Below are positions 1-64,000 of a stretch of DNA of 64,000 nt, piece by piece (position 1 is the first letter of the stretch; the number at the start of each line of letters is the position of its first letter). Source of the DNA: Octopus vulgaris (Eukaryota); contig OX597817.1 in assembly GCA_951406725.2 (NCBI GenBank), forward strand, positions 165,726,001-165,790,000. The letters run 5' to 3'. The notes below the pieces were generated by a model. That model did no database searches. It was not told where the DNA came from and saw only the letters and a list, made by a program, of their open reading frames with translations. Both the position numbers and the translations under genes were made by a program.

Positions 1-350
1 TTGCTTATCTTCGAAATAAGGAGGTAAATTCACTGATGCGTTAAATAAAATAGAAAATAGAATAATACATATGTATACACACATAGGAAAGACACACCTA
101 TGTTCATGTTTACGGGTGTATATGCATAAAATTGAGTGTACACTACACACACAGACACACACAGACACACACATGCATATATATATATGTGTATATGTAT
201 ACATGTAAATACAAACAGTGGTATATATGCGTGAGTGTTTACGTATGCGCAGGTATAGAGATATAATCAGACACCTATGTATATACACTCACATACAATT
301 GCGTTTAACGTTACACACACATACACTCACATAAATTATGTGTATATATG

Positions 351-384
<34 letters not shown>

Positions 385-711
385 ATATTATATATATATT
401 ATATATTATATATATATTATTATATATATATTATATATCATATATATATTATTATTATATATATATATATATATGCATACATATACGTACATAAGTATAT
501 TGATTGTATGTATATAGATACACACTCAGACACAAACGTGCGTATAATAGCTATAAAAATATACATTACATCATATGTATATACGTAGGTATATTGTAAT
601 ACATATACGATACGTATATATATACACACACATATATATTTATACACACACATTATCTCTCTCTCTCTCTCACTCACCCACACACACACATATATATATA
701 TATATACACAC

Positions 712-791
712 ACACCATGTGTCTCTCACATATATATGTTTATGCACATCTTTCTCTCTCTCTCTCTCTCAGACGGACACAGATACACTCA

Positions 792-867
<76 letters not shown>

Positions 868-1066
868 TAAATACATACATACATAAATACGTGCATGCAT
901 ACATACATACATGCATACATACATACATACATACATATACATACACCATGTGTCACTCACACACATATATGTTTATGCACACCTCTCTCTCTCTCTCTCT
1001 CAGACGGACACAGATACACTCACACGCATACACACACACATATATATATAAATATGAATACATACA

Positions 1067-1098
<32 letters not shown>

Positions 1099-1250
1099 CA
1101 TACACCATGTGTCTCTCACACACATATATGTTTATGCACACCTTCTCTCTCTCTCTCTCTCAGACGGACACAGATACACTCACACACATACACACACACA
1201 CATATATAAATATAAATACATACATACATACATACATAAACACATGCATA
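712..1250. repeat. Three tandem copies of a composite, microsatellite-containing unit
   Basis: The unit acaccatgtgtc...gtttatgcaca...(ct)n cagacggacacagatacactcac...ataaatacatac starts at about 712, 943 and 1102. Confidence 0.85.
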
Positions 1251-1581
1251 TACACGTATATAATACAAACTAATAAAAACACAGTTTCAACATAAAGGAT
1301 GAAGCACACTCATCTACTATTACTATAATCACCACCACCACTACTCCGGCTTCAATTCACATCACACATTCACCTCTACCCGACTCTGTGATCCTTCCAG
1401 GCCGTACCACCACCAACACCACAGCCACAAACACCACCACCCACAACAACACTACCGCCATCACCACCAACACCAACACTTTAAAAACAACAGTAGCAGC
1501 AACAACAATAACACCACATAGATATATACACACACTTTTATAAAACAATAATAATACAAGCAGAACACCACCATCACCACC

Positions 1582-1613
<32 letters not shown>

Positions 1614-1921
1614 AGATTTTTGGTAAATGGAGTCCTAATTAGTCTCTGTATGTCCCTATAGTCTGTACATACCCCTATAGATTTACATCCAGGCCACCCA
1701 TCCGCCAACCAGCCAGCACTTACTTTCCACTATACACCCTGTCTCTTATTTTACATACCCTAGGAACCTTAATCCTATACAAACACATGCAATCACAAAC
1801 GCGTCGACAAGCACAATGACACACAACGCATTCAGATATACATACATGCATACATTCATGCATATATACATACGTAAATATATATATACATATACATATA
1901 TATATATACATATATATACAT

Positions 1922-1967
<46 letters not shown>

Positions 1968-2266
1968 ATATATATATACACATATATACATACACATATA
2001 TACATACACACACATATATATACACATACATATATAGACATATATACATACACACATATATATGTATATATAGATATATACATATATAAATATATATGTA
2101 TATATATATACATATATATATATATAAACATACATATATATATATATACATATATATACATATATACGTATATTTATATATGTATATTTAATATAGATAT
2201 AATATATATATAAATCTATCCATATATATAAATGCATCCATATACATATATACATACATAAATATG

Positions 2267-2327
<61 letters not shown>

Positions 2328-2556
2328 TATATATACATATATATATATACATATAATATACATACATATATATATATACATATAATATACATACATATAT
2401 ATATATATACATATAAATATACACACATGTGTATATATATATATATATATACATCTAAATATCCATGTATATATATACATATATAAATACATACATACAT
2501 GTATAAATAGACACATAGGTATTTATTTACGTACATACACGCGCGCACACACACAC

Positions 2557-2603
<47 letters not shown>

Positions 2604-3019
2604 CGTACAATCACAAAGGCAAGTTTCGCATAGAAGCACAGATTAATGTATACAAATACTAAACACCACCACATATAAGAAATACGTGAAAATAAACAAA
2701 AAACACTGAGACATACACACAAAAACATATAGAGTAACAAAGAAAAATACGTATGTAGATAGCCAGATAGATATATAGAAATAAAAGAAATATCATGAAT
2801 GCAATACGCAATCACGAAGGTACAGACATAAAAAAAAAAATACGTATATAGAATCTCGCAAATACACATAAAAAACATACAAATATTTACAAATACAGAA
2901 TATCCAATATAGTATCATATATATATATATATATATACACTCACAACACATAAACATGTATTTATAAAAACACATATATAATCACATATACACAAATATG
3001 CATATATGAAGGTATATAT

Positions 3020-3050
<31 letters not shown>

Positions 3051-3367
3051 CATACAATATACGTATACGTATAACATATGCATAACATACACATTCCATA
3101 TACATACATATCCACACGTTTACTTACACACATATATATATATATACAGTATATGTAGAACATATACATAACATATACATACATACATTCATATATATGT
3201 GTGTGTGTATTTATATTCACATACGTATGCACATATACGCATAGAGTATATAGCACATATACATATATAATATATATGTATATATATATATATACATACA
3301 TATATATATATGTATATATATATATATATGTAGACATACATATATACATATGTATATAAATATATAA

Positions 3368-3428
<61 letters not shown>

Positions 3429-4307
3429 AACACGCACACGTACAAACACACACACACACACATATATATGAATACACCCTATGTCAATCTATATAAACCC
3501 TTAAAACTCTTTCTTCTATTTACGGAGTTTCGATATAAAAACAAAGAACAAATGCGAAAAATCCCCCCCCTCCCAAAAAAAAAAAATTTGCCTTTTCTTA
3601 AAATACAAATAAAATAATACAATCAAACAGAAGAAGAAACAACATAAGAGAAAATATAAAATAAAATGAAGGAAAACGAAGCGGATAAGAAAATAAACAC
3701 GATTTTTACTTCGGGGTTTTATTTCGCGCGATTGCGCATGTATGTGTCTGTGTGTTCTATGTTTCAACTATATTATTATTTGCGGGAGACGATCGAGTGA
3801 CAGGAATGGTAGAAGTGCCTTATTAAATACCTAACGGTATTGAAACAGTATCTGTCTTTCACGTTGTGAGTTCAAATCCATCTGGATTTTTAACATTACC
3901 CCATCATATTACTCAAGAGGGTGGGTTTTTTTTTTTTTTAATGTTTGTGTGTTCGATGTTTCGGTAGTTTGTGGGAGGCAATTGAGGGATGGAGAGCCTT
4001 AGTTATAAAGAGTGCCGCATTTAAAATGCTTCACAGTATTGAAATAGTAATATATCTATATCTGTTTTCCACGTTGGTTTTTAAGTTCGTTCCATCGTAT
4101 TTCTCAGGAGGTGATGCTAAAATAAATATCACTCTTGAGCAATTTCATAGACTACACATACAGATTTTTCCATATATATTCTGAGATAGAAACAAATACG
4201 CACGCGAACACACACAGACAGACAGAGACACATACACATATCTATACACTCAAATATGTATATGTACATACATGTGCGTGCATTTTGTTTATTTTCGTAA
4301 ACTTTCC

Positions 4308-4354
<47 letters not shown>

Positions 4355-4359
4355 AATAT

Positions 4360-4400
<41 letters not shown>

Positions 4401-4531
4401 CGTAAATCTGTCTCTCTCTCTATGCCGGTTTGCGCGTGTAATCACTACCTATTTTTCAAGAGGTGATGTTAAAATACCTATCACTATTGAGCAATTTTGG
4501 AGATTACTCATACAGTACAGTTCTATATTTA

Positions 4532-4695
4532 AGAGATGAGGAATTATGCGCATTATTTACATTCAACGGATATTTCTCCTCATCTTGTTTGTTGTTAACA
4601 CAAGGTTTCGGCTGATATACGCTCAGCTTTCTTCAGGTGTCTTGGGGAAATTTCAATCCTGGGTTCTCATTCCTAAAGTATATTTTTCGATGTTA

Positions 4696-4726
<31 letters not shown>

Positions 4727-4857
4727 TATTATTATCATTATTATTATTATTACTATTATCATTGTTCAGGTCACTGCTTGGAATCGAACTCGGAATCTTG
4801 GGGTTAGTAGCTCGCGCTCTTAACCACTACACCATATACCCTTGAATGTAAATAATG
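4532..4857 (-). mobile_element. tRNA-headed SINE-like element with a hammerhead-like motif and a short inverted terminal repeat (Penelope-like)
   Basis: On the minus strand: A-box TGGTGTAGTGG, B-box GAGTTCGATTCC, (AAT)n spacer, then GACAC-CTGAAGA-stem-GAAA-CCTT-GTGTT at 4597-4641. A 16-bp inverted repeat lies at 4551-4566 and 4842-4857. Confidence 0.7.
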
Positions 4858-5576
4858 TAAATACAGTCACAGTCTTTTCAAATATATTCTGAAACACATA
4901 TATATGGATATATTCATACATGCATAATATATATCTATATATGCGTGCAGTCCTCATTTAACGCTCTCATAGGATTCGTGACTTAAACTGAAGGAACGTA
5001 AAGCAAAACTACAATAAAAAATGGCTGGCTTTTCCTCTAGAAAATTCGTCGTAGTTTCATCCCCACCCCTGTATTTTGTTGTTTCGCTGCACCTCCGCAT
5101 TCTTTGAAATTGTGTATTTGAGGCTCCCAACCTTTATAAATTTATGACACTCTTTTAATAACACGAATTATTAAACCAGCCGAAAGGTAAAACTCAATGG
5201 GAAATTGAAGAAAAAATATTTTAGGCTCAAGTCTCTTCTACAAACGAGTTACTATTTTGTGTGCTTTGAATATAAAATCATGCTTTAGTTTGTATTATTA
5301 TTTTATATTGTTACTACTATCGTACTTTAAAAGTGTTGCAAACCTATAAAGTAGTTGGTTGACGTAACGTATAAAGATTGTATCTCAGAATACGTTCGTG
5401 ATAAAAAAAAATGGTGGATGTGTGGCATCGGTTTTACTTCTTATTATTTATGGGTTTTTTTTCTTTTTATATTTGAATGTATTCAAAATGAAAGATATCA
5501 CTAAACGAAAGAAATGATAAGGCAAATAAAATTTCGATTTGAGAGTCGTACACATGGAATACACACACACAGACAC

Positions 5577-5631
<55 letters not shown>

Positions 5632-5640
<9 letters not shown>

Positions 5641-5816
5641 CATAAAAAGTAACTAAATGGTACAACGAGGCACCGATATTTACTGGAAAATAGATAGCAA
5701 TCGTAGTAAATACGACGCTATTGTAAGCTATACAATAGCGTCGTATTTATTACGATTGCTATTTTCCAGTAAATATCAGTGCCTCGTTGTACCATTTAGT
5801 TATTTTTATATGTATA
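5632..5816. repeat. Long near-perfect palindrome (~90-bp arms, 5-nt loop)
   Basis: aactaaatggtacaacgaggcac...gctattgta, loop agcta, then tacaatagc...gtgcctcgttgtaccatttagtt. Confidence 0.9.
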
Positions 5817-5866
5817 ATTTTACCCTTACGGGCTATCTTTTACTGGAAAGCAATACTTTCGTATTG

Positions 5867-5931
<65 letters not shown>

Positions 5932-6043
5932 ATACAAATACGTACATATGCATATATACATATATATATGTATGTAAATATATATATGTATATATATATA
6001 ATGTATATATATGTATATATATATATGTATATATATGTATATA

Positions 6044-6122
<79 letters not shown>

Positions 6123-6338
6123 CCTTTTTCCAAGAAATCTAATGCTCGGAGTTTAGTATTTCCTTGGGGCTGGCCGGATCGGAGCGATATCAGGATTAAT
6201 CAGCCGAAATTGCTAAGTTGATCCGGTTCCTGACTGAAGATTAGAGGCTTCGAATGACCTGTCTGTTTTTTTTTTGGTGTCGTCTCTTTGTGTAGTTTGC
6301 GTTCTTGTCCCCTTTTGTACATTTTATATATAATTTTT

Positions 6339-6438
<100 letters not shown>

Positions 6439-6578
6439 CCAAAGAAAACAGGGATGAAAACATCGAATCTTTCATTGGCTCCACTTTAAAATACCCAATT
6501 TTGCAGAGAAATTCTTAAAAATTACATGGGTATATATTAAATTTGTTAAATTATAAAATTTAGAAAAAGGAATAGAAA

Positions 6579-6642
<64 letters not shown>

Positions 6643-6728
6643 CCAATTCAAAAATTAAAATTTAAAATTGATTGGCCTGATACTATATTGTACAATATAT
6701 AATAAATATAATAAATAATATATAATAA

Positions 6729-7139
6729 TACGAAGAAAGGCTGAGGAAGCTCGACCTTTATTCTCTTGAAAAACGCCGCCGCCGTGGTGATCTCATTCTC
6801 GCCCACAACATCATAAGCGGGAAGTGTAACCTCTCGAAAGAGCTGTTCTTCACTCCTGCTCCGGAGCGTCGGCTGCGGGGTCATTCCGAAAAGCTCTACC
6901 TGCGACGATTTCATCTCAATCGAAGGAGAGGAGCTTTCTCCGTCCGGGTTGCGGATCCGTGGAACAAGCTGCCAGATGAGATGGTGAAGATGCCGACGAC
7001 CGCTTTGTTCAAAGCCTCCCTGGACCTCAGGTGGCCTGAACTCTTTACATGAACACCACCCTGTACTTAACTCCATGTCCCCCTACATGGCCTTGCTATT
7101 TGCTTTTGAGCCAAATTAACTAACTAACTAACTAACTAA
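6729..7139 (+). mobile_element. 5'-truncated CR1-type LINE (ORF2 C-terminus, 3'UTR and (AACT)n tail)
   Basis: Stop-free frame 6729-7052: YEERLRKLDLYSLEKRRRRGDLI...RLRGHSEKL...FSVRVADPWNKLP...FKASLD, which carries the typical CR1 C-terminal motifs. Tetranucleotide tail at ~7118-7139. Confidence 0.88.
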
Positions 7140-7338
7140 TAATATATATATATATATAAGTATATGCATATTATGTTCATAAATATATATCCACAGATAT
7201 AAACAATTATACATATAAAAACATAAATATACATGTGTATATAAATATATATACATATGTGTGTGTGTATACACATTTGTATGCATGTATGTATATCTAT
7301 GTTAATCTTTACTCCGGTATGTGTCTGTCTCCCGTCTG

Positions 7339-7457
<119 letters not shown>

Positions 7458-8219
7458 GTCTATCTGTCTATCTATTTGTCTGTTTATCTATCTATGTATC
7501 TCTATATCTCTCGTTCGATCGATCGGTCGATCAACCGATCTATATACGTACATATTTGCATACATACTTAGTCGTCATGTGTACGGTGAACATGGAAAAT
7601 AAAAATGATAAATTGAACATTTATTTTTAGTGTGATCGCGCAGATTAAGGTTGGGAGCTGGCAGAATCGTCAGCATACCGGAGAAAATGTTTAGCAGTAT
7701 TTTATCCGTGTTTATACTATGAGTTAAAATGGCGGCGAGGTCGATATTGCCTTTCTCAGTTTCGAGGTCCTTTAAATAAGTACCAGCTGAGCACTGTAGT
7801 CGATATAATCGACTTTCTCCCTCTCCCGATATATCTGGCTTTGTGCTTAGAGCTTTAAACCAATATATTCCTGTAGATTCGAACATGAATATACCAATCG
7901 ATGAAAAACAGGAGCGAGTAAAGCGGCTGAATCTCAGAAATGCAAGAAACTCTAAGAAAAGAAGTTTAGCTCAAAGTGTTTAAGACAGTATCAAGGAAAA
8001 GAGGTAGAGGGACAAATTAAGGCGAAACGAAATTTATGTGTGTATACATATTGTAATTTGCATTGTATAGGTTATTTACTCCTGCCTTACAATCATAGTT
8101 GGGTAGTTCTCTCCAGGCGAAGATACTTGTAAATTGTCACACTCGGAATCGAACCAGCGTACTCAGCATTCACTTCTTCCTATAATCCGTTATATTTAGA
8201 ATGGCAATTTGTCAATAAA

Positions 8220-8390
<171 letters not shown>

Positions 8391-8571
8391 TGCTGCTGCT
8401 GCCTCTGCTGCTGATAACCGTTTCAGATTATGGCAAACACCAATTGACCCCAGTACTTTACCATACTAATTTTTCACCACCTCCCTTAAGGACAAATTGT
8501 AACGTTGACCTCAGCAGGATTTGAATTCAGAACGTAAAGTGCCGGACGATCTTCACCTGATTTTTATTATA

Positions 8572-8791
8572 ACTCTCTTTACTCTTTACTCTTTTACTTG
8601 TTTCAGTCATTTGACTGCGGCCATGCTGGAGCACCGCCTTTAATCGAGCAACTCGACCCCTGGACTTATTCTTTGTAAGCCCAGTACTTATTCTATCGGT
8701 CTCTTTGCCGAACCGCTAAATGACGGGGACATAAACACACCAGCATCGGTTGTCAAGCGATGTTGGGGGGACAAACACAGATATACAAACT

Positions 8792-8825
<34 letters not shown>

Positions 8826-8997
8826 CATATATACGACGGGCTTCTTTCAGTTTCCATCTACCAAATCCACTCACAAGGCTTTGGTCGGCCCGAGGCTATA
8901 GTAGAAGACAGTTGCCCAAGGTGCCACGCAGTGGGACTGAACCCGGGACCATGTGGTTGGTAAACAAGATACTTACCACACAGCCACTCCTGCGCCT
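8572..8997 (-). mobile_element. tRNA-derived SINE family A, full length
   Basis: Head aggcgcaggagtggctgtgtggtaag...ggttcagtccc (A/B boxes), internal (TA)/(TG) tract, 3' end ggtgctccagcatggccgcagtcaaatgactgaaacaag with an (AAAGAGT)n tail. More than 15 related copies in the window. Confidence 0.9.
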
Positions 8998-9176
8998 ATT
9001 AGTTATTTTGCAGAGTTCTTTCGTTGGACATTCCTTGACCTCTTGAATGACTATAAGTTTTTCGTGTCTCTTCCGAAACTACAGCAGACCAAACTAGGCT
9101 GGTAAAAGCGATACATAAAAGAATAAAGAAATAATCGCTTTCAGAATAACAGGAAAAGAAAGAGGAACTTACATAC

Positions 9177-9285
9177 CGTTGAGGGATGGTTCAGATTTTA
9201 TCGGAGTTTTGGATTTAGCTAAATTTTTCGGCTTCCGTTTCCTCGTCTGAATACCATCTTTCTTCATGGCCAAAGGTCTGTTCAC
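9177..9285 (-). CDS. GATA4/5/6: GATA4/5/6-class transcription factor, exon encoding the basic region/NLS after the C-finger
   Basis: Translates [36 protein letters not shown](G). TRKRKPK is typical of the GATA4/5/6 class rather than GATA1/2/3 (TRNRK). Acceptor is gtttttgtttttag| at 9286. Donor is ACG|gtatgt at 9176, with an alternative gtaagt at 9172 that would end the exon at 9173. Not in the ORF track. Confidence 0.92.
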
Positions 9286-9438
9286 CTAAAAACAAAAACG
9301 TATTAGAGAGAATTATAGCAAAGAAAAAAAGAAATGATTATTTCGGGAGGTTTTATGATACATCGTCGCTCACGTACAACTATATGTAGGTTGGAATCTA
9401 AACGGATGTGCGTGTTTTGCTTGTTAGACGTTTGTATG

Positions 9439-9473
<35 letters not shown>

Positions 9474-9624
9474 AAGTAGATAAATGAATTATCTTATTAC
9501 GGATAATTCAAATGATAACCGACACCTGGGTAGCAAAAATCACAACAGAAAAAGCACGGTTGAGGTTACGATCACGGGGCCTAAAATCCGTGCCTTAGTG
9601 CGGAAATTTGAAGTTTTATATATT

Positions 9625-9811
9625 TAGTGTAGGAAGAAATGGAGCTGAACGAAGATTTAACAAAATTCCTTTTTATTATATTCTACATATGTTTCAAAGG
9701 CTGCAAAGTCAGCAACCGAATTAGTGACTTTGCAGCCTTTGAAACATATGTAGAATATAATAAAAAGGAATTTTGTTAAATCTTCGTTCAGCTCCATTTC
9801 TTCCTACACTA
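9625..9811. repeat. Perfect inverted repeat (87-bp arms, 13-nt loop) inside a GATA intron
   Basis: 9625-9711 is the exact reverse complement of 9725-9811. Confidence 0.95.
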
Positions 9812-9825
9812 TATATATATATATA

Positions 9826-10049
9826 CGGCGAACTGGCAGAAACGTTAGCACGCCGGGCGAAATGCGTAGCTGTATTTCGTCTGTCGTCACGTTCCGAGTT
9901 CAAATTCCGCCGAGGTCGACTTTGCCTTTCATCCTTTCAGGGTCGATAAATTAAGTACCAGTTACACACTGGGGTCGATATAATCGACTTAATCCGTTTG
10001 TCTGACCTTGTTTGTCCCGTCTGTGTTTAGCCCCTTGTGGGTAGTAAAG

Positions 10050-10054
<5 letters not shown>
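9826..10054 (+). mobile_element. tRNA-derived SINE family B
   Basis: cggcgaactggcagaa...gagttcaaattccgccgaggtcgactttgcctttcatcctttc...gtcgataaattaagtacca. Near-identical copies at 27162, 33018 and 54629. Confidence 0.88.
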
Positions 10055-10125
<71 letters not shown>

Positions 10126-10161
10126 ATATATATATATATAAATAATATATATATATATATA

Positions 10162-10207
<46 letters not shown>

Positions 10208-10475
10208 ATAAATATGCAAACATGTATATGTATGCATGTGTTTTACCTATTAGATTGTATATTTTGGTATGTGTATATATACACGCATATATACACATTT
10301 GTACCATACAAACACGCGGGGACATGGGCACATACACATCCATAAAAGAGGTCGTAAGAGAGAAAAAGAAAGAGAGAGAAGGGAGAGAGAGGGGAAGGGA
10401 GGGAGAGAGGGGGAGGGAGGGGGAGAGGGGGAGGGAGAGAGGGAGAGAAAGATAGACAGAGAGTGTGGTACTTAC

Positions 10476-10601
10476 TCCATGTAATTTAAAGTATAGTCCG
10501 CAGGCATTGCACACAGGTTCTCCTTCGTTGTTACGTCGCCAGAGGGTTGTGGTTGATGTGTGACAATTGGCGCAGGAAAGTCCTGCTCTTCTGGAGCCCG
10601 A
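10476..10601 (-). CDS. GATA4/5/6: GATA4/5/6-class transcription factor, internal exon encoding the C-terminal zinc finger
   Basis: Translates [42 protein letters not shown]. Acceptor is atttccgtttcag| at 10602 and donor GGA|gtaagt at 10475. 126 nt, phase 0 to 0, in frame with both neighbours. Confidence 0.96.
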
Positions 10602-10682
10602 CTGAAACGGAAATACCTAGTTCCATTAGTCCATTGTTTCTTACTAGTATTCGATAATTATTAAGTTCTTATATTTATCTTA

Positions 10683-11051
10683 TCTCTATATATATAAAGC
10701 TGAAGGTGTCTGTGTATGGCAGGTTTGATAGCCTTCGACTAACACTATCTCCCCCGAGACCCTGCGGCGCAAGTTGACCAAAATTGAGAGTATGATAGAA
10801 GAACGCTTGCTCTTCCTTCCGTAGAAGAAAAAATTCAAATCGGACCATGTTAACACCAAAAATTATTTACATCAAAAAGTCGGGTTTTTTCCATGAAAAT
10901 CCCTATTTTTTACGCTTTTTTGACTGCTGTGTCGCCATTTTTCTGTGTATTTCAACCAGAAAAATGTTCACTTAAAGAGAATAACAAGCAACATAATGCA
11001 AAATTTTTACTTTTCAAAAATTCCAATTCTAACGCCGGGCGATACTGCTAG
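10683..11051 (+). mobile_element. Non-autonomous Helitron
   Basis: A|TC start followed by TATATAAA, 3' end aacgccgggcgatactgCTAG|T, no TSD. The terminus is shared with three other copies. Confidence 0.8.
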
Positions 11052-11075
11052 TCTTATATACAAGTGTTGGCCCTT

Positions 11076-11233
11076 GTATTCAGACGAGGAAACCGAAAAA
11101 TGTAGCTAAATCGAAAACTACGATAAAATCCGAACAATCCCTCAACGGTATGTAAGTTCCCCTTTCTTTTACTGTTATTCTGAAAACCAATATTCCATTA
11201 TTCTTTTATGTATCACTTTGACTAGACTATTTT
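11076..11233 (+). pseudogene. Inverted (antisense) partial duplicate of GATA exon 9177-9285 plus its downstream intron
   Basis: The + strand reads gtattcagacgaggaaa------ccgaaaaatgtagct...ctcaacggtatgtaagttcc...tatgtatc, the reverse complement of 9091-9254. About 141/158 matches by hand, with one 6-nt deletion. It lacks the exon's acceptor and first ~31 nt. Confidence 0.93.
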
Positions 11234-11409
11234 GAACTCCAAGCGTAAGTGAACGGATATATATCCAATGATTACTATGAAGGCTACATACAGAATTTCG
11301 ACATTCGACTTGACCGAGGTGGGTCTTGATCTCAGAACGTCAAGGACCATAACTAAATATTACAAGGTCCTTATGCTCTATTGATTTTTATACCGATACT
11401 AATAGTCTG

Positions 11410-11660
11410 TGGAGGTGCGTGGCTTAGTGGTTAGGTGTATTGGACTCATGATCGTAAATTGTGGTTTCGATTCCTGGACCGGGTAACGCGTTGTGTTCTT
11501 CAGCAAAACATTTAGTTTCACTTTGCTCCAGTCCAGTCAGCGGGCAAAATGAGTAATCCTGCGATGGACCGGCGTCCCGTCCAGGTGGAGAATATACACC
11601 CCGTGGAAACCAGGAAACTGACACTAAGGGACTTGGGAAAGAACACTACTGTTTTTTTAC
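11410..11660 (+). mobile_element. tRNA-derived SINE family D
   Basis: Head ggaggtgcgtggcttagtggttagg...gtttcgattcc. Flanked by an imperfect direct repeat, tactaatagtctg and tactagtagtctg. Relatives at 31144 and 44755. Confidence 0.75.
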
Positions 11661-12154
11661 TACTAGTAGTCTGCTTGCTATTTTTTGATCGACTCTAGAA
11701 TGATGAAAAAGTAAAATTGACAGCGGTGCTATCTGAACTCTGAAACGTGAAGGGAAGAAACACAGTACTAAAAATATCATCTCCTATGTTATCCAGATTT
11801 TGCCTGGCTTGCATGTCTTTAATATTGTGATAAATGGATTTAATTCCTGATCTTTCGCTTTTAAAGATAACAGTTAGTCAGCTAGTAAGTAATAAGGTTT
11901 ATTTGCTTCAGACAACAAATTAAGAATATATTGCTTCCCTCAAAGTCATTAGTGTCGCAATCGAAGTTTAGAGAAAGAGTTACTTTTCCTTAGAGAATTG
12001 TCTTATAAAAACAATACGAATAAATTATAAATTATAAACCTCTAAAAGAGCTTTATGATTTATAATTTATTTGTATTATTTTTATTAAAAAAGACTTTTA
12101 ACCTTATTATATAAATCCATCATTCTCTTTTCCAGTTTCTTTCATCACTGCTAA

Positions 12155-12377
<223 letters not shown>

Positions 12378-12588
12378 CTCTTTTAGTGCCTTATAATTTA
12401 ACACACTCACCGGTAAAATTTCCACTCATTTACTTATTCATTTTTATAAAAATTTTCGTTGCGTCTTACAACCGTCTCAATAGTTGTTGAAAAGGTTGCA
12501 AGACGCAACGAAAATTTTGGAAAAATAAATAAGTAAACGAGTGGAAATTTAACCCGTGGGTGTGTTAAATTATAAAGCACAAAAAGAG
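12378..12588. repeat. Degenerate inverted repeat (~100-bp arms)
   Basis: ttataatttaacacac...aaattttcgttgcgtcttacaacc pairs with ggttgcaagacgcaacgaaaattt...gtgtgttaaattataa. Confidence 0.85.
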
Positions 12589-12990
12589 AATAATGCACCC
12601 CAGACATAGACACAACAGAATATGCTCCAACGCACGAACTCAGATAAAGAATTTTGCAAACCAATCCCAAAACGATATGTATATATATATATATACACAT
12701 AGGGCTTGTGTTTGTCCCTCATCATCACTCGATAATCGGTGTTGCTTTGTACACATCGCTGAAGCATTTCGGCAAAAAGAGACTTATAGAATAAGCTTTG
12801 ATGAGAAAAAAATGTACTGGGGTCGATTTGTTCGATTTAACCCTTTAAGGAGGTGCCCTAGCGTGACTACAGTCTACTGACTAGAATAAGTAAAAGATGA
12901 CAGACAAAATGAAATGCATGAGAAATTACAGACAACATTCACAAGAATAAATAACATCAACAACAAGAAACAATATACAGACAGATATTA

Positions 12991-13287
<297 letters not shown>

Positions 13288-13525
13288 TCATAATAATCAA
13301 ATATTCCTAAAATTCTTCAGTTTCTTAGCTATATTGGGATTCTGGCAGAATCATTAGAACATCAGAATGTCTATTCGCTTGGGTTCTTTTCCTTCTGAGT
13401 TCAAATCCCACCGTAATCAACGTTACATTTCACTCTTCCTGAGTGGAGTCGATTCAATGAGAGTGAGAGAGACAAAGAGAGAGAGAGACAGAGAGAGAGA
13501 GGCAATGCAGAAATCTTTATGAAAT

Positions 13526-13692
13526 AGGCGTAGGAGAGGCTGTGTGGTAAGTAGCTTGCTTACGAACCACATGGTTCCGGGTTCATTCCCACTGCATGGC
13601 ACCTTGGGCAAGTGTCTTCTACTATAGCCTCCGTCCGACCAAAGCCTTGTAAGTGGTAGACGGAAATTGAAAGATTCCCGTCGTATATATGT

Positions 13693-13756
<64 letters not shown>

Positions 13757-13980
13757 GTGTGTGTTTGTGTGTCTTTGTTTGATTCCCCCCAACATCGCTG
13801 GGCAACCGATACTGCTGTGTTTACGTCCCTGTAACTTAGCAGTTCGGCAAAAGAGACCAATAGGTATAAGTACTAGGCTTTACAAAGAATAAGTCCTGGG
13901 GTCGATTTACTCGACTAAAGGCGGTGCTCCAGCATGGCCACAGTCCAATGACTGAAACAAGTAAAAGAGTAAAAGAGTAA
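13526..13980 (+). mobile_element. SINE family A, full length
   Basis: Reverse complement of the 8572-8997 copy; ends gtaaaagagtaaaagagt. Confidence 0.9.
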
Positions 13981-14906
13981 ATCGTTCTATTTGGTAAAAA
14001 GAACAGCTATATCTTCAAACGACACCCAGCCCTTTCAGTCGTTAACACATGATAAATAATTCTTTCTGTTATAAACATAAAGCAGGAAATTTAATAGGGT
14101 GATTTAGTCGATTATATCGACCTCAGTGGTATTATTTTATTGACCCAAAAGGATGAAAGGGAATGTCGATCTTGGTGGGATTTGAACATTTTAGCCGGCG
14201 TACTAACGATTCTGCCAGTTCGACATCAGTTCGATGGCAGTTCGGTACACGATACGTAATGACAGGATATGGTTATGATTGGAAAGCCGTTGATGATTAG
14301 GTCATCTGTTTCACCAGGGTTTACATGGGACTAATGAATATAAAACGCCACCAACAATCAGTGTAAGAACTGCTCCTGTCCATAACATTGGGAGTAAATT
14401 AATAAAAAGTTCAAAATAGCTGACATGTGACGATGGCTTAAAGTACGCGAGGGAAACGAAACGGAAAAACAAAGAAACAAAAAAAAAAGGAAAAGAAAAG
14501 TAGCAGTGGGCCAATTGTGAAATATAAAAGGTCATCGTTGATATGCATTACTCCTTATTGATTGTATCGAATTACAAATAACAAAGCTCATAAGTTGATC
14601 AAAATGTCGATTTTATAAAGGTTAACTCCATTTGTCTTAAGCGGCTCGAGTGTGAGACTATTAAAGTCGATTGACGGTCCTCCGACTTTATGTAACATTA
14701 TATAAGCGTGTGGTTAGGTACGTATATTACGTATATTTACACACACACACACAATTTCTACATATGTATGTGTGTATATGTAAATGTTTGTATATCTATA
14801 AGTGTATGTGTATGAACGGATATGATTATGCATATGAATATGTATGTATGCATTTATAGATAGATAGATAGTTAGATAGATAGGTAGTGAGAGAGAGAGA
14901 GAGAAT

Positions 14907-14944
<38 letters not shown>

Positions 14945-15029
14945 TTTGAGCAGATCCGTCAAAGGTGTTAGATTAGAGAAAACAAACTTGTCCGCCAATC
15001 AGTAACATTTCCTTTCTGTTTGTCCATCC

Positions 15030-15112
<83 letters not shown>

Positions 15113-15375
15113 TTACTGCGACAAGTGACGCGAACTATGACCGAGCTAGACAAAATGTTTTAGCAGTATTTCATTCGGCGCTTTATGTTCTGAGTTCAAA
15201 TCCTGCCGAGGTCAACATTGCCTTTCGTCCTTCTGGGGCTCGATAAAATAAAGTACCAGTCATGTACTGGGGTCAATGTCATCGTCATTTCTTCTTCCCA
15301 AAAACTGTTGGTTTTTCTCAAAAATTTGAAACGATCATCATCATCATCATCATCATCATCATGGTGGTGGTGGTG

Positions 15376-15420
<45 letters not shown>

Positions 15421-15862
15421 TCTATAGCTTGTGTGGTTGTGTTTACGCGCTATAAGTGAAGTTGATATTGGATAGGCTAAGTGTGATGGGTTCATTATAT
15501 TCCATTGCAAACGAAAGAGGAGAGGAAAAAAAAAGGGGCTCAGACCTCCCTCTACTTTCGTGTCATGATATGAAGGGGAATGATTTACAACCATTGCAAA
15601 GTTTGTTTGCATTCGTGTATGTGTGTGTGATGGACGATGATGTATGCGTGTCTGTCTGCACGTGTTTGCGTGTATGGATGGCTATGCATGTATATGTTGT
15701 CATTTCAACTGTGTATAAAGTATGTGTCAACGGGTTAGAATCGTACATGTGTGTGTAATGTTGTTGTTCATTTACATGTTGGTATGTGTGTATATGTATG
15801 CATATGAGAGCGTATACGCACACACATTTACGTATGTATATATATATATATATGTATATATA

Positions 15863-16241
15863 CGAGCAAAACGCAGCCACCCCCCCTTCTAATGGACGGT
15901 ACTGAGTTGCCAAACATTTAAATCAAATTTGCTCAAAACAACTTGTCCGACCGTCACATATGCTTCCCTTTTGAGAAACACTGATTTAACTTAAATTTGA
16001 GACACCAGCAAAAGAAGAAATAAAGATAAACTATTTTTCTATTCCAAAGAAAAACGATTTCCCACGGCTTTATCGATCGCATTCTTACCTGGAATCGATT
16101 TTTGCAATTTTTTCAAGATTTATACACGCCCTGATACCGTCGGTATCTGCATATCAAATTTGAGCGCAATCAGATGGAGGACGCCCGAGATCCTAGAAGA
16201 CACACACAGAGACAGACAGACAGAACGAATTTTATATAAGA
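15863..16241 (-). mobile_element. Probable non-autonomous Helitron (different subfamily)
   Basis: The minus strand begins A|TCTTATATAAA followed by a (TGTC)n tract, like the other Helitrons. The 3' end is uncertain (gCTCG|T, no clear hairpin). Confidence 0.45.
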
Positions 16242-16254
16242 TATATATATATAT

Positions 16255-16563
16255 ATAGTGTAATAAATAAAATATATGCATACATACAAACATATATGTA
16301 CGTACCTACATCTACATGTACATATACATGCATATATAAATATATACGTAAGTACAGGACACCACAACTAGACGTAGAACTCAACGAGAAACGAAAACGG
16401 CTTGTTTTTCCGTTTTTCCGTTTCCGTTTTTCGTTGAGTTCTACGTCTAGTTGTGGTGTCCTGTACTTACGTATATATTTATATATGCATGTATATGTAC
16501 ATGTAGATGTAGGTACGTACATATATGTTTGTATGTATGCATATATTTTATTTATTACACTAT
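16255..16563. repeat. Near-perfect inverted repeat (~145-bp arms) of a dispersed element
   Basis: 16255-16400 is complementary to ~16418-16563. The same sequence occurs single-armed at ~25480-25630, and its flank recurs at ~34215-34290. Confidence 0.9.
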
Positions 16564-16657
16564 TGTTTGACAGCGCCCTCGCGTCGATTCGATTCGATTC
16601 GTCCGTTTCGTTCCGTTCTTCTTCTTCTTCTTCTTCTTCTTCTTCTTCCCCAAGTAC

Positions 16658-16754
<97 letters not shown>

Positions 16755-16989
16755 TAAATATACACACACGCACATAGATGTACATATATATATACATAAT
16801 GTATACGCATGCACATATCTATATGTACACACATTATATACACCAATGTGTTTATATTTCCATATAGCACAAAAATAAAGACATCACCCCAACACACACA
16901 TAAATACGCACACATACGTGTGTAATACACATGTATACATACAATCGGAGATAGTTTGGCCAAACATCCAATATATACTCTATTACTAT

Positions 16990-17381
16990 TTTACTTGTTT
17001 CAGTCATTTGTCTGCGGCCATGCGGGAGCATCGCCTTTATTCGAGCAAAGCGACCTCAGGACTTATTCTTTGGAAGCCTAGTACTTATTCTATCAGTCTC
17101 CATTGCCGAACCGCTAAGTTACGGGGACGTAAACACACCACCATCGGTTGTCAAGCGATGTTCGGGAGGAAAAACACAGGCAAACAAACACATAAACACA
17201 CATATATACATACATATACACGACGGGCTTCTTTCAGTTTCCGTCTATCAAATCCACTCACAAGGCTTTGGTCGGCCCGAGGCTATGGTAGAAAACACTT
17301 GCTCAAGGTGCCACGCAGTGGGACTAAACCCGGAACCATGTGGTTGGTAAGCAAGCTACTTACCACACAGCCACTCCTGTG

Positions 17382-17384
<3 letters not shown>
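16990..17384 (-). mobile_element. SINE family A
   Basis: Collinear with 8572-8997. Confidence 0.88.
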
Positions 17385-17438
<54 letters not shown>

Positions 17439-17533
17439 GTATATAAACTTCATCTTACGAAGGCTTGTTTTACGAGACCCGGGTTTACGAGTTACATTTT
17501 ATGACAAATATAGAAAGGTTAAACAGCCATTTT

Positions 17534-18153
17534 GTGTGTGTGTGGCAATGTCGCAACATGTGGCTATAGTGCTTGTGAGACGTCTACACAGCGACGGAGC
17601 AAAATGACGACATAAATCTTCATTGCCACTATGGGAAACTATTGCTCTGTTTTACGAGTTTTTCACTCGTATACCGAGGCATTACACATGTGTGTGTGCG
17701 GCAATGTCGCAACATGTGGCTATAGTGCTTGTGAGACGTCTACACAGCGACGGAGCAAAATGACGACATAAATCTTCATTGCCACTATGGGAAACTATTG
17801 CTCTGTTTTACGAGTTTTTCACTCGTATACCGAGGCATTACACATGTGTGTGTGTGGCAATGTCGCAACATGTGGCTATAGTGCTTGTGAGACGTCTAAA
17901 CAGCGACGGAGCAAAATGACGACATAAAACTTCATTGCCACTATGGGAAACTATTGCTCTGTTTTACGAGTTTTTCACTCGTATACCGAGGCATTACACA
18001 TGTGTGTGTGTGGCAATGTCGCAACATGTGGCTATAGTGCTTGTGAGACGTCTACACAGTGACCGAGTAAAATGACGGCATAAATCTTCATTGCCACTAT
18101 GGGAAACTATTGCTCTGTTTTACGAGTTTTTAACTCGTATATCGAGGCATTAC
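17534..18153. repeat. Tandem array of four 156-bp units
   Basis: gcaatgtcgcaacatgtggc recurs at 17545, 17701, 17857 and 18013. Confidence 0.95.
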
Positions 18154-18189
18154 TCTATACGTATCGATGTATCTAATGGATCTGCATGT

Positions 18190-18583
18190 CTCATAAAGGA
18201 AGCACTCCGTCGGTTACGACTACGAGGGTTCCGGTTGATCCGAATCAACGGAACAGCCTGCTCGTGAAATTAACGTGTAAGTGGCTGAGCACTCCACAGA
18301 CACGTGTACCCTTAACGTAGTTCTCGGGGATATTCAGCGTGACACAGAGAGTGACAAGGCCGGCCCCTTGAAATACAGGTACAACAGAAACAGGAAGTAA
18401 GAGTGAGAGAAAGTTGTGGTGAAAGAGTACAGCAGGGATCACCACCATCCCCTGCCGGAGCCTCGTGGAGCTTTTAGGTGTTTTCGCTCAATAAACACTC
18501 ACAACGCCCGGTCTGGGAATCGAAACCGCGATCCTATGACCGCGAGTCCGCTGCCCTAACCACTGGGCCCATTGCGCCTCCGC
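18190..18583 (-). mobile_element. tRNA-derived SINE family C, full length with TSD
   Basis: Head ggaggcgcaatgggcccagtggttagggcagcggactcgcgg...gtttcgattccc. The direct repeat ggatctgcatgt is at 18178 and 18584. Confidence 0.9.
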
Positions 18584-19129
18584 GGATCTGCATGTACATA
18601 ATTGCGGTATGCATTTGTTTGTGCCAGCTTCATCGTTGTTTGCAAGTATTATTGGATGCATCTTCATTGTACATTGTAAGCCACGGCCTGAACCCGAGTG
18701 AGTGTGTGTTTGTGTTTCTGTGTGTGTGAATGTGCGTACATGTGTATATGTGAATTTGCATGTGCCAACTTACATATGAGTTAAGCTGACGCGTTTTGTT
18801 TCAAATGAGAAATTAGAAACACAGAATTCACAGATAAGAAAACCTGTTGTATATCGGATACCTTAATGTTGCCTTTTGTTTTGTGTTCTGTTGTTGTTCA
18901 CGTTTTTTTTTCTTCTTTTAATCATTAATTTCGTTTGCACTGTTGTTTTGTTCTTGCTTTTATAACTTCTTTCTGCCGTATTGTTGTTGGCATGATGATG
19001 ATGATGATGATGATGATGATGCTGATGATGATGCCAAACACACATACATATATTTATATATGTCTATCTATGTATATATATATGTATATATATAAGCTCA
19101 TGTATGTGTGCGTATTTCTGTTTGTATGT

Positions 19130-19610
<481 letters not shown>

Positions 19611-19755
19611 GTTCTGTTGCTTATTTTCCTTCCCTATTTTATAAGCTACGGTCCTGAGTTGACGTGCTGTATAAAACATGTTAGTAAATATTTGTGCCGA
19701 TGATGTATATAATAAAATAGAAACCATTTGGCCCGATCTAACAGTGTTAATAAAC

Positions 19756-19787
<32 letters not shown>

Positions 19788-21522
19788 GGACGGACGAACA
19801 GACATGCCAGTGAATAGCAAGCCTGCGGAGCTCCAGTGTGAAGTGTTATGTTGGTTGGATGTGGGCTGGGTTAGTTTTGTTTTGCCAACAATGGCACCCC
19901 TGCACAACATCACACCGGGTGGCGCTAGATTATATAAAGGTCACCCTAGTAACGTATTTTGTGTTTGTATTACACATACAAGGAGATACGCTAACTCTTG
20001 TGTTTCTTTGTTGGTGCCCTGCGTGCGTGCGTGCGTGCGTGCGTGTGTGTTATTTGTGCGTGTCAATGCTTTTGTTGGTGCGTGTGCATTTGTGTGTGTG
20101 TGTATGTGTGTTTGATATATTAATATAAATATTTGGCGCAGGTAGCGAAGCTAAATTACAAGAGCGGTAGACTTTTGCATGTGTGATGTAGTGATGTAGT
20201 GTACATGTGATGTAATGAAATCTTAGAATAACTGAGATGATCTATGGAATAAGTCAAATGAATTTCCCTTTAGGCATGTTTAAAATCTAAAAGCCACAAG
20301 CAGAAAAGATCACATCAATGAGAGCTTTGGAAAATGTCAAAAAGGCAGTAATGGTAGTCGATACGGTCTTTCAGCAAACCAGTTGAAGTACGGAACAAAC
20401 TCCAGTCTTGTCCAGTGACGCATATTATTCATAATTTAAGGTGGTAAGAAAGGGAATGTTGAGTACATACATACATTGAGGAATCTACAGCTACTCTATC
20501 TAGATTACAAGTTCAGGTTTATACCTGTAATTATTGGAACACTGAGATATATAACACACTGCCTAAATACCAATCTTGAGAAATTAAGCTTCACAAAACC
20601 AGAAAAGTGCTCTTCAGAAAAATCTGAAGAGTTCTTTTATGAAATAACTGCGAGAAATAGTAACCAAATTTCTCTTAAGTTACAGACAAACCCTATAAGA
20701 GAATAAGTATGATCACTGTTCGAAAGTCTTTAAAATTCCGGTCAGGACTGACCTCATACTAAACTTCAACTACATATATGAAGCATATGAGACGACTTGC
20801 AGAATACAAAACAGCTTGTAATACGTATTAGGCCCAACAGAAAACTACAAACATATCAGCAACATGTGACCAGATTTTCATTAAAACATCTAAATTGTAA
20901 AAGCAAAGATTAGCCGTAAGTGTAAGGGACATAGTCTAAACAATTGCTGTGGTGCTGATTTAATAGCTAAGAATATAAGAGTTCAAAGGTTACTCAATAA
21001 CCAAATATAGCATTCTAGAGCACTATACCAGGGTGATCGAATCCTCATAAATCTATGTATAGTAGTAGCTCTACTCATATCCTGTGGAGTGGAAGTGATC
21101 GACTTTCCTTTTTCAGAGGTTGCTGATAACCAGTAATAAATCGCTCAAAAGAAGTTCAAAGTTCAACGGCTTTAGACTGACGGTAAACACCTTCAAATAC
21201 AGAGGTATGTATATATTTATATGTGCTTATGTGTGCATGTGTATGTGTGTGTGTGTGTGCATATATTACATAGAAAAAGTGTATCTATTTTTGTTTCTCT
21301 GTTTCTGTACGTGCGTAAATGTATCTTCTATCTTTCACTTGTTTCAGGCTTCAGACTGCCGCCATGCTGGGGCAATACCTTGAAGAACTTTTAATTGTAC
21401 TGCTGCGTTATGGGGATGTCAACACAACAACACCGGTTGTCCTCACACACACTCGCAAAGACGCATGCACACATACGCCGGGCTTCTTTCAGTTTTTGTT
21501 ATACCACACAGCCCAGCCTATA

Positions 21523-21713
<191 letters not shown>

Positions 21714-22031
21714 GAGCACATAGACAACTCGTATGACGGTCACGAGATCACGAGTTCGATTACACTGCTGTCGAGCAAATTAAATTGGTTCTCTGGAAGA
21801 CCAGTTCTCTTTGCACACTTCATACATAACTCACCCCCTAAAACACACACACACACACACATCCAAATACACCTATCTTTCTCCTATACTTTACTCAACC
21901 ACATCCATCCGCCACAAACAACCACACAAAAAACAGTTACTCCTGTAATGACTCCATTAAAACATACTACAATGAGAAAGTGTGTGTGTGTGTGTGTGTG
22001 AAAGAGAGAGCAGGAGGAGAAAAAGAGAGAA

Positions 22032-22066
<35 letters not shown>

Positions 22067-22593
22067 AAGCAAAAGAAACTGAGAAAGAAAGAGCGACAGA
22101 GGGGGGAGGGACAGAAAGAGCTGAGGGTACAGAAATAGTGAGGGAGAAACTCGTAATTGTAATGGCAAAAGACAAAAAAAAAAAACTGTTAATAAGTATA
22201 TGATGAGATAAGATAGTGTCGTATGAAGGAGGCTCAAGATACGGGCCTGGGGGTTTGGGGCTTGGAGTTAGGGTGCTTTTTATGGATGTGTTTAATGCTT
22301 TGTGTACGTGTTTTTTTGTTCATATGTGATGTTAGACGTTGGAAGGCTCCATCCAGATAGAAGCAACTACTTAGATTTATACAAAACACCCACCCCATAT
22401 GATTTCACTTTGCTGTAACTGTTATACAAGTGCAGGTATCAGGCGTGCCATATATAATTTCTGTATAGAAAGTATATACGGACACATACTCACACATCTT
22501 TCTTTTACGTATATAAAATTGCACGCATATACATAAATCTCTCTCTCTATATATATGTGAACGTATGTATGAATGAATGTACATACGACACAT

Positions 22594-22636
<43 letters not shown>

Positions 22637-22791
22637 TAAATATATATCTTTATTGTTTTGTTTGTTTCAGTCATTTGACTGCGGCCATGCTGGAGCACCT
22701 CCTTTTGTCGTAGTACTTATACGGGGGGCGCAAACACAGCAAAATCGGTTGTCAAGCGATGGTGGTCGGAAAAGGCAGACACACAAGTATA

Positions 22792-22827
<36 letters not shown>

Positions 22828-22869
22828 TGTATGTATGTATGTATGTATGTATCTATCTATCTATCTATC

Positions 22870-22936
<67 letters not shown>

Positions 22937-22962
22937 ACATACATACATACATACATACATAC

Positions 22963-23060
<98 letters not shown>

Positions 23061-23562
23061 TATTTATTTATGTATGTATTTATTTATTTATAAACAATTA
23101 GGATTAAATCATATCATTACTTAATGATCTATCAGTGGTCAGCATACTAAAAATAACATAATGGTTAATTCACATTAAAATTATAAAGGTGTTGAATGAT
23201 TACAACACCAGTCTGCTAGAATCAGACTCAAAAAGGTCTATGATCCACTTAGATTATTACTCCACTACACAAGGTTGTAAGCGACGAAAATAGACAGCGA
23301 GGAATTATGATTTATGTGTGTGTGTGTGAGTGTATGTGTGTGAGTGTATAGTGAATCCAAACAAAGAACAAACAAGAAAAAACATCAACGCGAGGACGTG
23401 GTACAAGTACTGTATTATAAGAGACTCAGGAAAGGAAAGAAAGAGGATTTTACATTTCGAATAAAGCTCTTCTTCAGAAATAGAGGAAAGTCCAAAAGAA
23501 GGGAAGACGGAGGGAGAAAATTGCCAACGATACACACGTGGTCATATTTTGAAATAAAAAAG

Positions 23563-23599
<37 letters not shown>

Positions 23600-23819
23600 T
23601 ATACACGACAGGCTTCTTTCAGTTTCTGTCGACTAAATCCACTCACAAGACTTTGATTGGCTCAAGACTATATTAGAAGACATTAGCTCAATGTGCCACG
23701 CAATAGAACTGAACCTGGAGCCATGTTGTTGGGACGCAAGCTTCTTACCACAAAGCCACTCACAATTGTAATTAAACCATATTCATGCCATGAAAAAAAG
23801 AGAGAAAGCGAGAGAGAGA

Positions 23820-23870
<51 letters not shown>

Positions 23871-24011
23871 AGATAAAAAAGCAGATGGACAAACGTCAAA
23901 TAGGCTGATGTACACGTAGAGGTGTGTATAAAAACATATCGGATTGACCGCACTTGGGAATTAATTACGAAGAATAGTTATAAAGTTTCAAGGTGATTCT
24001 CTCTAACGATA

Positions 24012-24235
24012 CTCTTTCTCTTTCTCTTTTCTCTTTTACTTGTTTCAGTCATTTGACTGCGGCCATGCTGGAGCACCGCCTTTAGTCGAGCAAATCGACC
24101 CCAGGACTTATTCTTTGTAAGCCCAGTACTTATTCTATCGATCTCCCTTGTCGAACAGCTAAGTGACGGGGACGTAAACACACCAGCATTGGTTGTCAAG
24201 CAATGCTAGGAGGACAAACACAGACACACAAACAT

Positions 24236-24287
<52 letters not shown>

Positions 24288-24447
24288 GACAGGCTTCTTT
24301 CAGTTTCCGTCTACCAAATCCACTCACAAGGCTTTGGTCGGCCCGAGGCTATAGCAGAAGACACTTGCCCAAGATGCCACGCAGTGGGACCGAACCCGGA
24401 ACCATGTGGTTGGTAAGCAAGCCACTTACCACACAGCCACTCCCGCT
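24012..24447 (-). mobile_element. SINE family A
   Basis: Collinear with 8572-8997. Confidence 0.88.
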
Positions 24448-24753
24448 CTGTAATTTACCATAATATTTACAGTTTTATTTTTTTCTGGATTCAATTAATG
24501 AACGCACTGGGCTAATGCCTTCGTGTAGTGTAGTATGGAAGAAAACACTTATTTTTCTGATATTTGAATCCTCCTCTTCTTCAGATACAAAAGACAAAGC
24601 AGATAGTGAGTGATACAAGGGGAAATAAAAGTGAATATAAAACCAGAAAGAATCATCAAAGTGAATCACCCTCTCTTGAAAGTGAACTTGCCAATATTTC
24701 GAAGTCACTGTCATCAAATTTCTTACAGAAATATTTATGTACTTGTCTGTTTG

Positions 24754-24823
<70 letters not shown>

Positions 24824-25032
24824 AAACTGCCTGTCCGTCTGTCAATCAGAGACATCCATATTTACATATATACATACACACACACACATATATATACATA
24901 CTTATATACGTACATGTGCACTTATACATGCATACATATAATTATGCATATTATACATATATTTCTGTACTTTCGTACATATGTATATGTTTGAATCACA
25001 CTGACGAAAACTAGTATATTTTATTATATACA

Positions 25033-25069
<37 letters not shown>

Positions 25070-25728
25070 TTGTTTTCTTGTTTGTTTTCTTGTTTATTTT
25101 TATTTCTCGTATTGTATTTTCTTTTTATTTCTCGTATTGTATTTTCTTGTACATGTTTTTTATCTTGTATTTTATTTTGTAGTTTTATTTGTATCGTTTT
25201 TACGTCCTGTTTGTGTTACATTTTTTAATTTGCTTGTTTTTACCCCTCTGCGAGGCAATTTTATTTTAATTCTCTCGCAGGAAGGACTATTTCGAGTCGT
25301 GTCCTCTCTTGCCTTCGAAACACGCTGGAGCCGAACTAGTGACAGCTGATGAAGGGGATTTTTCCTTGTGTAGTATGTCCTGTACTCTGTTTTTTCTGTT
25401 GTAAAAAAATGGTTTTTCCGTTTTCGTTTCTCATTGAGTTCTACGTCTCTGTTTTTCTGTTGTAAAAAAATGTTTTTTCAGTTTTCGTTTCTCGTTGAGT
25501 TCTACGTCTAGTTGTGGTGTCCTGTATTCACGTGTATATATATTTATATATGCATGTATATATACATGTAGATGTAGGTACGTACATATATGTTTGTATG
25601 TATGCATATATTTTATTTATTACACTATATATATACATATACATATATACATATATATATACATATACATATATACATATACATATATACATATACATAT
25701 ATATACATATATACATATATATATATAC

Positions 25729-25913
<185 letters not shown>

Positions 25914-26180
25914 ATATTCAAACGCGCGCAGTTTTATTAGTTGCGATTTCAGCAAATGTTCCGGGCCAAGAAGTTTGTGAAACTGGTGATTGAAAAACAT
26001 TACACAGAATGTAAGAAGCAGAAAGGTTAAAAAAAATAATAACAACAACAACAACAACAACAACAACAATAATAATAATAGTAAATGAATAAACACTTAA
26101 CTCGATAAATAAATAAACAGATAAATGAATAGGAATTACGTTAATGCGTGTGATAAATTTGAAACTTACTGGCATAATTC

Positions 26181-26224
<44 letters not shown>

Positions 26225-26568
26225 ACCGAAAGTAAAACTCAAGTGGAATGTATTTACTTACTTACATACCAACAAGTGATCGCATACACATGCAGTGGCC
26301 TGTACAAGTAAGCTTATATTCGATCCTACACTGATACATCGACATAGTAGACAAACGTTCATATTACACTCACGCCAGTATAAACACAAATACGAATTTG
26401 TGTGTGTGTGTGTGTATGAGGATAAACACAAACACACACATATACATATGTCTTTTTACTTGTTGCAGTCATTAGACTGCAGCCATGCTGGGGCCTTGCT
26501 TTGAAGAGTTCAGTTTGAACAAATCGAGTCCAGAACTTCTTTGGTAAGCCAAGTAATTAATCTGTTGT

Positions 26569-26950
26569 GGAGGCGCAATGGCCCAGTGGTTAGGGCAGCG
26601 GACTCGCGGTCGTAGGATCGCGGTTTCGATTCCCAGACCGGGCGTTGTGAGTGTTTATTGAGCGAAAACACCTAAAGCTCCACGAGGCTCCGGCACGGGA
26701 TGATGGTGATCCCTGCTGTACTATTTCACCAAAACTTTCTCTCACTCTTACTTCCTGTTTCTGTTTTACCTGTATTTCAAAGGCCGGCTTTGTCACTCTC
26801 TGTGTCACGTTGAATATCCCCGAGAACTACGTTAAGGGTACACGTGTCTGTGGAGTGCTCAGCCACTTACACGTTAATTTCACGAGCAGGCTGTTCCGTT
26901 GATCGGATCAACCGGAACCCTCGTCGTCGTAACCGACGGAGTGCTTCCAC
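26569..26950 (+). mobile_element. SINE family C, full length with a 14-bp TSD, nested in an old family A copy
   Basis: TSD aattaatctgttgt at 26555-26568 and 26951-26964. Confidence 0.92.
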
Positions 26951-27161
26951 AATTAATCTGTTGTTCTCGTATGTCATATCGCTCAGTTATGGGGACGTAA
27001 ACGAGCCAAGCCGTTAAACGGCGGTATCGGTTAAATATACCTCCAAACATAAATTCATACATGCATATATCTTGGTGTGTGTGTGTGTGTGTGTGTGTGT
27101 GAGTCCGCGCACGTGTGTATATGTATATATCTATATATGCGACGAGCCTCTTTTAGTTTCT

Positions 27162-27385
27162 TATTTTTTATTGCCCACAAGGGGCTAAACATAGAGGGGA
27201 CAAACAAGGACAGACAACGGATTAAAGTCGATTACATTGACCCCAGTGTGTAACTGGTACTTAATTTATCGACTCCGAAAGGATGAAAGGCAAAGTCGAC
27301 CTCGGCGGAATTTGAACTCACAACGTAACGGCAGACGAAATGCCGCTAAGCATTTCGCCGGACTGCTAACGTTTCAGCCAGTTCA
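27162..27385 (-). mobile_element. SINE family B with a 15-bp TSD, nested in the same old family A copy
   Basis: TSD cctcttt(t/c)agtttct at 27147-27161 and 27386-27400. Confidence 0.88.
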
Positions 27386-27663
27386 CCTCTTTCAGTTTCT
27401 GTCTACCAAACCCTCTCAAAAGGGTTTACATACATGCATACATATATCTGAAAATAAATACATACATATATATACAATACATATAGGTGTATGTGTATAA
27501 ACACACACGCACACATTCACGAATAAATATCTTCGTGTGTGTGTGTGTGTGTGTGTACATCTGTGTGAGTGTGTGTGTGGATATAGATAGTGTATATACT
27601 TATGTTAACGTATATGCATATATATATATGTTAAATGTGGGTATACATACATATATGTATGTA

Positions 27664-27730
<67 letters not shown>

Positions 27731-28258
27731 ATACGCATTCACACACGCACACGTGCATACACACATCATAATAATGCATGAATGATCGAGCGTTCTCATG
27801 AGCGCTCCATTTCCCAGAAAAGCAATATTAATCAAGTTACCCTGAAATTACACTATAGATAACTTTATCGTAGATTAATCTATAATGATTTGATGGGATT
27901 GTCACAACTGGAATATTTTTGCACGAGAATTCACTCGACTAGTGAAAATTTTAAATCTAAGGAACAACATGCCCTAATAAAAATTGTTGTCGTTGTTATT
28001 GGTTGTTCTTTTCCGAGCCATACCTGGCTCATAAGGGCCGTTTTCTCAACCCTCCAGTACCCACCTGGTACTTATTTTATCGAACCCGAAGTCGAACCCG
28101 GCAGCATTTGAACTCAGAACGCAAAGTTGGAAGCAATACACCAAGCACTGTTTCCGGCGCGATAACGATTCTGCCAGTTCGCCGCCTTCATGTCGGGTTA
28201 CAATAAAAACAATTTTTTTCATTAAACTTCAGGATTACCCAATACATTTTGTAGAGCA

Positions 28259-28295
<37 letters not shown>

Positions 28296-28932
28296 TTTTT
28301 TTTTTTTTTTTAACAAGGATAGTTTCAGCCTGATTAGCCAATAGCACAAACACACACTCAGCAGGCTTTCCAACAGTTTCCATCTATCGAAATTTTCTCG
28401 CAACCTATTGGTCGAGCCGTGTCTGTCTGTACTAGAGGAGACTTTCCCGAGGTGCTACACAGCGGTAGCGAACGTGAAACTACGTTGTTGCAAAGCGAGT
28501 TTCTTAACTACACAGCCAAGCCTGCACTTATCAAAAATGTTCTTTTATTAAATTCTTTCTGAAAACATTTGTACAAACAAAATTATTTCCATTAAAGATA
28601 ATGGATAATGACTACGTCATACCAAAATATATAATTTCTCCCCACACCTACGCATTCAGAAATACAGAAATACACATACCTACATACATACATACATACA
28701 TACATACATACATACATACATACATACATACACATACATATACATACACACTGATTCAGCTCTTTTCACCTAGATAGTATAGTTAGTTGTTTGGATGTAC
28801 AAAAATAAATGATTTCTCAACCGCAATACCGCCACCGATAACAATATAATTACGAGTTGCATTCTCGTGACTGCTCAATTTACACGAAATAACCACTAAA
28901 TCTTCCTAGCATCAAAAATTGCAGTCTACAAA

Positions 28933-29330
28933 TCTTTATATATAAAAGTGAAGTTGTGTGTGTCTGTCTCCTACGATTTAGATTCCTAACTACTCCCACA
29001 TTTTTCGGTGCAGTGTAACCAAAAGCGGGTATCTTATAGTCGTGATTCATATCGAGCCCTTATGGGTATTAGCGCGCGTCTACGATGAGTTTAAGATTAT
29101 AAAAAAAAATTTCCATCATTTTTCCCCATTTTTAATGCATTTTGTTGCTATTATATAAGGGAAGTGACTCTCTAAAAATGTATTATTAAATCTCAGAACG
29201 TAAAAAGCTACAGTAACACCCCCCCTTTGAGGTTAGCCATATTGAGATGGCTATTATACTTTACATCTCTAAAAATGCTTATATAGTTATTTATCTTACA
29301 AACCCGAGCAACGCCGGGCGATACTGCTAG
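28933..29330 (+). mobile_element. Non-autonomous Helitron
   Basis: A|TCTTTATATATAAAAG start, subterminal hairpin cccgagcaacgccggg, and CTAG|T end. Confidence 0.85.
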
Positions 29331-29391
29331 TAACATATAAAAGAAATGACATATCGAATAATGAGTGAAAATATGACAGAACTGTCGTATA

Positions 29392-29585
29392 CTCTTTATT
29401 CTTTACTCTTTTACTTGTTTTAGTCATTTGACTGTGACCTTTAGTCGAGCAAATCGACCCCCAGGATTTATTTTTTTGCAAGCCTAGTACTTATTCTATC
29501 GGTCTCTATTGCCGAACCGTTAAATGACGGGGACGTAAACACACCAGCATCGGTTGTCAAGCGATGTTGGGGGGACAAACACAAA

Positions 29586-29639
<54 letters not shown>

Positions 29640-29812
29640 CATACATATATACGACGGACTTCTTTCAGTTTCCGTCTACCAAATCCGCTCACAAGGCTTT
29701 GATCGGCCCGAGGCTATAGTAGAAGACACTTGCCCAAGATGCCACGCAGTGGGACTGAACCCGGAACCATGAGGTCGGTAAGCAAGCTACTTACCACACA
29801 GCCACTCCTACG
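29392..29812 (-). mobile_element. SINE family A
   Basis: Collinear with 8572-8997, with a small internal deletion. Confidence 0.87.
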
Positions 29813-30465
29813 TATTTGGATTTCGACCACAGTTCTGCTCAGCCAAAGCAGATTCGAGTATAAAGAACAAAAACAACCTAACAATATAATGCTGTCTCCA
29901 CGGAACTTTTGTTTATCTCGTTCTCTTCTTCACTGGAATTCTTTTAAGGGCCCTTTCTTGAAACGATGAGTTGTTTTCCTATTTCTTCCTCGCATCGTTA
30001 AAGTAATATCTATACTGTGTCAAACAGTACAGATCTTTTATCTTTGTTCATCATCTTTAACGTGTTGCAGTCATTAGGCTGCGGCCATGCTGGGGCTCAA
30101 CCTAGATGGATTTTAGTTGAACGAACACTTAGTTCATACTTAATTTAAGCTTCGTACATATATTTCGATATATGCCCTTCGTCGAAGCGCTAAGTTATGG
30201 GGACGTAAATACACCATCACCGGCTGTCAGGCAGCTATACGGAACAAATATATAGACATAAAAACACACAAAAATACAAAGACACACACATACACTTATA
30301 CACATATATACGACGGACTTCTTTCAGTTCTCATTTACTAAACCTACTCACAATGCTTTGGTGACCCCAAGGCTATAGAAGAAAGAAAAACGCCCAAAGT
30401 GTCACACAATGGGACTGAACCCAGAACCATGTAGTTGGGAAACAATCATCTTACTACACAGCCAT

Positions 30466-30515
<50 letters not shown>

Positions 30516-31143
30516 CCACGCCTATTTTCTTTGCGCAGAACAAGGGAAGTGTGACGAGGAAGTTGCATCCGGGTGCAGATATAAAGTGACTCAGAATTTC
30601 CTGTATATTTATCTCTTAATTAAGGTGGGGCTATCAATAACGATTTTGTCCCCAGGTGCTGAAAAAGATCGCTTAACGCACCACCAATATGTGGGTTCCT
30701 ATTTTTCTTTCCTTTAATTTTTCTTTTATATTCCTAGTTATACTTTTGCTTTGTTGTATCATCAACCTGATTTTTGTTTTTCACCGAAATGGTAAGCATA
30801 ATTCGACCACAATTCTGCTCAATCAAAGCAGATTCGAGTATAAAGAGCTAAAACAAACATAACATAATACTGTCTCCACAGAACTTTCGTTTTTTCTTTT
30901 TTCAAAAACGACGGGTAATTGTAGTATTTTAAATATAAATATGGATGGTAAATCAAATTAATACGCTTGTCAGTGCTCACATACATTCACATACTTCCTT
31001 TGTACACACACACACACATGCACACATATATTTACACAGAGTTGAAACGCTGTTTGATTTTTCATTTCAGCGTTGAATGTTCACCATCTCACCAGTTTGC
31101 CATCATCCCTTCTTTTCTTATTCATCTATCACCCCTGGTGAGT

Positions 31144-31478
31144 GAAGGCGCTTGGCTCAGTGGTTAGAGCATCGATCTTACGATCGTGAGGCTGAGTTCG
31201 AATCCCGGACCGGGCTGCGTGTTGTGTTCTTGAGCAAGACACTTTATTTCACGTTGCTTCAGTTCACTCAGCTGTAGAAATGAGATGCGACGTCACAGGT
31301 GCCAAGCTGTATCGGCCTTTGCCTTTCCCTTGGATAACACTGGTGGCATGGAGAAGGGAGGCTGGTATGCATGGGTGACTGCTATTCTTCCATAAACAAC
31401 ATTGCCCGGACTTGTGCCTGGGAGGGAAACTTTCTAGGTGCAATCCCACGGTTAGTCATGCATGACCGAAGGGATTCT
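31144..31478 (+). mobile_element. tRNA-derived SINE related to family D
   Basis: gaaggcgcttggctcagtggttagagc...gagttcgaatccc...ttgtgttcttgagcaagacactttatttcacgttgc. Confidence 0.75.
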
Positions 31479-31834
31479 CAATCACCCCTTCCTTTCTCAT
31501 TCATATGTTGTGACGGAGAAAAACACAAGAGTAGATGCTTTGGATCTCTACATATAAACGCCTCTACATTGTTGTTACCATAGTTCTTATTCACAGAGAA
31601 CATGAGACAATCAGGGGGATAGAGAGAAGGAAGGGAGAGAGGGAGGGAGGGAGAAAGAGGATGAGACAGGGACGTGGTTTAAAAATTTCGCTTTGAGACC
31701 ACGTAATTCTCATGTAAATCACTTTGTAAATGTTAAATGTGATTCGTAAAAAAAAAAAATAATAAAATGTCTGCTGTTTCTAGCAATTTTAGGAACCACA
31801 TAAAAGCTGTTCCTACCCCTCGTTGGTTCATAGA

Positions 31835-31865
<31 letters not shown>

Positions 31866-32131
31866 GATGATGTTGGAGGTGGTAGTGGTGGGATGTCTTG
31901 ACATTTCTCATTGTAATAAAGGATTGATAAGGGAAAAATGATATACATCAGACAGATGATTAAAATGTCTTGTTCTCCTTAAAGAAGAGAAACGAAGAAG
32001 CAGAAATTAGACTACACGTACGCACGCGCGTACACACACATACACACACGCACGCACGCATACATACATACATTCATGAAAAGGAAAAACACTGCCGAAG
32101 ACGAAAAATAATTATATATACATACATACAT

Positions 32132-32170
<39 letters not shown>

Positions 32171-32174
32171 GTAC

Positions 32175-32211
<37 letters not shown>

Positions 32212-32212
32212 C

Positions 32213-32243
<31 letters not shown>

Positions 32244-32261
32244 ATGTACATATATATATAC

Positions 32262-32292
<31 letters not shown>

Positions 32293-32327
32293 ATGTACAT
32301 ATATATACATATATATATATATATGTA

Positions 32328-32399
<72 letters not shown>

Positions 32400-32415
32400 A
32401 TGTACATATATATAT

Positions 32416-32455
<40 letters not shown>

Positions 32456-32876
32456 GTAATGTACATTATATATATATATATATATATACAATAAACATGT
32501 CTACACACAAACACACATACAATATATATATATATACACGCTACACGCATGCATGTGTATATGTTTGCATATGTATGTGTATACGCATATATGTATAGAC
32601 GTACAAATATATATTAGCGCACACACATTTGTATATATATACATACGCATATATCAATATACACTAGGATGTACGTATATGCGTACAATGCATGTATATG
32701 TAATTTACCTCAAAGTATCATTTACAGTCATTTTAATAAGTTTAGATAAAAAGCGGAGTCTGACATTGTTAGAGAAATAAGCTTTTGGCTCAGCGGTAGT
32801 ATAAGCTGTGTGTTGTCAAAGAGCAAAAGAAGAAAAACAGGTGTTGCTGCACATACTTACTTATATATAAAACATC

Positions 32877-32921
<45 letters not shown>

Positions 32922-33017
32922 CTTTCTAGTCTGTGCTGGAAACCGATGTAACAAAGAGAAAATGGCTCGACCGACATTTATAAAATAAAGTTTTCCTCTC
33001 GACCTAACGAAGGAACC

Positions 33018-33249
33018 TATTTCTTTATTACCCACAAGGGGCTAAACATAGAGGGGACAAACAAGGACAGACATAGGTATTAAGTCGATTACATCGACCC
33101 CAGTGCGTAACTGGTACTTTAATTTATCGACCACGAAAGGATGAAAGGCAAAGTCGACCTCGGCGGAATTTGAACTCAGAACGTAACGGCAGACGAAATA
33201 CCGCAAAGCATTTCGCTCGGCGTGCTAACGTTTCTGCCAGCTCGCCGCT
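33018..33249 (-). mobile_element. SINE family B
   Basis: Reverse complement of the 54629-54859 copy. Confidence 0.9.
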
Positions 33250-33294
33250 TGATGCCCGTTCGACCTGACAAATATAGCTAGGGAGAGAAAATAT

Positions 33295-33661
33295 CTAGAC
33301 CATTTTTTTTCTATCAATAGAACCCTTTGATTATTATTTTATTCTGGTGGATCCCTATACCCATTTTATGTTTAAGAACTAGTTTTATTAAGGCTCCTTT
33401 CAAAATCCCTATTTTGCTTGTTATTCACTAACTTGAACTATTTTGCTTGTTATTCACTAACTTGAACTATGTAACATGTTAGAGAAAGAAACCTAGCTGT
33501 TTCTTGAAATACATACCAATACATATATCTAAAGTAAAACTTTTTCAGGGGCCCTAAAAGTAAAATTATAGGTCTCCAGTTTACTATTTGGTGGCATGGA
33601 CCCCAAATATCTTATATGGATGGCCTTCAGGAGCCACATGGGCCTCGGTTGAGAACCACTG
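33295..33661. mobile_element. Degenerate hAT-like MITE
   Basis: Ends ggttgagaaccactg, a CAGTGGTTCTCAAC-type TIR. The internal sequence is homologous to ~39830-40136. Confidence 0.55.
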
Positions 33662-33824
33662 TCTTTGAAGTGAGGAAAGGGCACATAGGCACGTTTTGGA
33701 CAATATATTTCGTTCACTTACAAAAATATGTGTCTTTCAAGACAATTATTTAGGTCTTACTAGAAGTATCATACCTCGAAATTTCAGTCATTTCTCCAAG
33801 TGTGTACGTACGTATGAAGGTATT

Positions 33825-33889
<65 letters not shown>

Positions 33890-33943
33890 GTACATATATA
33901 AATACCTTCATACGTACAGACATACACACACAGACACACACAC

Positions 33944-33989
<46 letters not shown>

Positions 33990-33992
<3 letters not shown>

Positions 33993-34152
33993 CGCAGGAG
34001 TGGGGGTGTGGTAATTAGCTTGCTAACCAACCACATGGTTCCGGGTTCAGTCCCACTGCGGGGCATCTTGGGCAAGTGTCTTCTACTATAGCCTCGGGCC
34101 GACCAAAGCCTTGTTAGTGGATTTGGTAGACGGAAACTGAAAGAAGCCCGTC

Positions 34153-34155
<3 letters not shown>
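33990..34155 (+). mobile_element. SINE family A, 5' half
   Basis: aggcgcaggagtgggggtgtgg...gaaagaagcccgtcg, lying between TA tracts. Confidence 0.85.
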
Positions 34156-34206
<51 letters not shown>

Positions 34207-34302
34207 GCTTAGAGAAGAAGAAACGAAACGAAACGAAACGAATCGAATCGACGTGAGGACGCTCAGTCATACAATAGTGTATATATATATATACATACAA
34301 TA

Positions 34303-34378
<76 letters not shown>

Positions 34379-34692
34379 TGTATCTTTATATTTATATCTG
34401 TATACATATATATGATGTATACCAATGGACTCCTACGTAGATTTCGACATATAAGGAGCCAACAGTGGAATAAATTTCACTTGTAATGATCTCAAGTTCC
34501 TTGTGAAACGCTAATCCACCGAGTACAGCAGACCGCAATTCTGGGCAGCTGATGGAGCTGTCAGACAAAACGGCTGCTGGGTTAGATGTAGATTTGTGTA
34601 TTCATTTTTTAATTCTCTTAAATGACTGAAACGATTCACTTCCATATTTGCGATGCCTTCATGACAGCTAGCGGTCTCCATTCCGGGCGATC

Positions 34693-34766
<74 letters not shown>

Positions 34767-35259
34767 CGTGTGTGTGTGTGTATTTGTGTTTGTGTGTGTG
34801 TGTGCTCGTGTGTGTGTGTGTGGACACAAACGCACGTAGAAATGTATATATATTTGTGTGTGTGTGTGTGTAGGTAGGTAGGTAGAGGTGTATTTGTGTC
34901 AATATATTATAGGAGGGGCGTGGATGCATAGTAAGAATATTGCTTCCCAACAGCGTGGTTCTGTGTTCGGTTCCAGCGAATGGCAAGTGTTTTCTACTGC
35001 AACTTCGGCCCGACCAAAGCCTTGAATGTTAGGTAGAGGAACCCGAAAGACGCCCTTTTGTTTGTTTGCTTTGTGTGTGTGTGTGTGTGTAATAATAATA
35101 ATAATAATAGTAATAATAATAATAATAATTCCACCGATGTTGGCTTTGCCTTTCATCCTCGCGGGATCGATAAATTAAGTACCAGTGAAACACGGGGTCG
35201 CTGTAATCGACTCATCTCCTCCCTCAAAATGGCTGCCCTTGTGTCAAAAATTTTAAACC

Positions 35260-35304
<45 letters not shown>

Positions 35305-35807
35305 GAAAACAGTTTGATTCGGACCCTTGCTACTTAAAAGTTTTGTAGTCTTTTCACATATATCTCTCGTTTGAGTTAAGTGTTTCGCTTATCGCAGACA
35401 TGTGGATATGGTTCCCGTTATTTTGATATCCCATAATAGTATTATTATGTCGCACAAAAGAAAAAAAAATGGATCCCTGTCCCGATACCGCCATTATTTA
35501 TATAATTTAACATGGCATCACGATCTACTATAGAATTCATTTTTGGCATCTGTTGTCGCTTACAGCTCTAAAACTACTCAAATCGATTAGAATCATACTG
35601 AAGTCATCCTGACTATTCCTTTTTCAGATTTTTGGCCTCCACCCCAGCATTTGTCTGTCCCTCTACTGACTCTGCAACACTCACGATTGTTATTCAACCT
35701 TTAAATCAGAAAGGATTTTTTTCCGAGACAAGTAATCAATTGTTTAACACTTGTGATCATTTCCTTTTTATTCAGACATAGCGTATCTACGATTACTTAA
35801 ACCAACA

Positions 35808-36133
35808 CCATCTCCTGCCGGAGCCTCGTGGAAATTTAGGTGTTTTCGCTCAATAAACACTCACAACGCCCGGTCTGGGAATCGAAACCGCGATCCTACT
35901 GTACTCTTTCACCACAACTTTCTCTCACTCTTACTTCCTGTTTCTGTTGTACCTGTATTTCAAAGGCCGGCCTTGTCACTCTCTGTGTCACGCTGAATAT
36001 CCCCGAGAACTACGTTAAGGGTACACGTGTCTGTGGAGTGCTCAGCCACTTACACGTTAATTTCACGAGCAGGCTGTTCCGTTGATCGGATCAACCGGAA
36101 CCCTCGTCGTCGTAACCGACGGAGTGCTTCCCC
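35808..36133 (+). mobile_element. SINE family C with a 5' inversion and a 13-bp TSD
   Basis: 35808-35898 is an inverted 5' segment and 35899-36133 the forward 3' segment. TSD acttaaaccaaca at 35795-35807 and 36134-36146. Confidence 0.9.
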
Positions 36134-36868
36134 ACTTAAACCAACAACCTATTCCATAAGATTGTAAACCGGAAGAAGACAAATTATCGGCAGACATTTA
36201 TAAGTTTGAGAGAGACCGACCGCGTTAAGAGCTCTGACTGTTATGGCTGCGCACTTTGCTCAGCCTTACTGTGTACCTTTCCTCAAATACAAGTACAAGA
36301 CAATGAGAAATTACTTCTATAGAGTCACTGCATGAAAGCCAATTCTTTAGAGGTACCCTCACAGCAAATATGATTGCTGAAATTTTAATGATAGTAGCTA
36401 CTATAAAAACAACAATAATTTATAAAGGTATAAACGTAATTAATACTTTATTTTCTAAATTTATGAAATATGGAAGTGAAATATGTAGTTCAACCTATAC
36501 AAGTGAATGTGTGGAGAACAAAATAGGAATTTTGAAAGAAGCATCTAAAAAGCTAGTTTTTATACATTGAATGACTATGGTGGTCTACCAGAATAGAATA
36601 GTAATCAAAGGGGTTCATAGATTAAAAACATTTTTTAATGGTTGAGAAACCCTGATTTAAAGCAATTGCTTTTTTCGGTGAAATAGATAGGGATATTGAG
36701 AGATACAAATACTGAAACACAAATGCATGTACACACACACACACAATCTGCGACTACTTGCAAGAATACATACTAAGGATACTTCGTGTATTAGTGGATA
36801 TTTAAAAAGGAATTCACGTTTTTATATGTGAATGCGCGCGTGTGTGTATACTTGTGTGTGTATGTGTA

Positions 36869-36937
<69 letters not shown>

Positions 36938-37104
36938 TGTGTACAGTGCTCAGGTGCACTACAACTCATCTAAAGTGTATATATAATCAGGTGTAGTTTC
37001 GGCGGATTTCGGAAAGCATGAGGGCCTTAAAGGATGCAACACATACACACATTTATACTTGTATGTATGTATGTATATGTACATGTTTGTATCAAATTAA
37101 TATA

Positions 37105-37508
37105 CTCTTTACTCTTTTACTTGTTTCAGTCATTTGACTGCAGCCATGCAGGAGCACCGCCTTTAGTCGAGCAAATCAACCTCAGGACTCATTCTTTGTA
37201 CGCCTAGTACTAATTCTATCGGTCTGTTTTGCCGAACCGCTAAGGTACGGGGGACTTAAACACACCAGCATCGGTTGTCAAGCGATGTTGGGGGTGGGCG
37301 CCAAACACATACACACACACAAATATATATATATACAAATATACATAAAAACGACAGGCTTCTTTCAGTTTCCGTCAACGATATCCACTCACAAGGCTCT
37401 CACAGGCTATAGTAGAAGACACGTTCCCAAGGTGCCATGCCGTGGGACTGAAACCAGAACCATGTGGTTGGTAAGCAAGCTACTTACCACACAGCCACTC
37501 CTACGCCT
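37105..37508 (-). mobile_element. SINE family A
   Basis: Collinear with 8572-8997. Confidence 0.87.
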
Positions 37509-38512
37509 ATATACACATTTTTGTACAAATTTTTGGAATCACTTGCATCCACTTACGTATACACACATACATACATGTTAGACACAACTTGTATATAAAT
37601 GTGTGCGTGTATGTGTGTGTGCACAGAGAGAGAGAAAGAGATAGTAGATAGATAGAGAGAGAGAGAGAAAGAGAGAGAGAGACAGCTATCTGCCAAACAA
37701 CCAAAACAAACGATCATAATCACCACCATCATTCATTCATTCCTTTTCCTACACCCCCACTTACCAGCCTCTTGCAGAGAAGAAGACGCCGGCCATTAAT
37801 GCCAAAAATGGCTGGGCGGCGCCAACATTACAGGAAAACAAAGGAAGCCCTCACGACCAATTAATGCAAGACCAGACCATTTCTGTTAACAACTGGCTGT
37901 CACTTTATGACGGAACCAACACAAAGAATATGAACAAGTCAGCAGCAGTGATGGGAAGAATTCATGCGTATTTGAGGGGGGTGTTGGTGGTGGTGAGAGA
38001 AGTTCGCCGGGGTTGGGGTTAGGTGAAGGGGCTAGTTAATGGAGATAGTAGAACCCCCTCTTCTTTTATGCTGTATTGTTTTAGAATTTAGGTAGTGTAG
38101 GCAGAAAATACAGTCAACCACCCAATTCTTCCACCCCCTACAAAAAAATTTACATCGCACATTGCTCGACGCGCCGCCGCCGTCGCCGCCTTTTGCACAA
38201 ACGTGCGCATGTTTCATGCATTCATTATATATCTTTTATCTTATAATCTATTTTAGGAATTGGAATGCGGCCATGCTGGAGCACCGCCTTGAAGGATTTA
38301 GTCAAAATATATCGAAACCCAGTACTTAAAATTCACACACAGGGCATAGGTCGGCCTGGGATTATAGGAAAAAAAAATAATTGCTTAAGGTGCCTCGCAG
38401 TGGCACTGAACCCAAAATCAAATGGTTGCAAAGCGAGCTGATACACACGCTATATATATATATATATATATACATATATATATACATATATATATACATA
38501 TATATATTCTTT

Positions 38513-38548
<36 letters not shown>

Positions 38549-38591
38549 TTTGGCTGCTATTTCTAAAGTTCGGTGTGTGGTGAAGCAAATT

Positions 38592-38638
<47 letters not shown>

Positions 38639-38659
38639 CTTTATTTATATGTATTCTTT

Positions 38660-39038
38660 TATTCTTTACTTGTTTCCGTTATTTGACTGCAGCCATGCCG
38701 GAGCACCGCCTTGAAAACTTTTAATCTAACAAATCGACCCCAGGATTATTTTTTAATGCCTAGTACTTAATCTGTCGGTCTCTTTTGCCGAACCACTATT
38801 TGACGGGATCTTAAACACACCAACACCGGCTATCAAACACAGACATAAGCACATAGATATACATAAATATAGACATATACAACGAGATTCTTTCAGTTTC
38901 CCTCTACAAAATCCATTCACAAGGCTTTGGCCAGCTCGAGGCGATAGTAGAATACACTTGTCCAAGATGCCTCGCATTGGGACTAAACCCAGAACCATGC
39001 GGCTGGGAAGCAAGCTTCTTATCACACAGCCATGCCTA
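38660..39038 (-). mobile_element. SINE family A (diverged)
   Basis: Recognisable tail, core and head motifs. Confidence 0.8.
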
Positions 39039-39829
39039 TATATATTAACACAAGCACATTTCCTATGACACGTTTGTGTGAACAATAGTGTCGCTTGTTA
39101 AACGTTTCCAGTGAGTCGATTACGGATTTATTGTATTCTTGCAGAGGAGAGCGACAAGATTTTTGTGTATTCAGCATCTGAAATCCTGCATTTGGTCATA
39201 CGATATGGGCGTTTGTTCCAAACTTTGATAGTCGTGTATAAGAAGGTTCATGCCCTGAATTGCGGGTCCCCTGCATCGGGTGTTGAGAGGCCGTGCACAG
39301 GCGCTTTTTTTTTTCTCTCTTTTTATGATGCGGTGGCATTAACATTTCCCTGGGAAACTGTTGCTGCCTTATGTGTTGTAAGCCGATGATAACTGTTTGT
39401 GTTTGTTCGCATCTTTTCCTTAAACTGTAATAACCCGAAAACAATAATACCAATCCTATCCTATGATGTGTCGCGGGCTTTTAGGTGACACGCGATGAAT
39501 TTTGATAAAGAATAAAAGAAAAATGAAAAAGTATTCTCTGCAATATATCATGTTGTTAAAAGGCTCGTCTATAAAAATTTGTGTGTATTCAGAGACACTC
39601 ACGCAGATACGTTTTCTCTTCCGCTTTTTTCAGACTTTGGAGTGCGGTGAAGCTGAGGCATCGTCCTCATCATTTATATTTTACTAGTTTTAGTCATTAG
39701 ATTGCGGCCATGCTGGGGCACAGCCTTCAGCAACTTCTTTAGTCGAATGACTGGTACTTCTAACCTTCCATTTTGCCGAACCGTAAAGTTACGGGGGTCA
39801 TAAACACACCAACAGCATAATTTAAATCA

Positions 39830-40136
39830 AGAGTTATCAACCATTTAAAAAAAATCTATAGATCCCTTTTAGTTACTATTTTATTCTATCAAAATTCCTA
39901 TTTTGTTTCTCACACATTAACTTGTGTAGGCTGAACTATGTAAAATGTCAGAGAAAGAAGCCTGGCTGTTTCTTGCAATGCATACCGATACATACATCTA
40001 AAGCAAAATTCGTTCAGGGGCTCTTAAAAGACTATTGATGATCTCTAGATTACCAGTTTACTATTTTATTATCTGGGCTTCGTAAAATCTTATATGGACC
40101 CTCAGGTGTCATACAAACCATCGCTGAGAACTATTG
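39830..40136. mobile_element. Degenerate hAT-like MITE (second copy)
   Basis: Shares gaactatgtaa...agagaaagaa.cct.gctgtttcttg.aat.catacc with 33295-33661. Confidence 0.5.
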
Positions 40137-40549
40137 ATTTAGACTCAGAATATAAAACGCTAGAACCAGTGCTGTAAGATAGTTTGGCGGATTCTACCAA
40201 TCCTCTGTTATAGAACTCACTGAAGAATCTCAGCAAAAGCAATTTCTCTGTTGGCAAGACGAACACAGTTAAGTTGGATGCAGTCTGGGCTATTAATGTG
40301 CATCAGCCACAATTGTTTCAACATTGCATGTGTATGTATGTGTATGTGTGTGTACGTGTGAATGTGTATGCGCGCGCGCGCGTGTGTGTGTATGTGTGTG
40401 TGTGTGTGTGTGTGCTCGTGTCGTCTGTTTCTCTAGTTAGATCTTATAGACAGACCGGGAGCCTCAGAAACTCGAACACATCTACATTATGACCTAAACT
40501 TCTCCACGCTTCTTAAACAGCTATGACTATTGTAAACGTTACGAGTAAT

Positions 40550-40601
<52 letters not shown>

Positions 40602-41794
40602 TATATAAATAACTTATCGCAGACAACAAATATTTCAATATAACAAAAGTAGAAACAGCAACAACAACATAAATAATAATAACCACAGAAACGTTACCAT
40701 CATCATCTTCATCATCAATTGTACAAACAATAGAAAAAAAAATGGGAAAAAAAGACATCAACAACCAACAACATACAGACGGCCATGAAACGAAGAGAAA
40801 GGCCATGAATGAAAGGCAGAGGAAAATATAGCAATTAGAATAAGATAAGAAATACATAAATTCTGATGGAGATGTGAAAAGATGATAGTAGCAGGTGGAG
40901 GATGAAGAGAGTGGGGAGACGGGGAGAGAGAGAGAGGGGGGAGAGGGAGTGGAAGAGAGAGGAAGAAGAAAAGAAGTAATGTGCGACAGATGAAAGCCGA
41001 AAAGATGATGGAACCAAGAACTTGGAACAAATTATTTTCTTTGTCAAACGAAATTGTTTGTTTGTTTGCTTGTGTGTGTGTGCTTGAGTGTGAATGTGTG
41101 TGTATGTATGTATGTGTGTGTGTTTTGTTTCTGTGTGATGTTTTTGTTGTTGTTTTTTTTTAACCCCAGGTCGGCGTTGTGCCAGCAGATCTATGATCGA
41201 CAGACTTTCCAGTGTAGTCTGCCGTTACGTTCTGAGTTCAAATTCCGCCGAGGTCGACTTTGCCTTTCATCCTTTCGGGGTCGATAAATAAAAGTACCGG
41301 TTTCGCACTGGGGTCGATGTAATCGACTTAATCCTTTTGTTTGTCCTCTCTATGTTTAGCCCCTTGTGGGCAATAAAGAAATATAATACTTCACTGTCTA
41401 TGCTGTGGCCTCCTTCTTTCGCTGCCGCTTAGTCCCTGGTCATCACTGCTCCAGCCGACTTTTGACCAAATCCATATGCGGCCATCACGTCTTTCATCAG
41501 ACAGTTCATTCACGACTAAATCTTATTTATCTACTGCAACCCCTCTTCGTCAATTCAGAGATGACCCTACAAACTAATACCCAGAGACGTTCCACCCTGT
41601 CATTTTTACTCAGACATAGTGTATCTAGGAATATAAATTTCTATGCATTTCCTCCTTTTTAAAATAGATCAGTAGTGTGCGATTCTGCATAAGATTTTAC
41701 TGCTATTTCTAGCGTGTCAAGCGACTGTGTAAAGCCTGCCTTATTAGCACGTTACTCTCATGTTTCTCTCTGTGTGTATAGTATATATAAGACT

Positions 41795-41831
<37 letters not shown>

Positions 41832-42004
41832 TTTTATGTGTTAATATCTGAGAGTATTTGTAAATGTGTCCATTTATAGAAGCGCGTGTTTATATGTAAT
41901 CAAGTATGCATTTATATAAGCGTGGGTGTACATGTATCTGATTATACATTTATATGACTGTTGTTCATGCTTCGCTTGTAACGACAACTCCGCCCCCATC
42001 CGAC

Positions 42005-42038
<34 letters not shown>

Positions 42039-42660
42039 GTCATCGTCATCGTCATCGTCATCATTATTTATCTAATAATCGTTTATCTTTCACCTACCAT
42101 CGGTTGCACCCGTATAATCAACACTCCCAATTTGTACTCACTGTGTTTCAAATTGTTATTATAAAATATCAGCATTTTCATGGTGTTCGATCGAAATATT
42201 GGTTGAATATATTCATATTGCTCGATCGATCGATCGATAGATAGATAGATACATAGATAAATAGATAAAGTTGTTGAAATTGCTTCAACAGAAGTGGACT
42301 AGTGGACTACTTTCAAATTGCCATTATCAATGATTTGATAATGAAGCTACAGGTCGAAACGACTTTTGTGGCAATTTCTAAATACGCACATACACAAAAA
42401 TAAATGTTTGTCTTTATGTAAAGTTACACATAAAAGCAATTTAACACTAGACTGTAGAATATCACAATCATTTTAGTAGGGCATGCGTTTGTTAAACTTT
42501 TGCAAGAAATATGAAAGTGACTTCGCAGTTTAATTCGAACGCACACACATATATATATATATGACGGTGATATGGGATTTGAGAAGGATTTGGTTGTTGC
42601 TATTATTAGCAAAATGAGTACATGTGCAAACGCTGCTATATAAAAACGTGATAATATCAG

Positions 42661-42761
<101 letters not shown>

Positions 42762-43609
42762 GTCTGTCTGTCTGTCTGACTGTCCGTCCGTCTGTCTACC
42801 TATATACTGACATGGCTGTGTGGTAAGAGGTTTGCTTCACAACCACATGGGTTCAGTCCCATTGCAAGTCAGTCACCTCGGTCACGGGTCTTCTACTATA
42901 GCCTCAGACCGACCAAGGCCTTGTGAATGGATTGGGTAGACGGAAACTGAAAGAAGACACACGCACGCGCGCATGTCTGATTTGCTTGTCCTCTACCGCA
43001 CCGCTAAACCGTTGTTTTTTTTTTCATGTTTCTGTAATTTACCGGATCGGAAAAAGACCCTGATGAAGTAAGCACCCAGTTCTAGGACCGATTCGTTCGA
43101 CTAAAAGAGTTCAAGGCAGTGCTACTGAATGGCCGCAGTCTAGTGACTGAATCAATTAACCGATAACAGATATTCACACATGTGTTGTGCGTGTATGAGG
43201 GCGTGTGTTTATGTATGTATGTACGTTGTATGTATGTATGTATGTACGTTGTATGTATGTATGTATGTATGTATGTATGTATGTATGTATGTGCAGATTT
43301 GTTTGTTGTATGTATGTATTCTCATGCATATAGTTACATATCTAGACATACTTATATATATTCAAATGATAAACTTTTGGAAAGTTTTACAGATTTTTAC
43401 AGCTCCAAGGATTTGTTGTCTTCGAATTAGCTTTCTCCTTTCTGGTTTTCAGAAGCTAATTTTTCAAGATTGGTATTTAGGCAGTGTGTTACGTATCATT
43501 GGGCCCCAATAATTACGGGTATAAATCTGAACTTTTAATCTGGATAGAGTAACTACAGATTTCTCAATAGTTCAGCATAGGTGTTCTCTTTTACACTGAT
43601 CCTCAACTT

Positions 43610-44142
43610 ATGTATGTATGTATGTATGTATGTATGTATGTATGTATGTATGTGTGTATGTATGTATGTATGTGTGTATGTATGTATGTATGTATGTATG
43701 TGTGTGTGTATGTATGTATGTATGTATGTATGCATGCATGCATGCATGCATGCATGCATGTATGTATGTATGTATGTATGTATGTATGTGTGTGTGTATG
43801 TATGTATGTATGTATGTATGCATGCATGCATGCATGCATGTATGTATGTATGTATGTATGTATGTATGATGTATGTATGTATGAATGTATGTATGTATGT
43901 ATGCATGCATGCATGCATGTATGTATGTATGTATGTATGTATGTATGTGTGTATGTATGTATGTATGTATGTATGTATGTATGTATGTATGTATGTATGT
44001 ATGTATGTATGTATGTATGTATGTATGTATGCATGCATGTATGTATGTATGTATGTATGTATGTATGTATGTATGCATGTATGTATGTATGTATGTATGT
44101 ATGTATGTATGTATGTGTGTATGTATGTATGTATGTATGTAT
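43610..44142. repeat. (TATG)n/(CATG)n microsatellite, ~530 bp
   Basis: Directly visible; explains the MYVC and HTYI ORFs. Confidence 0.97.
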
Positions 44143-44754
44143 GTGCGTACGTGTGCATTTATTTATGTTCAGAACAGTTTCTCACGTAACTGTGTCTCTC
44201 CAATTATCATGGCCTCAATGTTTAAAGCTCACAGTTACTGGCCCACGATCGTAAAAGCAAGAAAATAGAACAAGAGCACGTCATATAAAGACTAATCAAA
44301 CAAAAATGATCCCTAGTTTTAAGTTGTTTTTAAGGAGACAATTAATGAGGTAATCACATCAAAGGTAAAGTTTTTCAGGTGTGAAGTCTTTTAATCGTCT
44401 CTATACAACAGATAAGACCTACCGTCTCTCTGATGTAGACTACTTGTAATACTAATACTAATGCTAGCACCAACAGAATTATGACATCAAATATAGTAAT
44501 ATATTATATAAATACGGACAATTTTGACATAACGTAAATATAAGATAAATAACGACATGAACACGAACACCAAGTTTAATACAATCACTAGAAACCAATA
44601 TCAACAACCAAAGAAGGTGCCTCTATGTTGTCGTTTGATCTGCGAGGCAAAATAGCAGTGATTTTATTCCACACTGTAACAATTAATACAAACCACTATT
44701 CTGTGCCTGAATAATAATTCCTTTCTAATATAGTAAAAAAAAAAATATTCCTAC

Positions 44755-44992
44755 TCGAGCTATGCCAGGCTCATAAGGGCCGGTTTCCCGGTTTCAGTGG
44801 CGTAGAAATTCCTCACCTGAACAGGACGCCGATCCGTCGTAGGATTACTCATTTTTGCCAGCTGAGTGCACTGAAGCAACGTGAAATGAAGTGTTTTGCT
44901 CAAGAACACAACGCATCGCCCGGTCCAGGAATCGAAACCATAACCTTACGTTCATGAGTTCAACACCATAACCACTAAGCCACGCGCCTCCA
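44755..44992 (-). mobile_element. SINE family D
   Basis: Reverse complement of the 11410-type element (ggaggcgcgtggcttagtggtta...gtttcgattcctggaccggg). Confidence 0.78.
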
Positions 44993-45215
44993 CAATATAG
45001 GCAAAAGGACAGCAATTTTAAGAGTAGGGTACAGTCGATTGCATCGATCCTGGCGCTCAACTGGTACTTATGCTATCGACGCCGAAAAGATGACAGGCAA
45101 AATCAACCTCAGAAAGTTAAGACGGACAAAATACCGCTAAGCATTTTGTCCGGCGTGCCGACAACTTGGCCAGTTCGTCGCCTCCTATGTCAGAATAGTA
45201 ATAACAAAATTTATT

Positions 45216-45600
45216 GGAGGCACAATGGCCCAGTGGTTAGGGCAGCGGACTCGCGGTCGTAGGATCGCGGTTCGATTCCCAGACCGGGCGTTGTGAGTGT
45301 TTATTGAGCGAAAACACCTAAAGCTCCACGAGGCTCCGGCAGGGGATGGTGGTGATCCCTGCTGTACTCTTTCGCCACAACTTTCTCTCACTCTTGCTTC
45401 CTGTTTCTGTTGTACCTGTATTTCAAAGGGCCGGCCTTGTCACTCTCTGTGTCACGCTGAATATCCCCGAGAACTACGTTAAGGGTACACGTGTCTGTGG
45501 AGTTCTCAGCCACTTACACGTTAATTTCACGCGCAGGCTGTTCCGTTGATTCGGATCAACCGGAACCCTCATCGTCGTAACCGACGGAGTGCTTCCAATC
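45216..45600 (+). mobile_element. SINE family C, full length
   Basis: Near-identical to 26569-26950. The direct repeat caaaatttat is at 45205 and 45604. Confidence 0.9.
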
Positions 45601-46109
45601 CAGCAAAATTTATAAAACATACTGAAGATGATAGGTAATATTTTTTTCTCTTTGATTTCACCAAAAATCAACGACGATGACACTCACGTGTCTCAACAGG
45701 AAACAGAAAAAATGGTAATAATTCTTTCCAATTTTGGGACAAAGTTATCAAGTTTAGTAGGAAGGGGCAAGTCGATAAAATCGACCAAGGTACTTGACTG
45801 TTTTTTAGAGCCGGAAGAAATATCACAAAACATTTTGTCCGACACTCTAACAATTCTTCCAACTAACAACAATCTGAATAATTTAATTAAAACGTTAAAG
45901 AACAATAGAATATTTTTCTCACCAAAGATCGAAGAAGGAAAAAGAGTTATGTCTTTCCATGGTAAATGGAAGTAATAATAATACACTCTTATTTTTGTAG
46001 ATGGTGAGAAATCCTGAGAGATGGGGGAATTCGATTACAACCATCCCGGTGCTCAAGTGCTAACTGGTACTTTTTTTATCGACCCCGAAAGAATGAAAAA
46101 AGCATAGGC

Positions 46110-46433
46110 GAAGAAAAAGAAGAAGAAGAAGAAGAAGAAGAAGAAGAAGAAGAAGAAGAAGAAGAAGAAGACGAAGAAGAAAAAGAAGACGAAGAAGAAG
46201 AAAAAGAAGAAGAAGAAGAAGAAGAAGAAGAAGAAGACGAAGAAGAAGACGAAGAAGAAGACGAAGAAGAAGAAAAAGAAAAAGAAGACGAAGAAGAAGA
46301 AGAAGAAGAAGAAGACGAAGACGAAGAAGAAGAAGAAGAAGAAGAAGAAGACGAAGAAGAAGAAAAAGAAGACGAAGAAGAAGAAGAAGAAGAAGAAGAA
46401 GAAGAAAAAGAAGAAGAAGAAGAAGAAGACGAA

Positions 46434-46468
<35 letters not shown>

Positions 46469-46700
46469 AGAAGAAAAAGAAAAAGAAGAAGAAGACGAAA
46501 AAGAAGAATAAAAAGAAGACGAAGAAGAAGACGAAGAAGAAGACGAAGAAAAAGAAGTAGAAAGAAAAAGAAAAAGAAGACGAAGAAGAAGAAGAAGGAG
46601 AAGAAGAAGAAGAAGAAGACGAAGAAGAAGAAAAAGAAGAAGAAGAAGAAGAAGAAGAAGAAGAAGAAGAAGAAGAAGAAGAAGAAGAAGAAGAAGGAGA
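46110..46700. repeat. Interrupted (GAA)n polypurine tract, ~590 bp
   Basis: Directly visible, with GAC and AAA interruptions. Confidence 0.97.
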
Positions 46701-47599
46701 CCGAAAAGCAAAGAGAACGAAAAAAATCATTAAAAATAAGCATTAATAAAATCAGAATGAAAACCTTGAATGTGCTTACCTCTAGGACAGTATCCAGCAT
46801 ACGCCCAGTCTGGTTGTCCATTCTGGTCAGGGACTAAAATAATAGTAATGATAAAAAAAAAAATTAATAATGAATCATTATAATTGCCACCTGGGCCCAT
46901 TCATTTCATGCAATAAGAATTTGTGTATAAAAATATGTGCTGCTTAGTAATATGTAGTGATAAAAAAAAAAATTATATAAAAACACTAAGTAGGAGGAAC
47001 AAAGATGTTACACAATACATTGAGGCAGATTTAATATGTTTTATTTGTAATTACGAAAAATAATCAAATGAAAATTACACGCACACACACACAGACACAC
47101 ACACACACACACACACAAACACAGGTTTATAAACATATACACAAAGGAGACAGGGCGTGGCTGAGTGTTGAGGAGTTTGCTTCCAAATGATTCCGGGTTC
47201 AGTCCCATTGCGTGGTGTCTTCTATTGTAGTCTCAGGCCGACCACAGAAAGTGAAAGAAAGCCATCGCACTCAGACGCGCACACGTATCCCTACACGCGC
47301 GCACACGTATCCCTACACGCGCGCACGCGCACGCACGCACACACACACATACACACACACATGCACATGTGAATGTGCGAATGTCTTTGTGTCTATCCCA
47401 CACCACCGTTTGACAACCGATGTTGGTGTGTTTACATCTCCGTAACTTAACGATTCGGCAAAAGGGGTTAATAATATAAGTATCAAACTTTAAGTACTGG
47501 GGTCGATTCGTTCAAAATAAATTCTACAAGGTGGTGCTCCAGCATGTCCGTAGTCTAATGACTGAAACAAATAAAAGATAAGATATGGGTTAATGAACA

Positions 47600-48700
47600 C
47601 ATATATCTTCCTTAGTCAGAACAGGGCTCTCCTTAACTGTGGTCATCGTCTGACCCATGAAGATCATACAGGTGCTGAATGCTGGAAAAGGCCCGTGAAG
47701 ATTTCTAGTGATAGAGCCCACATCCATGCGGCTCATCTTCTGCATGTTCCACATAATCAGAGACTGTTTCTTCTCAAATCTCTTTCTCTAAATGTATTTC
47801 GTACGAAGAACTCTGAAAATAATCGTGTTAGAAAGGACTCCGTCTTGGCCTTCGCCTTGCTTTCCCCTCTTAATTAGAATTCTATTTCCAGGGGTCTTTT
47901 CCTTTCTTTTTGCTACTGCTACTTACTAGCAGCTAATCAACTCTTATTCAATGTTTATTTCCCTACCATTGTCGCAACATTTTCTGGTCCTTAGTTCCTC
48001 TTATTGCTGATGAGTCTGCTCATCTGTTTTTCTATTTATTGAGTTCTCCAAACCAGAAAGCTATCTTGCTTGATGGTTCTTGCTGTCACATTGTATCAGT
48101 TTGGCCTCCTGACCTGTACCGCAATTTCGATGGTTTTTCTTTCCACTCCTTCCACAGGACAAATTTCCTGTATTTTTTCTGTGACCTTCAAAGGAGACGT
48201 CAGAACTTCTCTCTCCAATGATGTTGCATCTGAGCAAATGTTCCTGGTTATCGGGACATTTATCATTTACCCGGGCTGTGCCACAAGGATAACTGAACCA
48301 CAGATCAACGCTACTGCCAACAATCTTAACCATAATCCTCGTATTTTTCCAATCCACGTACTGCAGCATCAGGGTATAGTCATGAGTTTGGTTGCACTAG
48401 TTCAACCGGCTTCTTCAGCTTGTCCTCAGCTTTACAAAGCAGGCAGACGGTTCCATAATCTGTAGCCCGACAGATAGAGGGTATCCCATTTTACATACTA
48501 CTCAGGGATACTTCTAATTGTTTTGTTAGAGTCATAAAGAAGTCTGGACTGCCGTTAGGAAAGCAGAGGTGAGTGCATTTTCTATTTTCTTGTTTTAAGT
48601 CGAAAAACTCTGACCAGTTCGCGCCTATACTGGTTGCAAAATTCTACCAAGCAGTATTTTCTCATCCAGGTGGTTTGTATTGTATAATAAAGCTTGTTGT
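47600..48700 (-). mobile_element. Highly degenerate retroelement-like coding remnant (possibly LINE ORF1)
   Basis: Broken minus-strand frames include IEIAVQVRRPN*YN, resembling a V.GR.P.C..C zinc-knuckle lead-in. Many stops; boundaries approximate. Confidence 0.3.
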
Positions 48701-49841
48701 TGTCGGCGTTAGCGAATGATTTTCTCACTGTTGTTTTCATTTGTCAAATTGTGTGTGTGTGTGTGTGTTTGCATTGTTGTTTGCTGTATCGTTGAAAATA
48801 TTCGAGTTAATGTCACTGTTATCTGTCCTATGTCGAATGTTTACGTCATGCTGTGTAATTGAATTTGATTCTTTTTGTTTGCTTTTTTATTGTTTCATTC
48901 AATGGATTTTTTTTTTGGTGGGCGTTGTCTTTCTTGCTGGCAGCCATCTTAAGTTGAATGTAAACATTGTAATATTAGGCTCAAAGTGCTCAAAATAACG
49001 ACAAACTTCGTTTCCTGCTATAACAAAGACCACCAAGGTGTTCCAAAAAGCGTTGCTTGGGGAATTTTATGCTTTACGCTTAAATTTCTAATTTTCATGT
49101 TTATTTATTTTTTAGAATTATTAAATCTATGAAGCTTGAATATTCATTACTCATTACAAAAGCAAATAATAATGACAATAGTATTAATAAGCACAAGACC
49201 AGAAATTTAGGGGAAGGGGAGTTATTTTATAGCAATTCAGTCAATCTTAGATCTTGTCTCATACGTTATTCTTAGACCCCAGGAAGATGAAAAGCACAGT
49301 TGATTACAGGTTTGAAATCAGCACTCAATTTATGAACACGCCAAACAATTTTGTAGGAAGAGCGACCACAAATGGATGGAAGGCAAAGTTACTTAGAATG
49401 TAATGATCATAAAAGATATCGAAAAGCTTTTTGTCCAATGCTCTTATAGTACCAATTGCTCACTGCCATATAACTTCTAATTTAGGAAGAAAGCCAGAAA
49501 TTTTCAGGGTCCAAAATAGTAGTGGATAATATCAACCTCAGTATTTGATTGGTACATTATTTTAACGACTCCGAAAGGATGAAAGCAGAGTTCACCATAG
49601 CGGTATTCGAGAGCCGGATCAAATGCATGAAAGCACTTGCAAAACTACCAGCTTGCGGCTTTGTAAGAACAACAAAAAATACGGTATGAAATAAGTGTGT
49701 GTGCATGTGTGTGTGATTGTGAGAGAGAGGTGGGGGGGAAAGAGAGGGAGAGATGAAATAATTGTTGGAAGACAGAAAGCGTGAGTCAAGGGATGAAAGA
49801 AATGAGAAAGAGATAGTGAGGTTGAGAGAGTTAAAGACGTA

Positions 49842-50263
49842 GTGACATGGTGACATTATATCAAGGTAAACAGTACATGACCTTGCAGGCGGAACCCAGT
49901 CAGAATTTTCTTCAGGTCCAGTAGCCCATCCCGCTCAAAAGGTCCCTGAATAAGATTTGTTCAAGGATGAGGAATGAAACACCCATGTTTTCAGAGCTGA
50001 ATTATCCAAACCCCAAAGAATTCCTTTCAACACATGGCTATGATGCTTCCCCACTCGTGATCAGAGGTGCACATATCGCCAGCCACTAAGGGACATGGTC
50101 AACCGGTTAAGGTCAAACAACTGACAAGCAAGTCTGTGATATCGAGCATATTATTTGCTGTAACCCATCTTTTATACCAAGACAAAACAATGTACATGAC
50201 AACCCTTCCAATCAGTTAAGATCAGAAGCCATGAGAGCCACTGCCTCGTATTGTACCAGGGCA

Positions 50264-50320
<57 letters not shown>

Positions 50321-50906
50321 CATTATTATTATTATTATTATCATTATTATTATTGAGTGAGAGAGCAGTGCATGCCATCAAAGTGACACTGGGGTAAAAT
50401 ATACGAAGCCCAATATACCCATGACTACCCGTCTGATAAAGGTACACCAGGCACATGCATCACAACCATATGTGCGCGACATGGTGATCTCATATCAAGA
50501 TAAACAGCACATGACCTTGCAGGTGGGGCCCAGTTAGGATTTTCTTCAGGTTGAGTAGCCCATCCCGCTCAAAAGGTCCCTGAATAAGGGTTGTTTAAGG
50601 ATGTTGAAAGAACCACCCATGTTTCCAGAGGTGAATTATTCAAACCCCAAAGAATCCCTCTCAGCACATGGCTATGATGCTCCCCCACTACTTCTGCTCG
50701 TGATCAGAGATGCACATATCGTCAGCCACTAAGGGACATGGTCAACCGGTTAAGGTCAAACAACTGACAAGCAAGTCTGTGGTATTGAGCAGAATATTTG
50801 CTGTAGCCCATCTTTTATACCAAGACAAAACAATGTACATGACAACGCTTCCAATCAGTTAAGATCAGAAGCCATGAGAGCCACTGCCTCGTATTGTACC
50901 AGGGCA

Positions 50907-50979
<73 letters not shown>

Positions 50980-50980
50980 T
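49842..50980 (+). mobile_element. Two head-to-tail copies (one truncated) of an (ATT)n-bounded dispersed element
   Basis: 49842-50353 repeats ~50477-50980 (gacatggtga...ccagggcattttattattatt). Confidence 0.8.
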
Positions 50981-52052
50981 GTTATATCTGGTTGAAATAT
51001 GCGATCTCATCTGAATACTGACTGATTGACGACTACAGCGATAGGAACAGCGGTTATGTAAAATGTAGTGGCCTTCCTAAGAAACAATGTGACCAGAAAC
51101 AGATGTCATACTAAGTAAGTCTAAAGAAAACGTAAGAAAACATATCCCAATCACTTTTAGATAGTCTGGACCCCGTCTAATCAGTGTCAGCATTGATCAA
51201 GCAAAAACTATTCCTGATCAAATAAAATTTCCTGTTATGGCCATCCATTTTCTTATGCACTACGAATTACATAATGCAACGTGTTCTGTTTCCAAGGACA
51301 CGGGTTGTGTGAGATTTCACTGCTGTTTCTGGCTGACTTGGATATCGGGGTAAAAGCAGCCTCCTTGTTAACTAGTAGTATGGTATATATATTCTGTCTG
51401 ATAAGTGAACTGAGACAAACTAGAATAAATGTTCTGCCTCAGAGACGCTATTACGAGCAGTAAATCTCTCGGATAGCAAGCTACTCTATCGCTAGCCGTA
51501 TTTTATGTTCCTAATCTGGTTTCCCTTATCGGCAGCTACTGAAATGAGTCAATGCGTAAATGCCTGGTTCAAAAATATAACAAAACTCATTCTGCAAGTT
51601 TGACCTCATGAGCCTAGGTAATCCACTAACATTATGTTAAGCATTTTAAATTTAAATTATAAACACAGATGGTAAGATGCCAAGAATATATTTTCAGAGC
51701 ATGTGTGTAAATATGCGTGTCCAATAAGGTGCAATAAATTTCGCACGGTAATTTCAACAAAGAAGCAAAAGATACTAGAAGAATTATGCAGAGACAGAAG
51801 GTATCGTTAGAACTATCCTGTGTTCATTCGACCAATTGCGCTCAAAGCACACGAGATTATCTTTACAAAAATACTAAACGTTATAAGACGCAGTTTATTT
51901 GCACCTGTGTATGAATCACAGGAATAACATGCAGGAGAAATACATAAAAAGAAGCAGGAAAGATATGATTATAAATCAGAGGGTATAGATTTGAGAGTAA
52001 CAGTGAGGAAGTTTGGCATGAAATTTCAACAGATACATATATGTATAAAATA

Positions 52053-52435
52053 CTAGCAGTATCGCCCGGCGTTGCTCAGGTTTGTAAGGGAAATAACTAT
52101 AAAGCATTTTTAGAGAGTTATAGCCAAAAAATAGCAAAAAAATGGAAAAAAAATTATGGTAAATTTTTTTTGAGAGTTAAAAAAGGTGGAGTTGCGTCCC
52201 CTAGACGGTCTGTGGTTTGGGTTTCTCATTCTCGACCCCATGTCGAATTTATCGATTTTTTCAGAACTGGGGGAACTTTTCAACATCTTCGCTGCGTTAG
52301 TTTTGAATTATGACATTGGGCTATGTGTGTGTCAAGTCTCATCAGAATCGGTTGAAAGCCGTGGTCAGAGTGAGGGTACGAGAAAACAGACACACAGAAA
52401 ATGCACAGACAAACTGCCGTTTATATAGAGAGAGA
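52053..52435 (-). mobile_element. Non-autonomous Helitron
   Basis: Minus strand reads A|TCTCTCTCTATATAAACGGC ... gagcaacgccgggcgatactgCTAG|T. Near-identical to 60891-61279. Confidence 0.87.
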
Positions 52436-52655
52436 TGCGTAAGTGAAATATATACGTATACATACATATATATATATATAATTATAATTTATGGTATCTA
52501 AGAGATACCAACACGCTGGAAACTGCAGCCAAAACTTGACTCTAAAACTACATTAAGCACCAGGAGGTGGTGTATGAACATTTAGATACCCTAAATTATA
52601 ACTTTAAATAATTATTACCTTTGCAAGGTTTTTATTCCCATGCTGGCCTTCTTCG

Positions 52656-53903
<1,248 letters not shown>

Positions 53904-53906
<3 letters not shown>

Positions 53907-54172
53907 CGCAGGAGTGGCTGTGTAGTAAGTAGCTTGCTAAACAACCACATGGTTCTGGGTTCAGTATATATGTGTGTGTGTTTGTCCCCCTAGCATTGCT
54001 TGACAACCGATGCTGGTGTGTTTACGTCCCCGTTACTTAGTGGTTTGGCAAAAGAGACCGATAGAATAAGTACTGGGCTTACAAAGAATAAGTCCCGGGG
54101 TCGATTTGCTCGACTGAAGGCGGTGCTCCAGCATGGCCGCAGTCAAATGACTGAAACAAGTAAAAGAGAAAG
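53904..54172 (+). mobile_element. SINE family A with an internal deletion
   Basis: The head up to ggttcagt is joined to the 3' half. Confidence 0.85.
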
Positions 54173-54203
<31 letters not shown>

Positions 54204-54628
54204 ATATATGTGTGTGTGTGTGTGTGTGTATACACGTACACACACACGCACACATGCTGGGAAAATACCTGAAATGAAACTTTATTTCTTAACATTTCGC
54301 ATTTCAACAAATTGTCGTTGACATCAACCTTGCAGCGAAATCTTACAATAATCGTGTGTGTATGTGTGTGTGTGCATTTATGTATATGTATGTACGCATT
54401 TATGTTCACTATCACTCCAAAGAAATTGTATGCCAAATTAATATACATAATGAAATGCCGGAAGGTATTTCTGTCATTTCATTTTATACATTTATTGGGA
54501 TGTGATGTCTAATTTCTAAAAAAATAATATACGGACTTGCAACATTATATACAAGCAAAAACATCAAATATATACACAAACCGGTGTCTATACACAACTC
54601 AAGTATACTCTCGGCGTATATATTTTAA

Positions 54629-54859
54629 GGCGGCGAGCTGGCAGAACCGTTTGCACGCCGGGCGAAATACGTAACCGTATTTCGTCTGCCGTTACGTTCT
54701 GAGTTCAAATTCCGCCGAGGTCGACTTTGCCTTTCATCCTTTCGGGGTCGATAAATTAAGTACCAGTTACGCACGGGGGTCCATGTAATCGACTTAATCC
54801 GTTTGTCTGTCCTTGTTTATGCCCTCTGTGTTTAGCCCCTTGTGGGTAGTAAAGAAATA
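54629..54859 (+). mobile_element. SINE family B, full length
   Basis: ggcggcgagctggcagaa...gagttcaaattccgcc...agccccttgtgggtagtaaagaaata. Confidence 0.9.
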
Positions 54860-55154
54860 TATATATTTTAACCTTGCATTATATTTCTAAATCGTTGCAT
54901 CGTGCTGGTAAAATTGATAACAATGAACATCCATCACAACCAACGATGGACATCAATTATTATCGATTAAATATCCAAATGATATTCGCTTCTTTTAGGT
55001 ACTCTCCTTCGCCCCTCATATCTTTAATCATACCAATTTTTCCTGGCTCTTGTTCAATATGTAACATCCACGCCGTTGATCTGCGAAACTCAGTAGACTA
55101 TAATGAAATGCCTTCATTTGCAATGAAGACATTTTCAGATACGCCGCGACATAT

Positions 55155-55506
55155 TTTATTTCATTTATTTTTTATTTCATCTAGTTTCAGCTCACGAGCT
55201 GTGGCCATGCTGGGGCACCGCCATTTGGTGTTGCTACATGATTTTACTTCACGAATGCTTTTTAGTAATTGACATTTGGTGCATGAGAGAGTTTGATGCA
55301 GCTGCCCGCATCTGCACCTCCTGCCGCGAAGTTGGTTCATCTAGGACACCTGACAGGAAGAGGTCCAGCTTTATTTTGAAGACACCTACATCCACCCCAT
55401 GCAGGTCTATCAGGTCCTTCAGGAGGATATTGAAGAGCTGTGCACCTATGAAGCGCAGGCTATTGCAGTATCTTGTCCTACATCTTGATGGCAAATTTGG
55501 ATACAT
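55155..55506 (-). mobile_element. 5'-truncated CR1/L2-type LINE 3' end
   Basis: ORF 55249-55506 reads GAQLFNIL...FKIKLDLFLSGVLDEPT, followed by a 3'UTR and A-rich tail that match the SINE A tail. Confidence 0.78.
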
Positions 55507-55734
55507 ATATGCCTAGATGTATCTTGTATGCACACAAAACGAAACTCAGTGACTACCAATTACCATTGTATATTGTAATTATGCCAACTCCAAAGGTAAA
55601 TCTCACTGAATTGTAGAATTTATTGCGCACGGTATTCAGTGTATCTAATGATTTATATGCATATACATATATATTTCTATATATATGCATGTACATATGT
55701 AGTATATATAGGTGTGTGTGCTCAGGTATGTATA

Positions 55735-55805
55735 TGTATGTGTGTGTGTGTATGTGTGTGTGAGTGTGTGTGAGTGTGTGTGTGTGTGTGTGAGTGTGTG
55801 TGTGT

Positions 55806-55876
<71 letters not shown>

Positions 55877-55879
55877 TGT

Positions 55880-55957
<78 letters not shown>
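55735..55957. repeat. (TG)n microsatellite
   Basis: Directly visible. Confidence 0.97.
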
Positions 55958-55960
<3 letters not shown>

Positions 55961-56201
55961 CATGTATATACATAAATATTTATGCATATTTAAATTCTTT
56001 TATTCTTTTATTTCTTTCAGCCATTTGACCGCGACCATGCTGAAGCACGGCCTTTACTCGAACAGATAGACACCAGGACTTATTCTTTGTAAGCTTTATA
56101 GTTATTCTATCGGTCTCTTTTGCCGAACCGCTACATTATGGGGACGTAATCACACCAACATCGGTTGTTAAGCGATGTGGAGGGAACACAAACACACAAA
56201 C

Positions 56202-56245
<44 letters not shown>

Positions 56246-57167
56246 GCATATATGTACATGTATGTATAGGAACATCGTATGCGAGTTCAGCATTTTCTTG
56301 CCGAACAACCACACAGCTGACTTGTCTATAGTGATCAAATGGTTGTGTACACATAAAGTCACTCCCTCCATCAAATCGAAATTACCTGTACAGGTGCACC
56401 ATGTGCCACATGTCAGACGACGAAATCATCGTAGAGCAACAGGAAATGAAGTGCTTGGCTCAAGAAGACAACGCAACGCCCGCTCTGGAAATCGAACCCA
56501 CGATCTCACAATCGTGAGTGCAATACCTCAACCACTAAATAAATACTTAGAAACTTACCTAATTATACATACACATATATACTGACCTTCCACTTACATA
56601 CTTATACACATACATACTGACCTTCCACTTACATACTTATACACATACATACTGATCTTCCACTGCCAAAATTTTACCTATAATGCTCAAAGCAGAATTA
56701 ATTTGTCTTTATAAGTTATGACATTTTCAACAATATTTCAAACTGAGAAACATTATTTTAACAAACATAAATTATGACGCCGAACAAACAACATACGGTT
56801 TTACGTGTGAAACCAAATTAGATGCGACTTTTTTTTTTATAAATAGCACAGCATTTGTTATATTCAAATTAATTCTATTGCGTTTTACTTCCTTGTTGTT
56901 CTTCTCGCGTAATAAGCGATGTTTCCGTATGTTTTTTTATGTACGTATGGATAAATATATATAAGCGTGTTGTTGCCAGGCTATATTATAATATTAGCAT
57001 CATCCTGCGTTTGAAAATTTAAAATCATTTCTTTAACTTTCTACGACATCTCAACGCTTCTAAAGCAAACTTCGTTTGTTTGTTTACGTTCATCGTAATT
57101 TGTATTAAACGTATGATAGCGTCTCAAAAAGCGAAATTTCTTAAATTTGCGGAAGAATGTATGGTGT

Positions 57168-57249
57168 GGGCGATTTAGCTTAAAGGGTTTCAGAGCACCG
57201 CGACGCGTAATCACGGAGGTGTGAGTTCGAGTCTCACCAACACGAGCCA
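57168..57249 (+). pseudogene. tRNA-like sequence between ~120-bp direct repeats
   Basis: D-arm-like tagct...agagc, anticodon arm ccgcga-cgcgtaa-tcacgg, T-arm gtgag-ttcgagt-ctcac; the acceptor stem is poor. Direct repeats at 56979-57102 and 57297-57411. Confidence 0.55.
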
Positions 57250-57873
57250 GCCACCAATACACTTTTCTGCAAAATAGGGCTAGTTTACCCTGTTTAGGCT
57301 ATATTATTAGCATTATCCTGCGTTTGAGAATTTAAAATCACTTCTTTAACTTTCTGCGACATCTCAACGCTTCTAAACCAAACTTCGTTTGTTTACGTTC
57401 ATCGTAATTTGAATTTTATATATATATATATATATATACACATACAATATATGCACATATATCATTTAAAATATTTCTCTACCTCTTTCTACAAGGGCTG
57501 GCAGAATCACTAGCACGCCGGGCGAAATGATTACCGGAATTTCGCCCGTCGCTACGCTCTGAGTTCAAATTCCGGAGATATCGAATTTGCTTTTCATCCT
57601 TTCCGGATCGATGAATTAAGTACCTGTAAAACACTGGGTTCGATGTAATCGACTAGACCTCTCCCCTCTCAAATGTCAGGTCTTGTGCCTAGAGCAAACG
57701 GGATTATTAGTATTAAGGCCGGAGAAAATGCTTATCTGTATTTCATCCGTCTTGACCTTGCTTTTCTTCATTTCGGGATCGATAAAATAAGTACCAGCTG
57801 AGCACATGAGTCGATGTAATCGATTTACACTTGCATTCGAAATTACTAGCCCTGTACCATAATTTGAAATCAA

Positions 57874-57924
<51 letters not shown>

Positions 57925-58247
57925 TGTTACTGTTATTGTTGTTGTTGTTGTTATTTCCTATCATGTTCCTCGTATCATATTATTTTGTTGCATTTCATCC
58001 TTTTTTGTAACCATTTTTGTTGATAGTTTTTCTTTTTACTGCAAGTTGGCTGATTCGTTAGACCGCCGGGAAGGAAACCTGATTTGTTCCGGATCCTGAG
58101 GTCTTTAAATCCACTGAAGTTCGTTTTTTCATCGTAAAATAAGCAATAGTTAATTCAAGGAACTGTTAGAGCAATAGGCAAGAAGCCTTTCTGTATTTTT
58201 TTAAGCCGTGTGATATTATCCGAGTTCGAATATGCATACATGCATAC

Positions 58248-58313
<66 letters not shown>

Positions 58314-58468
58314 ACCCACCCACACAAACACACACACAGATATGAGAGAAGTAAATAGACACCACATAAACTATCGTTTTATGTTTGTTCTAACTTGTAA
58401 AGGTTGCTATTTTATGTTAATTGACATTTTTATGCTTTGGGTTCTATATGTGTCTGTTTAATGATGCT

Positions 58469-59313
58469 ATGTATAAAGGAAGCCTTAGAAATGTCTGAAT
58501 TTCAAAGAGGCCGTATTGTGGGTCATTCTCCAGGTGGACATAATATAAAATCGAAGAAAACCTTGGGATCCCGCTTTCTACGGTTAATAGAGTGATAGTG
58601 CAATTCACCAGGGAGGGGAAGGAGTTCACGTCACCTCGCCCAGATCAACAAGGGCCTTCTGATATAGCAGAACAAACTGATGTCAGTCTTAGACTAGCTG
58701 TCAGGTATCTCCATAAACTTAGTTACTATGGCAAAGTAGCAAGAAGGAAGCTACGTCTTCGAACAGCCATCACCAGGCGGAGAAAGATTAAGACAGTAAG
58801 ATGGTGGAGAGGCCACTATTATTTTGGGACACTGTCATACTCTCTGATGACTCAAGATATGCTGCCTTTTCTGACAGCGGTCGGCTGTGGTTCTGGAGAC
58901 TCTGTGATCAAGAATCTTGTGTGAAAAGATTGCAGCCAACAATGAAACACGGCAGCTAATCTGTGATGCTCTGGGGAGCAATTTGGAGCAATGGTTGATC
59001 AGAGCTGGTGGAGTGTGAGGGAAACATAATCTCAGATAAATGTGTCCATATTACAATTACAGTAAGGATTCCTTCAAATCTTCTCCAATGGTGAAATGGT
59101 TACAGAATGTTCTTTATTTATGGAAGATGGGGCATCTTGTCAAACGGCTAAAATGACCCAAGACTTGTTAGATGAGGATGGCATTAAAATGATTCCATGG
59201 TCAAACCAGTCGTCAGATATGAACCCTATTGAACATCTTTGTGACATAATAGACAGGACACTTCATAAAAAGAACAAGAAAGCATCTTCAAAGCCAGATC
59301 TTTTGAGATTACT
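58469..59313 (+). mobile_element. Tc1-family transposase pseudogene
   Basis: Frameshifted motifs MSEFQRGRIVG, LGIPLSTVNRVI, WDTVILSDDSRY, QPTMKHG..SVMLWGAI, FMEDGASC and WSNQSSDMNPIEHL match Tc1 DD34E consensus blocks. The 3' end is replaced by a SINE A half. Confidence 0.88.
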
Positions 59314-59316
59314 GCT

Positions 59317-59540
59317 TGTGTTTGTGTGTCTGTGTTTGTCCCCCTAGCATTGCTTGACAACCGATGCTGGTGTGTTTACGTCCCCGTCACTTAGCGGTTC
59401 GGCAAAAGAGACCGATAGAATAAGTACTGGGCTTACAAAGAATAAGTCCCGGGGTCGATTTGCTCGGCTAAAGGCGGTGCTCCAGCATGGCCGCAGTCAA
59501 ATGACTGAAACAAGTAAAAGAGTAAAGAGTAAAAGAGTAA
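59317..59540 (+). mobile_element. SINE family A, 3' half
   Basis: tgtccccctagcattgcttgacaaccgatgc...gactgaaacaagtaaaagagtaaagagt. Confidence 0.88.
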
Positions 59541-60735
59541 TATATATAAATACATATATACACATATATACTATAGCAAAGCAAGATTAATTAACTTAGA
59601 TTTGAACTCCCCACTGTTAGGTTAGTAATCGAGCACCTTTGTCTATAACGATGACTAAGGACCATTTGTGACTCACAAATGTAATAGTCACTATTGTTTT
59701 TGACATTTCAATGACTCCTGTTTATTTTTATCTAACCAATGAAAAGCCTTGTCTGCTATCTTATGTAGCCCTTCAAGACCGTGTTTCTCGCATTTCTATT
59801 ATTTGTACACAAACATTGGGGAGACCGGCTCAAGCTCAAGCAATCCTTATGAAACAGTCCAGCCCAGCTCAGGCCAGTCCAGGCCAGCTAAGCCCAGCCA
59901 AGCCCTTATCGATCAACGTCATTCCAAACCCAACCAGCTCTTCTGGTTATATCCAGATATAACCGCTCATTATTTAAAATGGAAGTATTGATGGAGATCT
60001 GATTGCATTTTCCCTACATGATGCTTGAACGCTCTGAGGCTTCACTTGCTAGCTAGAATAGATACTAGTTATTGGTATTATTATTGGTATTGTTGTTGTT
60101 GTTGTCGTTGTTGTCATTGTTAGCGTTCTGTTCTCGTTACTGTGTAGTCCCAGGTCATCGTTGATCGGACAAACTTATGAAGAAAATACTTCCGACCGTA
60201 ATTTTTGTTCAAGTCTTCCTCGGTAGCTACAACAAATTTTATGTATGATATGGCTCATTGAGTTAACTGCATCGTAGAAGTCAGCGACTGTATTTTATGC
60301 TAGAAATTATTTTACAATGTTTATTCGAAGTAGTTCGATAACAACGAAGCGAAAGAGTAAGACAAACGTACTCAGAGGACACGTATTGCAGAGTAACTAG
60401 AGAATTTAAGAAAGCGCTTTGCGTTGGTATAGATACTCTCCTATTCTTTCTCAGTTCAAATCTGTCCAAGTTAAATTTGATTTTCATCCTTTCAAAGATC
60501 ATAAAATAAATCTCCATTCACAACTGGAATTGGTTTTACTCTTTCCCCACAAATCAAATTTTGCAAACATGCTCAATAAAGCTCCAGCTTGAGCCTTAAT
60601 CGTAATAGCTAAATCAAACTGAATATAATTTATTAATCCATAAATATGCAAATATACTAATTTCTAACTTTGATACAAAACCGCAAATATCCCAGGGCGA
60701 GGTGGGATCGGATTAAGTAACCCACCAACCCGCTA

Positions 60736-60773
<38 letters not shown>

Positions 60774-60890
60774 TACACACACACTGCTTCATCGATCCCA
60801 AAATGTTAAAAGAAAAAGAAAAATCGACTTCGGAGGAATTCTGACGACAAATATTTGTAGATTTGTGCCATTATAACAGAGCATTTTATA

Positions 60891-61279
60891 TCTCTCTCTA
60901 TATAAACGGCAGTTTGTCTGTGCGTGTTTCTGTGTGTCTGTTTGCTTGTACCCTCACCCTGACCACGGCTTTCAACCGATTCTGATGAAACCTGACACAC
61001 ACATAGCCCAATGTCATAATTCAAAACTAACGCAGCGAAAATTTTGAAAAGTTCCCCCAGTTCTGAAAAAAAATCGATAAAATTCGACATGGGATCGAGA
61101 ATCAGAAACACAAACCACAGACCGTCTAGGGGACGCAGCTCCACCTTTTTTAACTCTCAAAAAAAATTTACCATCATTTTTTTTTCCATTTTTTTGCTAT
61201 TTTTTTGGCTATAACTCTCTAAAAATGCTTTATAGTTATTTCCCTTACAAACCTGAGCAACGCCGGGCGATACTGCTAG
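60891..61279 (+). mobile_element. Non-autonomous Helitron
   Basis: A|TC start, subterminal hairpin and CTAG|T end. Inverted twin of 52053-52435. Confidence 0.87.
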
Positions 61280-62114
61280 TTCTTTTATATAATACATCTG
61301 CTGGCATTTTTTTTTCTTCTTTCACATAACAATATATCAACTGGCACATATCTTAACTAGCGAGATATTTGGTGAGATGTATGTCGCAATTGTTCTACTG
61401 ATAGGTGCACCATAGGCAGTCAGGTGCACTAACAGATCGGATGGCAGGGAAATCTATGCCATCTCACCCTACATAAACTACACAGATACTACACTACCAC
61501 AACCAAACCACTACAACCATCACCCAGCGCCACCAAATTCTATTACATTCATTCTGCTGGGTTGTGTTTGTCTAGGCAAACTGACAAAGCGAACGTCTTA
61601 CAATATAATCTGAGCTTAGGTACCACCTAACAATGTTGTTCTAATGTGTGTACTTATGCGTTTGTCGGTGTGTGTGTTTATATCTATACGTGTGTATATA
61701 TATGCTTCTGCGCATGTGTGTGTATATATAAGCCACTGTACGTGTGTGTCTATGTGATATTAAATGGATTAAAGTGCACCCAGCTCACTGATACGTTAAA
61801 ACGTCCCCCTATACATCATCAACATTGGCACAAGGCCACGTATTTTAGAGAAGACTGCTATTCGGCGCTCTACTGACTTCACAGACTCTACACCATTAAT
61901 GATGATGATGATGATGATGATTAATGAAGGGGACACTATGAACACAAAAGATGTTACAAAATATGGCACTTTACACAGAAATCAGATAAGTGAAAAAAAA
62001 AACGAAGATATATAGAGTAAATATATAAAAGGTTATATAATAATAATAATGATAATCCCTTCTACTATAGGCACAAGGCCTGAAATTTTTTGTGAGAGGT
62101 GGGGGGGGGGGCAT

Positions 62115-62361
62115 CTGTTGTCAAGCGATGCTGGAGAGACAAACAAAGACACACAAACACACACATACACACATACATATACATATATACGACGGGCTTC
62201 TTTCAGTTTCCGTCTACCAAATCCACTCACAAGGCTTTGGTCGGCCAGAGGCTATAGTAGAAGGAAACACTTGCCCAATGTGCCACACAGTGGGACTGAA
62301 CTCGGAACCATGTGGTTATGTGGTTAGTAAGCAAGCTACTTACCACAGCCACTCCTTCGCC

Positions 62362-62362
<1 letters not shown>
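62115..62362 (-). mobile_element. SINE family A (head and core)
   Basis: gttgtcaagcgatgctgg...cgacgggcttctttcagtttccgtctacc...cagccactccttcgcct. Confidence 0.83.
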
Positions 62363-62392
<30 letters not shown>

Positions 62393-62651
62393 ATATAGTA
62401 AATGGAAAACAGAAGATGGAATATACGAGAATATATTATTAATCAAGACAACTGTTTCAACACATCTAGCATCGATTCTACTTGAGTTGGACACTCAACA
62501 ACTGGTTCAGGAGCATCCGGTGGTGTAGATGTATCATGTCGGGCGATAAATAAATACAATTGTATGTCATGTAATGGTAAGTAGCAATGCACGGCATCAG
62601 AATTTTCAACACTTGTCAAATATGGTTTGATTTCAGTATTACAACGATGTA

Positions 62652-62691
<40 letters not shown>

Positions 62692-62810
62692 AACAACTAA
62701 TGTAGAGATTGCAAGAAGTAACACAAATCTTTAGAGAAAAAAAGTGAGTGGAATTTGAACCGCTGAGTGTCTTAATAAAGCATTAAAACAGAATGACTTT
62801 CTCCAGGCAC

Positions 62811-62856
<46 letters not shown>

Positions 62857-63167
62857 TATCTATACATACATACATACATACATACATACATACATACATC
62901 ATTTTCCTTTTATTCTTTCACTTCTTCCAGTCATTTGACTGCGACCATGTTGGAGCACCGCCTTCAGTCGAACAAATCGAACCTACGACTTATTCTTTGT
63001 CTTGCTGAACTGCTAATTTACGGGGACGTAAACACACCAGTTTCTGTCTACTATAGCCTCTGGTCGACCCGAGGCTACAGTAGAAGAACCCGGAACTGTG
63101 TGGTTGGGAAGCAAGTTTCTTGACACAGGGCCATTCCTATATATATATATATCATTATATCATTATA

Positions 63168-63226
<59 letters not shown>

Positions 63227-64000
63227 GTATAATATATTCATATATACACACACATGTATGTTTGTATGTATGTATGTATGTATATATATATATATATATA
63301 TATATACACAAACATATGTATGTATATATGTCCATAATTACACAAAACATACGCACATATACGCATTGATATAAATTCACGCATGCGTACTTAAAACGAT
63401 ACAAATCATAGTAACAGTGAAGTTAGCTCCTAACCAAAGACTGTAGAACGTGGAGAACAAAGAACGTTTTTATCACTGTCAGAGATGACAGATTGCTTGT
63501 GTAAAGTACAACTTAGGGATCTGAAGTGGTAGAACAGGCGTGAAAGCCTCACAACACGATGGCCAGCCGTCCGACATGAAGGACTTCAATGTCCACGTAA
63601 ACGACGAAAGAAATAATGGAAGATAAATATAAAAATAAAGATACATACACACAAAGAGGCGTATGTATGCATATATGTATATAAATATACGTATTTGTGT
63701 ACAAGTACATAAATACACAAATACAATCACCACGGAACGGAAAACAATGGTTTTAGTATTAAGGAGTTAAAATGGATTAGGTGTAACGACTTAAAGTCCA
63801 TCACTTACTAACAAGTTCACATCCTCTATCACTGCACAAATATTGCGGCGGCCATTTTAGAAACCTGAATTATGGTCTCTTTAAGACTACCACTAATGTT
63901 ATTATAATGAATGTGCGTATATGCGTGCGTTTTATGCCCGAAGACATACGTATAAAACAATTTATATCCTTATATATTATATGCATATTTATACATACAT

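Follow-up and report, generated by a model that had tools for sequence, protein, structure and literature searches.

The GATA-4-like gene and its inverted exon copy

The window analysed here, a stretch of 64,000 nt of Octopus vulgaris DNA, carries on its minus strand a gene with two GATA fingers and a basic tail that its best matches place as GATA-4-like. In the intron between the N-finger exon and the C-finger exon, 1,821 nt from its source, lies an inverted copy of the end of the gene's own basic-tail exon. The features are as follows, in window coordinates.

9090-9254, minus strand: source arm, made up of the final 78 nt of exon (the basic-tail exon), the 5' splice site (9177/9176) and 87 nt of intron
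9177-9285, minus strand: basic-tail exon of the GATA-4-like gene, 109 nt, with the TRKRKPK motif; boundaries exact in the RNA-like contigs of runs X8 and X18
9617-9819, no strand assigned: foldback (MITE-like) repeat, a hairpin of ~98 bp inside the loop, 95% self-complementary, -150 kcal/mol
10476-10601, minus strand: exon of the C-terminal zinc finger, 126 nt, phase 0-0, enclosed by the predicted loop; an acceptor 15 nt upstream is used in protein models as well
10683-11051, plus strand: non-autonomous Helitron-like repeat with A/TC ... CTAG/T ends (slash at the boundary), from an alignment of 5 copies
11076-11234, plus strand: inverted copy of exon end, donor and intron start, exon-sense on the plus strand and antisense within the minus-strand pre-mRNA
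13057-13226, minus strand: N-terminal zinc-finger exon, to which protein models add 14 codons at the 3' end

Over the N-finger exon the identity to P0002, a protein named GATA-4-like of Octopus vulgaris, is 100%, and the basic-tail exon matches residues 427-462 of the same protein at 100%. The last exon of the gene sits upstream of the window, in record L009. The likeness to GATA4/5/6 consists of the two C4 zinc fingers and the basic tail, and the encoded protein is without unusual features. GATA4/5/6 genes are mainly endo- and mesodermal, as a general rule that is not specific to octopus. Protein models of the gene carry 14-19 residues inserted between the fingers (13057-13015 and 10616-10602), which alters the inter-finger linker and stems from a longer N-finger exon together with two alternative acceptors 15 nt apart. 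After the basic exon, isoform P0121 of O. bimaculoides continues through the last exon (L009 7444-7373) in another frame and ends in a short tail; this frame is intact in the present genome as well.

By local alignment the arms 9090-9254 and 11076-11234 are identical at 142 of 159 aligned bases, with one 6-nt gap (self-BLAST E 4e-50). An earlier note, made from the sequence by eye, had described 11076-11233 as the reverse complement of 9091-9254 with about 141/158 matches and its target as the final 78 nt of the basic exon together with ~86 nt of intron, and the alignment confirmed both statements, the intronic part being 87 nt. It had also seen no A:C mismatches on the exon side, which holds: the sole A:C mismatch of the two arms is intronic (9101) and the exon part has 0. 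The 6-nt gap that it located at CGGAAG is present too, but as a telling detail it does not stand, being one unit of an imperfect tandem hexamer (GGAAAC/GGAAGC) absent from the copy and not beyond chance. Loss of one tandem-hexamer unit is typical of slippage. On the plus strand, 11078-11146 of the copy keeps an open frame with the in-frame 6-nt deletion and an intact donor, and its peptide is 80% identical.

A search of the whole genome (2.8 Gb) returned exactly 2 matches, the source arm and the inverted copy. The two copies are close together, on opposite strands and with sharp ends, as in a local inverted duplication, and these two single-copy opposite-strand arms support the origin that the earlier note had proposed, by local inverted duplication of the exon end. 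The right flank of the copy (11235-11400) has 4 matches in the genome and is not a high-copy repeat, and neither junction microhomology nor a second local template for the copy's flanks was found.

The copy is also present in related organisms. It was found with both flanks in two DNA runs, X4 from organism B and X6 from organism C, where in each case a separate contig aligns to 9090-9254 and carries the 6-nt gap and the copy's letters; in X6 the loose ends match the window's flanks on either side of the copy and take in the end of the neighbouring Helitron-like repeat. At the exon locus, 6 of 431 bases differ from the window in X4 and 7 of 406 in X6. Since both runs hold the copy, the duplication is older than the split of these organisms. 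An assembly artefact, which the earlier note had named as a refuting outcome, is hardly conceivable, as the arms are separated by 17 differences and an indel, and it is refuted by the separate copy contigs in X4 and X6 with the window's own flanks.

Repeats and other inverted pairs around the copy

The element at 10683-11051, labelled Helitron-like on the strength of its terminal motifs, belongs to a high-copy family of ~370-400 nt spread over many contigs (931 first-look candidates, 40 scored), and its top copies are 91-95% identical to it. Because its CTAG end lies 24 nt from the copy and the two adjoin each other in X6 too, this neighbour could in principle have made the copy, by capture or by repair at its insertion, which would account for the origin only. 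However, the copy lies outside the termini, is absent from all 5 other aligned copies of the element and has neither dispersed copies nor a third copy in the genome, and thus it is not a Helitron-captured fragment. The element differs by 3.8% from the majority letters of its 5 best copies, a figure that the choice of best matches biases low, against ~7% for the copy, which suggests that the element arrived later. Altogether we regard an origin through this element as very improbable.

The gene also holds several foldback structures. The one at 9617-9819 gave 1310 first-look candidates in the genome, some of them full palindromes and some separated arms, and resembles a MITE family with long terminal inverted repeats. 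Further intronic foldback hairpins of the same gene were seen at 12378-12588 (86% self-complementary, -128 kcal/mol) and 5638-5815 (90%, -118 kcal/mol). In the gene span there are 31 inverted pairs of at least 100 nt, 5 of them, this pair included, with a spacer of at most 3 kb, and intronic dsRNA is therefore ordinary here. A 514-kb sample contained 94 inverted pairs in 21 of its 46 records. We considered whether single-copy inverted duplicates are commonplace, and this was not borne out: 16 other pairs in the sample looked unique, and the 5 of these that were tested were all dispersed repeats. It is thus the single-copy, exon-derived arm that appears to be the less ordinary feature of this locus. 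Two other structures were noted in passing, a 144-codon open frame on the minus strand with its complement at window positions 6700-7080, which by eye looks like a retroelement remnant, and, at L014 2104-4768, a nest of inverted and direct repeats, near-perfect at 98-100% and with a period of ~359 nt, unique within the 514-kb sample.

Predicted duplex, arm divergence and transcripts

In the minimum free energy structure of 9050-11300 folded as minus-strand RNA, which is an equilibrium prediction, 143 of the 159 bases of the copy pair with the exon arm (expected pairs 143.6). The predicted duplex dominates this fold, at -203 kcal/mol as compared to -23 and -21 for the single arms, with uninterrupted runs of up to 34 bp, and the helix would cover the donor and enclose the phase 0-0 C-finger exon. 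An imperfect duplex of ~160 bp looping out ~1.8 kb with the C-finger exon had been proposed in the earlier note, and the fold agrees with it, with ~143 bp paired. The model thus predicts that exon and copy can form a stable duplex within the same pre-mRNA. The acceptor of the intron that holds the copy is at 10602 and the exon target is transcribed 1.35-1.5 kb later, so that the duplex would need this intron to be still attached. Editing with an intronic complement has been described to drop as splicing efficiency rises (PMC6724681, in part).

If the two arms have been kept for pairing, their differences should reflect it. The 17 differences comprise 5 that give G:U, 1 A:C and 11 transversion mismatches, and 12 of the 17 break pairing. 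The exon-facing part holds 5 (of 72 positions) and the intron-facing part 12 (of 87). A model with a frozen exon and freely drifting intron sequences expects 4.98 of the 17 in the exon part; an even split, with 7.7 expected there, is not rejected by a test of low power (p 0.23). The observed 5/17 matches the neutral 1:2 expectation and an even split fits as well, and the distribution is therefore consistent with neutrality and not a proof of it. Missense changes account for three of the five differences in the exon part. The residues concerned do not vary in O. bimaculoides and Argonauta, which places the origin of these changes in the copy, and all three break pairs. The perfect 24-nt block across the donor (9164-9187), to which the earlier note had drawn attention, is real, but chance suffices to explain it (p 0.18 for a perfect run of at least 24 across the donor, p 0.68 for a longest run of at least 24 anywhere), and in both X4 and X6 a wobble breaks it up, X6 having a further change as well.

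Between the window and X4 or X6, 2/246 and 3/246 duplex positions differ, four copy differences near the contig end being derived from totals, as compared to 5/235 and 5/210 in the flanking intron (Fisher p 0.28 and 0.48); the duplex is thus nominally less diverged than its flanks, at low power. Position 9094 pairs with the copy in X4 and X6 and not in the window. Transitions lean to G:U wobble over A:C, 5 to 1 (p 0.11). Taken together, the divergence of the arms appears to fit neutral decay. At ~7% per lineage, against 0.7-1% for the split of organisms A and B, the copy would be roughly 7-10 times older than that split.

Transcripts were examined as assembled contigs that are RNA-like by content; such contigs drop minority variants, and their tissues are unrecorded. 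The 13 RNA-like or untyped runs (X8-X20) hold a word share of 0.24, about the share of the exon itself, and the evidence comes from two of them. The contig comparison spans 9000-9430 at 80% likeness, and loose ends served to identify the joints. One contig from X8 (organism A) and one from X18 (organism B) match 9177-9285 from end to end, each with 0 other letters and 0 gaps; their loose ends carry the end of the C-finger exon on one side and the beginning of the normal next exon on the other. At this likeness no contig of the copy, a retained intron, a skip or a back-splice was found in X8 or X18. Majority editing and majority mis-splicing are hence excluded in these two runs only; since contigs hide minority editing and tissues are unrecorded, low or tissue-limited editing would be compatible with them. 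Among a cluster of 9 proteins 2 end before the fingers, and the 7 that include fingers all have both of them and an identical basic exon, in a 90% cluster that could miss skipped forms.

One function that these data bear on is that of an editing-complementary sequence (ECS), with the copy pairing before splicing and ADAR recoding Lys, Asn or Ile codons in some tissue or stage. The predicted ~143-bp duplex with its runs of up to 34 bp would suit this, of the 32 A>G changes that are possible where the exon is paired, 24 would be missense, the copy has been retained in organisms B and C, and intronic ECSs occur in the upstream or the downstream intron, where they have been sought within 2.5 kb (PMC6724681, in part). 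However, the two RNA-like contigs showed 0 other letters, the basic exon is identical in 7/7 finger-bearing proteins, and no excess conservation of the duplex was detected, at low power, unlike the regions around conserved cephalopod editing sites, which are more conserved (PMC5705066, in part). 'GATA' had 0 matches in the O. bimaculoides recoding table of PMC9989829, a weak count as it concerns another species and many rows are without names. The examined part of the PMC8382921 supplement has no GATA entry, and no open paper found by searching deals, by its title or the beginning of its abstract, with this locus or with octopus GATA4 editing. For squid it has been reported that 94% of recoding sites show <1% editing in samples other than neural ones, and that 91% of the robust sites are neural (PMC9068888, in part). 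Long near-perfect duplexes are, as a general rule, edited promiscuously rather than at one site, which speaks further against a recoding role, and we judge such a role unlikely.

Alternatively, the duplex could tune splicing or output by masking the donor, by skipping of the C-finger exon, or by a circle of the C-finger and basic exons. In the predicted outcomes a retained intron would give a stop two codons in, likely followed by decay, and the circle would measure 235 nt. The position of the helix, over the donor and around a phase 0-0 exon, would allow for this, and in primates exon skipping has been associated with duplexes of inverted Alu copies in introns (PMC13019944, in part). Yet in X8 and X18 the basic exon is joined only to the C-finger exon and the normal next exon, the C-finger is present in 7/7 finger-bearing proteins (with the same reservation about the cluster), and the donor block, within chance, is broken in X4 and X6. 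This effect seems slightly less probable still than recoding. Accordingly, of the consequences proposed in the earlier note, recoding of the basic tail is not supported so far, given the unaltered letters of both contigs; nor is donor masking, with normal joints and no retained-intron contig in X8/X18, or C-finger skipping, as none of the seven proteins lacks the finger.

A probably tolerated duplication and its relation to known systems

Apparent neutral-rate decay together with an unedited, normally spliced exon in two assemblies leads us to the view that the inverted copy is likely a tolerated accident and not an RNA-editing switch, and we consider it fairly probable that it is a one-off local inverted duplication, templated from 1.8 kb away and decaying since. 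A template switch during DNA repair or replication likely pasted the exon end and its donor into the upstream intron, and the copy has likely decayed without selection since its insertion. To act on the exon, it would have to outlast the splicing of its own intron while the polymerase covers another 1.35-1.5 kb, so pairing would likely be transient and A-to-I editing low-level and incidental, as with the duplexes that repeats form within this gene. The duplex may be tolerated because it is rare, brief, or formed in cells with little recoding activity. Counting against this reading are the length of the duplex and its dominance of the fold, the lean to wobble pairs, the finding that single-copy duplicates are not common, and the long retention of the copy.

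It is also conceivable, if improbable, that a recoding or splice-masking element has been caught at its birth, raised by one inverted duplication against the gene's own basic tail and donor. ADAR-rich cells, or cold, would then recode the tail used for DNA binding and nuclear import or divert the transcript, and self-derived antisense exon copies would be a general cephalopod route to editing sites.

The origin of cephalopod recoding sites, and their need for intronic partners, is poorly resolved, and the locus offers a roughly datable natural test, with a ~160-nt complement beside an invariant coding exon, common to close relatives. An edited exon would illustrate how an editing substrate can arise in a single step; an unedited one would mean that even a potential duplex of -200 kcal/mol over an exon can be ignored, and would direct attention to splicing kinetics or to the ADAR levels of the tissue as the filter. 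The locus is real, single-copy and structurally striking; no evidence speaks for a function and some speaks for neutrality, and as matters stand a harmless relic is the more likely reading.

Compared with known systems, the closest likeness is to the intronic ECSs of GRIA2, GRIK2 and FLNB and of Drosophila Syt1, which combine an exon with an intronic complement within ~2.5 kb and need to pair before splicing (PMC6724681 and PMC5705066, each in part). The octopus complement differs in being a recognisable ~160-nt duplicate of the exon that lies two introns upstream, across another exon, and in showing neither excess conservation nor, in the two contigs, editing. Membership among ECSs or exon-flanking repeats needs editing or altered splicing, and the X8 and X18 contigs show none; it also calls for conservation, of which no sign was detected. 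In animals, ADARs act mainly on dsRNA that stems from repeats (PMC9989829, in part), and with Alu-type intronic inverted repeats the locus shares a long-range duplex that encloses an exon (PMC13019944, in part). Alu-type duplexes have been linked to exon skipping, back-splicing and incidental editing, whereas here both arms are single-copy without a repeat family, and one arm is a coding exon with its donor, not intron. Plant MIRNA genes that arose from inverted duplication of their target likewise provide a complement to a transcription factor from its own sequence (bioRxiv 10.1101/682591, in part); the octopus pair, in contrast, is separated by a 1.8-kb spacer rather than closed into a local hairpin, and would act in cis if at all.
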